Source: a virus
DNA length: 64,000 nucleotides
Virus record (IMG/VR): IMGVR_UViG_3300022674_000045
Span: 1 to 64,000 of that record
Direction: 5' to 3' (one strand)
In this document: positions 1 through 64,000 of the stretch, in pieces
Layout of the letters: each line of letters begins with the position of its first letter
Numbering within the stretch: position 1 is the stretch's first letter
Notes under the pieces: generated by a model
The model's input: only the letters and a program-made list of their open reading frames with translations
Told to the model about the DNA's origin: nothing
Databases searched by the model: none
Translations under genes and position numbers: made by a program

Positions 1-2
1 GT

Positions 3-1106
3 ACATCAGGATCCTCAGGATCTTCTGGCTCATCGGGATCGTCTGGGTCGTCTGGAACGAGCGGAACGGCTGGTAGCTCGGGTACGTCAGGCAGTTCGGG
101 ATCTTCGGGATCTTCTGGTTCATCTGGAACATCGGGGATAGATGGAAATGATGGTACATCGGGTAGTTCAGGAACATCTGGATCAAGTGGAACATCTGGA
201 GATGGATTTATATGGAGGGATAGTTGGGTAGATGGTACTTCATATGTAACTAATGATGTAGTATTAAATAACGGCGTTCTCTATATTGCTATAGCTGATA
301 ATATAGCAAGTGCTTCGAATGAACCAGGTGGTGGAGGTAGTTGGGAAGACTATTGGGAAGTCTTTTTACCGGCTGGATCAAGTGGAACTTCAGGATCAAG
401 TGGATCAAGTGGCACAAGCGGGTCTTCGGGTATATCAGGTACATCAGGATCAAGTGGATCAAGTGGTTCATCCGGAACTTCTGGATCAAGTGGATCAAGT
501 GGTAGTTCAGGAACATCCGGAACTTCTGGATCAAGTGGAAGCTCTGGTTCATCTGGATCAAGTGGTAGTTCAGGAACATCCGGAACTTCTGGATCAAGTG
601 GTAGTTCAGGAACATCAGGATCATCTGGTAGTAGTGGGTCAAGCGGAAGCTCAGGTACCAGTGGTAGTTCTGGGTCATCAGGTTCAAGTGGTTCAAGTGG
701 AAGTTCAGGCACATCAGGTTCATCAGGAACTTCATTTGAAGATGAAGATTATGCAGAATCCTTAACTACATCTTCAACAACCAGTACAACATATACACAG
801 AAATTATCTCTAACTTATAATGCACCTGTAACAGGAGATTATCATATAAGTTGGTATGCTGAATTAAATGAACCTGAAACAGGCTTTTTCTCAAATAGAA
901 CATGTCTTGCAAGAGTTCAACTAAACAACACAACTGATCTTGGTCAAGTTGAAGTTGGTTCTGATAGAGATGTTTGGTTTCCATTTGGAGGATTTACAAC
1001 AATTAATTTAACAGCAGGAAATAATACAATTGATATGGATTATGCAAGTAGTGAGGCAGCAACGGTTTCAATTAGACGAGCAAGAATAGAAGTATGGAGA
1101 GTATAA
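3..1106 (+). CDS. 5'-truncated Gly-Ser/Thr collagen-like virion fibre protein with a CBM5/12-like insert and a C-terminal beta-sandwich domain (absent from ORF track)
   Basis: Frame 3 is open from the window edge to TAA at 1104-1106. It has (G-S/T-S)n tracts, a WRDSWVDGTSYVTNDVVLNNGVLYIAIA...WE motif typical of CBM5/12-like fibre modules, and ends ...TINLTAGNNTIDMDYASSEAATVSIRRARIEVWRV*. Confidence 0.8.
   Translation, partial: TSGSSGSSGSSGSSGSSGTSGTAGSSGTSGSSGSSGSSGSSGTSGIDGNDGTSGSSGTSGSSGTSGDGFIWRDSWVDGTSYVTNDVVLNNGVLYIAIADNIASASNEPGGGGSWEDYWEVFLPAGSSGTSGSSGSSGTSGSSGISGTSGSSGSSGSSGTSGSSGSSGSSGTSGTSGSSGSSGSSGSSGSSGTSGTSGSSGSSGTSGSSGSSGSSGSSGTSGSSGSSGSSGSSGSSGTSGSSGTSFEDEDYAESLTTSSTTSTTYTQKLSLTYNAPVTGDYHISWYAELNEPETGFFSNRTCLARVQLNNTTDLGQVEVGSDRDVWFPFGGFTTINLTAGNNTIDMDYASSEAATVSIRRARIEVWRV
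375..734 (+). repeat. (Gly-X-Ser)n coding tandem repeat, ~40 triplets
   Basis: GGN-(TCN/AGY/ACN)-(TCN/AGY) period-9 repeat; contains a 48-nt exact direct repeat at 491-538 and 554-601. Confidence 0.95.
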
Positions 1107-1109
1107 TAA

Positions 1110-4100
1110 ATGGCACTAGAATATATTGATAGTACAAATGCAGTAATTTACTCAGCATCTGGTGATTTTAATATCCCACCTGCGAATATTTCGTTGACAT
1201 GCTTACATGTTGAAACACATGCCGTCTTTTCGACTGATTTTATTGCAGTTTTTAGAGAAGAGGATGTTGTTCTGTTTTTATTTACTCATCCATTGGATAG
1301 TGGGGAACACACACAGTTAGATACAATTGTTTCTAATCATACAGGAAATTGCCCAGAAAAGACAGCAGAAGAAACTGATGTAATTGAAATAGGAAATTCA
1401 CAAGAAGGGCAAACTCTTATTTATGATGCAACGTCTAATTCTTATATAAATACATTTATGAGTCATGATGCTTTAACAAACCTGACTGCTGATGATCACG
1501 AACAATATTTGAGAACAGATGGTGGTAGAGAATTGTCTGCTGATTGGGATGCTGGAGATCATGAGATTCGTGCCGACCAAGGATTCCAAAAAGGAGATTC
1601 TCAAGTTGATTTATCTGTTTATGGTCTTATTACAGCACTATTGACAGGTGGAGAATTAACAGTCAATGGTGGTGATAATACACTTCTTGATATTGAAGCA
1701 GGAACAGGAATTTTTGTTGATTTTTCTAATACCTCTAATCCATATATTGACACATTTTCATGGGATGCTCAAACAGTTGATCCCGTCCTTGATACAAGAA
1801 GAAGTAGCTGGATTGGTGTTTCTTTAGATGGAACAGCAAAGGTTGTTGCAGCATTTACTGCTATTGAACTAAGAGATACTGTAGTACTTGGTAGATGTTG
1901 GGGGGATGGATCTGGAGTTATTTCTACAGCAAAGAACTACAAAACAGCTGCTCCCTACTTCTTTAATACTGTTGAAGATCTTGTTTCCTCATTGGGGTCT
2001 ATTAACTCAAATGGAAATGTTTATTCTCGTAGTACATTATCTTCAATGAAATTACAAAGAAGTTCTGGTAAAGCATTTAGATTCGCTGCAAATTATGACA
2101 ATACACCTATAAGCCCGAATGTTTATACTTCTCCAGATGAAGATCCAGAAACGAGTTATAGTTACCATGTTCCAGGGCAACAAACAACAATTTCAAAAAC
2201 CAATATAGACCCTGAATATTATTATGATGATACAACGGCTGCATTGGTAGCAGTCCCAACAGATAAGTGGACTATACAAAGAGTTTATTACTTCCCTGTT
2301 TCTAATACTACCCACGTTACATACGGTGAAAAATATTATGATTCAGAGAGTTTAGCATACGATGGTGTTATTAATGATTCTGTAACTCTTAATACAGATA
2401 TTCTTGATGGTTCAATTTTAAGAGCATACTTACTTATACAACAAGGTTGTATTGATCTTAATAGTTCAAAGTGTTCTATTAAAACAGCATATACAGATCC
2501 AGGATTACTTCCAGGATTTACAAACCATGGAGACTTGGGTGGTTTACTAAATGATGATCATCCACAATATCATAATGATGCCCGTGGTGATGATAGATAT
2601 TATCAAAAAGCATATATTGAGCAATCAGTAAACATTAAATATACATATCCACCATTAACTCCACCGAGTTATCCATTTAATGTGAAGACAGCATTAGATT
2701 ATCAATATATATTTGATGCTGATACTGGGTATAGTGGTAGAGTGTCACCAGAAATTGTTTTATCTTGGGATGGAACCAATACAAATAATATTGTTGTTGC
2801 AGCAGGATCTGGTTATATTGCTGATGGAGATAATTTTTATAGAGTAATTTGGAGTGAAGCAACATTTGTTGGTATTGGGGATTTACCACAAGGTAATTAT
2901 TATTTCTATGTCGATAGCAATGGGGTTGTTAATTATACATCTACATTACCAGAATCATTTGGTATTATTAAATTGGGTAGTGCATTGTCGGCTGGAATTG
3001 GACTGATTCCGAGTATTGTTCAATGCCCATGTTTTATTGACTCTGCTGGAAATAGAGTTGCAAATACTTTATTTTCTATGGGGACTTTTATTCATCTTGA
3101 TGAAAGTGGACGGGCACAAGTTTCAAGTAATAATGATTTAGCTTTAACATTTACACAGGCTAATGTTCATTGGGGATTAGACGAGAAAGACTTTCCTGAA
3201 CTTGATACTTATAATGAGGCATATGCTTTTCCAGTTGAAAAAGTCGGTAATGTTTTTAAAGTTAATACTGGAGATTTCCTTCCAAACTATTGGTTTTCAA
3301 GTTCACTTCCTGGTGGTGGAGGAGGGCATGGTATTCTCGATCCAACAAGATGGAATGATACAACACAACCACCATTTACATTAGTTTCAAATTCATTTAC
3401 GTTCACAAATGGAAGTAATATTGTTACTGTTGAAAATTTAGATTCAACTTCTGTATTGGATCATCATTTTATCTATTCTTCAAATGATTCTTTACTAAAT
3501 ATGACTCCAATTGCAAAAGATGGAATTGATACAACAGGAACAACAACTACAATAACCCTTGAAGGAAATTATTCAGGAACTACAGGAACTAGTAATGCTT
3601 ATGTTATTACTGCATTACCAAGAATGGATGATGGAAAATATACAAAATCTCTTGCTCTTAGAGTTTATGACCAATATGGTAGTGTCTATATAGCATACGG
3701 TCAAGCTCAATATGATTCTGAAGATGATGCTAGAAGTGCTTCAGTTCCAGGAGTACCTGATTATATTCAATATTATGATGTGAAAATTGCAGCTTTGATT
3801 TCATCAAATCAAACTACATCATGGGTTGGAAACATTTATGACTTAAGACCTTTACCATTTTTTAGAGAAGGATCTATTGGTGGTGCTGGTGGTGGTGCTG
3901 TAATTACCTCGCATAGCTCATTAAGTGATTTAGACCATGATGATCACTTACAATACTTGCGTACAGATGGAACAAGGGATTTAACTGGAGTACAAAGTTA
4001 TGCTTCTCATCCAACATTCACATTAGATACACAATTGGTTGATAAGAAATATGTTGACGATTATTCAGTTTCTTCAACTGGTGGAAATCTAACTGACAAC

Positions 4101-5708
4101 TCAATTATTCGTGGGGATGGTGGAACAAAGAATGTTCAAGATTCTGATCAATGGACAATTTCAGATGATGGAGCAATGGTTTCTTCTGCGTCAGGTCTTG
4201 CAGATGGAACTCCATTAATATCATTACAAAATACTGGATCTAATGCTCGTAGTCTACTTGAGTTGAAAAATGCTACTGGTACAGATTTGTTTGATTTCCG
4301 TATGGATGCTTCTCAAGATCCTATTTTAAGAGTGTTGGATACCGATGGTTATTATCCATTGGCAATTAATGATGCATCTGTAAAAGTTGGTCCTACATCA
4401 AACTTGGCAGATTCTAATTTTACATTGTTGGTTGATACTGGAAAATTAGGTATCAGTAATGCATCAAATGAAAAGATTGGAATTCAAGCTCCGGCTTCTC
4501 TTGTAGATTATATATTAACACTTCCACCAAATGATGGTGATAATGAACAAGTATTGCAGACAGATGGTAATGGTGTTCTTACGTGGGTTGATAAAGATAC
4601 TGGACCTTCTGGAACATCTGGTACAAGTGGGACTTCTGGTACAAGTGGTAGTAGTGGTTCATCTGGAAGTTCAGGTTCATCTGGTATAAGTGGGACTTCT
4701 GGTACATCTGGAATAGATGGAACATCAGGTAGTTCAGGAACATCAGGTACAAGTGGATCTAGTGGATCTTCTGGTAGTAGTGGTTCATCTGGATCTAGTG
4801 GAACAAGTGGAACTTCTGGTAGTAGTGGTACATCTGGTACATCAGGTTCTAGTGGAAGTTCTGGAAGTAGTGGTACATCGGGAACTTCGGGTAGCTCGGG
4901 GTCATCTGGATCTAGTGGTTCATCAGGTAGTTCAGGATCTAGTGGAAGCTCAGGTTCTTCAGGAACAAGTGGTTCAGATGCTATTACAAAATTTGTTGGA
5001 ACAATTTCATCTTGGACATTATCTGGTGGACTGTATTATGGAGATATAGCACACAATCTTAATACATTAGATGTGGTTGTTGAAGCATATACTACATCAG
5101 ATTCATATACAGTTGGAGTTGAGCAGGTTGAAAGAATTAATGTCAATACAGTTCGAATCTGGTCAGCTACAAATACTGAGAATGTTAGAGTTGTTGTAAT
5201 TGGAACAAACATAGGAACAGGTGGAGGGACATCTGGTACATCAGGAACTAGTGGAGCAACAGGAGCTGCTGGTTCATCAGGTACTTCAGGTACAAGTAGT
5301 GCTGGTCTGTCATTGACTCTACCAGGAACAAACCAAACAGCTACAGGTGTAACTATAAGTGCTACAGTTGATGTTAATGCAGTTGGTTTTGGAGCATCTT
5401 TATTTATGGCAGCAGACGGGCACTTTGAAACAACTGATGCCGATGCATCAGCAACAATGCCATGTAGAGCTTTGGCACTAGAGACTGGAACAGGAACGAA
5501 ACAAATTATTCTTCAAGGTCTTATTAGAAATGATTCTTGGAGTTGGACTACTGGTCAAAGTTTATATGTAAGTCAAACAACAGGTTTGTTGACACATACT
5601 GCTCCATCTGGATCATCAAAATTTGTACAAAAGGTCGGATTTGCCTGGTCATCAACTATTGTTTATTTTAACCCAGGCGATTGGACAGTGGTGGAGACTA
5701 CTCCATAA
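1110..5708 (+). CDS. Large tail fibre/virion appendage protein (1532 aa) with three HxxLxxLxxDDHxQY repeats and a GSS/GTS collagen-like tract
   Basis: ORF track; repeated DDHxQY motifs near 1461, 2523 and 3909; duplicated beta-rich module; GXX tract at 4602-4976; virion gene context. Confidence 0.75.
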   Translation: MALEYIDSTNAVIYSASGDFNIPPANISLTCLHVETHAVFSTDFIAVFREEDVVLFLFTHPLDSGEHTQLDTIVSNHTGNCPEKTAEETDVIEIGNSQEGQTLIYDATSNSYINTFMSHDALTNLTADDHEQYLRTDGGRELSADWDAGDHEIRADQGFQKGDSQVDLSVYGLITALLTGGELTVNGGDNTLLDIEAGTGIFVDFSNTSNPYIDTFSWDAQTVDPVLDTRRSSWIGVSLDGTAKVVAAFTAIELRDTVVLGRCWGDGSGVISTAKNYKTAAPYFFNTVEDLVSSLGSINSNGNVYSRSTLSSMKLQRSSGKAFRFAANYDNTPISPNVYTSPDEDPETSYSYHVPGQQTTISKTNIDPEYYYDDTTAALVAVPTDKWTIQRVYYFPVSNTTHVTYGEKYYDSESLAYDGVINDSVTLNTDILDGSILRAYLLIQQGCIDLNSSKCSIKTAYTDPGLLPGFTNHGDLGGLLNDDHPQYHNDARGDDRYYQKAYIEQSVNIKYTYPPLTPPSYPFNVKTALDYQYIFDADTGYSGRVSPEIVLSWDGTNTNNIVVAAGSGYIADGDNFYRVIWSEATFVGIGDLPQGNYYFYVDSNGVVNYTSTLPESFGIIKLGSALSAGIGLIPSIVQCPCFIDSAGNRVANTLFSMGTFIHLDESGRAQVSSNNDLALTFTQANVHWGLDEKDFPELDTYNEAYAFPVEKVGNVFKVNTGDFLPNYWFSSSLPGGGGGHGILDPTRWNDTTQPPFTLVSNSFTFTNGSNIVTVENLDSTSVLDHHFIYSSNDSLLNMTPIAKDGIDTTGTTTTITLEGNYSGTTGTSNAYVITALPRMDDGKYTKSLALRVYDQYGSVYIAYGQAQYDSEDDARSASVPGVPDYIQYYDVKIAALISSNQTTSWVGNIYDLRPLPFFREGSIGGAGGGAVITSHSSLSDLDHDDHLQYLRTDGTRDLTGVQSYASHPTFTLDTQLVDKKYVDDYSVSSTGGNLTDNSIIRGDGGTKNVQDSDQWTISDDGAMVSSASGLADGTPLISLQNTGSNARSLLELKNATGTDLFDFRMDASQDPILRVLDTDGYYPLAINDASVKVGPTSNLADSNFTLLVDTGKLGISNASNEKIGIQAPASLVDYILTLPPNDGDNEQVLQTDGNGVLTWVDKDTGPSGTSGTSGTSGTSGSSGSSGSSGSSGISGTSGTSGIDGTSGSSGTSGTSGSSGSSGSSGSSGSSGTSGTSGSSGTSGTSGSSGSSGSSGTSGTSGSSGSSGSSGSSGSSGSSGSSGSSGTSGSDAITKFVGTISSWTLSGGLYYGDIAHNLNTLDVVVEAYTTSDSYTVGVEQVERINVNTVRIWSATNTENVRVVVIGTNIGTGGGTSGTSGTSGATGAAGSSGTSGTSSAGLSLTLPGTNQTATGVTISATVDVNAVGFGASLFMAADGHFETTDADASATMPCRALALETGTGTKQIILQGLIRNDSWSWTTGQSLYVSQTTGLLTHTAPSGSSKFVQKVGFAWSSTIVYFNPGDWTVVETTP
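4602..4976 (+). repeat. (Gly-X-Ser)n coding tandem repeat, ~125 aa
   Basis: Direct translation GPSGTSGTSGTSGTSGSSGSS... Confidence 0.95.
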
Positions 5709-6499
5709 TGGCTATTATTAAATTAGGAACAGATACTAATACTTCGTATGCTTCATCGAGTGTGTGGAGTTTCAATTTTACACATACATTAGTTGCTGGA
5801 TCAAATAGAATAATTGTTGTTGGAACTGGTGGAGAAACAACATTAGCCGATACTAGTCCTGTTTGGAATGTTGATAGTATAACATATGGTGGAGCTGCAA
5901 TGACTCAAGCTGTAAGAGTTGTTACAACGGAAACTGGCGGTGGACTATCAAACAATAGTAGTTCTTTATGGTATTTGTTAGAGGCTAATTTACCAGCAAA
6001 TGGGTTACAAACTGTTCAAATAAATGGTTCTGGACCAACATCTGAAATTGAAGTTTGGGGGGTTTGTACTGAATATGGTGGAGTTTATCAAGGGGGTCCA
6101 TTAACAAATGGAGTATTTATAAATTCTACTGCCCCAAGTAATACTATAACAAATACAATTTCTGCTCCAAAGGGATCTTTGGTTAGATCGTCATATGTTT
6201 GTGGAAACACTGGATCTTGGACAGTTAATAATAGTCAGGTTGAAATTATAGATGATTCACAAACAACAACCTCTTATGGATCTTCTGAAAAAGTTGGAGC
6301 AGTTGGAAACGAAACATCATTTTCAAGTACATTTGTAGGAACTGTAAACAGATTAACAAGAGTATGTGCGATATTCAGAAGAGCACCATGGAAAGTAAAT
6401 ACTGTTTCTGAAGCTGGATTTGTTCAAAATGTAAATGGTGTTACATATGGAAGTCTTGGCAATGGTCCTCTTGCAAGAATAAATACTTATGATACCTAA
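5708..6499 (+). CDS. Beta-rich virion structural protein
   Basis: ATG at 5708 overlaps the upstream TAA (TAATG); Ser/Thr/Gly-rich beta protein with GSNRIIVVG motif; the 5681 start in the track is less likely. Confidence 0.65.
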   Translation: MAIIKLGTDTNTSYASSSVWSFNFTHTLVAGSNRIIVVGTGGETTLADTSPVWNVDSITYGGAAMTQAVRVVTTETGGGLSNNSSSLWYLLEANLPANGLQTVQINGSGPTSEIEVWGVCTEYGGVYQGGPLTNGVFINSTAPSNTITNTISAPKGSLVRSSYVCGNTGSWTVNNSQVEIIDDSQTTTSYGSSEKVGAVGNETSFSSTFVGTVNRLTRVCAIFRRAPWKVNTVSEAGFVQNVNGVTYGSLGNGPLARINTYDT

Positions 6500-6538
6500 T
6501 GGCGAAAGCCAATGTCGAAAAGACAATAGGGAGATGAT

Positions 6539-7228
6539 ATGGATTGGAAAGGAAAAATAAACTTTGAAACTCGTCCTCAGGTGACGGGTGACAATGTTAT
6601 ATTAACAACAAAAACTGGAGAAATCAATGCAGTAGCATCAAAGGCAACTCCTGCAAGTGCTGATGTTTTATTGATTGAAGATAGTGCTGCCAGTTATGCA
6701 AAAAAGAAAATTACAATCAATTCGATTAAAGGGTTACCAACATTTCAATTTTATGCTGATCAGTTTATGGCACCATGGAATGCCAACTGGGCAGTAAACA
6801 ATTTGGCACCTGCTGCACTTGATACTGTAAATGCTGCTTTGATTGTTAGACGATTTGATGACTCTATTGTTGAGGGTGTTGGGTTCATGGTAAGAGTTCC
6901 ATCAAATGCAACAAGTATAAATTTTGTAATTCAAGGGAGAGCTCAAACAGCGCCAGGAGGTTCTCAAGGTGTTGTGGCTGGTTTGTATAGAAGATTGATT
7001 CCAAACAACTCTGCTGTTGGAGCATGGTCAGCTATTTATAATTTTACAACTTTGACAATACCAACAAATACTAACTTTCAAACAAGTAGTCAAAATGTAA
7101 CTCTTGCAACATTGGGTTTAACAGCAGGTGAGACTTATCAGTTTGAATTTGTTAGAAATGCAACGTCTGGTTCTGATACATTATCAGGTGACTGGAATTT
7201 ATTACTTCTGGGATTGGAGTTTGTATAA
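6539..7228 (+). CDS. Putative virion structural/fibre-associated protein
   Basis: ORF with SD GGGAG; KATPASADVLLIEDSAASYAKKKIT is a common fibre linker motif. Confidence 0.6.
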   Translation: MDWKGKINFETRPQVTGDNVILTTKTGEINAVASKATPASADVLLIEDSAASYAKKKITINSIKGLPTFQFYADQFMAPWNANWAVNNLAPAALDTVNAALIVRRFDDSIVEGVGFMVRVPSNATSINFVIQGRAQTAPGGSQGVVAGLYRRLIPNNSAVGAWSAIYNFTTLTIPTNTNFQTSSQNVTLATLGLTAGETYQFEFVRNATSGSDTLSGDWNLLLLGLEFV

Positions 7229-8532
7229 TGGCAATAAATCTAACTGATACAGGCAATTATATAGACGTCGGAGACTTTGCAGCATTTCAAAATCTTGAAC
7301 CAATAACAATTTGTGCATGGATTTATCCAACTGATTGGGGGGGAGGAAACTACGGACGAATAAGTGATAAGGCATCAAATATTTTCTTCGTAACCAATGC
7401 TGGAGGAACAAACGGTGTTGAAGCTCTGGCTTGGTATAGAACTAGAACTGGAGCAACTACAAACTACAGATCAAACAATAACTCTATCGTTTTAAATACT
7501 TGGCAACACGTTGCAGTATCGAGTACTAGTTCAGGAAGCGTTTTATATATAAATGGTCAACCTGTTTCAAGTTATGTAGTCAGTGATGTTGGAAGTGGTA
7601 CAGTTGATAATGATGTTGGAACAAACTTATATATAGCCAATCGTGCAGATTTGGCACGTAATTTTGAAGGTCAGATGACAGATTATAGAATGTACAATCA
7701 AGCATTGGATGCAGATGCTATTTGGACTATTTATTCATCATTTGGGCATGACAGTATTTTAGATGGTTTGGTTTTAAGATATCCATTTATGGATAAACCG
7801 CCTGGGGCTACTGGTTCAGTTTTTAAATCTGTCAACTCAAATACTGTTGGGGCTGCAACAAATGTGACTGTTAATGTTCCTACTGTAAATGACGGAGATG
7901 GATTACTTGCATTTGTAGCATGTGGTGGGAATGGAAATACTGCTTTAACAGTAACTACACCAACTGGATGGGCATTACTAGGTAGTGTAAATGCACCTTC
8001 TACATTTTCTACACCATCATTGTATGCATTTGGAAGAATTGCTAGTAGTGAACCTGCATCATATAACTTTGTTGCTAGCGGTTCAAACTCTATTGTAGCT
8101 ACAATTGCTGCATATGACAAAGATTATATAAATGTTGTTTCTCCTGTTGTAGGAACAAATTCCGGAACAAGTTCAAGTCCTACAGCTCCAAGTGTTGCTG
8201 CAACTGGTCCATCTAGAGTTATTAGAGCAATGGTTGGGGATTCAAGTAAAAGTGTAACTTATCCGGGCGGAACAATAGGACGATTTACACAATCACAAAC
8301 AGGAACAGGAAATGGTTGTACGTTTGCATTTGCAGATTCGTCTCAGGCTGCCGCCGGGGCTACTGGCACTGGAGTGTTTACTTATGGGTCATCGGACCAA
8401 TGGGGAGCAATGACAATAACCTTTTTAGCAGCCACAAGTGCAGTAAGAGATGTAAGTAATAATAAATTCGATGGAACCGCTGTTCAAGTTTCATACGCTG
8501 AAGATATATTAAGCTATAGGAGAAGAGTATAA
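7228..8532 (+). CDS. LamG/concanavalin-A-like domain virion protein
   Basis: ITICAWIYP...NTWQHVAV...LYING...FEGQMTDYRMYNQAL are canonical LamG motifs. Confidence 0.85.
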   Translation: MAINLTDTGNYIDVGDFAAFQNLEPITICAWIYPTDWGGGNYGRISDKASNIFFVTNAGGTNGVEALAWYRTRTGATTNYRSNNNSIVLNTWQHVAVSSTSSGSVLYINGQPVSSYVVSDVGSGTVDNDVGTNLYIANRADLARNFEGQMTDYRMYNQALDADAIWTIYSSFGHDSILDGLVLRYPFMDKPPGATGSVFKSVNSNTVGAATNVTVNVPTVNDGDGLLAFVACGGNGNTALTVTTPTGWALLGSVNAPSTFSTPSLYAFGRIASSEPASYNFVASGSNSIVATIAAYDKDYINVVSPVVGTNSGTSSSPTAPSVAATGPSRVIRAMVGDSSKSVTYPGGTIGRFTQSQTGTGNGCTFAFADSSQAAAGATGTGVFTYGSSDQWGAMTITFLAATSAVRDVSNNKFDGTAVQVSYAEDILSYRRRV

Positions 8533-8533
8533 A

Positions 8534-9121
8534 ATGGCATCAGTATTAAATAAAATTACACTAGAATATATTCCGAGTGCTAATACTCCTGATTATCCTG
8601 ATTCTGACTGGATTATAAATCCAGATGTATCACAAGTAATTAATGTTCCAAGAAAATATTGGAAATTAGATGGAGAAACTCCAATTGAAATGTCGGAAGA
8701 AGAAAAATCTCAAGTTGATTTAGATAAAGCTAATATAGAAACAAAAATTGATTCTCCTATTTTAATTGGTTATAAACTTGGAGATGATTTATCAACTAAT
8801 TCAATTATAATGCAAAATTGTATTTCTTTAGATGTAGAAATAAACAGAATTGGTTCTTATAAAATTGAGTGGATTTATGATTGGGCATGTTCTAATAATA
8901 ATTATAAATTTAAAATGAATGTTGAAATTTTAGGAGACTCTATTATTAAAACATTTGAAGAAGTGCCTTATTCATCAGATGTATTTTTATCTGTATCTGA
9001 TTTTACTACAGTTGATTTAACTGCTGGTACTTATACCATTAATCTAAATTATTGTAGTGAAAATCTAAACAATAGTAGTAAAATTAAAAATTGTAAAATG
9101 TTTGTTTGGAGGATTAAATAA
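8534..9121 (+). CDS. Virion-associated protein with C-terminal beta-sandwich paralogous to that of the 3-1106 protein
   Basis: Shared GxYxIxW...FTT[IV][ND]LTAG..TI...Y.S...I......VWR motif. Confidence 0.6.
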   Translation: MASVLNKITLEYIPSANTPDYPDSDWIINPDVSQVINVPRKYWKLDGETPIEMSEEEKSQVDLDKANIETKIDSPILIGYKLGDDLSTNSIIMQNCISLDVEINRIGSYKIEWIYDWACSNNNYKFKMNVEILGDSIIKTFEEVPYSSDVFLSVSDFTTVDLTAGTYTINLNYCSENLNNSSKIKNCKMFVWRIK

Positions 9122-9966
9122 TGAATTATCAATACACTTTTCCTATTAGCGATTTTCCAAACAATAAAGTTAATATACCTTCTTTATCATATGAAATTCA
9201 ATCATCTAGTATTGAAGCTGCATTAGATTATATAAATTCGTCTAATAGTGTTTGTGATATATTTTTTAAACAAGAGCTTCTTACTGACAGTACTTCCGTA
9301 TTAGCTTCTATTGTTTCTGAACATCAAGGAAAATCAATTTCATCCACCGCTCCAGTAACTCCAGATGGTGTTCCAATTGTAAGATCAGATTCAAGACCTT
9401 TAAATACAGAAACATATTTTACAATGTGTGGTGACAGCACAGCAATTGGAGACGGTAAAATTTTAAAATGGGATTTTTCAAATGATGATGATTTATATGA
9501 GGGTCCGGAAATACCATCTGGATTTAAAGCTAAACACATTTCAATTGAATTTTGTTGCCCAGTATTTTTAAAAGATGGAACTATATATTTCTATGATGCG
9601 CCGTGGGGTTGTTATGTAAGTATGTTTGTTGGTATCCCTGCTGGAAACTATTACCCAAATCCAGCAGGTCCAATACCTGCGGCAGCACTTGGTTTAACTG
9701 GAAGTCAAATGTATGCTTATACAGATGTTGATATTCCATATCAATCATATTTGATGAAACATCATATGTATGGTTCTTGCCCAATGGGTGATGAGTTAAA
9801 TGCTGAAGGTGCTGCATTATATCCTGTTCCTATTGGGTGGCATGTATGTGGTCTTATTGTGACGCCTGATAGTGATAATATAAGTAAAGGATATGGTGAG
9901 TTAGAAATGTATAGATGCCATACAATGTTGTTACCAGGTCAGACGCTTGAAAGTTTACATGGATAA
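9121..9966 (+). CDS. Hypothetical virion protein
   Basis: ORF coupled to the upstream gene (TAATG). Confidence 0.6.
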   Translation: MNYQYTFPISDFPNNKVNIPSLSYEIQSSSIEAALDYINSSNSVCDIFFKQELLTDSTSVLASIVSEHQGKSISSTAPVTPDGVPIVRSDSRPLNTETYFTMCGDSTAIGDGKILKWDFSNDDDLYEGPEIPSGFKAKHISIEFCCPVFLKDGTIYFYDAPWGCYVSMFVGIPAGNYYPNPAGPIPAAALGLTGSQMYAYTDVDIPYQSYLMKHHMYGSCPMGDELNAEGAALYPVPIGWHVCGLIVTPDSDNISKGYGELEMYRCHTMLLPGQTLESLHG

Positions 9967-9980
9967 AGGAGAAATAAGAG

Positions 9981-10502
9981 ATGATACACGGAGTTAAAGA
10001 TCAGCCAGTTAAGGAACGATTTACCGTATCTGATTCGAGCGGTAATTTGATATCTGGTATTGATACAACTGCATTTACAGCATATTTATATACTCCCGAT
10101 GGAATTGAAGTAGCAGGATCAAAATCTGACTATTTTAATGAACTTGGGGATGGTAATTATGAATATGTATTTACTCCGGATGTGAATGGTGTGTGGTATG
10201 CAAATGTAACAAACCCAAACTATTTTCCTTGGGGAAAGAATGATGATATCTATGTGGATGATACTGATCTTTCAGGTATTTATGAAATTGTTAGAAGAAC
10301 TCTTGGATTAGTACATCACAATTTCTATATTGATAATGCAACATATGATGAGTTTGGAAATATGATTTCTGCTCGAGTTAGAATCTATGATTCAGCATCT
10401 AATGTTGGAACTAATGCGGGTGTTATTGAAACATATTTAATAACATCAGAAGCAGAAGCTTGTGGGCAATTCAATTTCTGGAAACAGGTTGTAACCCCGT
10501 AA
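9981..10502 (+). CDS. Hypothetical virion protein with Ig-like N-terminus
   Basis: SD AAGGAG; ELGDGNYEYVFTPDVNGVWY is a typical Ig-like/BppU-like strand pattern. Confidence 0.6.
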   Translation: MIHGVKDQPVKERFTVSDSSGNLISGIDTTAFTAYLYTPDGIEVAGSKSDYFNELGDGNYEYVFTPDVNGVWYANVTNPNYFPWGKNDDIYVDDTDLSGIYEIVRRTLGLVHHNFYIDNATYDEFGNMISARVRIYDSASNVGTNAGVIETYLITSEAEACGQFNFWKQVVTP

Positions 10503-10508
10503 CAAGTT

Positions 10509-10523
10509 TAGAACAAAATAAAA
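10509..10523 (+). promoter_or_regulatory. Putative late promoter, class L (TAGAACAAAATAAAA)
   Basis: Motif recurs upstream of virion-region genes; the 21-nt TAACAAGTTTAGAACAAAATA is identical to the copy at 27363-27383. Confidence 0.7.
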
Positions 10524-10535
10524 AGGGAGAGCAAT

Positions 10536-10736
10536 ATGTCAGTTTCAATCGCAACTATGGGTATGTTTAATCCATGTTGTGGGGGTGCTCCCGGCGGTGG
10601 AGGTGCTCCACCATATAGACAAAATGAACAAATTGTTAAACCACGTGTTTTAGTTAAACACGTCGAGATGGAAACTAAAAATTCCTTAGAGGATTATTTA
10701 GATAAAATCAAAGTTAAGTTAATAGACTTTGAGTAA
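10536..10736 (+). CDS. Small hypothetical protein
   Basis: SD GGGAGAG; 66 aa ORF. Confidence 0.65.
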   Translation: MSVSIATMGMFNPCCGGAPGGGGAPPYRQNEQIVKPRVLVKHVEMETKNSLEDYLDKIKVKLIDFE

Positions 10737-10755
10737 TTAAAATGGAGGGAAACCC

Positions 10756-11637
10756 ATGTTAAAATTAAACGTCAATCAAGAGAAACAATTGACTTTTGAA
10801 GTCCAAATTGGCGGCGTTCAATCAGAGCAGGTATCAAGTCATTTAAGAATTGATATTGATGGTATTGAATACGGATTTCCTGCTGAGGTAGGTCGTGAAG
10901 CAATTACTGTAAATCTTCCTCCTCTCAGAACCGTTACTGCAAGAAAATTAAAAGAAGGTGAAGAAGTCAGCGTTAAATTGGAGATTATTGCTGATGGTAA
11001 TTATTTGACACCATGGCAAGATACTTTCAGACTCGCAAATCCTTTAGTTATTGAAGCCAAGATTGTGGATGATGATTTCAACTCAGCCCCTGCTTTTAAA
11101 ACCAAACTTGTTACAACATCTGGAAAAGTCGGTGAAAGAAAACAAGGTGTTATGGTTGAGCAAGTTGAGGAAAAAGAAACTCCTATTCATGAAAGTTCTG
11201 AAGACGATCTTACAGAAAGAATCGTAAACAAACTTGCTGAAAAACTAGGAAAGACTTTTAGCAAGAAAACAATAAAAGAAGATGAAGCACCTGCACCAGA
11301 TGGATCTGAACCAGAAGAAGGTGAGGATGAAGATGATGTGGAAGAAATTCTAGCACCACAAAATAGACCACAAGGTGGTTTCGGGTCAATTGGCGGAACT
11401 AGAACTTCTGGTGGGTTTGGGTCAATAAAAGGAAAACCAAGAGAAAGTAAGAAAATTAATCCCAAAGATTTATTGAATATGACTGAAGAAGGTGTCTATG
11501 CATATATGGAAAGAGCAGGAACAAAAAACCCACAAGTTCAAAAGATTGTTTATGAACAAGCTGAAACTGCTGCTCAATCATCAAAACCATACAAGGTATT
11601 GGCGCAAGTAGTTAGAATTCTTAAAAATAAAAAATAA
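10756..11637 (+). CDS. Hypothetical (possible head/internal) protein with acidic disordered C-half
   Basis: SD GGAGG; IHE/S and IKE/D sites resemble T4-type prohead protease sites. Confidence 0.6.
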   Translation: MLKLNVNQEKQLTFEVQIGGVQSEQVSSHLRIDIDGIEYGFPAEVGREAITVNLPPLRTVTARKLKEGEEVSVKLEIIADGNYLTPWQDTFRLANPLVIEAKIVDDDFNSAPAFKTKLVTTSGKVGERKQGVMVEQVEEKETPIHESSEDDLTERIVNKLAEKLGKTFSKKTIKEDEAPAPDGSEPEEGEDEDDVEEILAPQNRPQGGFGSIGGTRTSGGFGSIKGKPRESKKINPKDLLNMTEEGVYAYMERAGTKNPQVQKIVYEQAETAAQSSKPYKVLAQVVRILKNKK

Positions 11638-11656
11638 ATGGGGGTGATCCTACTTC

Positions 11657-11749
11657 TTGAGAGGCTGCATACGATTGATTTGGAGATTAAGACGTAGAAG
11701 TCAAATATGTAAATACAAATGTAAAAAAATAAAAAATAAGAGAATCTGA
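11657..11749 (+). CDS. Putative 30-aa cationic peptide (MRGCIRLIWRLRRRSQICKYKCKKIKNKRI) in the lysis cassette
   Basis: TTG start after GGGGGTGA; TGA ends 1 nt before the ATG of the DUF5675 gene; not in ORF track. Confidence 0.35.
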   Translation: MRGCIRLIWRLRRRSQICKYKCKKIKNKRI

Positions 11750-11750
11750 A

Positions 11751-12176
11751 ATGAGACAAGTAAATATATTTAGATTGAGAAGAAGCGATCAAGGGACAGA
11801 AGGTATTTTGACAACTGATGGCGGCTTTCAATGTAAAACTCTTGAACTTCCTTGGAAGGAAAACAAACAACAAATCTCTTGTATACCTCCCGCTGAATAT
11901 GATGTGGAAATAAGGTTATCTAATAAGTATGGTCGTATTTATTGGGTCAGACATGTTCCAAATAGATCTTATATTTTAATTCATTCTGGTAATTATGCCG
12001 GTGATGTTGAAAAAGGATTCAAATCTCATGTAATGGGATGTATCTTACTTGGTCTTAAAAGCGGTTTCTTAGGCGGACAGGTTGCTGTATTAAATTCGAG
12101 AGTTGCGGTTAGGCAGTTTATGGAAGAAATGCAATATGAAAAATTTAAGTTAATAATACAAGAAGCATTTAAATAG
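11751..12176 (+). CDS. DUF5675-family protein, putative endolysin/cell-wall peptidase
   Basis: GTEGIL...CKTLELPW...SCIPPAEY...RSYILIHSGN...GCILLG signature; adjacent to a holin. Confidence 0.8.
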   Translation: MRQVNIFRLRRSDQGTEGILTTDGGFQCKTLELPWKENKQQISCIPPAEYDVEIRLSNKYGRIYWVRHVPNRSYILIHSGNYAGDVEKGFKSHVMGCILLGLKSGFLGGQVAVLNSRVAVRQFMEEMQYEKFKLIIQEAFK

Positions 12177-12188
12177 GAGAACAATGAA

Positions 12189-12887
12189 ATGATACCCGGA
12201 TTAGATATTATACTGGGTGGGATAACGGGATTGATTGGAAATGCGTTTACCACTTGGTTTAAATACAAGAATGCTAAGATGGAATTTGATCATAAAGAAA
12301 AAATGGTTAGTCTTGAAACGCAAGCTATGATTCAAGAAGCTCAAATGCAAATTCAAGTCACCAAAGCAAGAATTGAAGGTGAAGTTGAATTAGCTGATTC
12401 CGCTGCTTTTGATACATCTCAAAAGATTGGTTCACAAAAGTTATTTAGTGAAAAATGGATTGACATGATAATGGCAGCTGGCGAGCGAAAATGGACTGGC
12501 TGGTTTTTTAAACTAATGGGAACAATAATTGCTGCTGCCTTTGCTTTAACAGATTGGTTAAATGGCATGATGAGACCAGTACTGACTATATATTTAGTTG
12601 GCGCATCATCTTATATAACTTATCTTGCATGGGTGGTACTTCAAAAAGCAGGATTTGAGTTAATATCAACAATGTCTGCAGTTTCTTTATTTGAGCAAGT
12701 ATCAAATACAATAACTTATTTAGCAGTATCTTGTGTAACATGGTGGTTTGGCGATAGAACAATGTCTAAATTTTTACAAGAGCAAGGAGCAAAGAGAAGT
12801 GGAACGAGAAATACTCCGTCAGCTCCTGGAGGAAAACCAGGTAACCCAGGAAAGAAACCTGGAGGAGGCGGAGATGTGGATCTTTAG
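12189..12887 (+). CDS. Holin (GTA 3TM-holin-like)
   Basis: Hydrophobic segments with MRPVLT...WWFGDR motif typical of 3TM holins. Confidence 0.75.
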   Translation: MIPGLDIILGGITGLIGNAFTTWFKYKNAKMEFDHKEKMVSLETQAMIQEAQMQIQVTKARIEGEVELADSAAFDTSQKIGSQKLFSEKWIDMIMAAGERKWTGWFFKLMGTIIAAAFALTDWLNGMMRPVLTIYLVGASSYITYLAWVVLQKAGFELISTMSAVSLFEQVSNTITYLAVSCVTWWFGDRTMSKFLQEQGAKRSGTRNTPSAPGGKPGNPGKKPGGGGDVDL

Positions 12888-13335
12888 TAGAAAAGAACCG
12901 CCACCACCGCCACCAAAACCAAAAATCCCTGGATGGGTTTCAATCACTGTACCGATTGTGTTTGCAGTTGTCCTTGGATTACTTACTCTTGTTTATAACG
13001 GTATTGCAGGAGAGCTTAAAGAATTAAAAGATGACAAAGCTGACAAGGAAATAACATATAAACAAATAGAACAAAATCAAAAGATACTTGAAAAGCATCA
13101 AGAACAACTAGACAGTACATTAAAGGTTATTATTGAAATGCAGACTGAACAAAAAGCTATGAAGTATCAAACGGCTCCACCACCTCCAACAGGATTTAAA
13201 ATGTTGGAGCAACCTGCTGAAGTGAATAAACCTGTTTTGACACCTCAGCAGTTTGAAGCATATATGAAGATGAGTAAGGAAAATAGAGCTGCATTTAGAA
13301 AGTTGCATCCCTCATACGCAACGCTGCCAGAATAG
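12874..13335 (+). CDS. Single-TM coiled-coil membrane protein (possible spanin/antiholin)
   Basis: ATG at 12874 after GGAGGAGG; one TM helix followed by coiled coil; lysis-cassette context. Confidence 0.55.
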   Translation: MWIFSRKEPPPPPPKPKIPGWVSITVPIVFAVVLGLLTLVYNGIAGELKELKDDKADKEITYKQIEQNQKILEKHQEQLDSTLKVIIEMQTEQKAMKYQTAPPPPTGFKMLEQPAEVNKPVLTPQQFEAYMKMSKENRAAFRKLHPSYATLPE

Positions 13336-13347
13336 AAAGGAAGTTAA

Positions 13348-13917
13348 ATGGTTGACTACAAACAGAAAATTGTTGAGTTATTAGAGAATCATATGACAGA
13401 AAAAGGGTTTAAATTATGGTCAGGGATTAATTCAATTCTTCCAGACATTTGGGATAAACCCACTTCGTCAACAGGAAAGTGGCATAAAAAAATGAATGGT
13501 GAAGTGCCAACTCAGGCAGAACATGTATATCATTTGTTGTATGCAACATCTAAGATTATGAGATTGTTTGGTTATAAAAATAAAACGTCTGATGGTGACA
13601 AACTTTTATTTGCTGTTGCTTTACATGATTCTCTAAAATATGGGGCTCTTGGTAATAGAAAACATACTGATAATGGTCATGACAAAGAAGCTGCCGATAT
13701 GGTTGCTTCTAATAAGGAAACATTCTTAAAGGTTTTGAGCAAAGAACAATTTTATGTTTTGGAAGAAGCAGTTAGATTTCATTCTGGTCAGTGGAGCAAA
13801 GATGCTCCAAAAGATAAAAAGTTTGATTTTAAAGATTTCAATCCAGAGACATTGTTTGTGCATATCCTGGATATGATGAGCACAGCTGATTTAATTCAAA
13901 CTGATGTGAGGGAGTAA
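13348..13917 (+). CDS. HD-domain phosphohydrolase
   Basis: PTSSTGKWH...H...LHDSLK...H...HSGQW...HILD HD motifs. Confidence 0.85.
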   Translation: MVDYKQKIVELLENHMTEKGFKLWSGINSILPDIWDKPTSSTGKWHKKMNGEVPTQAEHVYHLLYATSKIMRLFGYKNKTSDGDKLLFAVALHDSLKYGALGNRKHTDNGHDKEAADMVASNKETFLKVLSKEQFYVLEEAVRFHSGQWSKDAPKDKKFDFKDFNPETLFVHILDMMSTADLIQTDVRE

Positions 13918-14589
13918 ATGGCAATTTGTTTAACTTCATATTCTTTGATTCCGGAGTTGCAACATTGGTTCAACAAATTTGTTATAAATTCGGAAGTCAA
14001 TAGAGATTTAGTACCCCCACCCACAGATATTGCGGAACCATACATGCCTGAAAATTCCTTCATTGAAATGTTATTTAACGATAACTACTCCAAAACATCT
14101 TATGATTATAGATATATAGCAGAAACAAATATGGGATGTATTCCCAGATCTGCTATTGCACGACTTCAAATATACCCTGGATCATGGCAATACTTGACAC
14201 TTGATCCAACAGGAACAAATATATTTGATTTACAAGCACATGATTTTGCATTATTAGATGCCCTATTGGCATTTAGAAATGGTGCAACAGATTCAACAAG
14301 TTTGATATTAATTGATTCGACTGGAGTTTCTTTTGTTTCTGATGCAACAGCAGGAATCTATATTTTATATGGAAGTTATGATTCTATCTCAACAGAATTA
14401 TCAAAATTAATATATCTTTATTTAAGACTAGAAACTTTGGGAGATTTTAGTTTGTATAATAATGAGACTCTTGTTTCATCAAGTTGTAATTTAATTGCGG
14501 CTTGTTTTGAAGCTTATTTGATTGACAAGTATTTTGCGTTTATGACTGAACGTGAACCTGATTTAATTTATGATTGTAATTGTGACTAG
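13918..14589 (+). CDS. Hypothetical virion (baseplate-region) protein
   Basis: ORF abutting the HD gene; lies before the gp7-like gene. Confidence 0.55.
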   Translation: MAICLTSYSLIPELQHWFNKFVINSEVNRDLVPPPTDIAEPYMPENSFIEMLFNDNYSKTSYDYRYIAETNMGCIPRSAIARLQIYPGSWQYLTLDPTGTNIFDLQAHDFALLDALLAFRNGATDSTSLILIDSTGVSFVSDATAGIYILYGSYDSISTELSKLIYLYLRLETLGDFSLYNNETLVSSSCNLIAACFEAYLIDKYFAFMTEREPDLIYDCNCD

Positions 14590-14602
14590 GAGATAAAATT
14601 TA

Positions 14603-17257
14603 ATGGCTCGTACTACTGATGATTTCTGGAAGTTACTTGAAGAAATTCAAGGAACTGATACAGATTTAACCGACTCTGTTAAAGCCATTGCTAAAAATGA
14701 GAAGACTGTTGCTGAACGTCTTTTCACAAACATCATTGATCAATTAGCATACAACAGTCGGGATAATGCAAGGTTGAGAAGCTTTCTCCGAGACTGGTAT
14801 GCAGCACATAGATCTCTAGTCACATATCAAGCAAATATATCTGATGTTTATCAAATGCCAAATGATCAACTTGATGATCTATTTCAAAGTTTTGGTTATG
14901 ACTTATCTGCAAGTTTAAGGGATCCTGTTTCAAACACCCCTCCATTAAATAAGATTAACTTTTTTCTTGATCTTGTAAATCTATATAAGATTAAAGGAAC
15001 CCCTCAAGCTCTAGTTGATGTCTTAAAATATTATGGTATTGTTGATGTTGATCTATACGAGATGTCATTGCAGTATGAAGATCGTCAGGGAAAAGGAACA
15101 TCTGATATTATCTTTAAGGGGAAGAAAATTGCAGGAACAACTGACGATGAGTCTCCAGTCTATTTACCATTTGATTTATTAACAGATAGGGATCCACATT
15201 GGCTTCAAACTGAACCACAGATTAGAAGTTTAGTTACGACAAACAAGATAAATTTTCCATCACAAACACCATACTTTACAATCAGGCCATTGTTTGATGA
15301 AGAAGCCACAGATGCAGCAACTGGTATGTTGCAAAGAAGAGTTCAAGATCAATATGATATTTGGGAAACTGCAGGTAAACCAGATGAGAGTACAACTCCT
15401 GTATTACCTCAAGACGCTGTAGTAACAATTACTGGCGATATATGTTCAATGTTAACTCTTTATTTATCATGTATTTATGTATTCAATAAAGAGTTTAATG
15501 TTGGGGCTCCAGCTACAAGATTTGTTTGTTATGATGGAACTAATACTGATTCTGTTGATATTATCGAAGAGTTTAGATCTATAACTTCGAAACCAACAAG
15601 TAGAGCAGATTATATAGCAAAATATAATCTATATTTAGATACATTTTCAAGACCTATTGCTATGAATTTTCTTCAGGATCACAATGATGCTGAAACACAA
15701 TTAGCAATATTGAATCCAACGGTTAAAGCAAATCTTGATTTACTTGCGACGGATAACATTACTGTCCTTGGAACATTGCTTAGAGATTTAGGCGAGTGGG
15801 TAAGAGCAAACATCAGTTATGGTTTTATAAACATGAGTTATATTCTTTTTGGTATTGACTCATTGTTTGGTCAGCTAAGAGATGTTATTGAATTTTTCAA
15901 ACCTTATAGAGCAAGACTTGTTCCATTGGAAATGATTGAGTTTAAAAATAGATTATTGAATAGTATTGTTGTTGAAGATAGAGTTGTACAAACTGCTGAT
16001 TTAACTTTTACTGATTATCTAATTGGTGATTCTATTCCATGTTGTTATGATGCCACATGCGCTGATGCAACTACATGTATAGATGCTGCATGTTCAACTC
16101 CTGTAAGTCCAAGAGAATATTATGACTGCGGATCATATCATGATATTGGTGCTGTAGTTGATAAGAACCATGTTGATATAGATGTGGTTCAAATTGTTAA
16201 TGACTATATGCATTGTCCATCTTCTGACACTACAGGATACGTCATTACAGAAATATTAGAGGGTGGGTATGAAACTCCTCAATCCTTTGCAGCTCCATTT
16301 GGATCTAGTACGGTTGATGTTGTATTTCCAAATGCATACACTCAAGATTCAACTAGTTATATTCCTGTAGTAGATTCAACAAATTACGTTCTTGCAGTAA
16401 ATATTTATAATAAAATAGATTCAAGTCCATCTATAATGCCTTTTGTTATTACGGATAAAAGACTTGATGGGTTTACTATTCAGTTTTCAGATGCATTTGA
16501 TTCTTCAAATTATGTTATCACATATGACATTATAAGTGATGCAACACAATATGGTTTCCAAAATATTAATGCAGCATCCAGTGAAGTGGACGTCATCTTT
16601 GCGTCTCCACAAGATTCTACTGACTCATTTACGATAACGGTTGAAAATTTAGATGATACTTCTGTTTCAATCTTTTTATATACTATAACAAACAAAACTG
16701 TTAATGGGTTTACAGTTAAATTTTCAGATGTAATGCCAACAGGAAATTATAGAATTGCATGGTCTTCATATCCACGTTCTATAAATAAACTACCTCCTCC
16801 ATTTCCTGAGCAAGAAATAATTTGTAGAAGTGGATTTGAACCTTTGTCTTATGGTAGTGATTCTGTAACTGTTTCTTTAGCACCAAATTATGAAATTAAT
16901 GATAATTATAACATTGTATTATCATTAATGAATACAGATGGTACGGCAATATCTCATTATGGTTATATTGTTACTGCAAAAGATATTACTGGGTTTACTG
17001 TTAAATTTTCAAGTCCAATTGATTCTACAAATTATGTATTATCATGGGCAATGCCTGTATCTTCAAGTATTTGGTTTAAAGATGGAACATGGATAAGACA
17101 AACAGGTCAATTCAGAGATTTTGATGTTGAAGGTACGTTTGATTGTACACATGGTTTTGATCAAGTTGATATTGGAATTTTTGATGATTTTAGTTTTCTA
17201 CTTCAAGAAAATGGGGACTATTTATTACAAGAAAGTGGAGATAGAATCCTCCTTTAA
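14603..17257 (+). CDS. Baseplate wedge protein (T4 gp7 / P2 gpI-like) with three C-terminal beta repeats
   Basis: LVNLYKIKGTPQAL and FFKPYRARL motifs; three repeats ending K...GFT[IV][QK]FS......NY at ~16300-17050. Confidence 0.65.
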   Translation: MARTTDDFWKLLEEIQGTDTDLTDSVKAIAKNEKTVAERLFTNIIDQLAYNSRDNARLRSFLRDWYAAHRSLVTYQANISDVYQMPNDQLDDLFQSFGYDLSASLRDPVSNTPPLNKINFFLDLVNLYKIKGTPQALVDVLKYYGIVDVDLYEMSLQYEDRQGKGTSDIIFKGKKIAGTTDDESPVYLPFDLLTDRDPHWLQTEPQIRSLVTTNKINFPSQTPYFTIRPLFDEEATDAATGMLQRRVQDQYDIWETAGKPDESTTPVLPQDAVVTITGDICSMLTLYLSCIYVFNKEFNVGAPATRFVCYDGTNTDSVDIIEEFRSITSKPTSRADYIAKYNLYLDTFSRPIAMNFLQDHNDAETQLAILNPTVKANLDLLATDNITVLGTLLRDLGEWVRANISYGFINMSYILFGIDSLFGQLRDVIEFFKPYRARLVPLEMIEFKNRLLNSIVVEDRVVQTADLTFTDYLIGDSIPCCYDATCADATTCIDAACSTPVSPREYYDCGSYHDIGAVVDKNHVDIDVVQIVNDYMHCPSSDTTGYVITEILEGGYETPQSFAAPFGSSTVDVVFPNAYTQDSTSYIPVVDSTNYVLAVNIYNKIDSSPSIMPFVITDKRLDGFTIQFSDAFDSSNYVITYDIISDATQYGFQNINAASSEVDVIFASPQDSTDSFTITVENLDDTSVSIFLYTITNKTVNGFTVKFSDVMPTGNYRIAWSSYPRSINKLPPPFPEQEIICRSGFEPLSYGSDSVTVSLAPNYEINDNYNIVLSLMNTDGTAISHYGYIVTAKDITGFTVKFSSPIDSTNYVLSWAMPVSSSIWFKDGTWIRQTGQFRDFDVEGTFDCTHGFDQVDIGIFDDFSFLLQENGDYLLQESGDRILL

Positions 17258-17327
17258 TTTATAGTTTCTAACCTACCCTAAATAGTTGTAATCCCTACTG
17301 TTTATTCCGGTTGATATCCTTTCTTTT

Positions 17328-17344
17328 TAGAACAAAAAATAAAA
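17328..17344 (+). promoter_or_regulatory. Putative late promoter, class L (TAGAACAAAAAATAAAA)
   Basis: Recurrent motif ~45 nt upstream of the ATG at 17389. Confidence 0.65.
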
Positions 17345-17388
17345 TTAAAATGTGTGTAAATCATCATTTTAGGAGGGATAAATAATAC

Positions 17389-18306
17389 ATGTCATTACTT
17401 AAAAAGGAAATTTTGAAATTAGCGAACAGCACAATATTATCAAATGCAGAAATAGCAAGATTGTGCGGTTGCTCCCCTCGTACTGTAAACAAGTATGCAG
17501 GATCCCATTCAGATAGATGTAAAGCTAAGATATGTCAAACGGAAGATTTATTTCAAGTTCAAAAGACTGTTTTACTTCCTGATATTCATTACCCACATTA
17601 TGAACAAAAGGTAATGGATTCTATAGAAGAATTTATCATTGATTATGATCCTGATGAGATTGTTTATATGGGAGATCAAATTTCATTAGACTGTATTTCG
17701 GGATGGAATGTAAGAAAACCTTTATTAAAAGAAGGACAAAGATTACTAAAAGATTATGATGGTTTTGATTATCATATTTTACAAACACATGAAAACATTA
17801 CAAGAGAAGATTGCCGAAGAACATTTATGATTGGTAATCATGAGCAAAGAGTGGAGTGGTATGTTCAAGAGCATCCAGAATTAAAAGGATTGATTGACAT
17901 TGATAAACATTTGAATTTAACAGAAAGAGGATACAAAATTATTCCTTATAATGAAATTCATAAGGTTGGAAAACTCAGTGTTATTCATGGATTTTATTGG
18001 AATAAATATCATGCTGCAAGAACCCTTGATGCATTTGAAGGGAACGTGGCATATGCTCATGTACATAATCCACAGATGTATGCAAAGGTTTCGCCTATTG
18101 ATAGAAAAGGATATCACACCGCAACATCATTACCGTGCATATGTAATATTAAACCAGACTATAAAAAGAATGCTCCAAACTTTTGGATTAATGGGTTTGG
18201 TGTTGTTGAACATCTTCCAGCTACAGGATTTTTTAATTTGTATCCAATCATTATTATTGATGGTTCATTTATGTATAATGGTCGATATTACGGAAAAGAT
18301 TTATAA
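17389..18306 (+). CDS. Calcineurin-like metallophosphoesterase with N-terminal HTH
   Basis: DIH, GD..D, GNHE, HG and AHVH motifs; SNAEIARLCGCSPRTVNKY HTH. Confidence 0.85.
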   Translation: MSLLKKEILKLANSTILSNAEIARLCGCSPRTVNKYAGSHSDRCKAKICQTEDLFQVQKTVLLPDIHYPHYEQKVMDSIEEFIIDYDPDEIVYMGDQISLDCISGWNVRKPLLKEGQRLLKDYDGFDYHILQTHENITREDCRRTFMIGNHEQRVEWYVQEHPELKGLIDIDKHLNLTERGYKIIPYNEIHKVGKLSVIHGFYWNKYHAARTLDAFEGNVAYAHVHNPQMYAKVSPIDRKGYHTATSLPCICNIKPDYKKNAPNFWINGFGVVEHLPATGFFNLYPIIIIDGSFMYNGRYYGKDL

Positions 18307-18307
18307 C

Positions 18308-18345
18308 AAAAAAAGAGTGGGGTTTGAAAATGGCCCCACTCTTAA
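18308..18345. terminator. Intrinsic (likely bidirectional) terminator
   Basis: AAGAGTGGGG/CCCCACTCTT stem with a 5' A-tract, between convergent genes. Confidence 0.8.
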
Positions 18346-18354
18346 TTCTCCTTC

Positions 18355-18699
18355 TTAGAAGGAAATTTGTACCTGTTTCCCTGTTGATGGGGAAACAATG
18401 ATCATCTTGCGAGCATCGAAATAAAGGACTCTATCGGGTCCAATAATTCGATGTGACATTCCAGGGTTAATGCTTTCAAGGGGCGTATTCGGAAGAACGC
18501 CTTTGATCTGTTGAACTTTGAGTCCACAACATTCCCAAACTTCTTTTTTTACGTTGTTGACTTTTTCATCCAACTCGTCTTTTTGCAAGACATTCATTTT
18601 TCCTAAACGACGCCTGCAAATTTCACACTCACCATGAACCCTTTCATCTGTTAAATCAAGGTTACGCTCTCTACCGCAACTATCGCAATATAGAAGCAT
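18355..18699 (-). CDS. Small Zn-ribbon protein
   Basis: CDSC...CEIC. Confidence 0.65.
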   Translation of the reverse strand: MLLYCDSCGRERNLDLTDERVHGECEICRRRLGKMNVLQKDELDEKVNNVKKEVWECCGLKVQQIKGVLPNTPLESINPGMSHRIIGPDRVLYFDARKMIIVSPSTGKQVQISF

Positions 18700-19262
18700 T
18701 AATCCTCCTTTACTTTGTTGAGGTTATAGTAAGATAATCCTCCTGAATACAAACCAAAGCCAATTGCTGTAGCTGTTCCAGGATATCCATATTCATCTAA
18801 GTTCTTTACATCAGACAGATCATCTCCTTGAGTTCCTCCTGTAATACCATAAACAAGACCTTCAAGAGAAGAGATTGCTGTGAAACCAACATTGAAATCA
18901 GAATACCTTGTTTTTGGGATGATTGTAAGAACTGTTCCAACTAATGCCTGAGCAATGAATCCTCCTGCACTGAAGAAAGCTTTTTGATCGTCGCTTTTAT
19001 CATCGTAATCATCAGCCCAGACTGCTTTTTTATCCCAGTCAAAGGATGGATCCATTCCAACAGACCTACCCGCCAGATAATGCCCTGCTTCATGGACTGC
19101 AAACGAAGTAATACCACCAATGACAATCGGAAGAACTTTTCTACCCTCGAAATCAGCTGGGTTGATTCCGAAGAATCTGAACTCCCAACCAGAGTCCCCT
19201 GCGTGTACGACCGCGGGTGTAATTAGAATGATCATTGTAAGAATAACAATTATTCTTTTCAT
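18699..19262 (-). CDS. Signal-peptide-bearing membrane zinc metalloprotease-like protein (HExxH, M50-like)
   Basis: Start 19262 (MKRIIVIL...VHA) after GGAG; AVHEAGH; downstream TM segments and a SD motif. Confidence 0.6.
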   Translation of the reverse strand: MKRIIVILTMIILITPAVVHAGDSGWEFRFFGINPADFEGRKVLPIVIGGITSFAVHEAGHYLAGRSVGMDPSFDWDKKAVWADDYDDKSDDQKAFFSAGGFIAQALVGTVLTIIPKTRYSDFNVGFTAISSLEGLVYGITGGTQGDDLSDVKNLDEYGYPGTATAIGFGLYSGGLSYYNLNKVKED

Positions 19263-19281
19263 ATAGACTCCTTCCATAGTG

Positions 19282-19473
19282 TTATCTTTCTCTTTCCTCT
19301 TTTCTGGCCAACTTCCATTTTTCAAATTCTTCGTGAAAGTTCTTTCCCTCGCTTTCAATCTTTTCTTTTGCTTTCATGATTATACGAGAGTATGCCATTC
19401 CATTTTTAAGATCGGCACGCATAAAATCAACCATTGATTCCCACTCCAAACTTCCAATTTCTGGCATTGCCAT
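19282..19473 (-). CDS. Small hypothetical protein
   Basis: SD AGGAGG; first gene downstream of a class E motif. Confidence 0.7.
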   Translation of the reverse strand: MAMPEIGSLEWESMVDFMRADLKNGMAYSRIIMKAKEKIESEGKNFHEEFEKWKLARKEERER

Positions 19474-19523
19474 AATAGTCCTCCTTGATAAAATAAGTTA
19501 ATATGGGTTTAATTCTTTCACCT

Positions 19524-19538
19524 ATTAATATATATAGA
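19524..19538 (-). promoter_or_regulatory. Putative early/non-structural promoter, class E (TCTATATATATTAAT)
   Basis: Exact 15-mer found three times, each upstream of an opposite-strand island. Confidence 0.75.
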
Positions 19539-19559
19539 AGGACAACATCTAAACAATTT

Positions 19560-19574
19560 TAGAACATATAAATG
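19560..19574 (+). promoter_or_regulatory. Putative late promoter, class L (TAGAACATATAAATG)
   Basis: Recurrent motif, divergent from the class E copy. Confidence 0.6.
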
Positions 19575-19655
19575 AAACCCCTACATGGTATTCACTAACA
19601 GACTTTAAGCAAAAAATTGAGGGTTTAGTCTGTACCCTGTAAAAGGAGAAAAACC

Positions 19656-20483
19656 ATGACATACAAAGATCAGTTCGTAGCGGAAGTAAAGTGTAGAGGA
19701 AAAATCCTCAGAGTAACAGACGATGTAGTTCGCCTTCCTTTTGGGAGTGAATATTCACTCTATCTCAAAAACCTCAGTTCAAGAAAAGCATCTGTGAATA
19801 TTTCCATTGATGGTGAAGATGTCCTTGATAATAACTCATTAATTCTTGAACCAAATTCTAGTGTTGAACTTGAAGGATTCTTAAGAGGAACAACTGCAAG
19901 AAACAAATTCAAGTTCATTAATAAAACAAAAGAAATTCAAGAGCATAGGGGGGATAAGATAGATGACGGAATCATCAGAATCGAATTTGCCTACGAAAGA
20001 CAACACCCCATTAGACTTCTCGTCGAAGATATTGAACATCACCATCATCACCATCATCATCACCACCACAATTTTCGCCATTGGAATTACGGCGATTGGT
20101 TTGTTGGCGATTCTACAGTAAGATATAGTACAAGTGGAGATGGCGTTCATGCAATGTCGATTAAGAACTCTGATACTGTTGGGGCAACACAAAATGCCTT
20201 TTATTCTTCAAATGTTACAGTCGAATCTCTTGGAGTTGGGCAACCTTTATCAGATGAAGGTATAACAGTAAAGGGATCAGAATGTAACCAAGATTTCAGG
20301 TATGCATCTATTGGGGAACTTGAACAAGCTGAAGTCATTATTATTCGATTAAAAGGTATTACAGGATCACAACCTATACAACAACCGATTACTGTTGATA
20401 CAAAATTAACATGTAAAACTTGTGGCAGAGTTTCAAAATCATCAGCAAAATTCTGCTCAAATTGTGGAACATTTTTAGAATAA
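19656..20483 (+). CDS. Beta-rich protein with an 11-His tract and C-terminal zinc ribbon
   Basis: SD AGGAG; His11 at 20037-20069; CKTC...CSNCG. Confidence 0.75.
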   Translation: MTYKDQFVAEVKCRGKILRVTDDVVRLPFGSEYSLYLKNLSSRKASVNISIDGEDVLDNNSLILEPNSSVELEGFLRGTTARNKFKFINKTKEIQEHRGDKIDDGIIRIEFAYERQHPIRLLVEDIEHHHHHHHHHHHNFRHWNYGDWFVGDSTVRYSTSGDGVHAMSIKNSDTVGATQNAFYSSNVTVESLGVGQPLSDEGITVKGSECNQDFRYASIGELEQAEVIIIRLKGITGSQPIQQPITVDTKLTCKTCGRVSKSSAKFCSNCGTFLE

Positions 20484-20509
20484 AACCAAAAAAATTGTAG
20501 GGGATTCTT

Positions 20510-20546
20510 AGAGGGTATGGTCACTTTGGTCATACCCTCTTTTTTC
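20510..20546 (+). terminator. Intrinsic terminator
   Basis: AGAGGGTATG/CATACCCTCT stem followed by a T-tract. Confidence 0.85.
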
Positions 20547-20578
20547 CGCTGGTTAAAGATCCAAACCTGTCAGATAAT

Positions 20579-20594
20579 TAGAACAAAATATAAA
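20579..20594 (+). promoter_or_regulatory. Putative late promoter, class L (TAGAACAAAATATAAA)
   Basis: Follows a terminator and precedes the baseplate/sheath operon. Confidence 0.7.
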
Positions 20595-20632
20595 GAACTC
20601 TTTACATCATCACATAAAAAGGATAATTCGCT

Positions 20633-21322
20633 ATGAGCAAAAAAGTAGAAACAATAGAGATTAATGCTGTTGAAAAATATGGGGAATGTTTGGGCGATTC
20701 TGTTAATAGAAAAAATGTAGATCGTGCCAAACCACAAGGTTATGTTGAGATTTGGGAGCAGGGTGATGATGGTCAAAAGAAATTAGTTGGAAAACATAAT
20801 CTTGTATTATATGGTGGGAGAGCCTGGTTAGCTCAAAGAATAGTTAATTTAGATAATCCTCTTGCTGTATTTCCATCTACAAAAGATGAATATATATCAT
20901 GGTTTGGGTTGGGAGATGGAGGTGTTATTCCAGGAGATCCATTTGACCCAATGCCACCAGTTCTTCCAGATGTAGAATTAGCAAGTAGAGCTATGATAAC
21001 TGCGACTGATTCTTCAGCAGCTGACTACCATGTTGTAGGTCCAGGATACCCAGAAGACGGTTATTACAAGATACCATTTGATACAATTCAATTTGAACCG
21101 GATTTAGAAAATGACGGATTTTATTTAGTTATCAAAATTACAGTAACGGTTAAAGCAGATTATGCTAATAATTATCAATTAAGTGAGGCAGGATTATATA
21201 CCTGCGAATCAAGTGCTGCCGGATATTCCGGCGATTTTCATATTTTTTCAAGAGTTACTTTTCCATCAATTGTTAAAACCTCTGACCGTAGATTAATTTT
21301 TAACTGGTACTTGTATGTGTAA
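20633..21322 (+). CDS. Baseplate/tail-collar-fibre-like protein
   Basis: HNLVLYGGR...FGLGDGG...LSEAGLY...FSRVTFPSIVKT pattern. Confidence 0.65.
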   Translation: MSKKVETIEINAVEKYGECLGDSVNRKNVDRAKPQGYVEIWEQGDDGQKKLVGKHNLVLYGGRAWLAQRIVNLDNPLAVFPSTKDEYISWFGLGDGGVIPGDPFDPMPPVLPDVELASRAMITATDSSAADYHVVGPGYPEDGYYKIPFDTIQFEPDLENDGFYLVIKITVTVKADYANNYQLSEAGLYTCESSAAGYSGDFHIFSRVTFPSIVKTSDRRLIFNWYLYV

Positions 21323-21335
21323 GAAGGAGATTTAG

Positions 21336-21956
21336 ATGTCTGGTAGTTTCAGAAAAGGAAAGACATATGAAGAATTATATGGGAAAGAAAAATCTAAAGA
21401 ACTAAAAGAAAGATTATCAAGAAAAACTAAAAAACAAACTGGCATCAAAAATTCTTTTTATGGAAAACATCATTCTCAAAAAACTAAAGTAGTTCTAAGA
21501 AATAAAAGATTGGGGAAAACATATGAGGAGCTATATGGAGAAGAAAAAGCTCTTGATATTAAAAGCAAATTAAGGAATGATAGTAAGAAATGGTATTCTG
21601 ATTATTATACAGAATATGATAGTAGATTTTTTGATCCTGCATTTAGAAAAAAGATTTTACTAGATCAGAACTTTATATGTCCAATATGTTTTGGAAAATT
21701 GGGGATAAAATTTAAGAAAAATTTACATCATATTAATTACATTAAAAAAGACAATAGAAGGAGAAACTTAGTTTATCTTTGTGTTGGGTGTCACACAACT
21801 ACAAATTCAAACAGAGATTTTTGGAAAGCGTATCTAAAAAAAATAAATAGAGAAATTATTAGAACAGAAAAATTACCAAGGAGATTGTTATCATTGATAG
21901 AGAGAACATTTTCAATAAATGATAGAGAAAAAATAATAACGCGGAGGATACGCTAA
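21336..21956 (+). mobile_element. Free-standing HNH homing endonuclease with NUMOD3-type DNA-binding repeats
   Basis: GKTYEELYG x2, NSFYGKHHS, CPIC...HHINY.K.DN...NLVYLCVGCH. Confidence 0.85.
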
Positions 21957-23905
21957 TGGCAAATGTTTCACCAGGAGTTTATACAAAAATCATTGACCTT
22001 TCTCAGTTCGTGCAAGCAGTACCATCTACAATTGGTTTCATTGCTGCAATCACAGAAAAAGGCGAAGACAACGTCCTAAAGTTCATTGGTTCAAGAGCAG
22101 ATTTCATTTCAGAGTTTGGAGAGCCAAACATTTCAGTTTACGGAAAAAATTATGGGCAAGGTCCATATTGTGCGTACAACTATTTGGGCGAATCTGGCGC
22201 TCTTTATTTTATGAGAGCTTTATCAGATAATGCTGCATACTCAAACTTAAGAATTGATGCTACTTTTGGAGCAACTGACACAACAGCAGGATTTCAAATT
22301 ACATGGGTAGAAGGGATGAACTCTACAGATGAGTTTGGAACTAACCTTCAACAATCAGGAACAACATACCCAATTTGTTTCTTGCGTCCAATTGGTCGTG
22401 GTCAATGGTATAACAAATTAGGCGTCAGATTAACAGAAGTTTCAAATCCAACATTGTGGGATCAATACATTTTGGATGTTTACGAAAGACAATCAGATGG
22501 ACAAGATGTAATCATCGAATCATTTGAAGTATCTTTCAACCCTCTAGCAAGAGATAATTCTGGAGAATCATTGTGGATCGTTGATATTCTAAATCTGTAT
22601 TCATCAGTTCTACGTGCAGAAATGTACATTGATGAAGATACAGATAGATTATCGGATGGTTATGATATTAATATCAGAGTTTATGATAAAGATATCGGAA
22701 CAACAACAGTTACATTGACAGGTGGATCAGCAGATATTACTGATATTAAACAAGATTTCAGTGATTGGGAATCTGCTGCAGGCCCAGCCGATTATGTTCT
22801 TATCGCAAAAGATGGTAAGGGAAATGAGATTTGGGGTTGGTTAGGAGCTTCTTCAGGAACTGACAATGAAACAGTCGCAGTATATACTGATAGAATGTTG
22901 ACAAGTCAAGCTTGGAATGGTGCTACAGCCGACTTCGATATAAGCACAGATATCGAATACAGAGTCAAGAAATCTTATGGTTCTGTCGCTGGTGCATTTA
23001 CATCCTCTGAACCTGTACCAATGAGAAAAGGAACAGACGGTGACTTGCTACAAGCTGATGGTTCATTAGATACAGTAGAAGCAACAACTCTATTGAATCA
23101 AGCATATTCAGGAATCATTGATGATACAGTTCTTGATAATGAGAACACATATTTTTCAATGGTATTTGATTGTGGTTATCCATCAGATGTTAAAACAGCA
23201 ATTAGCACATTATGTCAGACAAGACGTGACTGTGTTGGTATTATGGATAATGGTGATAATGCATCGGTTAATGCTGCACTATCTTCAAGAAATAACACCA
23301 ATACATTCAACAATTACTTTGTTGCACTTTATGAATCTTACAATAAAGTGTTTGACTCATTTACAGCACAAGACGTATGGTTCTCACCAATTTATCATAT
23401 GTCTTATATTCTCCCAAGAAATGATACAGTTGCTGAGTTGTGGTTTGCTGCTGCAGGATTTAACAGAGCAGCAATTGATACAATTAAAGAATTGAGATAC
23501 AACCCAAGACTTGGTCAGAGAGATCAAATGTACTTGAAACAATTGAACCCGATTGTTAAATTCAATCCTGGTTATGTTGTTTGGGGTCAGTTGACATCTC
23601 AAGCCAAAGCAAGTGCCCTACAGGATCTGAACATTGTTCGTCTTGTTCTTTACATCAAGAGAGCATTTGAGGATTTCTGCCGTTTCTTCATTTTTGAACA
23701 AAATGATGAAATTACATGGTCGCTTGTTGCTGGTCAGCTTGTTGAGTTTCTAGAAGTTATCAGAAAGAAACGTGGTCTGTATAACTATACAGTTGATGTT
23801 GGTGCCACAGATTACGAAAGAAAGACAAAGAAATTTCATGTCAATGTAACACTAGAACCTACAAGAGTTGTTGAGCAAATTGAGTTGAATTTCTTTATCG
23901 TATAA
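21956..23905 (+). CDS. Contractile tail sheath protein
   Basis: MANVSPGVYTKIIDLS N-terminus; WFAAAGFNR, LNPI, VVWGQLT, LNIVRL, FIFEQND and PTRVVEQIELNF sheath motifs. Confidence 0.95.
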   Translation: MANVSPGVYTKIIDLSQFVQAVPSTIGFIAAITEKGEDNVLKFIGSRADFISEFGEPNISVYGKNYGQGPYCAYNYLGESGALYFMRALSDNAAYSNLRIDATFGATDTTAGFQITWVEGMNSTDEFGTNLQQSGTTYPICFLRPIGRGQWYNKLGVRLTEVSNPTLWDQYILDVYERQSDGQDVIIESFEVSFNPLARDNSGESLWIVDILNLYSSVLRAEMYIDEDTDRLSDGYDINIRVYDKDIGTTTVTLTGGSADITDIKQDFSDWESAAGPADYVLIAKDGKGNEIWGWLGASSGTDNETVAVYTDRMLTSQAWNGATADFDISTDIEYRVKKSYGSVAGAFTSSEPVPMRKGTDGDLLQADGSLDTVEATTLLNQAYSGIIDDTVLDNENTYFSMVFDCGYPSDVKTAISTLCQTRRDCVGIMDNGDNASVNAALSSRNNTNTFNNYFVALYESYNKVFDSFTAQDVWFSPIYHMSYILPRNDTVAELWFAAAGFNRAAIDTIKELRYNPRLGQRDQMYLKQLNPIVKFNPGYVVWGQLTSQAKASALQDLNIVRLVLYIKRAFEDFCRFFIFEQNDEITWSLVAGQLVEFLEVIRKKRGLYNYTVDVGATDYERKTKKFHVNVTLEPTRVVEQIELNFFIV

Positions 23906-23912
23906 TTTAACC

Positions 23913-23955
23913 AAAAAAGGAGTCACCCAGATAGAATCTAGGTGGCTCCTTTCCT
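23913..23955. terminator. Bidirectional intrinsic terminator
   Basis: AAAGGAGTCACC/GGTGGCTCCTTT stem between convergent genes. Confidence 0.8.
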
Positions 23956-23959
23956 CCGT

Positions 23960-24469
23960 CTATGGAGTAAGTGGTTTACCGAGTGGAACGACGGAAAGAG
24001 AATGTTTCAAAGACCCATCCAATAGCTTTGTCGTATAAACCAAATATACCAGAGTGTCTTTTTTCTCATCATAAAACCTTGCGATTTTCATTACCTTTGT
24101 GCCGATTGATTTGCTGATCTTTGCAATATCAGTTTTTGTTGAAGTGTCTATAACACGTTTCCCATCTTTAATCGGAATTTCTCCAGTAAGTCTTGCGGCA
24201 ATCGCTGTATTGCTTGGGTCTGCCATTGCAAGAAACTTTCCACTATCAATGGTTGTGAAGAAGATCGAAACAAAGGGGTTATCAGGATCATCAACCCGAA
24301 TGACTTTGATCTTATCATTCCCTTGAACCAACCGTTTGACACAATCAACTTCCCCTATTTGTACAGCAGTCGTTTCTGCATTTACCATTCCATAAGCAAA
24401 TAGAATACTAAGGATTATAGACAAAATGCTTATGATTATTCCGTTTCTTTTCATACTATTTCGTTTCAT
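23960..24469 (-). CDS. creA: CreA-family exported protein
   Basis: Signal peptide followed by IGEVD...KIKV..VDDPD...DPSNTAI...RFYDEKKDTLVYLVYT.KL.DGS.K.SLSVVP, matching the CreA pattern. Confidence 0.8.
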   Translation of the reverse strand: MKRNSMKRNGIIISILSIILSILFAYGMVNAETTAVQIGEVDCVKRLVQGNDKIKVIRVDDPDNPFVSIFFTTIDSGKFLAMADPSNTAIAARLTGEIPIKDGKRVIDTSTKTDIAKISKSIGTKVMKIARFYDEKKDTLVYLVYTTKLLDGSLKHSLSVVPLGKPLTP

Positions 24470-24470
24470 A

Positions 24471-24950
24471 TTAATTCCTTTCATCCAGGTTAAATGTTGC
24501 GCTGTTTATTTCAGCTTGATATTTTTGAACTCTGTTCATTGCTGTTAATGCTTCTTCATAAACTTCTTCTTGGAATAGCTGAACCACATTTATAATCAGA
24601 AAGCTTATTCTTTTCACTTGCTGACCACGGATATCATTACGATCCCCACTATTCCAATACTTTGCCCAAGACATAAATACATCTTTGTCCATATCACGTC
24701 TCATTGGGTTATCAACTGTTTTTAATATTAACCCCAATTCCTGAAACAGTTGTAAAACAAAGAAACATATATTTGGATTTATTAATGCATTATTCATTGA
24801 GCAAAACACAGGAGCATTTTTGATTCCCTCTATGAATATATTGGCTTGTGTAATATTCATATTTTTTACTTGATATATACCGATTTGTTCTCTCATATGT
24901 AGATGACTCTGAAGATCGAAATCTTGGGGAATAGCAACAAACTCGGCCAT
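24471..24950 (-). CDS. Hypothetical protein (start uncertain; frame open to 25127)
   Basis: ORF fills the gap within the island. Confidence 0.5.
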   Translation of the reverse strand: MAEFVAIPQDFDLQSHLHMREQIGIYQVKNMNITQANIFIEGIKNAPVFCSMNNALINPNICFFVLQLFQELGLILKTVDNPMRRDMDKDVFMSWAKYWNSGDRNDIRGQQVKRISFLIINVVQLFQEEVYEEALTAMNRVQKYQAEINSATFNLDERN

Positions 24951-25008
24951 TACATAGTTATCAACAAGTGTATTTAATCTTCTTTCATCACGACGACTGG
25001 GATATTTT

Positions 25009-25518
25009 TCAGTGGTGGCTGATTCTAATATAGGGCAGTCTCCCCCAGTCATTTCGGTGTTCAAGGTCAGCAAAGACCCCACCATCTTCGTCACCGTATT
25101 CAAAATTGTAGACATAACATCCCTCATATTGTGTTAGGTATTTGATTGCTTTTTCCAGAGCATATTGCTCTTTCATCAGATCATTTTCTAACCACCTTTG
25201 TGCCTGCCATTGTTTATTATTTTTAAAGTCTTCTTTAGAGACTTCATGTTTTTCACAAAACCCATCTTCGCTTCTCCATGAATCAATTTCTGGAATATAA
25301 TCATGCTTCAATTTATCTGCCAAACGATTAACAGCTTCTTTGGAGTTTGGGTTTGCTTTATATGGTCTTTGCTCAACAGAATCTCTTGTAATAATATTAA
25401 TAAAATCTTCTCTCCGTATAAATGCTCGAACCTCTTTATCGGACTTGATTTTTCTTGGCCAAAAGACAATAAATGAAGAAGAACTTGAATTTGTTACAAA
25501 ATCAGTTTTTATCTTCAT
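25009..25518 (-). CDS. FVTNSSSSSF-motif protein 2
   Basis: N-terminus MKIKTDFVTNSSSSSF. Confidence 0.8.
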   Translation of the reverse strand: MKIKTDFVTNSSSSSFIVFWPRKIKSDKEVRAFIRREDFINIITRDSVEQRPYKANPNSKEAVNRLADKLKHDYIPEIDSWRSEDGFCEKHEVSKEDFKNNKQWQAQRWLENDLMKEQYALEKAIKYLTQYEGCYVYNFEYGDEDGGVFADLEHRNDWGRLPYIRISHH

Positions 25519-25895
25519 CTATCCTCCCAACATTTTTCTATATGCCCGACCTCAACATCAATACCCAAAGTCGATTTTAAACCATCATGTACTCTTTGTT
25601 TAAATTGACCAAGGGTTTCATTCTCTTTCATTTCGGTATATGGAATTCCGATCATTGGGGTTCCATCTCCATACGGGTGTCCTGTCGAAAAGTCAAAATC
25701 ATGATCTTCAAATAAAGCTTCGATGTACTCCAAAGGATAGTTCCGGACATCTTCTAATGTTATGTCTTCATCTTTACATGCTTCTCTGATCTTTGGAAGC
25801 AAATCTTCGGGGATCAAACTTCCTTCAATATAGGCACCGATTACTACAAATGAACAAGAACTTGAATTTGTTACAAACTCACTTTTTATTTTCAT
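25515..25895 (-). CDS. FVTNSSS-motif protein 1
   Basis: N-terminus MKIKSEFVTNSSSCSF; SD AGGAG. Confidence 0.8.
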   Translation of the reverse strand: MKIKSEFVTNSSSCSFVVIGAYIEGSLIPEDLLPKIREACKDEDITLEDVRNYPLEYIEALFEDHDFDFSTGHPYGDGTPMIGIPYTEMKENETLGQFKQRVHDGLKSTLGIDVEVGHIEKCWEDR

Positions 25896-25907
25896 TACAC
25901 TTCTCCT

Positions 25908-26900
25908 TTACAGACCAAGAGGACAACAGGCATTGTTCTTGGTTAAGATTTTTCTAAAGTTATCAAACGATTTGCTTTCATCCCAAATTTCATGAAGGCC
26001 ATTTTCAATTGGAACCGCCCAACTGTTTTCATCTGCAAAACTACAGGGCATGAATTTCATATCTGGTGTAATATATGCTGACATCCTTGATGCTTCACAT
26101 GTATCAACACTTGCTTTCTGTAATGCAGATGGATCACCATATTTCAAAACATGATTTACAAGACAACTATCCATTCCGACTTTGAATCTCGATTTTGGAT
26201 TGAATATGATACTTGAGAAAGCACGGATTTGTGCTTCTGTCGGAATTAAGAACTTCAGGTTTGAACCTGCTCCATGAGGTTTAAACAAAAGAAATACAAC
26301 AGCATTTAAACCTGTATGGTCGAACTTTTTCCACAGGCCGGGCAGTTCACCGCCGACCAATCCCCAACATTTGATATATGATTTGGATGAAAAAATCTGA
26401 TGTATATTAGTTTTAATTCCTGCTTTAATAAAACGATCCAATGCATCATATGTGTAATCCTTTTCATAATCACTCACAGCAACAGCACCACACATCTTGG
26501 ATATTTCAATCTGTTCATCAGTTAGACCAATTCCACTGGTTGTATAATTGGGAACTACATTATGTTTCCTACAATATTCAAGCATCTCTGCAAAATGGGG
26601 ATGATGATTTGGATCCCCACGCCCACCAAGAGCAACCTGATTAACATGATAAGATGTCTCATCAATGATCTGTTTGAAGTCTGAGAGCTTCATATTCGGG
26701 CGATCTATATGCCCTTGATAACAGAATGGGCACTTATGTTTGCACGTTCCCATGACGCCTATATCTAGCAGGGAGGCCATTTTTAAAACGAATGGGTCTG
26801 GATGACCGTGAACTCCACGGGTTATTTCAAGACCACTTTGTGTATTGAATAATATTTCATATTGATGGTTTTTGAAATGTTTGTCAAATTTGAGAATCAT
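25908..26900 (-). CDS. Radical SAM protein with SPASM/Twitch-like C-terminus
   Basis: CKHKCPFC (CxxxCxxC), ALGGRGDP, NYTTSG, and C-terminal CEAS...YITPD...PCSF...CP. Confidence 0.9.
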   Translation of the reverse strand: MILKFDKHFKNHQYEILFNTQSGLEITRGVHGHPDPFVLKMASLLDIGVMGTCKHKCPFCYQGHIDRPNMKLSDFKQIIDETSYHVNQVALGGRGDPNHHPHFAEMLEYCRKHNVVPNYTTSGIGLTDEQIEISKMCGAVAVSDYEKDYTYDALDRFIKAGIKTNIHQIFSSKSYIKCWGLVGGELPGLWKKFDHTGLNAVVFLLFKPHGAGSNLKFLIPTEAQIRAFSSIIFNPKSRFKVGMDSCLVNHVLKYGDPSALQKASVDTCEASRMSAYITPDMKFMPCSFADENSWAVPIENGLHEIWDESKSFDNFRKILTKNNACCPLGL

Positions 26901-27274
26901 AACTTTTTCATTCCTTTCTCAGGTTTTTTATCTTCGATTGGTTTAAGTTCTTCAATTTTTTCTTCTTTCTTTTTGACTATTTCCTCTTTGTCGTTCGACT
27001 CATTTTCTATTTGATTCTCCTTTTCTTCCGGTTTAAGGAATTCCTCTTTTGCTTTTTCAAATTCTTTTTTTGCCTCATTGATAAATACTTTAGCTTCTTC
27101 TTTAAGATTATTCGCACTTTCTTTTAATGTTTCGGATATTTGTTGTTTATCAGAAGTTTTTATAACTTTAACCTCTTTTTTGTCAGCATCATCATCTGAA
27201 AAAAATACATTGTACGCAATTATCAGAAAAACTATCGTGCTGATACTAATTCCTCCACCACTTTTTCTTGCCAT
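26897..27274 (-). CDS. Single-TM membrane protein with charged coiled-coil tail
   Basis: Start 27274 after GGAGG; N-terminal TM; Glu/Lys-rich remainder. Confidence 0.7.
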   Translation of the reverse strand: MARKSGGGISISTIVFLIIAYNVFFSDDDADKKEVKVIKTSDKQQISETLKESANNLKEEAKVFINEAKKEFEKAKEEFLKPEEKENQIENESNDKEEIVKKKEEKIEELKPIEDKKPEKGMKKL

Positions 27275-27321
27275 TTTTTCCTCCATTAAAAAATAAAGTC
27301 AAATCATTTCATTTATTAGAT

Positions 27322-27336
27322 ATTAATATATATAGA
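27322..27336 (-). promoter_or_regulatory. Putative class E promoter (TCTATATATATTAAT)
   Basis: Exact repeat of the 19524-19538 motif. Confidence 0.75.
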
Positions 27337-27371
27337 TGATGGGTTATTTATCAACGATATGCTAACAAGTT

Positions 27372-27387
27372 TAGAACAAAATATAAA
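27372..27387 (+). promoter_or_regulatory. Putative class L promoter (TAGAACAAAATATAAA)
   Basis: Identical 16-mer to 20579-20594; precedes the tail tube operon. Confidence 0.7.
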
Positions 27388-27407
27388 ATCGCCTTGCCGG
27401 TAATAGT

Positions 27408-27935
27408 ATGGACATTATAAATAAAATATTAGAAAAACGTAAAGATAACGAAGAAGCAGCTGGGGGTTTTGCAATTGATTCGTTTCCAGAGACTCCTAAA
27501 AAGAAAAAACGTCAAATAATTAAAACCCTTTATCCAGAATCAAAAGAGGAAAAAGTTCCCAGACGTGCTATGATTGATTTGGATGGAACAATTCATAAAT
27601 ATTCAAATGGTTACCAAGATGGTGAAATTTATGATGATGCTTTTGATGGAGCAAAGGAAGTTATTGATTGGTTAAAAAGACAAGGCTATGAAATTGTCAT
27701 TTTCACCACAAGAGCTTCGGAACAAAATGCTGAAGAACTTGGTGGTGATCATGAGGATCAAATTAAAAAGATTGGACAATGGCTTAATAAACACGGAATA
27801 TATTTTGATAAAATTACTGCTGAGAAATTAGCTGCTGATTTTTATATTGACGACAAAGCCATTCATATACCGAATGGGGACTGGAAAGCAGTTCTAAATG
27901 TAATTAAAAAACGTGTAAAGTATAAGGTTGCTTAG
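27408..27935 (+). CDS. HAD-superfamily phosphatase with N-terminal extension
   Basis: IDLDGT, IFTTR, K, and YIDDK HAD motifs I-IV. Confidence 0.85.
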   Translation: MDIINKILEKRKDNEEAAGGFAIDSFPETPKKKKRQIIKTLYPESKEEKVPRRAMIDLDGTIHKYSNGYQDGEIYDDAFDGAKEVIDWLKRQGYEIVIFTTRASEQNAEELGGDHEDQIKKIGQWLNKHGIYFDKITAEKLAADFYIDDKAIHIPNGDWKAVLNVIKKRVKYKVA

Positions 27936-27954
27936 CAACTAGGAGGACATTAAC

Positions 27955-28692
27955 ATGGGTATGAAATATTCGTTTGCCGAACTAGGACAAAATATTTTAA
28001 CTAGAAAGTTCGGTGGAACCACAGTTGGTGTGGCTGACCCTTATGTAACAGGTTATCATTTTGTGTGGTTTGACAAGATTCCACCAGGATTACCTAACTA
28101 CATTGCTTCTAATGGGATTAGTGGAATTTCTTCAGCAGGAGAAATTCAAAGTATTTTGGCAGCATCATGTCTGTCTGTAACACCTCCAGGAGGAACTCTA
28201 AATAAAGTTGAGTATACAGGTCTTGGTGGAGTTAAATGGGCAGTGCCAGGAAACATCGACTATGGAAACACTGTTTCTGTTAAGTTTCTTGAGTTCAACA
28301 AAACTCCATTGTTAGATATTATGCATAACTGGGTGAAGTTGATTAGAGATTACAGAACTGGTGTTACTGATTTAGAAGATGGTACAGAGGGCGAGGGATA
28401 CACAAAGAAAACTTATGCTGGATTGATGTATTACTGGACAACAGCTCCAGATGCAAAAACCGTTGAATATTATGCAGCATACGATGGAGTATTCCCATCT
28501 AAAGACCCACAAGATTTATTTACCAGTGATGTTGAAACAGTTGGAAGACTTGATCTTGAAATAGAGTTTAATGTTGATTATGCATGGCATGAACCATGGG
28601 TATTATCAAAATGTCAAAGCTTTGCTAATACATTTGCTCAAGTTAAAGAAACTGTTAAAAATTACGGCCCAAGACAATCTTCCGGAACCTAA
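27955..28692 (+). CDS. Tail tube protein (T4 gp19-like)
   Basis: VTPPGGTL...AVPGNIDYGNTVSVKFLE...W...YDGVFP...EIEFNVD tube-fold pattern; context. Confidence 0.75.
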   Translation: MGMKYSFAELGQNILTRKFGGTTVGVADPYVTGYHFVWFDKIPPGLPNYIASNGISGISSAGEIQSILAASCLSVTPPGGTLNKVEYTGLGGVKWAVPGNIDYGNTVSVKFLEFNKTPLLDIMHNWVKLIRDYRTGVTDLEDGTEGEGYTKKTYAGLMYYWTTAPDAKTVEYYAAYDGVFPSKDPQDLFTSDVETVGRLDLEIEFNVDYAWHEPWVLSKCQSFANTFAQVKETVKNYGPRQSSGT

Positions 28693-28704
28693 TAGGGAGA
28701 TAAA

Positions 28705-29172
28705 ATGTTACCAAAATCAGCCCTTCAAACAATTGCTGCGTGTATGGTTTATGATTCGGAATTACCTAAACCATCTAAATTGCAACTGGTGCGGTTCATT
28801 GAATCTGCCAGTGAAAATCAGTTAAAGCATTATATAGTTCATGGAGAGATTGTTAAAGAACATGATGTTATTGTTTCTGAAGTGGCATGGCTTGTTCCTG
28901 CTGCAATTATTGCTGCAGCTTCGGCTGCTGGAAATGCAATTTATAATATGCAGTTTAGCAAAGCAGCAAAAGCATGTCAAAATATGAAAGCGGCTGATAA
29001 AAAAAATTGCATTAGAAGATACAAGATTAATGGAATATCTGGCAAAATTTCAGCTTTAAAACGTGAGATGGGAAAATGTAATCAGACATCCAGACCAGAT
29101 AAATGTAGAAAAATGTTTGATACTTATATCAAGAATGCTGAAAAAAAGATGAGAAAGATACAAGCAACATAA
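28705..29172 (+). CDS. Cys/Lys-rich helical paralog A (putative internal virion protein)
   Basis: SKLQLVRFIESASENQLK; hydrophobic stretch; C...C...KCNQTSRPDKC. Confidence 0.65.
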   Translation: MLPKSALQTIAACMVYDSELPKPSKLQLVRFIESASENQLKHYIVHGEIVKEHDVIVSEVAWLVPAAIIAAASAAGNAIYNMQFSKAAKACQNMKAADKKNCIRRYKINGISGKISALKREMGKCNQTSRPDKCRKMFDTYIKNAEKKMRKIQAT

Positions 29173-29191
29173 TTATTGGAGGTTATAAAAA

Positions 29192-29788
29192 ATGGATACT
29201 AATAGAATGAGATTGGGTCTTGCTTATATATTCAAAGAAAGCACACAAATTGGAAAAGCTAGCAAGATTCAGCTGATTAATTTTATTGAGCAAGCTAGTG
29301 AGCATCAACTTAAAATTCTTGCGTTGGATGGAGAACTTGTTCACAGCAAAATGATTGATGAATCAACAAAAGAGATTGTTGATGAAAGATTTGAGGCTTC
29401 TCCGCATATTATTGAGTCTTTAAAGAAAGCATCATTGCAAGGACTGAATGAACTCGCTAAAAAAAAGTCTGTAATTAAAGAAGAAAGTGTTTTGGCTATT
29501 ATAAAGACATATGGACTAGATGCTTCAAAGAAATATAATGCATGTATGGCCAAAGCAAAAAAAGAAAAATGGTTTAGCAAGAATAGAAGTCTTGCAGTAG
29601 CTCTGTGTAAACAGCAAGATTATGCTTATAATGCACAACAACTAATGAAAAATATTGGCATGTGTAAAAAAGCAAAGGATCCAGAAAAATGTAAAAAGCA
29701 TGTGAAACAGATGGCTTTTGTTAATAAATCAGAGGCTGATAAATATGGAGCAAAAGTCAACAAACTAAAATCTAAAATGAATAAATAA
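29192..29788 (+). CDS. Cys/Lys-rich helical paralog B
   Basis: SKIQLINFIEQASEHQLK; MCKKAKDPEKC. Confidence 0.65.
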   Translation: MDTNRMRLGLAYIFKESTQIGKASKIQLINFIEQASEHQLKILALDGELVHSKMIDESTKEIVDERFEASPHIIESLKKASLQGLNELAKKKSVIKEESVLAIIKTYGLDASKKYNACMAKAKKEKWFSKNRSLAVALCKQQDYAYNAQQLMKNIGMCKKAKDPEKCKKHVKQMAFVNKSEADKYGAKVNKLKSKMNK

Positions 29789-29817
29789 AATAGACACGAA
29801 GGAAAGGAGTTCGACAA

Positions 29818-30609
29818 ATGACATTCACAGGATTTAAGGTTACTTACCCGGAATATGAGGTAATAACACCACAGACAAAACAATCGTTTACATTGAAATC
29901 TTTAAGTGTAAGTGAGGAAGAAAGACTAAAAGGTAGTTTAGTAACACCAAGCAAGATTGCTGATCATTTAAATGCTTGCATTTTTCAATCATTGGTGAAG
30001 AAACCAGATAACATTACTGACCTAGCATCTTTTTTGAAAAATACAACTCTAAAAGATCGAGATGCTTTACTTTATGGTTTGTACCATATTACTTATGAGG
30101 AAATAAGAAATTATCAAGTTAAATGTAAAGAGTGCTCAGCTACTTATGAAGTTACGGTTCAGGCATCAAGTACATTTAATTTTACTCCATATCCTGGAGA
30201 TAAAATTATTGGGGAAACAAAAACATTTGAGCTTCCTGTAACAAAAGGAGTTCTTGTAACAATCAAACAACCGACTCTTTTTGATGAAATGATCGGTATT
30301 AAAAATTTAAACTCAAGACCCGGTTCAACACTCGAATTAATTACAGAGACTTTGATAATTGACAAATTTGAGCAAGATGTTCCTGAAAGAAAAGACCCTA
30401 TTGTATATGATGATAGAGTTGATATTGTTGATGCTTATATGTCAATTTCAGCAAGAGATAAAAGAGAGATTTTTAAACAATACTCTGATAAGTTTGGGCA
30501 ATATGGCGTTGATCTTAAAATGAAAAGTAACTGTACGAGTTGCGGGCATGAGGATGTTTATAATATAGATTTGGTGGAAAGCTTTTTTCGTTCATTGTAC
30601 TCAGCATGA
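29818..30609 (+). CDS. Baseplate hub/tail assembly chaperone (T4 gp26-like)
   Basis: YPEYEVITP...EEE.L, DRDALL, CKEC, P..FDE, and CTSCG...FF C-terminus. Confidence 0.8.
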   Translation: MTFTGFKVTYPEYEVITPQTKQSFTLKSLSVSEEERLKGSLVTPSKIADHLNACIFQSLVKKPDNITDLASFLKNTTLKDRDALLYGLYHITYEEIRNYQVKCKECSATYEVTVQASSTFNFTPYPGDKIIGETKTFELPVTKGVLVTIKQPTLFDEMIGIKNLNSRPGSTLELITETLIIDKFEQDVPERKDPIVYDDRVDIVDAYMSISARDKREIFKQYSDKFGQYGVDLKMKSNCTSCGHEDVYNIDLVESFFRSLYSA

Positions 30610-30808
30610 AGAAATAGTTAAATATAAAAAAGATTTAAATGAATCAGTGTTTGTTTGCATGGAAATGAGTAAACAATCATATGTTGAGTGCCTTTCAATG
30701 CCTTATAAAAGATTTCAAGATTATATGCGATGGAAGAACAAACTTGAAGAAGAAAAGCAAAAAAGGATGCATGAGGAAATAAACAAACATGGCAAATCTT
30801 TTAAGTAG
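30587..30808 (+). CDS. gp51-like/TAC C-terminal extension, probably reached by frameshift from the gp26-like gene (not in ORF track)
   Basis: The +1 frame is open from 30569 to TAG at 30806-30808 (..HEEIVKYKKDLNESVFVCMEMSKQSYVECLSMPYKRFQDYMRWKNKLEEEKQK..); no SD-led start; TTT TTT CGT at 30583-30591. Confidence 0.65.
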   Translation, partial: FVHCTQHEEIVKYKKDLNESVFVCMEMSKQSYVECLSMPYKRFQDYMRWKNKLEEEKQKRMHEEINKHGKSFK

Positions 30809-31238
30809 ATTTAATAAAACTGTAGTTGGATCTGATTCAAAACTTGCCGACTATAAATCTAGAATTTCCAGTGTTGGAGATTTTCAAAGAATAGAAGATG
30901 TCAATGTTATTTTAAACTCATGGTCCAATATTCTCACTACCCCTAAAAGAACTTATATGTTTGATCCGGAATATGGAAGTAATTTATACAAATTGGTTTT
31001 TGAACCTGCAGATGATAGAACCAGAGAACAAATAGTTCAAGAAGTTGTTTCATCAATTAGAGCTTATGATGATAGAGCACGGATTAAAGATGTTACTATA
31101 TCTTTCTTTCCAAATATGAAAGGCTTCAATGTTGCTGTTGATGTTGAATATGATAATGAATCTGGTCAAGTTTCAGTTGCAATTGATGAAAATACCTACT
31201 TCCAGTTCTATGAGTCTTTAGATGAAACGGAGTCCTAA
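30789..31238 (+). CDS. Baseplate wedge protein gp25-like
   Basis: NILTTPKRTYMFDPEYGSNLYKLVFEP...YDDR GPW/gp25 signature. Confidence 0.9.
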   Translation: MANLLSRFNKTVVGSDSKLADYKSRISSVGDFQRIEDVNVILNSWSNILTTPKRTYMFDPEYGSNLYKLVFEPADDRTREQIVQEVVSSIRAYDDRARIKDVTISFFPNMKGFNVAVDVEYDNESGQVSVAIDENTYFQFYESLDETES

Positions 31239-31240
31239 AA

Positions 31241-32413
31241 ATGATTAATGATAACGATAAAAAATTACTAACAGAATGTGGAAGAGAATATCTTCTCGAT
31301 GTTGTTTTTGATAGTAATGTTTTAAAACAAAAATTAACATTTAAAGAACATGTTCATCTATGCAGTCAGGTTAAAAAATTAACATATGAAGAAGTTATAA
31401 CCTTATTGGTCACAGAAGATATTAGAGATTTTGAAAGTAAGTTTTCAAAGTTTTTAAAATATAGTATTGCTGCAATTGCTGCCGGAGTGGTAGCAGGGCC
31501 TGGTGCGCTTCTTGCAGCTCCAGCTGTTGCAATGTTTATCCTTTATCTGTATAGAAAAGCAACTGATACATGTGTGAGATCTTGTTTTGCAAAAATGCCA
31601 CTTTCAAAACAAAGAAAGATTTGTAAGTATGAATGCCAGTTAAATGCTGCTAAGAAAATGGCGGATGATATTAGAAATAATATATCAAAATGCAGTCAAT
31701 ATCAACACTCTGAAAAATGTGAAAAGAAACTTGAAAAAGAATATATTAAATGGGCAAAAAGAGTTCAAATGTTAATAGTTAGATTGAACAAAGCTAAGGT
31801 TGATGCGGAAGAAAAGATAAGAAAACAAAGACAAAAAGAATTAACCAAGAGAGCAAAGACTTTAAGGGCCTCCTTAGAATTACCAAAAGATCAAATAGTT
31901 AAATTAGTTTCAGAAAATAAAGTTATTAGAGATAATTTTTCATTCAGAGATCATTTAAAATTATATCAAGTCTGTCAATATATTAAAGAAGATGATGGAG
32001 TTGCCCCAATTAAACTTGATCCTAAAAAAGAAAAAATGGTTAGAACTGTTATGTATTTGGGGCTTTGGGCTGTTCCAGTTCCTTTTTTTAATGACCTCAT
32101 CAATTATATTGTAAAAAAATATAGCTTCGGATGTGCAAGTAAATGTGCAGCACAAGGAAAACTTCCAAAAAATGTTTGTTATTTGCAATGTTCTTATTTG
32201 GGAGCACAATACGCAGTTAAAACTTTAAATAGTCAATTAGCAAAATGTAATAAAGCAAATAATCCATCTAAATGTAAAAAGAAAATATATAACATGCTTG
32301 AAGATTGGAAACAAAGAGAGGTTGAAAGAAAAATAAAATTTGAGTCAGGGTTAAGGGCTGCATTATCAAAGGCAAAAGCAAGAAATGCAAAGGCAGCACA
32401 AAAAGGACTATAA
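31241..32413 (+). CDS. Cys/Lys-rich helical paralog C (two tandem modules)
   Basis: Two copies of hydrophobic helix + CxxxC...C...C...KC(x8)C. Confidence 0.65.
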   Translation: MINDNDKKLLTECGREYLLDVVFDSNVLKQKLTFKEHVHLCSQVKKLTYEEVITLLVTEDIRDFESKFSKFLKYSIAAIAAGVVAGPGALLAAPAVAMFILYLYRKATDTCVRSCFAKMPLSKQRKICKYECQLNAAKKMADDIRNNISKCSQYQHSEKCEKKLEKEYIKWAKRVQMLIVRLNKAKVDAEEKIRKQRQKELTKRAKTLRASLELPKDQIVKLVSENKVIRDNFSFRDHLKLYQVCQYIKEDDGVAPIKLDPKKEKMVRTVMYLGLWAVPVPFFNDLINYIVKKYSFGCASKCAAQGKLPKNVCYLQCSYLGAQYAVKTLNSQLAKCNKANNPSKCKKKIYNMLEDWKQREVERKIKFESGLRAALSKAKARNAKAAQKGL

Positions 32414-33085
32414 ATGGCAATTCAACATTATCAACGCATTTATGAATATATACATGAGTACCAGAATTTAGTTTACGATTATTATAGCAAACACGTTGTG
32501 GCTTTTCTGGTCACTTATTATAATTTAAATGTATGTGATACAATCTGGGAAGATGAAGATATTATGGGTGGAGCATATGAACAGGTTGGAGATCTTTCCG
32601 GAATCAAAAGAAATAAAATTTTAGTATTGCCTTTGTTTTATTCAGAAGAATATTCAACAGCTTTTGATGCACAAGAGGTTGGATATGTAAAAGAGAATGA
32701 AACTTCTTTTGTTATGCCAAGTACATATAAATTTAAACCCTATCCAAATGATATTATTAAATTGGAGCAGGAATATTTAAGTCCGACCAATAATACATAC
32801 CCTCTGTTTGTTGTAACGGGTGTTGAAATTCATCCAAACACAGAAAGACGTTTTTGGAAAATTAGATGTAAGACTTTTCAAAGTGAGGGGTTACCATCAG
32901 TAGAAGCGCAGGTTGAAAATACATATTCATTTGTAGAATATGATAAGAAGATCCATACATTAGAAGATTCACAATTTATGGCTAGATTGTTATACAAGCA
33001 TTCATTATTAAAACCAAGTTTAAAAAATTTATATGATAGTAGATGTGGGTATTATTTTACCTGCAGACAACCTGTAAGCTGTTAG
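32414..33085 (+). CDS. Putative neck/head-closure protein
   Basis: Size and context; YYNLN...YEQVG...PYPNDII pattern. Confidence 0.45.
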   Translation: MAIQHYQRIYEYIHEYQNLVYDYYSKHVVAFLVTYYNLNVCDTIWEDEDIMGGAYEQVGDLSGIKRNKILVLPLFYSEEYSTAFDAQEVGYVKENETSFVMPSTYKFKPYPNDIIKLEQEYLSPTNNTYPLFVVTGVEIHPNTERRFWKIRCKTFQSEGLPSVEAQVENTYSFVEYDKKIHTLEDSQFMARLLYKHSLLKPSLKNLYDSRCGYYFTCRQPVSC

Positions 33086-33095
33086 GAGATAAATA

Positions 33096-35576
33096 ATGAC
33101 TGACACATTATCAAGTCAAATATACCTATCAAGAGATAGTATTAGAGAACAAATATCAGCAGAAGTAAAGAATTATTTAGAACTGAATAATGTAGACCTA
33201 ACGAAATCTTCATTCTTAAGCTTTTTGATTGATACCGTTTCGACTCTTACAGGTAACTTGTTGTTTTATGAGCTATCAACATATAGAGAATTTTTCTTAA
33301 CAAAAGCTCAGCTTCCAGAATCAATTTTAAACCTTTCATCATTTTTGGGTTATAATACAAGAGAAGCAACACCGGCTTATGCAGATGTCTTAATGTCAAT
33401 TCCACTGACATTTGATGATCCATCTGTTCAATTTCAAATTCCTCAAGGATTTGTTTTCAAATCTGATGATATTGAATTTGTAACTTATTATTCAACTACC
33501 ATCACGGTTGATAATAATTCCTCAGCAACAATTCTTGTTGCAGAAGATAACAAACGATTTGTATTGCCTTATACAATTGAAGATAATACGCTAAATTTTG
33601 TTTTACCATTGAGACAAAGAAAAGAAGTCGTTGAGGAGTTTCAAATTGATAGTGATATACAACAATATCAATTCATTACTTTAGATGTACCAATTACAGG
33701 AGAGGTTGCAGAACTGATTGTACAAGTTAAACCTTCAGAAAGTGCTGGGTATACAACTTGGACAGAATATGATAGTTTATTTTTAATGTCTTCAACTGAT
33801 AAAGGATATGTATCAAGAAGAACAGATACTGGTCGAAGATTAACTTTTGGTAATGGTCTGATTGGAGTTCAACCAGCGCCCGGATCTAATGTTCTTGTAA
33901 CAATAGAAACAACTGAAGGGGAAGATGGAAATGTAATTGCAGGATCTATTAGATCTGGAGAAAGAATTTATGTTCAAACATTATCTGGTGTTAATCAGGT
34001 GGTTGCATATGATGTTGTAAATACATCTCCGGCTTACGGTGGAGTAGATGAGGAATCGCTTGAAGACGTTAGAAAAAATTCTATTGCATCTATTTCAACA
34101 TTAAGTAGATTGGTAACTGAAAATGATTATAAGAATATTAATGTTGTCGTTCCAGATTCCCCAATTGCTCAAAACTCATTACCAGTATTAAAGAGATCTG
34201 ATTTACAGGTTAATGAAATTGAATTATTTAGTGGTTTGATTTTTGGGTCGGGAACTGAAGAGGTTGATAATTTAGTTCCAACCAGAAATGCTGTATGGGA
34301 AATCCCATCAACTCAAACATCTATTCAAAGAGATGATATAATTACAATTGGTGATAGTGATTATTACTCAATGTTTGAAATTGGAATTGATACGGTTAAT
34401 ACAAATGGAGAATATACATATATAGTATATGAATTGGAGCTAATACCAGCACTAGAGACAAGCTTTGGGTCAACATATGATTTATATTGTGATAAATTAG
34501 AAGTTATAAGAAATGGAACACAAGGAATATTTAAACTGTATTATCAATCTGGAGAACCAGATTTTGATCAAGCATCATCTACAATGAAAATTACATCGAG
34601 TGGTTCTACTTTCCCGATGACCAATGATACAACTTCAGGATATTTTATTTATACATTTGATCCTTATACAGACATTCCATTGGGTGAGCAAACATATGAG
34701 TTTACAATTCAAGATCCAAGTTCAAATAATATTGCTAGATACTCAAACAAATTAACATTCAGAAGAGACTTGACAACCTTCATGAGATCAAATGTTGAAA
34801 TTTACGATAGTACAACCATCATTGTTTATGATGTTCCAGTCATAGAAAAAGATTACTATGATTCAATTAACAAAAGAGATTTTGAGTTACAAGTTATGCA
34901 AAAAATAATTTCAACTCTTGATCTAGCAGATTATAAAATGTTAACTGATTTTACAAATATCAAATTTACAAACACCCATGGTTCGCTTCAAAATATGCAA
35001 TTGAATGAAGCTACAATATCTGCGGTTCTTGATATTGTAGAAACATTGCCTGTTGGATGCTCGGCTGATTCTAGATACATTTATGCACCTTGTACTGGAG
35101 ATGATCCATACCAAGATAATATTATTAAATGTACTGATGCCACAAGTTTAACTGTTATTTATGAAGAGCCTGTTTCTGATTCGATTGTATATATTGCAAG
35201 TAAGGGTGAAAATTACATTTATTCAGAGCGTGGTTGGATTCCTCTGCCAGAATATACAATACCTATTGAAATAGAAGTGGAGGTATTCAGAAGTACAACA
35301 TTTAGTGGGACGCTGTCTACATTAATAACAACAGTTCGTGAAACATTGTACGAAGCATTTAAAGATAGGTTCGGAACAAACGTAGAGTTATATAGATCAG
35401 AGATAATTGATATTGTCCAAGGGATTGAAGGTGTCAGTCATTGTAGATTGAGAAAACCCGAGACAAGTATTTTCTTTAATTTTGATCTTATAGATTTAAC
35501 TCAGGATCAACTATTGAGATATGGTCCTGAATATGTTTATTTTACAGAAGATAACATTACAGTTAGGGTAATATAA
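33096..35576 (+). CDS. Baseplate wedge subunit (T4 gp6 / P2 gpJ-like)
   Basis: REFFLTKAQLPESILNLSSFLGY; LTFGNGLIG..P; GGVDEESLEDVR; RLVTENDY; IEGV. Confidence 0.9.
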   Translation: MTDTLSSQIYLSRDSIREQISAEVKNYLELNNVDLTKSSFLSFLIDTVSTLTGNLLFYELSTYREFFLTKAQLPESILNLSSFLGYNTREATPAYADVLMSIPLTFDDPSVQFQIPQGFVFKSDDIEFVTYYSTTITVDNNSSATILVAEDNKRFVLPYTIEDNTLNFVLPLRQRKEVVEEFQIDSDIQQYQFITLDVPITGEVAELIVQVKPSESAGYTTWTEYDSLFLMSSTDKGYVSRRTDTGRRLTFGNGLIGVQPAPGSNVLVTIETTEGEDGNVIAGSIRSGERIYVQTLSGVNQVVAYDVVNTSPAYGGVDEESLEDVRKNSIASISTLSRLVTENDYKNINVVVPDSPIAQNSLPVLKRSDLQVNEIELFSGLIFGSGTEEVDNLVPTRNAVWEIPSTQTSIQRDDIITIGDSDYYSMFEIGIDTVNTNGEYTYIVYELELIPALETSFGSTYDLYCDKLEVIRNGTQGIFKLYYQSGEPDFDQASSTMKITSSGSTFPMTNDTTSGYFIYTFDPYTDIPLGEQTYEFTIQDPSSNNIARYSNKLTFRRDLTTFMRSNVEIYDSTTIIVYDVPVIEKDYYDSINKRDFELQVMQKIISTLDLADYKMLTDFTNIKFTNTHGSLQNMQLNEATISAVLDIVETLPVGCSADSRYIYAPCTGDDPYQDNIIKCTDATSLTVIYEEPVSDSIVYIASKGENYIYSERGWIPLPEYTIPIEIEVEVFRSTTFSGTLSTLITTVRETLYEAFKDRFGTNVELYRSEIIDIVQGIEGVSHCRLRKPETSIFFNFDLIDLTQDQLLRYGPEYVYFTEDNITVRVI

Positions 35577-36695
35577 ATGGATGAACTATTAGCAAAAGCT
35601 AACATAAAAGATTTACAATTAAAAAATGAAATTGTTAAAACCGTTGCGTTCAATTTAGATAAGTTATCAGAGCCTTGCTATTATCCAGAACTAAAAAAAG
35701 AATTATATACTTTTTTGAAGTTAACAAATTTAACCGAAAAAGATATTAGAGATTTTACAAAGAGAAAATGGAAAGGGAGAAAAGAGGCTTCATTTCAACT
35801 ACATAATGATGCCGCTTCAAATTTCTATATATTTCTATTACAATATTTTCTTAAGAAAAATGATAAAGTTGCTTATGCAAATTTAATGGTTTTGTATGTT
35901 TTACGCCAATATGCTAATTTAATTCACAAGACTTTTAAATATTGTAACCCTGATTCTTTTAAATATGCTCTTGAAATTTTAACGAAAACCCATCTATTCG
36001 CCAGGGAAAAAACAATTGCAAATGCTATTTATTATATGGCACAGGAAATGATAAAAAGATGGACTAGGGCACTAAGAACCAATGATCTTGATGGAATTAG
36101 CAAGTTTATACAAGAGTCTCGCCATCGTGTATCACAGAGTGTAAAAAGTTTTGCTCAAACATATTACAAAGCTGATAAAGAAGGAGTTGGATTTCAAACA
36201 GAAACCTCTCCAGATGAAGAAGATGAAAATGCTTATCAACAACAATCCACTGAAAGATCAACAAAATTAATTGATGATATTGCTCAAAAATTAACTGTTT
36301 ATAGATTTGTTGATAGAAAAACACAAGAAGAAGCTAGACGGTTTTCCAAAATAAAGGCATCGCTTGCAACTCAAATTGTTAGTAAATTAAATAATACTGA
36401 ATATGCAGATTTGATAAGATTGGTTTTGAAATTATATATTAAAGATATTCAAGATATAAAACAATTTTGTGGAAAAGATTACGAAAAATATTTAAGACAA
36501 CTAATGTCTCTAAAACGAACAAAGGCCCAAATATATTTTAAACAACAAGTAGGAATATTGTTACAAAAATTATTGGCGGACTTTGATTATTTAAAGACAT
36601 ATAAAAGTCTAACCTCTCAAACACAATACCTCATTAGTTTATTTCTTGCCTATTATTTGACTTCGCTATTAAGACATAGTGTCTGTATTAAGTAA
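35577..36695 (+). CDS. Hypothetical helical protein
   Basis: 372 aa ORF directly after the gp6-like gene; no motif recognised. Confidence 0.6.
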   Translation: MDELLAKANIKDLQLKNEIVKTVAFNLDKLSEPCYYPELKKELYTFLKLTNLTEKDIRDFTKRKWKGRKEASFQLHNDAASNFYIFLLQYFLKKNDKVAYANLMVLYVLRQYANLIHKTFKYCNPDSFKYALEILTKTHLFAREKTIANAIYYMAQEMIKRWTRALRTNDLDGISKFIQESRHRVSQSVKSFAQTYYKADKEGVGFQTETSPDEEDENAYQQQSTERSTKLIDDIAQKLTVYRFVDRKTQEEARRFSKIKASLATQIVSKLNNTEYADLIRLVLKLYIKDIQDIKQFCGKDYEKYLRQLMSLKRTKAQIYFKQQVGILLQKLLADFDYLKTYKSLTSQTQYLISLFLAYYLTSLLRHSVCIK

Positions 36696-37944
36696 ATAAA
36701 TCCGTTGGTGATTGTGATCTTAAAGCTGCCGCAAGTGCTGCGGTATCTGATTGAACTCTGTCGGTTACAATTTTCTCAAGGACTTTTGGTGCGTTTCTTC
36801 TGCGTACTGCTTCATTTTTTGCTATAAATGATTGATCTGCTTCTAGAGTAGCAGCATCGGTTCTAAATCTGTCTGAGCTAACCAGGATACCCTCTCCTTG
36901 AGCTCCAACTGCAGCAGAAATCCCAGCCCTATGTCTCATTTCATTTCTTGTATAACTTAATGTTGAGTCGTTTTCTAATAAGTGATCAAGATAATTATTA
37001 ACAGTTGGTCTTGCACTTTCAAATGTTTTATTTTCTTCCAATACCATTGTTCCATATAAACTTGTAATATCAATTCTAACATCAACCATTGCTAATTGCT
37101 GATTAAATGCCACCTGTTGTTGATCCCCTCCTTTTATAACTGTAACATTTGTTATAACCGCTGGATCCAACCCATAAATACCTCTTGAGTATATTTTATG
37201 AAAAAATGGCCAATTAAATGTTTTTCCATCTTCAGATCGTGGAATAGCCAAAGCAAGTATAACTGCAAGAGGACCAATAATATGTCTTTGGGTCGATGAT
37301 GAACTTGCTGGGTTTGGATTATACAATCTTACAGTTGCTGTATATGATGGAGTATATCCACTATTCCTCCAAATTTGTGGAAAGTCAACTCTATGACCCC
37401 CAATCATTTTATCAATCATTTGAGCTGCACCACCAAGAACTTTGTTTCCTGACATTGATGATTTTAATGTTCTTAGAGCTGCTGCTGTTCCAGCGGCACC
37501 ACTTCCAATTCCTTCAACAATTCCCCCCAAAGCTCCACCCATTTCCTGACCAGTAGTTTGAAATGTTCCACCTAAAGTATCAAGAGTTCCAAGGCCAGAT
37601 GTATTTCCTGTCATTTGTGCAAGTTGCTGCATACCAGATGATGCAACATCTGTAAATTTTTGTAAGAATGTTTCACCATATTCATTTGTAAATGAGTCTG
37701 TTGGAAAGTTATCAGCTATAAAGGCAAGTCTTATCGGTTGAGTATCTAATTGATATCCAAGAGAATTAAGGATCCCATTATATTTATCCCATGCTTCATT
37801 AACTCTAAATAATGTCAAACCAGATTCAAAATGTGGTGTGCATGGAGTAATTTCCATGACTGGCATACTATTTATAATTTCCGTATCGCTTACATGTGAT
37901 GCTGGAGGCATTCCAAATGTGTTATTAAATGGTGATAGTTTCAT
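36688..37944 (-). CDS. Baseplate-tail tube junction protein (gp48/gp54-like)
   Basis: FTNEYGETFL; FPQIWRNSGYTPSY...L; WPF...ITNVTV.KG tube-fold pattern; follows tape measure gene. Confidence 0.55.
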   Translation of the reverse strand: MKLSPFNNTFGMPPASHVSDTEIINSMPVMEITPCTPHFESGLTLFRVNEAWDKYNGILNSLGYQLDTQPIRLAFIADNFPTDSFTNEYGETFLQKFTDVASSGMQQLAQMTGNTSGLGTLDTLGGTFQTTGQEMGGALGGIVEGIGSGAAGTAAALRTLKSSMSGNKVLGGAAQMIDKMIGGHRVDFPQIWRNSGYTPSYTATVRLYNPNPASSSSTQRHIIGPLAVILALAIPRSEDGKTFNWPFFHKIYSRGIYGLDPAVITNVTVIKGGDQQQVAFNQQLAMVDVRIDITSLYGTMVLEENKTFESARPTVNNYLDHLLENDSTLSYTRNEMRHRAGISAAVGAQGEGILVSSDRFRTDAATLEADQSFIAKNEAVRRRNAPKVLEKIVTDRVQSDTAALAAALRSQSPTDLFT

Positions 37945-37961
37945 AGTATAAATTTATCTCC

Positions 37962-40900
37962 TTACTGATATGTACCCCTTGCAAGTCTATCTAATGTTGG
38001 GTTTGTCATTTTAAATCCTTTTCTTTCTCCAGGTGCAACATTGTTAACTTGTGAGTTAGAAGATACAATAGTATTTGTTGAATTATTTATTTGAGCCCCA
38101 TATGCCTTAGTTTGAGATTCAATCGCTCTTCTATTTGCTTCAGCTGCCAACATTGCAGCTCTTTCTCTTGAAGCGTTTCTATTTAGTTCTTCTTTTGCAT
38201 ACTGATTCGCAAGAGCTCCTTCATAATCTAATGATATTGCGGATCTTTCATATACATTTGCTTCACCTAGTGAACCAGCCAAATCTCTTGCTAAAGTGCC
38301 ACCACTTATTTTCTTTGCGTACTTTTTAGCTTTTCTATATATAAACCCAATACCCCAAGGAAGATTGCTTAACCACTCATCAATGATTAATCCAATTTCT
38401 TTGAATCCTCTTATAAGATTTGGAATCGGGAAAAAGAAATCTACAATAGCTTGTTTTAGCGTCTTTTTCCAATCATCTCCACCAAATACTGAACTGATTG
38501 TTTGTTTAACCCAGTCACCTATTGATTTGATTCCATCCCATATTGTTGATATTACACCTTTCATTCCTCTCCATATTGGTCCAAGAATTGAAGATCCTTC
38601 CATCCATTCATCAATCTTTTTATATATATTTTTTCCTGCCCATTTTACTAATATCCATATACTCTTGATAGCTTCTTGCATAATGTCAAATGGAAACTTT
38701 ACAACTTTCCAAAGACCACCAATTAAATCTTTTACCCCTTCCCATTGTTTTTTTATTGCTTGTGATATGTCTGCTCCGCCAACGAATCCTAATAATCCAC
38801 CAGCTATTGCTCCGGCAGCTCCACCAATTGCTATTCCTATTGGACCTCCAAATGCTCCAAGACCAGCTCCGATCAATCCACCTTTTAATGCTCCACGTTT
38901 AGCACCAGTAGCACCAGATTTTGTTCCACCCAGGAATCCAGCAATCCCTCTCATAAGCCAATTTTGAACATATCCTTCTGCATCTCCGGACATCATTGCG
39001 CTGACCATATCCCATAAACCCATTCCTCCGCCAATAGCTAATCCAGCGGTGCCAGCAAGAACTGCTCCACCTGCTCCAGCTAATCCTCTTGCTCCCCAGC
39101 CTAAAAGACCTCTTACCCCACCACCTGCCAGGGCGCCTCTTGCACCACCCAGAAGTTTGCCCATTCTTCCACCGGCTCCAATTGTTAATTTTTTACCACC
39201 ACGACCAAAGAATTTAGCAATACCTCCAATACCTTTACCCAATACACCAAATACTTTACCAATAGGACCAGTTACTAACCAACTACCAAGTTTTCCAAAA
39301 CTCATTAAAAGGCCTCTAAGTCTTCCACCAATTGTTGTAAGCCAACCAAGTAACATTGGAATCCAGCCCTTAATATCTTTTCTAGTTTTATCTGCTGCTT
39401 TGGCTGCTTTCTCTGTAGTGTTTGCTGTTTTTCTAGCATCTTTTGCCATCTCAGCAATCTTTTTTTGTCTTTCCATTTCAGACTTATATTGTTTTTTAAA
39501 GTTTGCTTTTGTTAGCTTGGCTGTTCTCTTCGCATTTGCCCAAATATATCTAACATTTCTAGCAAGCTTTTTATATAGCCCGAAAGCTTTCTTTTGAAAT
39601 GTTGCTGTTGTTGCAACATTCTCAGCCATACTAGGTGAATGTGGTCCTTCTCTATCTTCTCTATCTCTTTCAGCTTTACTAATTTCTTTTAGATGAGAAA
39701 CAACTTTTCCAGCAAATGTTTTTGTTGATCTTACTGCTGCATCTGAAAACTCTCCAGCAGCTGTCATTCCCCTTTCATATCCACGTTTTGCTCTTTTTGC
39801 CATTCCACGTGCTGCAAACTCAGCATCAAACTTAGCATTCCATGCTGCTTCCTGGGCTGCTGTAACATAATCTTCACCACCCACTTCACCACCGAAGCGG
39901 CCTCTGATATTCTCTTTTGTTATTCCCATATTTCTTAAGATTGCAGCAGGATTTAATAAATCATTAAAACTATGTATTCCTGCTTCATCAAGGGCAGCTC
40001 TGTCAAGACCAAGATTGTCAACAAAAGTTCCAAATAAATCAGTCTTGCCAAAACTTCTTGTAGTCATAAACTCTTTAATTTTTCCAAATAGAGTATAATG
40101 TTTACCACTGGTTGGAGATACCTCTTGTCCAACTAAAGCTTCAGCTGAAACTTTTGTATATTTCTCTATATTGCGAAGGTATGTCATACCTTTCATATAA
40201 ATCAATGCTAACATATTAACTTGTTGTGCATAGATATTACTTGTACTTGTAGCTCTTTTTACATCTCCAGCAAATCCACCCCTAAGTCCAAACAGTGCTT
40301 TAAACGGACTTGTTATTACTGATTGCAATGTTTGACTGAACATCAACATTGCTCTAAATGTTGGATGTTGTAGCAATGTTCTTTGGAACGCAATTCTAAA
40401 TCGTGATGCTGTACCAATCATGGCAACTTTTAATTCAAGAACAGCTTTTAGCAATCTATCTTGCCATGGTTTTTCTTTATACATTCTAGTTTTTTGAAAT
40501 TCTTGAATAAATGTGCCAAATATATCTTTTCTATCTTGATGGATTTCTCCAACAAGTGTTTCCATTCTTACAAGGTTTTGTGATAGTGTATCAAGAACTA
40601 CACTTAAGCGTTTTGAGATGTCTTCAGTTTTAACATCATCAATTCGCTTCATAATTTTATCAATTGGGGTGACAACTTCAGCCGCATGAACTTCAACAAC
40701 ACCGCCTTTCTTTACAAAACCACCTTCCTGCATCTTTGGTAATTCGCCTTCAGCTTGAAGTTCTTTATTTCTTTTAAATACGTTTCCTAAAGATTCTCCT
40801 GCTTTAGCTAATGTTCCAGAAACAGACTCTTTCATATTTCTTGCCGCTGATTGGAATACATCGGTTTCCATAAATTTAGCAGCAAAATAACCAAACAGCG

Positions 40901-41297
40901 GTGTGGCTTTAGATAATGCCATTGCCATTGTATTTTGTTTGTTAATACTTATATCTTCACCAATAGCTTTACCGTATTGGCCAATAGCCGCACTTGTTGC
41001 TTTTGCAGTATCAGTTGTAATATTTTTTACACCAACTGATAAATTTTGAATTGCTTTTCCTAAGCTTTTAACAACTCCATTATATGCTGCAGCAGTATCA
41101 TTTGTAAATTCACTACGTTCCATATCAAGTTGTTGCATTAACCTTTGTTGCTCTTTTGTTAACGAACTAACCTCATTTGATATTTGTAGTCTTCTTTTAT
41201 TTTGCTCATGGACAACGCCTTCCACTTTTTGATGAAGACTATTGATACGGCGAGCTCTATCACTAGACATGTTGATTGGTGGATCTTTGTCTGCCAT
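37962..41297 (-). CDS. Tape measure protein
   Basis: 1111 aa, helical and Ala/Gly-rich with glycine zippers and Trp-periodic repeats. Confidence 0.75.
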   Translation of the reverse strand: MADKDPPINMSSDRARRINSLHQKVEGVVHEQNKRRLQISNEVSSLTKEQQRLMQQLDMERSEFTNDTAAAYNGVVKSLGKAIQNLSVGVKNITTDTAKATSAAIGQYGKAIGEDISINKQNTMAMALSKATPLFGYFAAKFMETDVFQSAARNMKESVSGTLAKAGESLGNVFKRNKELQAEGELPKMQEGGFVKKGGVVEVHAAEVVTPIDKIMKRIDDVKTEDISKRLSVVLDTLSQNLVRMETLVGEIHQDRKDIFGTFIQEFQKTRMYKEKPWQDRLLKAVLELKVAMIGTASRFRIAFQRTLLQHPTFRAMLMFSQTLQSVITSPFKALFGLRGGFAGDVKRATSTSNIYAQQVNMLALIYMKGMTYLRNIEKYTKVSAEALVGQEVSPTSGKHYTLFGKIKEFMTTRSFGKTDLFGTFVDNLGLDRAALDEAGIHSFNDLLNPAAILRNMGITKENIRGRFGGEVGGEDYVTAAQEAAWNAKFDAEFAARGMAKRAKRGYERGMTAAGEFSDAAVRSTKTFAGKVVSHLKEISKAERDREDREGPHSPSMAENVATTATFQKKAFGLYKKLARNVRYIWANAKRTAKLTKANFKKQYKSEMERQKKIAEMAKDARKTANTTEKAAKAADKTRKDIKGWIPMLLGWLTTIGGRLRGLLMSFGKLGSWLVTGPIGKVFGVLGKGIGGIAKFFGRGGKKLTIGAGGRMGKLLGGARGALAGGGVRGLLGWGARGLAGAGGAVLAGTAGLAIGGGMGLWDMVSAMMSGDAEGYVQNWLMRGIAGFLGGTKSGATGAKRGALKGGLIGAGLGAFGGPIGIAIGGAAGAIAGGLLGFVGGADISQAIKKQWEGVKDLIGGLWKVVKFPFDIMQEAIKSIWILVKWAGKNIYKKIDEWMEGSSILGPIWRGMKGVISTIWDGIKSIGDWVKQTISSVFGGDDWKKTLKQAIVDFFFPIPNLIRGFKEIGLIIDEWLSNLPWGIGFIYRKAKKYAKKISGGTLARDLAGSLGEANVYERSAISLDYEGALANQYAKEELNRNASRERAAMLAAEANRRAIESQTKAYGAQINNSTNTIVSSNSQVNNVAPGERKGFKMTNPTLDRLARGTYQ

Positions 41298-41310
41298 CTA
41301 CATTATCTCC

Positions 41311-42228
41311 TTACAGCTTATTAATAGCTTGGTATACTTTTTGATCTGGACTAGATGCAAGTGTCAATAAAGAAATTACTTCTGATGGTGCAAATAATTC
41401 CTGATATGCAAATTGATTATCTTTAAGAGCGTCTATTGTAAAAATTTCTTTATATGCTACATATAATGGACTTACAAGATATTTGAATTTCATTGCAAGA
41501 TTAATCATCATATGACCTAGTCCGCCACCCTCTAATTTTTGTACCAGTTTAATAAAAACTATATATGATGTAACCATTTTAGTAAATTGATCATCCGATA
41601 GTGTTGAAGTAGGTTTAAATATTTCAAATATTTTATCATAATACTCTTTCAATAGTTTATTGTCTATCATAAAACCTTTTCTACCTTCAATTTTGAAATA
41701 CAAAAAATTTAAAAAATCTTTCATTTTGGATTGATCTATATTACTTAGATTACAATTTAACAAACGACAAAAATAAAACTGATAAAAATGAAGTAATTTT
41801 TCTTGGAATAAATTAAAAAATACTTTCGGTTTTGTAAATGAAAGTAAGTGAATTAATTCATGTAATGTAACACTGGCTAATGCATTATTTTGGACGAATG
41901 AAAAAAGATTTGCGCTTTGTTCAACAAAAATATAAACAATCTTCTTCTGTGGTAATGCTGCTCCTGCTATTCCTCTGAATTGAACTGGCTGCAACTTAAA
42001 CATTGCTCTAAGAATACTTTTACTTTTATATACTGGAGTTATTATTGATTTGGATGTTAAATCTTCTATTTTATTAAAAACTGGAGCACCTTTTCCAGAT
42101 TTTCTAATTGCATTTAGATATTGCTTAATTAATTGGGGCGATGTATAAAATGTTTTACCATCGAATCTATCAACGGGCTTTAAGTCTCCATGTGGAAGTC
42201 CCATAAATTCCGATAACTGTTTTTCCAT
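41311..42228 (-). CDS. Zincin-like metallopeptidase (HExxH...E)
   Basis: VTLHELIHLL and downstream YQELFAPSE. Confidence 0.55.
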   Translation of the reverse strand: MEKQLSEFMGLPHGDLKPVDRFDGKTFYTSPQLIKQYLNAIRKSGKGAPVFNKIEDLTSKSIITPVYKSKSILRAMFKLQPVQFRGIAGAALPQKKIVYIFVEQSANLFSFVQNNALASVTLHELIHLLSFTKPKVFFNLFQEKLLHFYQFYFCRLLNCNLSNIDQSKMKDFLNFLYFKIEGRKGFMIDNKLLKEYYDKIFEIFKPTSTLSDDQFTKMVTSYIVFIKLVQKLEGGGLGHMMINLAMKFKYLVSPLYVAYKEIFTIDALKDNQFAYQELFAPSEVISLLTLASSPDQKVYQAINKL

Positions 42229-42236
42229 TTTAACTC

Positions 42237-43892
42237 CTATCTATTACTATATAATGATAATATATCTACAAACCCTTGCATCTCGCCAATGTGATCTTTT
42301 ACATGTCTCATAATACCTTCATTTGAAATATCTCCAACTGCTCCACTATTACCAGCTATAATATCTGTCATCTCAGACGAAAGCTGTGTAAACTCTTGTG
42401 TACTAATCAACATTGGTGGATCATATTTTCTTACATACATAACACATGATGTACTCAACACTAAGTCATCGTGACAACCTGTATCAGCTTCAACACGACC
42501 ACTCGTTTTTGTTACTAACCCTGCAATCTCCAAAGCTAATCTTTCTGATTTTACACACTGTGGATATTGCGTAATATATGAATATAGGGCATCAATCATT
42601 AACGGTCTTGTTTTTGAGTTAGTTGAAAGACCTGGTAATACTGTTTGTTTACCTCTTTTTTCTTTATAAATCATGTGCCCAAATTCGCTATAGTTTAATT
42701 GCTCAACAACCTGGTTACCATATGAGTTTGATTCTACAACAATCATTCCAGGATATTGTGCGGCCAATACTTTAACAACCTTAACATAATCAAGAACTTT
42801 GCATTTTCCTTGATATTCACAAACCTGCTCCATTGTTTCATAATCCCAAACAGTTACAGCAGATTTATCTGAACCATGTTCAGGTGCGGTATCAACTCCC
42901 ATTATATAATATCTTCCTGGCACAGCATGAGAAAATTTCCAAATTTCTCCATTGAAGATTTTTGTTTTTTCAATTGGTTGTTGTACAGCATCTTGAACTT
43001 TTTCAACAGTTTCAGGTTCAAAGAATGATCCTTCTGCTGGTAAGAATTTTAACTCAAGCTCTTGTGCGATTTTTCTTTGATCATTATCAAATAGAGCACA
43101 TTGAGTTTTATACCAATCAGGATCTTCTGATAACTCAGGAATACTTCTCCAATGAATTACAAATGGTTCAAAAATATCATCTCTTGATACTGCGCTTTGA
43201 TATCTTTTAAAATACCATTCTCCAATTCCAACTGTTTTATTTGGAGTTGAAAGAACAACAGTACCATATGGAACATTTGCTTTCTTGGCTTGCATCTGGT
43301 TCGTTGATAAAGCTGGAACCATAGAAGTCCAGGCGGTATCAATATGATGAACAAATGCTGCTTCGTCAATTACCAAGAATGTCAATGCCTTACCACGAAG
43401 GGTTTTATCTGGAGCATTTGGATTAACAGGAGAAGCATAAACTTTTGATCCGTTTGTTAAAATAAATGATTGTTCTGTTCTCTTTGAAAATCCTTTACCC
43501 AGTGGCCCCTTTGGAGGTTTCATCCAATCAGGTAATTTTTCAACCATACCACGAATAGCTCTAGCAAAGTCCGTAGCTTCTTTCCCATCCTTTGAAATAA
43601 TACCAATAACAGCATTATCAAAGAAGTTTGCCAACCAGGCAGAATAGGCTTGAATTATAGTTGAGATTCCAATCTGACGGCTCTTCAAAACCAATACATA
43701 ATGTTTTTCTTCAACTAAATTAACAAGTTCTACCTGTTTTTTATATGGTACAAGATTAATGTCTTTTCCCGGAACTTCGATTAATATATACGTTCGGCAA
43801 AAATATTCAAAGTCGGATTTACACCTCAAGTATTCAGTTACATACTTATCTGCTAATCCTTGTAGATCTTTCGGTGTTTGTATTGATGCCAT
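42237..43892 (-). CDS. terL: Terminase large subunit (T4 gp17-like)
   Basis: LKSRQIGIST (Walker A), LVIDEAAF (Walker B), STPN, GVD, VESN, HDDLV. Confidence 0.95.
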   Translation of the reverse strand: MASIQTPKDLQGLADKYVTEYLRCKSDFEYFCRTYILIEVPGKDINLVPYKKQVELVNLVEEKHYVLVLKSRQIGISTIIQAYSAWLANFFDNAVIGIISKDGKEATDFARAIRGMVEKLPDWMKPPKGPLGKGFSKRTEQSFILTNGSKVYASPVNPNAPDKTLRGKALTFLVIDEAAFVHHIDTAWTSMVPALSTNQMQAKKANVPYGTVVLSTPNKTVGIGEWYFKRYQSAVSRDDIFEPFVIHWRSIPELSEDPDWYKTQCALFDNDQRKIAQELELKFLPAEGSFFEPETVEKVQDAVQQPIEKTKIFNGEIWKFSHAVPGRYYIMGVDTAPEHGSDKSAVTVWDYETMEQVCEYQGKCKVLDYVKVVKVLAAQYPGMIVVESNSYGNQVVEQLNYSEFGHMIYKEKRGKQTVLPGLSTNSKTRPLMIDALYSYITQYPQCVKSERLALEIAGLVTKTSGRVEADTGCHDDLVLSTSCVMYVRKYDPPMLISTQEFTQLSSEMTDIIAGNSGAVGDISNEGIMRHVKDHIGEMQGFVDILSLYSNR

Positions 43893-43903
43893 ACTATTCT
43901 CCC

Positions 43904-43919
43904 TTTGTTTTTTGTTCTA
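43904..43919 (-). promoter_or_regulatory. Putative class L promoter (TAGAACAAAAAACAAA)
   Basis: Immediately upstream of the terL SD. Confidence 0.65.
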
Positions 43920-43935
43920 ATTATTAGATGAGTTC

Positions 43936-43950
43936 TCTATATATATTAAT
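43936..43950 (+). promoter_or_regulatory. Putative class E promoter (TCTATATATATTAAT)
   Basis: Third exact copy. Confidence 0.75.
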
Positions 43951-43993
43951 TAATGAAATGAAAGAATTGTACAAAAAAACAAAGGAGGGAAAT

Positions 43994-44077
43994 ATGAATT
44001 TTTTTATCCGTTGTAAAATTGACAGTTCGATTTCTTCATTGCTGTCGTTTTGTAGATTATATAGAAACGAAAGCTAA
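43994..44077 (+). CDS. 27-aa micro-ORF (MNFFIRCKIDSSISSLLSFCRLYRNES)
   Basis: SD AAGGAGG, class E motif upstream, GC hairpin directly after TAA. Confidence 0.5.
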   Translation: MNFFIRCKIDSSISSLLSFCRLYRNES

Positions 44078-44102
44078 GGGGGGACGCCCCCTAGTTCTTT
44101 TT
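44077..44102 (+). terminator. Short GC hairpin/terminator
   Basis: AGGGGG-GACG-CCCCCT followed by AGTTCTTTTT. Confidence 0.55.
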
Positions 44103-45368
44103 GTTGGTTCTATAGAGGTTGATATTTGCAGTTGTTTGCCAATCAGGCCCACCCCTTACAAAATTAATAATTGAACTGAATAGAATATATTTTCCTTCAA
44201 GATCTTGGTACTCAATAGTTTGTGGTTTAAATTTTACACACTCACCAACATCAATAAGATTTAATACTGGGAGGTTTCTTTCAATATTTAAAGAAATATG
44301 TGAAAGATCAGCAAGAGATTTTCCAAATCTTGAGTTAAATAATGTTGCTTCTTTTTCGTATCCAGTATCCTCATTATAATATCTTGTTCTTTTTGCTGCT
44401 GAGTCAATAAATAAATTGTTATTTCGTTGACTATATAGTAATGAATAATTTTGTGCAACTGTTTGCAAATCTTGTGAGATTGTTGCCGTAATGGAGTCCT
44501 TTGGTTTTATAAGATGATTTATAGAAGATCCTAAATCAGCAAATTTAGATGTTCCTAAATATTCAGTTTCTATTGTATCATATGTATAAAAAACATTTCC
44601 ATCCAGAGCTTCTTCATAAATTTTTTCTTGAAGTTTAGAATCTCCAGAGGTCGATGCTAATTGGTAAACTGTAAATGTTTGATTTTTTCTTAATTTTCCT
44701 GTTAAATTTTTTATATAAACTTTATTATCATGCTGACAAAATACCCCAGGAACTCCAGAAAACAACCCAAATCTTTGGTCTAAATACCCATCAAACATAT
44801 CATCACTTGTTTTGTCATACTCTTTAATTATTTTATAAAATGTAGTAGGAGGAATACAAACTTGATCTATCACTGCTTGATTTCTGTTGTAACTATCAAA
44901 ATCAACAACTGTACCAACGGTAGCTGCTAATGATGAGACAATATCTGAAAGACGTTGACCAATAAAAACATCATTTACAAGTGTTGACATTGTAGTAAAT
45001 GGTTTTCTAGCAAGGCATGTAATTGTAAGTCTAGTTCTATCCTTCATAGTCATTTCAGTCATTTGACCTTTTTCTGTTAACTGAAAATCCGAGTTCAAAT
45101 ACATCAATTCAACATTAATACTTGGACCTGGATAGTCTTGTTCTCTATATAAAGTTATTTGTAATTTTATTGGCTCTCCACCGAAAATTTCTTCAACGAT
45201 TACATCATTTGGGTCTAACAGGAAAGTAATATCAACAACTTGATATGCTGTTGCAAGGGATGAGGCAAACATTACTTCAAGCGTATCATTGGTATAGTCC
45301 AGGTCTTTTATTTTTACTTTTAATTCATATAGTTTATTCGGTGTATAATAGCTTTTTTCTTCTGGCAT
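44091..45368 (-). CDS. Baseplate hub protein (gp27/gpD-like)
   Basis: Size and context; C-terminal VGECVKF...GKYILFSSI.NF typical of hub proteins. Confidence 0.6.
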   Translation of the reverse strand: MPEEKSYYTPNKLYELKVKIKDLDYTNDTLEVMFASSLATAYQVVDITFLLDPNDVIVEEIFGGEPIKLQITLYREQDYPGPSINVELMYLNSDFQLTEKGQMTEMTMKDRTRLTITCLARKPFTTMSTLVNDVFIGQRLSDIVSSLAATVGTVVDFDSYNRNQAVIDQVCIPPTTFYKIIKEYDKTSDDMFDGYLDQRFGLFSGVPGVFCQHDNKVYIKNLTGKLRKNQTFTVYQLASTSGDSKLQEKIYEEALDGNVFYTYDTIETEYLGTSKFADLGSSINHLIKPKDSITATISQDLQTVAQNYSLLYSQRNNNLFIDSAAKRTRYYNEDTGYEKEATLFNSRFGKSLADLSHISLNIERNLPVLNLIDVGECVKFKPQTIEYQDLEGKYILFSSIINFVRGGPDWQTTANINLYRTNKKN

Positions 45369-45383
45369 GATCTACCTATCCCT

Positions 45384-45400
45384 TTTTATTTTTTGTTCCA
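45384..45400 (-). promoter_or_regulatory. Putative class L promoter (TGGAACAAAAAATAAAA)
   Basis: Just downstream of the terminator of the non-structural block and upstream of the hub gene. Confidence 0.6.
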
Positions 45401-45475
45401 AAAAAAATAAAGTGTGGGCAAAACAATACATTAACAACTGGATGACCAGTCCAGTCTGTATTGTTCCACCCACAC
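45400..45475 (-). terminator. Long interrupted hairpin with U-tract ending the minus-strand non-structural block
   Basis: Nested pairs GTGTGGG/CCCACAC, AACAATACA/TGTATTGTT and ACTGGA/TCCAGT; A-tract at 45400-45411. Confidence 0.7.
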
Positions 45476-45531
45476 CCAACCACCCCGGAATTAACCGGGC
45501 ACAAAAGGAGGATGCCCTATGGAAAAGGGCA

Positions 45532-46449
45532 CTATGATGATTGAAGTCTTTCTAAGACTTCGAACATCCTTTGAGGAATAACCAAAACACTTTCCGCTGC
45601 ATTTTCCATCAAGCGTTTTGTGTTCAGGTTTGGTTCAAAACTACTGTAGCGTACAATAGCTAAGAACATTTGCCATGCAGTTGGAAGTTGGTTTCCAGAC
45701 TCACGTTGAATTTCATCCAATAATGTGGAAACAGCTTCCCTTCTCTTTTTACCAAAACCTTCAATGACATCTAACACTGCAAGCATTTCAGTTTCATTTA
45801 ATGTACTTGAAAAGCTTTGAGTAATCATATCAGCGATGCCTGTTGTAAAGGCTTCCATATATGAGTTTACTGCTGACGTTACACTTGTGCTTGAACTTGC
45901 AATATGAACTTGCCTTAATTCGCCCAAGCTAAAACCAAAAGTTACACGGTTACGAGCATAAGCCATTGAAATTCCAAAGGCAACTGAAGCTGCTCTTGTT
46001 CCGTTATAGCTATTATTCACAATCATAACTGGCAACACATCACCTGCATTTGCAACCTGTTGACCATTTTGAATAATGATCTCATTACGCATACGGGTAT
46101 TATCATATGTCATGATTGTATTTTCTGTCATAATTGGCATTCCAACTGACAGAATAGCATCTCTAATTCGTTGATTTAAAACATCATTACCGATGAATTT
46201 GTAAAGATTTGAAACATATCCAGCATATTGATAATCAGTCCATTCTGGAGCCTTTGTAAATATAGCTATCATGGGTGCCTGTTGACCATCTGTTGGATGA
46301 AATAAAGTCGAATCTGAATTGTTTAATAATCTTGTAAATAATTCACGATAAACTACTTCACCATATCTATCGGCATATGAATATAATCCTTTTATAGGGT
46401 TTGCTTCTAACCCCATATCACTTGCTCTTTCAGCAAACGATTCACTCAT
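45532..46449 (-). CDS. DUF932/DUF945-like protein
   Basis: VSNLYKFIGN...IVNNSYNGTRAASVAFG...H...TAWQMFLAI pattern. Confidence 0.55.
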   Translation of the reverse strand: MSESFAERASDMGLEANPIKGLYSYADRYGEVVYRELFTRLLNNSDSTLFHPTDGQQAPMIAIFTKAPEWTDYQYAGYVSNLYKFIGNDVLNQRIRDAILSVGMPIMTENTIMTYDNTRMRNEIIIQNGQQVANAGDVLPVMIVNNSYNGTRAASVAFGISMAYARNRVTFGFSLGELRQVHIASSSTSVTSAVNSYMEAFTTGIADMITQSFSSTLNETEMLAVLDVIEGFGKKRREAVSTLLDEIQRESGNQLPTAWQMFLAIVRYSSFEPNLNTKRLMENAAESVLVIPQRMFEVLERLQSS

Positions 46450-46816
46450 TCAATTCACCACCTTCTAATGGAATTACATCTTCATTTTTCAATAATACAT
46501 TTTTCATTACTTCAGACAATCTCATAGATAATGTATGTTGAAATAATTGATTGGATCCCTGGAATTTAAAATCGGTTAACATTTCAGCACAAATATCAAT
46601 TGCTTCAGAAAGTGTTTTTTCTCCAGCTTCTCCGTTTGTATCTTTAATAACTTCAAATACAAAATGTTCTTTTCGTTCGACTGAGCGCTTTAGAAATATT
46701 GCTTTAACTGAATAATAAAGTTTTTCTGTAATAGTGGGACGATTAATCTTATAATTGGCCGTACCACAACTCCCACTTCCTCCACCTTCACTTGTCACTT
46801 TGCTGTGCAGTAACAT
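46442..46816 (-). CDS. Hypothetical protein
   Basis: ORF track; operonic packing. Confidence 0.6.
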   Translation of the reverse strand: MLLHSKVTSEGGGSGSCGTANYKINRPTITEKLYYSVKAIFLKRSVERKEHFVFEVIKDTNGEAGEKTLSEAIDICAEMLTDFKFQGSNQLFQHTLSMRLSEVMKNVLLKNEDVIPLEGGELNE

Positions 46817-46818
46817 AA

Positions 46819-47433
46819 TTAAATCCTTTCAATGATTGAACGTAAATAAATACTCCTTCCGTCGAAATCAAAATTTGGATTCTGGCATTTAACTTCGAAT
46901 CTTCCTTCAAGCTCCCAAAATCTTTTCATTCTTTCAAATGTCCAGATTGATGCATGAGGGCATGAAGGTTCATTTAATAACTCGGTTGTCAATAGAATGT
47001 TATGTGGTTCAAATTTGAAATCTGGATTTTCTTCATATTCATCTTCTTGCAATATCATATTCGCTAATACTTTGTAATTTGGAACTATAACATCAACTTG
47101 CCCACCTTTATGCAACACGGTGGAAACAAGATAAATAAAATATTCTACTTGTGTAAATGATACATGTTCAAGGAATCTATAGATTACAACTCGGTCGAAT
47201 GTAATTGATGTTCTTTCCATGAACTCAAATACATCCATGTTTAAATTTTTTCTTTTTGTTATTCTATCACCATCTTCCGCCCATTGTTCCATGTCTGCTT
47301 CGATCATAAATGCTTGTGTTGTTGAGAAAAATGATGTATCCACATTTAAGATATATCTTGGGTATAGAAGATTTTCATCTGGTGTTAAAGGAAGCGGATC
47401 AAATTTACCCGCTGCAATATTCAATATTAGCAT
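46819..47433 (-). CDS. Class I SAM-dependent methyltransferase-like protein
   Basis: ILNIAAG, VD, FDRVVIYRFLEHV, VLHKGGQVDVIVPN, H...W. Confidence 0.75.
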   Translation of the reverse strand: MLILNIAAGKFDPLPLTPDENLLYPRYILNVDTSFFSTTQAFMIEADMEQWAEDGDRITKRKNLNMDVFEFMERTSITFDRVVIYRFLEHVSFTQVEYFIYLVSTVLHKGGQVDVIVPNYKVLANMILQEDEYEENPDFKFEPHNILLTTELLNEPSCPHASIWTFERMKRFWELEGRFEVKCQNPNFDFDGRSIYLRSIIERI

Positions 47434-47435
47434 TT

Positions 47436-48167
47436 TTACCTCACAAAATCGACCACAATACTTTTGGTAAAGGGGGCGATATAAAAATTGAAATACCTAT
47501 CTCGATCAATATCGTTTGGATCCATAATCTTCAATGTTGCTTTTGTCACTTCTACTTGCCCGTAACCTTTTAAGAAAATATTGAATTTCTTTTCCCCAAC
47601 TGGGATTCCAAATAACTTTGCGTTTGTTGTCGTCATTAGACGATCTTTTATTACTTGAAGATTCCTGAAAATTGATTCTTTATTTGTAAAGTTTATTCTA
47701 CAAATTGATTCATAGATTTTGTCCATTTCATCGTACCGAAATGAAACACCTTTAATTGTTGTCTTCATTTCACTATCTAATGCAATATATTTTTTACGAT
47801 CAATTGACGAGATAAAGATTAGGAAATGCTTTCTAATATTCAACGGAATCCCCTTCAGGTCGTTTATACGGAGAGTTCTTGTTGTGATGATACCATCATA
47901 TTGTCTAAGCAAGATCTCACCGTCTGCCACATCATTGGCCCGAATATACTCATCTATAATCGACCTTGTGGTGTTCCTTAATAGAGATGTCAGGCGTGGA
48001 TTTTTTCGCATCATTTTACCAATTTGAATGTTGCGCTCGAGTTTATCTTCTTTATTAATTCCTGATAAATCCAATCCCAAATTTTGCATGATTGAATAGT
48101 GACAAGATTCAATATCATACAAATATACATCTCTTAGAACTAACTTTACATTTTCATTAATATTCAT
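47436..48167 (-). CDS. Minimal family-B DNA polymerase-like palm-domain protein
   Basis: YLYDIESCHYSI (motif A), RQYDGII (motif C), KKY, and IKG. Confidence 0.6.
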   Translation of the reverse strand: MNINENVKLVLRDVYLYDIESCHYSIMQNLGLDLSGINKEDKLERNIQIGKMMRKNPRLTSLLRNTTRSIIDEYIRANDVADGEILLRQYDGIITTRTLRINDLKGIPLNIRKHFLIFISSIDRKKYIALDSEMKTTIKGVSFRYDEMDKIYESICRINFTNKESIFRNLQVIKDRLMTTTNAKLFGIPVGEKKFNIFLKGYGQVEVTKATLKIMDPNDIDRDRYFNFYIAPFTKSIVVDFVR

Positions 48168-48176
48168 TGTGAATAA

Positions 48177-48203
48177 TGGGGTGAGGTCTTTTCCCCCACC
48201 CCA
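48177..48203. other. Intergenic stem-loop
   Basis: TGGGGTG/CACCCCA inverted repeat. Confidence 0.55.
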
Positions 48204-48209
48204 AACTCC

Positions 48210-48980
48210 TTACGCTAACAGACTAATAATAACGCCATCAATTTGGACATGATGGTTAATGTCTGTCACATCAGATTGACGTTCTAGCAACCAATCAATA
48301 ACTGTCTGGTATGTTGACATTTCATCAATTGATTTCGCTGATTGTTTATAAAGAAGCTGAACTGTTTCGAGATCAGCATTTTGCCCGAGTCTTTCTGGTA
48401 ATGGTGACCCTTGTCGATCAACCACTGTTAGCTCGGTATCTTTTTTCTTCAAACGCTCAATGTGATATGGAATGAGTTTTCCGCCGACCTGAGTACACAG
48501 CGTACAGATCAGTCCTGTTTTAACTCCATATGTTTTCACAAAGATTGTTTCATTATATTGATGAATAATTCTGAAACCGTTATTATAAACATCCATTGAA
48601 ACTGCGGGAAGATCTAATACTGGTGTTTCATCCGCATCATCGAATACTCTCAATGTGCGTTTGTCATTTCCATTTTCATCAACACCTTCCCCATTTTTTA
48701 CTGCCATGATCAAAGACTTGTTTGCATCAACCCCTCTGATCACTACTCTTACTTGATTGATATTATCAAGGGCCGAACCATTTCTATCAAACCAACTTGT
48801 GAGGTTTGTAAGAGATACAGAGTTTGCTGGAGCTACAGCTGGAGCTTCCTCAACTATTGGAGTCTCTGCTGGTGCAGCTTCCTCTTCCTCAATTGGAAGG
48901 TCTAAGTCGGTTTCTGAAAAAACCATTCCATTGTCTTCTGGTGTTGACTCTCTTACCATCTGTGATAAATTCTCATTCAT
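48210..48980 (-). CDS. Hypothetical protein with acidic N-terminus
   Basis: ORF; probable start 48980 downstream of AGGAG. Confidence 0.65.
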   Translation of the reverse strand: MNENLSQMVRESTPEDNGMVFSETDLDLPIEEEEAAPAETPIVEEAPAVAPANSVSLTNLTSWFDRNGSALDNINQVRVVIRGVDANKSLIMAVKNGEGVDENGNDKRTLRVFDDADETPVLDLPAVSMDVYNNGFRIIHQYNETIFVKTYGVKTGLICTLCTQVGGKLIPYHIERLKKKDTELTVVDRQGSPLPERLGQNADLETVQLLYKQSAKSIDEMSTYQTVIDWLLERQSDVTDINHHVQIDGVIISLLA

Positions 48981-49003
48981 GTTTTCATATTCTCCTTCTT
49001 TTT

Positions 49004-49345
49004 TTATTCTCTCCATTTTGAAGCATCACTTTCTGGATTCTCTCTCCATTTTTCAGGATCAATTATTGTATATGTTTCTAATGCTGCACCTGCAAGAGCC
49101 ATAACTTTAATTAATTCTTCATATGCCTTAACCGGTGCAAAACCTCCATTTTCATATTCAACACAAGTTTTCATCCATGGAGGAAGATCCTTATCCCATT
49201 TGCCTGCATAAGCGGCTTTAGCTTTTTCTATGTATTTTTCAAGGAATACCAGAAAGCTTGGAAAACTTAATGAGGGATCGTCCTTGTATTCTCCAAAAAC
49301 GCATCTCTCATAATCTCGTTCTTTTTCATACAATCTTTTTATCAT
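49004..49345 (-). CDS. MazG-like all-alpha protein
   Basis: EELIKVMALAGAALE C-terminal helix is typical of MazG-like phage proteins. Confidence 0.5.
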   Translation of the reverse strand: MIKRLYEKERDYERCVFGEYKDDPSLSFPSFLVFLEKYIEKAKAAYAGKWDKDLPPWMKTCVEYENGGFAPVKAYEELIKVMALAGAALETYTIIDPEKWRENPESDASKWRE

Positions 49346-49917
49346 GAGTTACTCCTTCTGAAATGCATATATAGTCTATCTAATAATAAATTTCTTGATG
49401 CATTTGAATCATCGTAGTGCATATTTAAAATTTCTAAAATATTCGTCGGGAGTGCTTTTTGAATATACTTTTGTGTCAAAGGTTTAGGAAATGGAATCTT
49501 TAAATCGAATGGTTTACTACTCCAATAATGTCTCATGTGACCGGCACTCTCTCCAGTCAACATCATTACAACACAACCATAATCATAGAATGTTCGATAT
49601 TTAAATTTTATTTTGCGGTAACGCCCAGCAATTATAGCATATTGATTTACTGCATATCTTGGAACTCTTTTATCCCTTGGATAATATTTCTTTTTATCAC
49701 CGGGCTTCAAGAACCATCTCTGCCAGTTATGAGGTAACATTTTTATAAACCCATCATAAAATTTCACAATATCACCTTTTCTTAAATACATTGCTGGATT
49801 ATCATCAAGATATTCTCTGATATATTGAACAGACCCGGCACCAGCAAATCTACCATTTCTATGATTTGTATATGCTTGATATGACCCTCTTTCTGATTGT
49901 TTATTCCACGGTAACAT
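49342..49917 (-). CDS. Basic hypothetical protein
   Basis: Likely start 49917 directly after the folE2 stop. Confidence 0.55.
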   Translation of the reverse strand: MLPWNKQSERGSYQAYTNHRNGRFAGAGSVQYIREYLDDNPAMYLRKGDIVKFYDGFIKMLPHNWQRWFLKPGDKKKYYPRDKRVPRYAVNQYAIIAGRYRKIKFKYRTFYDYGCVVMMLTGESAGHMRHYWSSKPFDLKIPFPKPLTQKYIQKALPTNILEILNMHYDDSNASRNLLLDRLYMHFRRSNS

Positions 49918-49918
49918 T

Positions 49919-50815
49919 TTACAAATACCTTTTTCCACTGAACCCTCCAGGAACTCCCTTCCAATTAATAGCGATAGCTTCAGATGTATGAATGGATTCT
50001 TCATGTGAACACTTTACAATCCAATCATGAATAGCTGGATTACCATCCAATACATTAGAGATTTCACGAATTGCATCTTCAACAAACATTGGATTTTCAG
50101 CCGCAACTCTTGCAATCTCCTGCTCATCAACTCTTTTAATTACAGGATATGGTAGGGTTTTAATTCTTGATTCAACTGATTCGATAATGTCCTCCAACCA
50201 AAGATAATTTGATTCTTCAACCTCGACTAAAATGTCAGCGAATGATCTTTGATTGTGAGGAAACCCTCGACTATTATTTTCTCCTAAATGACTACATAAT
50301 TCTGCTGAACACGGACAGTAAGATGCATATTGTATTCTCACACCCTGATAGAATCTGAATACATCTTCTAATTTATAAACGTCCACTGGTTCAACATTTG
50401 TTTTTGTCAATTCTAACTGACCTTCAAATCTACATCTGTAGTAAATTGGAAATTGGTTGTCAGATAAAATTGATTTGCGGTTGATCGGCATACGAAATTC
50501 AAACCGCATATAACTTGCTATACTTTCAACATTAACCTTTAAGTCTTCTAATATCTGTTTAATCAATTTGTGTTTCAATGGCAAATCCAAATATGGTTTT
50601 AGTGTCAGGAGAAGTCGAGACATTGAAATACCTTTGGTATCTTTGTCTAGGTGAGTCCGCATAGAAACATTTGCGTTTAGTTGATGGAATCCTCCGTATT
50701 TTGATTCTAATTTAAACGGAACCTCAACATTCTCGACCCCCACCTGTTGAATAGGGATGTGGATATTTGGAGATTCGCATTGAATATCTGGTAGACATTC
50801 TTTGCTATACGTCAT
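49919..50815 (-). CDS. folE2: GTP cyclohydrolase IB (FolE2)
   Basis: PDIQ, QVGV, KGISMSR, CPCS, HNQRS, KRVDE, NPMFVEDAIR, ESIH. Confidence 0.92.
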   Translation of the reverse strand: MTYSKECLPDIQCESPNIHIPIQQVGVENVEVPFKLESKYGGFHQLNANVSMRTHLDKDTKGISMSRLLLTLKPYLDLPLKHKLIKQILEDLKVNVESIASYMRFEFRMPINRKSILSDNQFPIYYRCRFEGQLELTKTNVEPVDVYKLEDVFRFYQGVRIQYASYCPCSAELCSHLGENNSRGFPHNQRSFADILVEVEESNYLWLEDIIESVESRIKTLPYPVIKRVDEQEIARVAAENPMFVEDAIREISNVLDGNPAIHDWIVKCSHEESIHTSEAIAINWKGVPGGFSGKRYL

Positions 50816-51089
50816 GGATTTTATTCTCCTCTAATATTAATTTGAATATCTCTCTTTCAAATTGCTCCTTCCACTCTTCAAATTCTTCATAACCTTTTTC
50901 ACCGTATATCGGACCAATATTGTGAGTCCTATCATTTGAGCAATGAATGTTAAGAGCGGCTTGAACCCAAAGATCTGGGTTTGTATCTCGAACCACTTTA
51001 CCACTTTCATCAATATAGAAATAATAATCAGTTCTTTCATATGTGGCAGCTAATAATCCACCACATGTTTCACAATGTCTATCTTTCAT
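50805..51089 (-). CDS. Small Zn-finger-like protein
   Basis: CETCGG...C...H. Confidence 0.6.
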   Translation of the reverse strand: MKDRHCETCGGLLAATYERTDYYFYIDESGKVVRDTNPDLWVQAALNIHCSNDRTHNIGPIYGEKGYEEFEEWKEQFEREIFKLILEENKIHDV

Positions 51090-51343
51090 AGGACTAAATC
51101 CTTTGGATCAAAATATTGTGGGTCTACTGGCTTTTCTTCTTCAACTTTCTTTTCAATTTTTACATCACCAACAATACCTTCTTTTGCTCGTAATTTATCA
51201 ACCTGTTCGTTTATTGATTTAACTCTTGCTTTTATTTCTTCGAGTCTTGATCTTGGACCTGCTGGTTGCCAGTCATAAGAAAATGATGAAGTATCTGATG
51301 AAGAAGAAGCATAATCGTAATAGTAATCACTCAACATTGTCAT
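51086..51343 (-). CDS. Small hypothetical protein
   Basis: ATGA-coupled to the rpoB-like stop. Confidence 0.6.
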   Translation of the reverse strand: MTMLSDYYYDYASSSSDTSSFSYDWQPAGPRSRLEEIKARVKSINEQVDKLRAKEGIVGDVKIEKKVEEEKPVDPQYFDPKDLVL

Positions 51344-54300
51344 TTGTGATCAACTCCTATCACTGTGAGATATGAGTTCAATAGCTTTACTGATTCTGGC
51401 ATTGTATCAAGTTCTTTTGTATCATCCAGAAGATTTTGCTCAATGAACCCCCTGATATAACTATTTTTCAAATCAATACAATCTGATTTGGTTGTTAAGA
51501 ACTCAAATAAATTGCATGGAGCATCATGACCGATCAAACATGCGGTTTCCATTTCACCACATCTCTGACCGCCCTTATTCTTTCTGCCACCCAATGGTTG
51601 AAGCGTTCTTCGTGCATATGCTCCAATACCACGAGCGGCCAATTTCTCTTCTGCAATATGAACCATTCTAAAGAAATAAATATAACCAACAGCAATTTCA
51701 TTTATAATTTCTGCTGCTGACAATGGGTCATATAATTTTTGTTTGAAATCTGTCCCTGTATATTCTAATGCCTTTTTAACATCTTCTAAACATGATGATT
51801 CAAATGGAGGCTGTATGATTGATAAATCTTTAATGAAAGAAACTGTAATCTTTTCTGGCATTTGTTGTTCAAACTGATTGTAATACCATCCACCATTTGT
51901 TTTGTCAATAATTTTTATGTAATTCAAGAGATACTTTTTAATATCACTTTGTTTTTCTTTTGCATTTAACATCTTTAGCATATTGATTTTCAAATCTTGA
52001 ACTGACATGGCCATATGCAATTCATAAAGCTGGCCAATGTTCATTCTTGAAATGATACCCAATGGGTTGATACAAATATCAAGATGTCGTCCGTCTTTTA
52101 ACTTTGGCATTTTTTCATGGGGAACTATTCTTGAAATGACACCTTTGTTACCATGTCTATTCGCCATTTTATCACCAACCTGAACTTTACGGAAATGAAC
52201 ACCATACATCTCAATTTTTATTCCTGCAATTTTTTCTCTTTTAAACTTGTATTTTCCAACATATGAAAATTTATCAAGATTGTTTTCTCGAATTATCTTC
52301 AATGCTTCATTTTTCTCAAACGTATCTTTAATGATTTTTTGAAGATATTTCTCTTTCATTTGTTGTTTGGATATTCTCTTTTCAACCCATTCTTGAAATT
52401 GTGGAATTTCATTATTCCATTCATTTGCAAATAAGTTCACTTCTGAAATGATAAAATTCCTTTTTGCTTCCAGAGTAATTGGTTCCGAGAATACTGAATA
52501 TTGATCTTCGGAATTTAACTTTTTAATTATTGCATATGGGTCGCCTCGATTTATTCTTTCGAGTTCGTCTGGAAGTGGTTTGTATTCGTCTTTTTCTAAT
52601 GATAATAAAACTTTATCTGGAGTTAATGTAAATGATAAATCTTCATAATGAACAGATGTTAAAACATCTTCATCAACCAATCTTTTTGAAATTACAATTC
52701 CATCTTCATAATTGTTTCCATAATAGACCATGACACCAGTTAATAAATTTTTACCAATGTTAATTTTTCCATCAAAACAAAAATTGCTTTCAGCAAGAAT
52801 ATCCCCAGCTTTAAACTTATCTCCTGGTTGGACATAAATATTCATTACATCCATATGTTCGACATATATTTTTCTATATGCAACATTGAAAATATCTGGT
52901 TGACCATCTGAATACATTACTATAATATATTCTTTATCAATGTGAACTACCTCTCCATCTTTTTTTGCTTTTTTAACAAACTGTGTCTGATCAGAATACA
53001 ATCCTTCACATCCTGAAGCAATCAATGGTGGATCAAAATTCTTTAACATGATTGATTGGCGCATTTGTGAGGATGCCATTTGTAATCTTGTTTGATCATC
53101 ATGTTTTAAGAACGGCGTCATTGATACAGGAATTGATAATGGTTGCTTTTCACATATCTCCCTTGTAAACCGAAGATCTTCATCTACTTTAACATTGGGT
53201 ATTAGGTTTTGTAGAACTCCACAATTATCACGATCAGGAGTATCTACTGGGCATATACGACCAAACATTGTTGGGCATATATCTCTTAAATGGCTTGGTA
53301 TGTTTTCTCTTTTAAAACCACCAGGCCCCAACAGGCTAATTCTTGAAAGCTTTGTTAATTCTTCAACTGGATTAATAGAAAAATCAAATTGAACTATATC
53401 AGAAACATTACACTCCGATAAGATTTGTGTGGTATTTGTACTAAATTTTGGTTGTCTTGCTGTCCGGTTTGAAAAACATAAATCGAATATTATCTTTGAA
53501 ACTTTTGCACCAACCATATATTCAAAACATCTAATTCTTTTATTTGTAAATAATGTATCATCGACAAATCCTTCCTCAATAATATAAAGGATTTCATCTA
53601 ACAATGTATCTTTGAAGAAGAATTTTCTGCTTATTGGATCAACTTTTGGAATTAAATCAATAGCATATAAAATATCTTCGCCTTTGGATTTTGCATTATA
53701 TTTTGAATACTTTCTTCCAAGTTCAGAAACAAAATCGTCTTGAGTATAACCTCTTGAATTATCCATTATATCGTCAAGGTCAGCTCTTAAAATTTCATAT
53801 AAATTTTCTGACTTGAGATCAATTGGTGCTGATAAATTGAACTTGCTTTTTATTTCATCAGCTGTATAATAAGCGCATAATACATTTACTAATGAGATTT
53901 TCTTACCAAGAAAACTCATTTTAACAAACGGTCTTTCACGAGTGTCAAGAAACAACATAATTGTTGCAACATTTGTCCGAATCTTAATATTCTCACCTCT
54001 TGTTACAACCGGAATATCAAATAATTGAAATAGAGGAACTTTTCTTCTTCCATTGATGATAACATAATTGTTGTCAATCAACTTCGGAATGAAAATGCTC
54101 AAATCAATATTTGCACTTCCTTTTTGAAGTTTGATTGCTAATGTTTGCTTGACTGTTTTTGATAATTCGCCAGATGAAAATCTGGAATCTTTTAAATCTA
54201 ATTCTGTAATTGTAAATCCAATTTCTTGTACTGGAGCAACTATTTCTCGGACTAACGGTAAAATTTGGTCATAGTCTTTTCTTCTCATTGTGAAGATGTT

Positions 54301-54345
54301 ATTAGCTTCGTCTTGAAGCTTAAAAGTAGGATTAATTATGTCCAA
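51340..54345 (-). CDS. rpoB: Multisubunit RNA polymerase beta subunit (compact, unsplit, 1001 aa)
   Basis: IINGRRKV, GPGG, GRICPVDTP, PFLKHDD...MRQ, GKNL...NYEDG, GDKMANRHGNKG, NPLGIISRMNIGQ, QPLGGR...GGQRCGEME. Confidence 0.95.
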   Translation of the reverse strand: MDIINPTFKLQDEANNIFTMRRKDYDQILPLVREIVAPVQEIGFTITELDLKDSRFSSGELSKTVKQTLAIKLQKGSANIDLSIFIPKLIDNNYVIINGRRKVPLFQLFDIPVVTRGENIKIRTNVATIMLFLDTRERPFVKMSFLGKKISLVNVLCAYYTADEIKSKFNLSAPIDLKSENLYEILRADLDDIMDNSRGYTQDDFVSELGRKYSKYNAKSKGEDILYAIDLIPKVDPISRKFFFKDTLLDEILYIIEEGFVDDTLFTNKRIRCFEYMVGAKVSKIIFDLCFSNRTARQPKFSTNTTQILSECNVSDIVQFDFSINPVEELTKLSRISLLGPGGFKRENIPSHLRDICPTMFGRICPVDTPDRDNCGVLQNLIPNVKVDEDLRFTREICEKQPLSIPVSMTPFLKHDDQTRLQMASSQMRQSIMLKNFDPPLIASGCEGLYSDQTQFVKKAKKDGEVVHIDKEYIIVMYSDGQPDIFNVAYRKIYVEHMDVMNIYVQPGDKFKAGDILAESNFCFDGKINIGKNLLTGVMVYYGNNYEDGIVISKRLVDEDVLTSVHYEDLSFTLTPDKVLLSLEKDEYKPLPDELERINRGDPYAIIKKLNSEDQYSVFSEPITLEAKRNFIISEVNLFANEWNNEIPQFQEWVEKRISKQQMKEKYLQKIIKDTFEKNEALKIIRENNLDKFSYVGKYKFKREKIAGIKIEMYGVHFRKVQVGDKMANRHGNKGVISRIVPHEKMPKLKDGRHLDICINPLGIISRMNIGQLYELHMAMSVQDLKINMLKMLNAKEKQSDIKKYLLNYIKIIDKTNGGWYYNQFEQQMPEKITVSFIKDLSIIQPPFESSCLEDVKKALEYTGTDFKQKLYDPLSAAEIINEIAVGYIYFFRMVHIAEEKLAARGIGAYARRTLQPLGGRKNKGGQRCGEMETACLIGHDAPCNLFEFLTTKSDCIDLKNSYIRGFIEQNLLDDTKELDTMPESVKLLNSYLTVIGVDHK

Positions 54346-54358
54346 GATTTAAACCTCC

Positions 54359-54544
54359 CTATTCTTTATATTCTTTTTGGTACTCATTCAAACATTTTTC
54401 TAACTTGTCATCCTCAACATAGTAAGGATCTTGATTCATATTTAAAGTGTTCATTATAAGTTGCGTTAGACGGAGATCCGGGTTTGCTACCCAGATCTCA
54501 CGAATACGCTCTAAAATTCTATTAATTCTTTTCGGGTCTCTCAC
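54359..54544 (-). CDS. DUF1040/YihD-like small protein
   Basis: MRDPKRI..IL..I..IW...PDLRL.QL...D.YY.ED. Confidence 0.7.
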   Translation of the reverse strand: MRDPKRINRILERIREIWVANPDLRLTQLIMNTLNMNQDPYYVEDDKLEKCLNEYQKEYKE

Positions 54545-57261
54545 GTTATCTTTTCTCCCTTGAGAATCTTATCCATAACTCCAGAATATCTTCCTTCATA
54601 TAAGATTCCCTGTAATATTGATCTCTTTGGATTTGAGAAAGCCATTGCTAATATCCAGCTTTCTTGGTTTGGTACAGATTGAATGCTGTAATAATCGGGT
54701 TCAACTACAGCCCTATCATCTTTCAACCGCCACTTTCTGTAATTTTTCCACATAAGCTGTGCAACAACACATTCAAAATGTACATGGTATATATCTTTAT
54801 CATATACTGCAAATAAATCATGAACTATGTCTGTATATGTTTTTCCCCTAAATTTGTGTAGTAACTGTGCGACTGATGATAGATCACCAATGATGTCTTT
54901 TTGTCTTACCGTTGGATCATTTGGATCACTTGGCTCACCTTGTTCGCCTTTGATAACAGCAGATCCAGATGTATGGAATGTTCGCAGAACCAATTGAGTT
55001 CCTCTTTCACCAAGGGTTTGTGCTGCAATAATTCCTATAAATCTACTGTTCAAACTTTTGTATAAATCTCCGTAACATGTTTTGCATATTTTTGGATTTT
55101 TACAAAGTATCGGACTTCTAATTTCAATTAGTTTTCCGACCAATTGTTTGTAATTATTTTTTGTTATTAATTGAAGACCATCATTTTCTTTGTAATATCT
55201 GTTAACCAACATTCTTGCTTTTCGTTCTGAATTAACATCGACTTGTAAAAAGTCATCAGTTCCACAATCATCTAATTGATCATCAATCTGTAAATTAGCA
55301 CATGTAAAAATTAATTTTCTTGAAAGATAACCAGATGTTCCTGTATTCAATGCAACATCAAGAAGACCCTTTCTACAACCATATGTTGAAAAGAAAAACT
55401 CTTCTGGGGTCAATCCTTCGATTAAGGAATGTTTAATTGGGGTTGGTAAAATTTCCCCATCAAAATTTGAAATGAAACCACGACTTAAAATTAATTGTTT
55501 AACCTGATCCCAAGTACCTCTTGCGCCTGACTCAATCATATATGCATATTTAAAATGATCTTTCAATTCATTAATCATTTTATCATCTGAAAGAGCTGTT
55601 AACTGTTCTCTAAGATCGCCTTTTGAAAAAACTTCATCTCTTATCTCTTGTGCTCTATCAAGAGAAAAATCATCTAACGACATTGTACAACCATATAATG
55701 TTGCATATTTGAATCCAATTTTCTTTACATTGTCCAAGATTTGAATTACTTGTTCTGGTGGATATTTATCTTTAACATTATTCAATATTTCCATCAGTCT
55801 TCCTTTTGCAATTATTCCTGTTACTAAAGGATAATCTTCAGGAAGTTGATTATTAAATTCTGCTTCTCCCCATGGAATTTGTTTTCCCTTGCATGTTAAT
55901 TTCTCTTTTGATTCATTAAATATCGGGGATGTTAAATAATAAATTCCGAGAATAACATCTTGGCTTGGAGTTGTTGTAAGAGTTTCATTTGCTGGGCTAC
56001 TTAAATTTTTCACAATAGAAATTTTTGCTATAACTTCTTCTTTTGCTTCACTTGTAATTGGGACATAAACTGCCATTTGATCTCCATCGAAATCTGCATT
56101 GAATGGCGGGCATACTAATGGATGAATCTTAATAACATGATCGGTTGTTAATTTAATTTTAAATGCAAGCATCCCTAATTTATGAAGCGATGGTTGTCGG
56201 TTTAATACACAATATTCATTTGTAATAACTGTTTCGCAAACTCTATAAAGAATCAAATTATCTTTATCAATACATTCATCTACAAAATCAATTGCTTTAT
56301 TCAACAACTTAAATTTTCCCAACTCAATAATTCTTTTAGCTATTGGTAATTTAAATATTTCTAATATCATCAAATATGGTAATTTACATTCATCCAACGC
56401 TAATGTTGGGTCAGGAGTAATAACGGCTCTACCAGAGAAATCAATTCTTTTACCAAGAATATTTCCACGAATCAATCCCTCTTTCTTTGCCATTTTTTCT
56501 AAAATCCTTGTGTACAACTCATTGACATCTTTCTGTAATTGTTTGAAATATGTATAATACACGGCTTTATCTCTGTGAATATCAATAATTGTATCTTTCA
56601 TTATTTCTTTTTTCGTTAATATCTGGACATAATATCTATTTATTTTGTCCATTAATTGTTTGGCTTCTCCTGAGCTTTTTGATGTTGGTCTTAAATCTGG
56701 TGGGAGAACTATAATTTGATCAATTAACAAATTATCAATATTCTCCATTACAGTTTCCCATTCCTTTACATTATCAGCTAAAGCATCTTCAGCATATGTT
56801 TTGACCAACTGTAGAATTGCATCTGTTCGCTCCCACCTTTGTGCATCAATGGGGATTGTATCTTCATTCATCGTAACAACAAATTCTTCGTCTGTCATAT
56901 AAAGAACGCTTTTGTCATTACGCATTAAATCATCCAATGCTTTTTTGAAATTCTTTCCTGCAATATCAACTAACAAATCATAAAACAATGGATTTACAAC
57001 TTTAATTGGAATTGTGATTTTAGCAAATCTTTTTCTTCGTTCATCACTGTTAACTATGTCCACGCCACATTCTTTACATTGCCCGCCGACTTTTGAAACA
57101 CCATGATATTTTCCACATTGACATGTATAATTTCTCACGGGTCCAAAAATTTGCTCAGAGAATAATCCTTCAGAATGAAATTTTCTTTTTCCGAATGTTT
57201 TTAGAGACGTTACTTCGTCTAGGTTTTCACAAAAAGATGCGTAATCTAAAATCTTTGGCAT
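54541..57261 (-). CDS. rpoC: Multisubunit RNA polymerase beta' subunit (compact, unsplit, 906 aa)
   Basis: GLFSEQIFGP, CQCG..C..C, VLPPDLRP, LGKRIDFSGR, LNRQPSLH, catalytic NADFDGD, SGARG, T..SGYL.R, GERGTQL.LRTFH. Confidence 0.97.
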   Translation of the reverse strand: MPKILDYASFCENLDEVTSLKTFGKRKFHSEGLFSEQIFGPVRNYTCQCGKYHGVSKVGGQCKECGVDIVNSDERRKRFAKITIPIKVVNPLFYDLLVDIAGKNFKKALDDLMRNDKSVLYMTDEEFVVTMNEDTIPIDAQRWERTDAILQLVKTYAEDALADNVKEWETVMENIDNLLIDQIIVLPPDLRPTSKSSGEAKQLMDKINRYYVQILTKKEIMKDTIIDIHRDKAVYYTYFKQLQKDVNELYTRILEKMAKKEGLIRGNILGKRIDFSGRAVITPDPTLALDECKLPYLMILEIFKLPIAKRIIELGKFKLLNKAIDFVDECIDKDNLILYRVCETVITNEYCVLNRQPSLHKLGMLAFKIKLTTDHVIKIHPLVCPPFNADFDGDQMAVYVPITSEAKEEVIAKISIVKNLSSPANETLTTTPSQDVILGIYYLTSPIFNESKEKLTCKGKQIPWGEAEFNNQLPEDYPLVTGIIAKGRLMEILNNVKDKYPPEQVIQILDNVKKIGFKYATLYGCTMSLDDFSLDRAQEIRDEVFSKGDLREQLTALSDDKMINELKDHFKYAYMIESGARGTWDQVKQLILSRGFISNFDGEILPTPIKHSLIEGLTPEEFFFSTYGCRKGLLDVALNTGTSGYLSRKLIFTCANLQIDDQLDDCGTDDFLQVDVNSERKARMLVNRYYKENDGLQLITKNNYKQLVGKLIEIRSPILCKNPKICKTCYGDLYKSLNSRFIGIIAAQTLGERGTQLVLRTFHTSGSAVIKGEQGEPSDPNDPTVRQKDIIGDLSSVAQLLHKFRGKTYTDIVHDLFAVYDKDIYHVHFECVVAQLMWKNYRKWRLKDDRAVVEPDYYSIQSVPNQESWILAMAFSNPKRSILQGILYEGRYSGVMDKILKGEKIT

Positions 57262-57266
57262 GTGTT

Positions 57267-57521
57267 TTATTCTCCTATGGTTCCAAATTTATTAACAAGA
57301 AATTCACCTATTTCATAGAAATGTTGTTTCACCTTGTCTGAAATAATTCGATCTAAGTCTGGCATCAATTCTCGAGCCACAATTCTTATATCATCAATTG
57401 CAAGGTCTATTAATCTTTCTCGTAGAGCTTTATCAATAAGTTTAACAATTTCTTGTTCGAGCATTGAATGTTGTTCTTCTTCCATAATGTCTTTAGGAAA
57501 TAATATCTTTTTCTCTATCAT
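57267..57521 (-). CDS. Small hypothetical protein
   Basis: ORF track; operonic. Confidence 0.6.
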   Translation of the reverse strand: MIEKKILFPKDIMEEEQHSMLEQEIVKLIDKALRERLIDLAIDDIRIVARELMPDLDRIISDKVKQHFYEIGEFLVNKFGTIGE

Positions 57522-57726
57522 TACATTTCCCTTTTCCTGATATTTTCTCTTTTGCTTTTATTGCATATTTGTCTGCAACATCAGAGAAAACATCTTTTGT
57601 TCGCTCTACAAGAGCATCAAATATATCTCTTGAAGCAGATTTTACTGCTTTTGTTAATTCATCAACAACCCCACAAGCTTTCTCTGTGAGTTGTTCATCC
57701 GTTAGTCTCTTATTGTCGTTTGCCAT
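57493..57726 (-). CDS. Small helical hypothetical protein
   Basis: ORF track; SD AGGAG. Confidence 0.6.
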   Translation of the reverse strand: MANDNKRLTDEQLTEKACGVVDELTKAVKSASRDIFDALVERTKDVFSDVADKYAIKAKEKISGKGKCNDREKDIIS

Positions 57727-58070
57727 GCTCCTATCACCTCTTGTTTCCTGTATTCTATTTCATCCCAAGGTGTAAAGTAACAATCATCTAAATTAAAGCA
57801 ACATAGCATCGTTGAAATCATCTTCAATGTATTTTCGTTTAATTCTAACTCCCTTAATTTATTTGGAATACAAAATTCACCTGTACCTGGATCAGCATTT
57901 GGATGTGGATTATTTAAAAATATATTATCTATTTTTCCATCTACTGTTTGAATTTTATATCCGCGAATAACAAACTTTGGATCTAATTTTAATATTTCAT
58001 GAATTTGATTTCTAAAAATTAACTTGTAAGGAGTATGAACATTTCTGATTGTTTCAGTTTTTATGTTCAT
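57702..58070 (-). CDS. Putative E2/UBC-like conjugating enzyme
   Basis: PHPNADPGTGEFCIP matches the E2 HPN-x(n)-G-x-x-C active-site pattern; downstream FNLDD; coupled (TAATG) to an E1-like gene. Confidence 0.6.
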   Translation of the reverse strand: MNIKTETIRNVHTPYKLIFRNQIHEILKLDPKFVIRGYKIQTVDGKIDNIFLNNPHPNADPGTGEFCIPNKLRELELNENTLKMISTMLCCFNLDDCYFTPWDEIEYRKQEVIGAWQTTIRD

Positions 58071-58930
58071 TATGCAGCTCCTGTTTCAGGTATCAATTCA
58101 ATAAAATATTTTCCATCCGTTTGATTTAAGGCAACCACAAAATTGTTAAATTGACATTGGGTTGCAACGGCTCTCGATAGATTGATTATTATATCCCCAC
58201 TTGTTCTTAAGGAATTTTTTGGGATTGAAAACTCTGACATTGGGAATAAACTACTCCCAACAAACACATCTACATCAGCTTGTTTATTTGCTTGTAGAAT
58301 TGGAACTATTTTTTCCGGAAGGTTAACAAATTTTTCTTCATTATCCGGATCTTCATATACAATATCATATGAGCAACTGTCAAGATGTTTTACATGATCC
58401 AACTCATATTTTTGAATAGATTGATCTTTTATGAGTTTTGAAATTGTATCATTATAGACCAACATTAATATTAGACTAGCTGCGTATCTCAAATCTTCTT
58501 TTGTTAATTCTGTTAGATACTTGCCCTCTGATTTGACTCTATACTCAACATTTTTTCTACAATCCACCATAAGATATCTTGAAGAAATATAAAGTCTTGC
58601 ACTGATTTCTTTTAATCTGTCATATGTGAAATCTCTGCAATCCAAAACTAAATCACATTTTGGGATTTTAGTTTTTCCTTCAATATATTTCTCATTAAAA
58701 CTGATTATTGTAACATCAGGATTTTTACGAGAAATAATTTCATCTAGGGCGTCTGTCTTTTTCAAACCAACATCAATCTGTCGATATATGGAGTTTTTGA
58801 GGTTTTTTGATTCAACTGTATCGTGGTCTATAACTATTAGAGTTTCAAGAGTTTCAAGATTCGAAACAGCGTTGGCAACAAACCCTCCAAGGGTTCCAAT
58901 GCCAATTACTGCGATTGATTTATATACCAC
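58070..58930 (-). CDS. Divergent ThiF/E1-like adenylation protein with extra C-terminal domain
   Basis: IAVIGIGTLGG, IDHDTVESKNL, VG.KKTDAL, DLVLDCRD. Confidence 0.85.
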   Translation of the reverse strand: MVYKSIAVIGIGTLGGFVANAVSNLETLETLIVIDHDTVESKNLKNSIYRQIDVGLKKTDALDEIISRKNPDVTIISFNEKYIEGKTKIPKCDLVLDCRDFTYDRLKEISARLYISSRYLMVDCRKNVEYRVKSEGKYLTELTKEDLRYAASLILMLVYNDTISKLIKDQSIQKYELDHVKHLDSCSYDIVYEDPDNEEKFVNLPEKIVPILQANKQADVDVFVGSSLFPMSEFSIPKNSLRTSGDIIINLSRAVATQCQFNNFVVALNQTDGKYFIELIPETGAA

Positions 58931-58954
58931 GTCTCAATATTCTCCCTTTCTTAG

Positions 58955-58993
58955 TTCCTTGGTATGGAGAATTTAATCCCCATACCAAGGGAA
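58955..58993. other. Intergenic stem-loop within the Ubl operon
   Basis: CCTTGGTATGG/CCATACCAAGG inverted repeat; no U-tract on the coding (minus) strand. Confidence 0.65.
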
Positions 58994-58997
58994 TGTT

Positions 58998-59579
58998 TTA
59001 TGCTACAATATCTTGCAATTCTATTAGTTCAAAATCTTTTTTCTTACTATAAGTTCTGACAAACTCAATCTCTGTCGGACCAACAGGTTCTGGTCTGTAT
59101 TGAGCTTTATATTTAAAATTTTTGTTCGCTATTTCAACAGGGTATGACAACGGTATTTCATATAAATATTTCTTTATATATTTATTACCTTCAAGCATCT
59201 GCATTTGTATGGGAGTATTTGGGTCAATTGCCCTAAGCTCAGATACAATTGTTTGTCTAAAAATTGCATCATCTCGCTCATTTCTTATTTTCATCTCCCT
59301 CTTTACAAACTCATCTTGACGGCCTTTACCATTTATTTTATAGAAATTTTCTTTTCGTTTAAGGGATTTAATAGCACGTCCAAAAGATTTGTTTTTCCCC
59401 TTTAAAATATTGAATGAATCTAATAGCGAACAGATTGAAATTCCTCTTGCTTCAATCCTACCTGCTTCAGAATTGAATAACAAACATACTGTCATTGCAT
59501 TGCTCATGATTGGAGTTTTTACATTATAGAAATTAATTCTATCAACTCCATGTATATCCAAGAAATTTTTATTTAACAT
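58998..59579 (-). CDS. Hypothetical protein with common phage ARG.S.CS..D.F...KG.....GRA motif
   Basis: ORF track; motif recognised, function unknown. Confidence 0.65.
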   Translation of the reverse strand: MLNKNFLDIHGVDRINFYNVKTPIMSNAMTVCLLFNSEAGRIEARGISICSLLDSFNILKGKNKSFGRAIKSLKRKENFYKINGKGRQDEFVKREMKIRNERDDAIFRQTIVSELRAIDPNTPIQMQMLEGNKYIKKYLYEIPLSYPVEIANKNFKYKAQYRPEPVGPTEIEFVRTYSKKKDFELIELQDIVA

Positions 59580-59599
59580 GCTAATACCCCTTTGTTTGT

Positions 59600-59618
59600 G
59601 GGGGTCCGAAGACCCCCC
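59600..59618 (-). other. cUUCGg tetraloop hairpin 3' of the Ubl gene
   Basis: Minus strand GGGGGTC-TTCG-GACCCCC; no U-tract. Confidence 0.8.
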
Positions 59619-59633
59619 ATATTCAACTCTATA

Positions 59634-60113
59634 CTAGCAACCCTTTTTGCCTGCGGGTTTCAGGAACTCAAGGTTGTCACCTTGCTTCAACACATAATCA
59701 CCGCCAACGTCTTTGCCGCTGACCAGACCGGTGGAAAGTTTGTCCACGTTCAGGACTTCCCGAAGGAACTCGCCCACCTGTTTCACACTACGACCCACGA
59801 CTGGGAAGTTACCGGAAGAGGCACCGCATGAAACATGAATGGTTGTGGTTGTGCGGCTTCCAAATTCACCGCTTGGTTTGGTGATAACGCTGCGACCTGT
59901 AAATTCAACACCAGCAATAGCACCAGTGCCTGTAGCAGGAGCCGCTTTGGTGATACTAACGGCCGAACGACCGAACTGACTAAGGATGGACGCAATCACG
60001 TCTTCCTTCGGACGTTTGGTGACTCCAACAATACCCAACTCATCGACACACATACGTTTCAACTCTTTAGAGGTCTTCGCTTCCAATTCTTCTCTGGTAA
60101 AGTATGTACCCAT
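59634..60113 (-). CDS. Ubiquitin-like (beta-grasp) protein with N-terminal Rho-N/HeH-like domain
   Basis: C-terminal IHVSCGA...FPVVGRSVKQV...LNV...VSGKDV..DYVLKQGDNLEFLKPAGKKGC; N-terminal ELEAKTSKELKRMC..LGI.G.TK..KEDVI..IL; start 60113 after AGGAG. Confidence 0.8.
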   Translation of the reverse strand: MGTYFTREELEAKTSKELKRMCVDELGIVGVTKRPKEDVIASILSQFGRSAVSITKAAPATGTGAIAGVEFTGRSVITKPSGEFGSRTTTTIHVSCGASSGNFPVVGRSVKQVGEFLREVLNVDKLSTGLVSGKDVGGDYVLKQGDNLEFLKPAGKKGC

Positions 60114-60134
60114 GTTACAATTCTCCTTTTTCAC

Positions 60135-60818
60135 TTAGTTGATTGCTCTAATTTTAGAGCTTGCGTTCATTGACAGAATATCAAAATAGATTTCTGATCT
60201 TTCATAGGACTCTTTAACTACTGCGTTATAAAAAGTCCAACACATGATTGTTGCGACCCCCAAATTTGTAAAATATAGCTGGGGGTCAGAGTTAGCTAAT
60301 TCTTCACATGACATCTCATTTGGTAACTTGTCGGTTGGATTTGCAATCTCAGGATGGTATCTGCACAAATCAGGTGTAAGGTCTTTTCCTTCCTTACGAA
60401 CATACAATTGTACATTTCCATCAGTAAATTCATTTCCTCCGGAGATCAAAACAACATTTTTTAATTCTTTACAATAATTCCCTACTATCATCCGGGTCTT
60501 ATGATTGTCAACGCCCATAAACACAATATCGCCTTCTAGAATAACTTCCGAAATGTTTTCCGGAGTTACATATTCTTCAAAGGCCTCCAACCTCAATTTA
60601 GGATACTTCATCTGGAGCTCACCGGCTTTAATATCAGCTTTATTCCCGAGTCTAACAAACTCTTGTCTTTCATAATTTTTTGCTTCGTATTTGTCTCCAT
60701 CTACAAGCAAGATATCAGCTGATAAATCATTTGAATAATTTAGAAATCGGCACAATCTTTCTATAAGGATTGAACCGACCCCGCCGAGCCCTATCACAAC
60801 AATACCCATTTTATTCAT
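60135..60818 (-). CDS. E1/ThiF-family Ubl-activating enzyme
   Basis: VIGLGGVGS, VDGDKYEAKNYERQ, NKA, GVDNHKTR, SGGN..GNV, and MSCEE....PQL..TN with a likely catalytic Cys. Confidence 0.9.
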   Translation of the reverse strand: MNKMGIVVIGLGGVGSILIERLCRFLNYSNDLSADILLVDGDKYEAKNYERQEFVRLGNKADIKAGELQMKYPKLRLEAFEEYVTPENISEVILEGDIVFMGVDNHKTRMIVGNYCKELKNVVLISGGNEFTDGNVQLYVRKEGKDLTPDLCRYHPEIANPTDKLPNEMSCEELANSDPQLYFTNLGVATIMCWTFYNAVVKESYERSEIYFDILSMNASSKIRAIN

Positions 60819-60820
60819 TG

Positions 60821-62500
60821 TTACTTCTCCTTCCCAAACACACGTTTAAACATTGCAAATAATGTATCTTCCCGTTTTTGAGCAGAGGGTGGTTCCGGGA
60901 TTGGTTTGCTTGCTCCATTTGGTTCAGGAATTCTTTCAATAGTCTGATCGGATTTTATCGCCTCTTGAAGAGCTACACGATTAATCTCTTCAGTTTCCGC
61001 TGATAAATATTCACCTGAGTCAGTTCTACTCTGTTCAATCAGTTGTGCTTCTTGTGAATAGCAGGCACTTCCCCCACGTATTTCATCCGGTGGGCTGTCG
61101 ATCAGTGAATAACAGAACGGGCATTGTTTCTCATCAGCAAAACGATGAAAACTATTTCCGCAAGATGGACATGTAATAAAAGCTGATGGTGGTCTATAAC
61201 CATCTTCTGGTTTAAGTGGTGAATCGTCTTCCTTGGTGTAATGATTTGGAAGTTCATCTTCATTTACTAAACTCAAATATTCATCGGTTTTACAATTTGG
61301 ACATACTGGCAACATAAGAGCGTCTGTATTATCCACGACGATTTGTTTACATTTATCACATTTATAAACTTCTGTTTCGTCAAAGTCGTCCTCTGATTGT
61401 TCTGCCAGGAATTTATGACCTCTGAATACACATGTCTTGCAGGGAAAGAACTCATCGTCTGCGCCATCGAATACCACATCATGTTTTGGAAACTCAATAG
61501 GTTTAACTTTTACGCCCACATTAAATGGACTGGCTGCTCTATTATCCATTCCTGGAAGTGGCAGCTGTTTTTGAGTTGGAGTTGTTCTGGCAGGAGCTGT
61601 ATATCTTCCTGCTTGGTTCCACAATGAGGCATCGAAATTTCGACCCCATCCTGGACTCTGACTTCTATGTTGACCATAAACTCCATACCCATAGTTGTAT
61701 CCGTAATTATTATATTGATATTGATATGTGCCTTTTTCAACCATTCCCATCCACTCGGATGGAACTTTATGATACTTTTCGGATACATTAACCACATAGC
61801 GTTTGTCATATCTTCTATAAGAATATGAAAACTGATTGGTTGCTTCTTTAACTTCTTCCATCTTGCCATTGATCCATCTATAGACACGTCTGGTTGGCCT
61901 CTGCTCCACTTCATCAATGTCTTTTGTTTTGATCAATCGCTCTACATAGTCTTCTGGTTCGACAACAAATCTATGACCATTGGCAACAATTGAAGCTGTA
62001 ATGCTAACCTCATCGTTATTGACATTACCAACGGTGATATGTAATCCATCAAAATGTTCTTCATCTTTATCATCCGTTCCTGAATGAAATGCTGACATGC
62101 TGGCATGACTATGAATTGTGCCAACCATTGTCATTCCTTCTATGGTAATAGCTTTGTTATAATCACATGCTGCACCTGTCACTTTTTGATGCGGGGGAAC
62201 AATTTTATAAACTCTTTTTGTTTCATCATAAAATAAAAGGACAATTGATTCCCCATAATATTCTTTATATACCTCTCTGAAAAATGCAACAACTCTAGCA
62301 AATTGCCCGCCAGGAATCTTTTTAATGTTCATACGGGCCATCTTTTCAACACTCTCCAAAATGGAAATATTCTGAACTGGAGCGATACTTTCCATAATTC
62401 CCATTTTCTTCTTTAGAAAAATCCCCTCTTTCGCTACGATATAACATATATCATCATCCGGGATGGGGGAAGTCCCATCATTCACATGAATCTTGAACAT
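60821..62500 (-). CDS. JAB/MPN+ metallopeptidase (Prok-JAB) with C-terminal Zn ribbons
   Basis: E...PHQKV...GTIHSHASMSAFHSGTDDKDE (HxH-x7-S-x2-D); CDKC/CPNC and CPSC/CPFC pairs; start 62500 after AGGAG. Confidence 0.9.
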   Translation of the reverse strand: MFKIHVNDGTSPIPDDDICYIVAKEGIFLKKKMGIMESIAPVQNISILESVEKMARMNIKKIPGGQFARVVAFFREVYKEYYGESIVLLFYDETKRVYKIVPPHQKVTGAACDYNKAITIEGMTMVGTIHSHASMSAFHSGTDDKDEEHFDGLHITVGNVNNDEVSITASIVANGHRFVVEPEDYVERLIKTKDIDEVEQRPTRRVYRWINGKMEEVKEATNQFSYSYRRYDKRYVVNVSEKYHKVPSEWMGMVEKGTYQYQYNNYGYNYGYGVYGQHRSQSPGWGRNFDASLWNQAGRYTAPARTTPTQKQLPLPGMDNRAASPFNVGVKVKPIEFPKHDVVFDGADDEFFPCKTCVFRGHKFLAEQSEDDFDETEVYKCDKCKQIVVDNTDALMLPVCPNCKTDEYLSLVNEDELPNHYTKEDDSPLKPEDGYRPPSAFITCPSCGNSFHRFADEKQCPFCYSLIDSPPDEIRGGSACYSQEAQLIEQSRTDSGEYLSAETEEINRVALQEAIKSDQTIERIPEPNGASKPIPEPPSAQKREDTLFAMFKRVFGKEK

Positions 62501-63998
62501 GAAGGAAACTCCTCTCTTCTTGTAAAAATTGAAGTTGTGATAATGAATTTTCAATAAACAATCCATGGAAATTAGGAAATGCCCATGTGGCTTCCATTTT
62601 AGATTGCTCTGTTGGACTTATTCTTGGATTTGGAATACAATCCAATACTGTGTGGTTCTTTACATAATTGTCTATTGTATATGTTTCTGGATACGATGTG
62701 TAATATCCAAGAGACATCATTCTTGGGGTTTTGCTTTCATTAGTTCTTATAACTAACCACCCAAATGAATTTTGATAATCCCCACCAACACCTGTTAAAA
62801 TATCACCAGGTTGTGGTTTAATCTTTGTAATGTCAATTGGAGCGTGGGCTAATGTTGCCCATTTTTTCGACTTCATCCCCACTCTTTTAAATTTCTCCAT
62901 CATATCACTATACCACAATGTACAACAATTTGAGCATAGAACTAATGGTTCATCTCCACCCGTATCTGTGATAAATCCAATAATAATATTTACATCTTTC
63001 TTTGGGAAATGTGGAATATAACCATGTTGTGCAATAATCTTAGTTCCAGCTGTAACTCTATCGAATTTGTTGGTTATCTTTCTAATTTTGCCAACACTTA
63101 TTATTGATGAACCTCTACTACCTGATATACCCTTCACATATTCAACTTGTGTTAAAGCTCCATCTTTATCACTTAACACAAAATTCAATGTGCCTTTAGC
63201 TTCATCTATCGTGAATGCTGTGATTGTTCTTACCATCAGCATATTAATTGGGTTATTCCAATCAGAAAATACGACCTTATCTCCAAGATCAAACCTAATG
63301 TTGAGATCAAAACTTTCAACTTCAAATGTAAGGCCATCATTTTTGATTAGATGTTCTGCTACTTGTTTAATATCGGGGGTTGATGTAGAGTGATTATTAT
63401 CATAAACAACTCCGCCTGGTGTTGCCCAACAATAACTCTCAACTCCAGCATGCCTCATATCAGTCTGAGATAATAACTTTCTCCCAACACGAAATACTTG
63501 TGGTAATGGTCTGATTTCATCTGCTGTAAATAATCTTCTTTGCTTTCGACCAAGCATTGACATTCTTCTAGATGAACTATCTCGTACCTGTAAATTATAT
63601 CGTTGATCTTGGGGTGAGTACGATTTGTCTGTTCCCACAAATGAAAATTTCAAAGTTCCATCTTCACGAACATCAAGACCAGTATATTGAGCATTACTTC
63701 CAGCATGATATGGCCCAGAGTTTACTGAACGGATAATAACGTAATTTTCTTCTTTGTTCAATATAATATTATCATATTTCGGAGTATCTAAATTAAAAAG
63801 TTCTCCTTCTGTATTTTCAAGAATATAAAATGAATTACCTATTCTTGCTTCCGTAACTCCATCTCTTGCATTTCTAATGAAATGAACTTTTCTGTAACTT
63901 GGATTTCCATACCCATCTTTGACGACTATAATATCGCCTTCTTTAATAACTGTCCCATTTTTCATTGTGCCTTGTTCATCATATCTTAATTTTTTGGC
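62478..63998 (-). CDS. 5'-truncated large hypothetical protein upstream of JAB
   Basis: Frame stays open past 63965 to the window edge. Confidence 0.65.
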   Translation of the reverse strand, partial: AKKLRYDEQGTMKNGTVIKEGDIIVVKDGYGNPSYRKVHFIRNARDGVTEARIGNSFYILENTEGELFNLDTPKYDNIILNKEENYVIIRSVNSGPYHAGSNAQYTGLDVREDGTLKFSFVGTDKSYSPQDQRYNLQVRDSSSRRMSMLGRKQRRLFTADEIRPLPQVFRVGRKLLSQTDMRHAGVESYCWATPGGVVYDNNHSTSTPDIKQVAEHLIKNDGLTFEVESFDLNIRFDLGDKVVFSDWNNPINMLMVRTITAFTIDEAKGTLNFVLSDKDGALTQVEYVKGISGSRGSSIISVGKIRKITNKFDRVTAGTKIIAQHGYIPHFPKKDVNIIIGFITDTGGDEPLVLCSNCCTLWYSDMMEKFKRVGMKSKKWATLAHAPIDITKIKPQPGDILTGVGGDYQNSFGWLVIRTNESKTPRMMSLGYYTSYPETYTIDNYVKNHTVLDCIPNPRISPTEQSKMEATWAFPNFHGLFIENSLSQLQFLQEERSFLHVQDSCE

Positions 63999-64000
63999 AC

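Follow-up and report, generated by a model that had tools for sequence, protein, structure and literature searches.

Does a bacterial virus carry its own machinery for attaching a ubiquitin-like protein to other proteins, and if so, what would such a virus tag, and why? In the searchable literature, prokaryotic ubiquitin-style tagging is described either as host antiphage defence or as a putative function of a plasmid cassette, and the related bacterial cascades are reported to carry out genuine conjugation (PMC11601603; 10.1101/2022.03.31.486616). The locus considered here lies in IMGVR_UViG_3300022674_000045, a 101.6-kb phage fragment (approximately 33% complete) that encodes a tail sheath; its source is an uncultured giant tailed (jumbo) phage, and the window, i.e. 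the whole stretch of DNA that was analysed, is the first 64 kb of this record. Six genes, encoding a Prok-E2_D protein, a JAB peptidase, two E1-like proteins (E1a and E1b), a ubiquitin-like protein (Ubl) and a small E2-like protein (mini-E2), are tightly packed on its minus strand in the order E2_D protein, JAB, E1a, Ubl, a 193-aa insert, E1b and mini-E2, with two small ORFs, rpoC and rpoB following (Table 1). A preliminary description, made from the window alone, had placed every ORF of this block, including the two small ORFs and the polymerase genes downstream of mini-E2, and all of these positions proved correct on re-reading. We believe the cassette is probably (at roughly 0.65) a phage-owned Ubl protein-conjugation system, in which a core resembling the PRTRC cassette and operon type 6d is joined by a degenerate E1 (E1b) and a minimal HPN-type E2. 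This reading is favoured because there is family or motif evidence for all of the parts, their order is conserved, sulfur-transfer partners are absent, and the gene order recurs in cultured phages.

Table 1. Features of the cassette and its surroundings, with positions in the window unless stated otherwise.
Feature	Position	Strand	Basis or remark
Prok-E2_D protein	62478..64000 within the window; gene extends to base 65114 of the record	-	C-terminal 506 codons of 878 aa lie in the window
JAB/JAMM metallopeptidase, 559 aa	60821..62500	-	Prok-JAB and PRTRC_A profile matches, motif
E1a, compact 227-aa ThiF-type adenylating enzyme	60135..60818	-	ThiF profile, motifs
Ubl, 159 aa	59634..60113	-	fold model, conserved tail
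G+C-rich hairpin, 7-bp stem, TTCG loop, without U-tract	59600..59618	-	directly after the Ubl stop codon; read from sequence
193-aa ORF	58998..59579	-	only in some relatives
Hairpin, 11-bp stem	58957..58990	-	between the 193-aa ORF and E1b; read from sequence
E1b, 286 aa, GTG start	58070..58930	-	ThiF profile, conserved C-terminus
Mini-E2, 122 aa	57702..58070	-	invariant HPN...C, fold model
Overlapping pair of small ORFs (77 and 84 aa)	57267..57726	-	between mini-E2 and rpoC; kept in closer relatives
Multisubunit RNA polymerase genes: beta' 906 aa, 61-aa ORF, beta 1001 aa	51340..57261	-	fixed downstream neighbour of the cassette

The JAB protein exceeds the cut-off of Pfam Prok-JAB (PF14464; 26.6 bits against 25), and the HSH-x7-S-x2-D motif by which it had been recognised is part of a JAMM signature (E84, H130-x-H132-x7-S140-x2-D143 in the numbering of the 559-aa protein) that is invariant in 15 orthologs. 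We place its start at M23 of the ORF, as in the orthologs, the frame itself being open back to 62566. The N-terminal half is PRTRC_A-like, the variable C-terminal region contains five CxxC pairs, and the match to NCBIfam TIGR03735 (PRTRC_A) is significant (E=6.5e-12, 45.4 bits, profile positions 29-187 of 192) yet under the curated cut-off of 101.8 bits; judged by these profiles, the protein is a clear relative of PRTRC_A and not an equivalog. E1a scores 70.2 bits against ThiF (PF00899), above the cut-off, and its nucleotide-binding set, with the Arg-Gln finger and the Mg-binding Asp, is complete (GLGGVG at residue 10, NYERQ at 48, VDNHKTR at 103). It had been described as an intact E1 with an NxxRQ motif and a likely catalytic Cys in MSCEE, and both elements stand, the Ser-Cys of the latter being invariant, with Cys171 as a candidate thioester site. 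Against TIGR03736 (PRTRC_ThiF) E1a reaches 35.9 bits, the curated cut-off being 144.75; it has no rhodanese domain, and in the PDB it is best matched by the sequences of TcdA and UBA5 rather than by those of canonical E1s.

The gene truncated at the edge of the window had been suspected of encoding a Prok-E2 domain, and the N-terminus retrieved from the full record does contain a Prok-E2_D-like domain (Pfam E=3.6e-5; 24.0 bits, where 25 is the cut-off). The same profile matches nine of 13 orthologs (best E 9.9e-7), among which Cys177 is invariant; the domain has a conserved Cys and appears to be without the classical HPN His, and a PDB profile search with it returned no match. The remaining 550-600 aa or so may form repeated small beta-barrels, for which the ESM Atlas supplies a weak lead (TM at most 0.24, to multi-barrel proteins of the KOW, Agenet and BAH kinds). 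An apparent fusion of the E2_D and JAB genes in one locus (L011) was rejected on account of two in-frame stop codons between them, and fusions number 0 in 81 loci.

The Ubl is comprised of an N-terminal Rho_N/HeH-like helical head of about 50 aa, a low-complexity linker and a C-terminal domain which models, as the preliminary description anticipated, as a beta-grasp fold; the model is of moderate quality (pLDDT 64), and its structural matches are nearly all beta-grasp proteins, MoaD chains being among the top ones. Neither Prok_Ub nor the other Pfam Ubl families match the protein, and a PDB profile search with the domain yielded only a dubious FHA-domain match. The gene has a G+C content of 50%, as compared with 29-39% in its neighbours. 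Some homologs carry the JGI annotation 'molybdopterin converting factor small subunit'. The protein terminates GKKGC, and the K-G, invariant in 38 aligned sequences, provides a single Gly after Lys and not Gly-Gly. Removal of the terminal Cys had been suggested as the role of the JAB peptidase; this cannot be its sole task, because the Ubl already ends at Gly in about 40 of 64 orthologs from the rpoC-anchored set and in 47 of 120 database homologs, but we continue to propose it for those proteins that are made with an extra residue.

Mini-E2 had been noted for an HPN...C signature of the E2 type, and H56, P57, N58 and C67 are indeed invariant in 37 sequences, with HPN...C found in 70 of 73 further orthologs. 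Its fold model is confident (pLDDT 91.9), with UBC E2s as the top matches, and the earlier expectation of a UBC fold for this protein is borne out as far as a UBC-like core; a full UBC fold and a match to the family HMM (PF00179, UQ_con) were not obtained. The family comprises 304 clusters at 50% identity, and no Pfam domain was found in the members scanned or in ten distant relatives. The E1b and mini-E2 pair was not found in 50,697 GenBank phage records and corresponds to no Pfam family. E1b matches ThiF over its N-terminal half only (57.3 bits), and TIGR03736 with 15.5 bits. While the ThiF-like character of this second E1 stands, it is probably not an ordinary E1, because all orthologs have Asn-Ser in place of the Arg-Gln finger; it retains GxGxxG, DxD and DCRD, and appears from its motifs to be catalytically impaired.

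It is the C-terminal domain of E1b, of approximately 90 aa, that gives rise to the strongest of the alternatives. This domain could be a built-in Ubl, or a substrate tail like that of a cGAS-like protein, the end of which is adenylated and passed to mini-E2 independently of the line formed by E1a, the Ubl and the E2_D protein. Such a second cascade would account for a nearly invariant G-[A/G/S]-A end (73 of 75 orthologs) that persists even in proteins whose domain is otherwise divergent, and for the close association of E1b with mini-E2, whose stop and start codons overlap by one base (TAATG) and which occur together in 68 of the 71 loci having at least 1.9 kb of upstream DNA; furthermore, CBASS offers the precedent of a protein without a beta-grasp fold that is adenylated at its extreme C-terminus (10.1101/2022.03.31.486616). 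We nonetheless hold two independent cascades to be unlikely, given that the Arg-Gln finger missing from E1b is normally needed for adenylation, that hhalign assigns a probability of only 0.13 to an alignment of the domain with that of the Ubl, and that neither PDB profiles nor Pfam (E up to 10) returned anything for it. The ESM Atlas gave no usable match to this domain and no model of it, and only one short homolog that stands alone, probably a fragment, came up when such proteins were searched for.

The conservation of the cassette was gauged in loci retrieved by rpoC alone, only those with sufficient upstream DNA being counted. All six genes are present in the same order in 53 of 55 such loci, down to an rpoC identity of 53%, and the arrangement is therefore not one of chance; the survey of synteny with rpoC and rpoB that the preliminary description had recommended has accordingly found the order kept, and nearly all sampled relatives of the source phage have the cassette beside their RNA polymerase genes. 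The 193-aa ORF, which only some of them possess, probably represents an insertion rather than a member of the core. At the DNA level the region has no megablast match among GenBank phages, and a PHROGs search returned only unnamed families, solely for the two E1s. Sigma-70-like sites were no commoner in a promoter scan than in shuffled sequence, and on the coding strand the junctions between genes showed no terminator-like sites; signals of either kind may go unused in a phage that encodes a polymerase itself. From the tight packing, the terminator-less junctions and the fixed synteny we infer that the cassette and the RNA polymerase genes may be co-transcribed, and the fixed linkage suggests that the cassette is expressed with, or acts on, the transcription machinery.

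This same conservation bears upon a second alternative, in which the cassette undoes or jams the Bil, type II CBASS or Bub systems of the host, with the JAB peptidase stripping host conjugates while the E1- and E2-like proteins sequester or mis-charge host components. The known bacterial Ubl cascades are antiphage (PMC11601603; 10.1101/2022.03.31.486616), and E1b appears catalytically impaired and matches 28 PADLOC models of CBASS Cap2 E1 domains (best 6.9e-11). However, in the 2023 copy of PADLOC the JAB, the Ubl and both E2s have no match, those of E1a and E1b to E1-E2 (Cap2) models being confined to the Rossmann parts; a pure inhibitor would have no need of an E1a in working order or of a conserved Ubl of the phage's own whose tail is intact; and an order fixed across such divergence is more like that of a core function, as accessory anti-defence genes usually vary. 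We regard counter-defence as distinctly improbable. Least probable of all, in our judgement, is that a ThiS/MoaD-type beta-grasp protein is adenylated by E1a and converted into a thiocarboxylate that supplies sulfur for a thiolated nucleotide, a cofactor or a DNA/tRNA modification, the JAB merely unmasking it as Mec+ does CysO, for although the MoaD matches of the Ubl, the database names of some of its homologs, the TcdA and UBA5 matches of E1a and the radical SAM, FolE2 and QueD-like nucleotide-modification genes flanking the block all agree with it, two unrelated E2-like proteins, each with an invariant Cys, are co-conserved in the cassette, E1a is without a rhodanese domain, the tail is K-G, a 50-aa HeH head with a long linker is unusual for a carrier, and the absence of sulfur-transfer partners earlier noted for the window extends to the entire 101.6-kb record, in which no MoaE, ThiG or cysteine desulfurase, and no rhodanese above the cut-off, was found.

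Under the conjugation reading that we prefer, the JAB peptidase would remove the additional residue that follows Gly158 in some Ubl proteins as made, Gly158 would be adenylated by E1a, and the Ubl would then be held as a thioester on Cys171. From there it would be handed to Cys177 of the E2_D protein and/or Cys67 of mini-E2, and subsequently onto lysines of target proteins, with the targets probably selected by the extended C-terminal region of the E2_D protein and the mark also being reversible by JAB. E1b would most likely serve as a non-catalytic partner of E1a, or as an adaptor for mini-E2, its translationally coupled gene neighbour. Given the Rho_N/HeH head of the Ubl, tagging would equip the target with a module that likely binds nucleic acids. 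A bolder form of this scheme, which we put forward as a doubtful one, is a two-tier eukaryote-like cascade in which E1a and E1b constitute a heterodimeric E1, the C-terminal domain of E1b recruits mini-E2 or is itself transferred via its G-x-A end, and the HeH-headed Ubl is put on phage or host transcription machinery so as to redirect transcription in takeover. Several points count against conjugation as the main reading: the matches to PRTRC_A, PRTRC_ThiF and Prok-E2_D stay under the curated cut-offs, the Ubl has a single Gly after Lys and fits no Pfam Ubl family, a single Ubl stands beside two E1-like and two E2-like proteins, no E3-like protein or target came to light, and the conserved extreme C-terminus of E1b is not explained by a purely structural role. 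The presence, in a large phage lineage, of a fixed-order cassette by the phage's own RNA polymerase genes makes the question of what a bacterial virus tags, and why, open to direct test.

A search of the literature found no description of a phage-encoded cascade of E1, E2, JAB and Ubl, such kits being described only in cells, and two broad reviews of jumbo phages leave a system of this kind unmentioned. The nearest case found is a preprint that notes three ThiF/E1-like genes in an Asgard-archaeal virus. For the core, however, the suggestion of a new system cannot be upheld in full. Judged from profile matches, the E2_D protein, JAB, E1a and Ubl are distantly related to the PRTRC cassette that plasmids and ICEs carry (TIGR03735, TIGR03736), which we infer to be operon type 6d of Iyer, Burroughs and Aravind (2006; PMC1779556). 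In both, the JAB has an additional N-terminal domain, the ThiF-type E1 is without rhodanese, the E2-like protein appears to be without the classical His (here with a match to Pfam Prok-E2_D just under its cut-off), a small beta-grasp protein ends in a conserved Gly, and mobile elements are the carriers. In contrast to PRTRC, the phage matches are significant but under the curated cut-offs (45 vs 102, 36 vs 145 and 24 vs 25 bits), the E2_D domain is fused to some 600 additional residues, the Ubl begins with a Rho_N/HeH head and is not recognised by Prok_Ub, no ParB_N match was found in the 101.6-kb record, which covers about one third of the genome, and the phage adds E1b and mini-E2 at a fixed site by the RNA polymerase genes in its core genome.

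Simpler phage-borne versions are present in two cultured jumbo phages with GenBank records, Bacillus phage vB_BauM_KLEB27-3 (OM634661) and Vibrio phage D69 (OZ195729), which have the same order of Prok-E2_D, JAB and ThiF, though at 26-38% identity over parts of the proteins only. In KLEB27-3 the Ubl is instead a four-repeat Prok_Ub protein near these genes; neither E1b nor mini-E2 was found in either phage, and no RNA polymerase genes lie beside their cassettes in the stretches examined. With type II CBASS Cap2/Cap3, Bil and Bub the phage cassette is expected to share E1 adenylation, thioesters on the E1 and E2 cysteines, and a peptidase, JAB or another, by which the mark is both trimmed and taken off, whereas those systems are host-encoded defences. 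As in eukaryotic UBC E2s (UQ_con), mini-E2 has HPN and a Cys nine residues past the Asn, and in its model the beta-meander, active-site loop and next helix superpose on UBC residues ~30-140. Heterodimeric eukaryotic E1s have one active and one degenerate adenylation domain, and the phage likewise pairs, in its genome, an intact ThiF domain (E1a) with one without a key nucleotide-binding residue pair (E1b); the extra C-terminal domain on the degenerate protein sets the phage case apart. A minimal HPN-type E2 and a pair of intact and degenerate E1s would bear on the origin of eukaryotic E1 and E2 architecture, and were the two-tier cascade true, viruses would possess, in the mini-E2 family, a large reservoir of E2s of the classical HPN type beyond those of eukaryotes and archaea. 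On present comparison, what is already known is the PRTRC-type core, together with its simpler versions in cultured phages, and what this phage lineage appears to add is the E1b and mini-E2 pair and the linkage to RNA polymerase.

The simplest account of the cassette directly upstream of rpoC is that it constitutes a working cascade for a ubiquitin-like protein (Ubl). All loci retrieved with E1a (the intact ThiF-type protein) or mini-E2 (the 122-aa HPN...C protein) as query share one gene order, and profile search also recovered mini-E2 in loci with no tblastn match. To guard against circularity, loci were retrieved separately by rpoC alignment (the best 80 of 149 relatives, rpoC identity 53-83%), and order was counted in the 55 with at least 8.3 kb upstream. 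In 53 of these, rpoC is immediately preceded by E2_D (the 878-aa protein), JAB, E1a, Ubl, E1b (the second ThiF-like protein) and mini-E2, in this order, and the other two are short of only a detectable mini-E2. The 193-aa ORF occurs in some loci only. In one locus of this set, two E2_D-type paralogs stand in tandem 5' of JAB (L097 872-5676).

Features of the cassette and its surroundings (window positions unless marked; L002 is a stretch of the same record reaching past the window end)
Feature	Position	Strand
Radical SAM gene, WYL_2 gene, 123-aa ORF	all past window end	-
878-aa protein gene	62478 to record base 65114	-
JAB	60821-62500	-
E1a	60135-60818	-
Ubl	59634-60113	-
193-aa ORF	58998-59579	-
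E1b	58070-58930	-
mini-E2	57702-58070	-
Five DFVTNSS-motif proteins	L002 4881-5629 and 9087-10194 (record bases about 66880-72190)	

The minus-strand order runs as tabulated from the radical SAM gene to mini-E2, 3' of which follow two small ORFs, rpoC, a 61-aa ORF, rpoB and FolE2. The genes are closely packed: the 878-aa gene runs 23 nt into JAB, two bases lie between the end of JAB and the start of E1a, the stop codon of E1b overlaps the start codon of mini-E2 by a single base (TAATG), and the last small ORF ends 5 bases from rpoC; co-transcription of the cassette with the RNA polymerase genes is presumed. The WYL_2 (Sm-like barrel) gene and 123-aa ORF (L002 3115-3828), directly upstream of the E2_D gene, are kept in nearly all related loci, and thus may be part of the cassette. 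The Ubl gene has a G+C content of 50.4%, versus 29-39% for all neighbours, and is followed 3' by a GGGGGTC-TTCG-GACCCCC hairpin (59600-59618) without a U-tract.

JAB, a metallopeptidase, scores barely over the Pfam Prok-JAB threshold and covers nearly the full NCBIfam PRTRC_A profile (E=6.5e-12) at a score far under the model cut-off. Across 15 orthologs the JAMM residues E84, H130, H132, S140 and D143 are invariant, translation is placed at M23 of the ORF, and the C-terminal halves differ in length and CxxC-pair number, with a single pair conserved. The preliminary description had pointed to the N-terminus of the gene truncated at 62478 as a possible site of a Prok-E2 domain, and the profile matches point the same way: Pfam Prok-E2_D matches residues ~160-230 of the 878-aa protein, and nine of 13 orthologs match it separately, the best at E 9.9e-7. 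All orthologs keep Cys177. No family was found for the other ~550-600 residues, where ESM Atlas matches no better than TM 0.24 faintly hint at repeated small barrels.

E1a is a compact 227-aa ThiF domain (70 bits) with GLGGVG, NYERQ and VDNHKTR motifs, and its Cys171 sits in an invariant Ser-Cys within a strongly conserved stretch past the Rossmann core. The ThiF match in E1b is limited to the first ~110 residues, and alignment with E. coli ThiF and MoeB places Asn-Ser at the Arg-Gln finger position, as in every E1b ortholog. The last ~90 residues returned no match in the searches made, and 73 of 75 orthologs end in G-[A/G/S]-A. Any role of E1b is postulated; judged from sequence, its conserved extreme C-terminus is what one would expect of a protein that becomes adenylated.

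Family assignments, invariant catalytic residues, a terminal Gly and conservation are documented for the cassette, while each chemical step and the targets are predicted. A sulfur-carrier pathway in place of protein conjugation is weakened by the two E2s co-conserved with the cassette and by the failure to find sulfur-transfer partner enzymes in the 101,627-bp record (a third of the genome), although these could come from the host.

The IMG/VR record, whose bases 1-64000 form the window, is a piece of an uncultured jumbo myovirus genome, given its ~33% completeness (CheckV), which puts the full genome at around 300 kb, its tail sheath, and its bacterial-type, unsplit RNA polymerase beta' and beta subunits. 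Among GenBank phages, no close relative turned up by megablast. A FolE2-type GTP cyclohydrolase gene (49919-50815) and a QueD-like gene (L002 11593-12012) lie on the two sides of the block and suggest 7-deazaguanine DNA or nucleotide modification. At their N-termini, five small proteins have the motif M-[KR]-x-K-x-DFVTNSS in common, beyond which they diverge; two of their genes come immediately 3' of the conserved radical SAM gene. An 85-aa ORF (L002 8861-9118), with a Mre11-like nuclease gene on one side and the DFVTNSS genes on the other, has a prepilin-type N-terminus (KGFTLVELLVAI...) and hints at a bacterial host. Some mini-E2 homologs (P0062, P0117) stand under archaeal MAG names at NCBI (Pacearchaeota, Heimdallarchaeaceae); these are probably misbinned phage contigs.

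PADLOC defence models match only the Rossmann parts of E1a and E1b, and a jumbo-phage comparative paper and a 2026 review leave such systems unmentioned; an Asgard virus with three ThiF/E1-like genes is described in a preprint. The cassette's E2_D, JAB, ThiF order and Gly-ended beta-grasp protein fit the type 6d operon (Iyer et al. 2006, PMC1779556), as does the JAB N-terminal extension, and we tentatively equate type 6d with PRTRC from the PRTRC_A and PRTRC_ThiF matches. These cassettes are borne by plasmids and ICEs, and the literature searched yielded no functional study of them. Two cultured phages, in neither of which E1b or mini-E2 was found, display the same core order: Vibrio phage D69 encodes Prok-E2_D, JAB and ThiF, and Bacillus phage vB_BauM_KLEB27-3 a four-repeat Prok_Ub protein (5e-27) followed by Prok-E2_D, a JAB annotated as PRTRC_A-domain, and ThiF.
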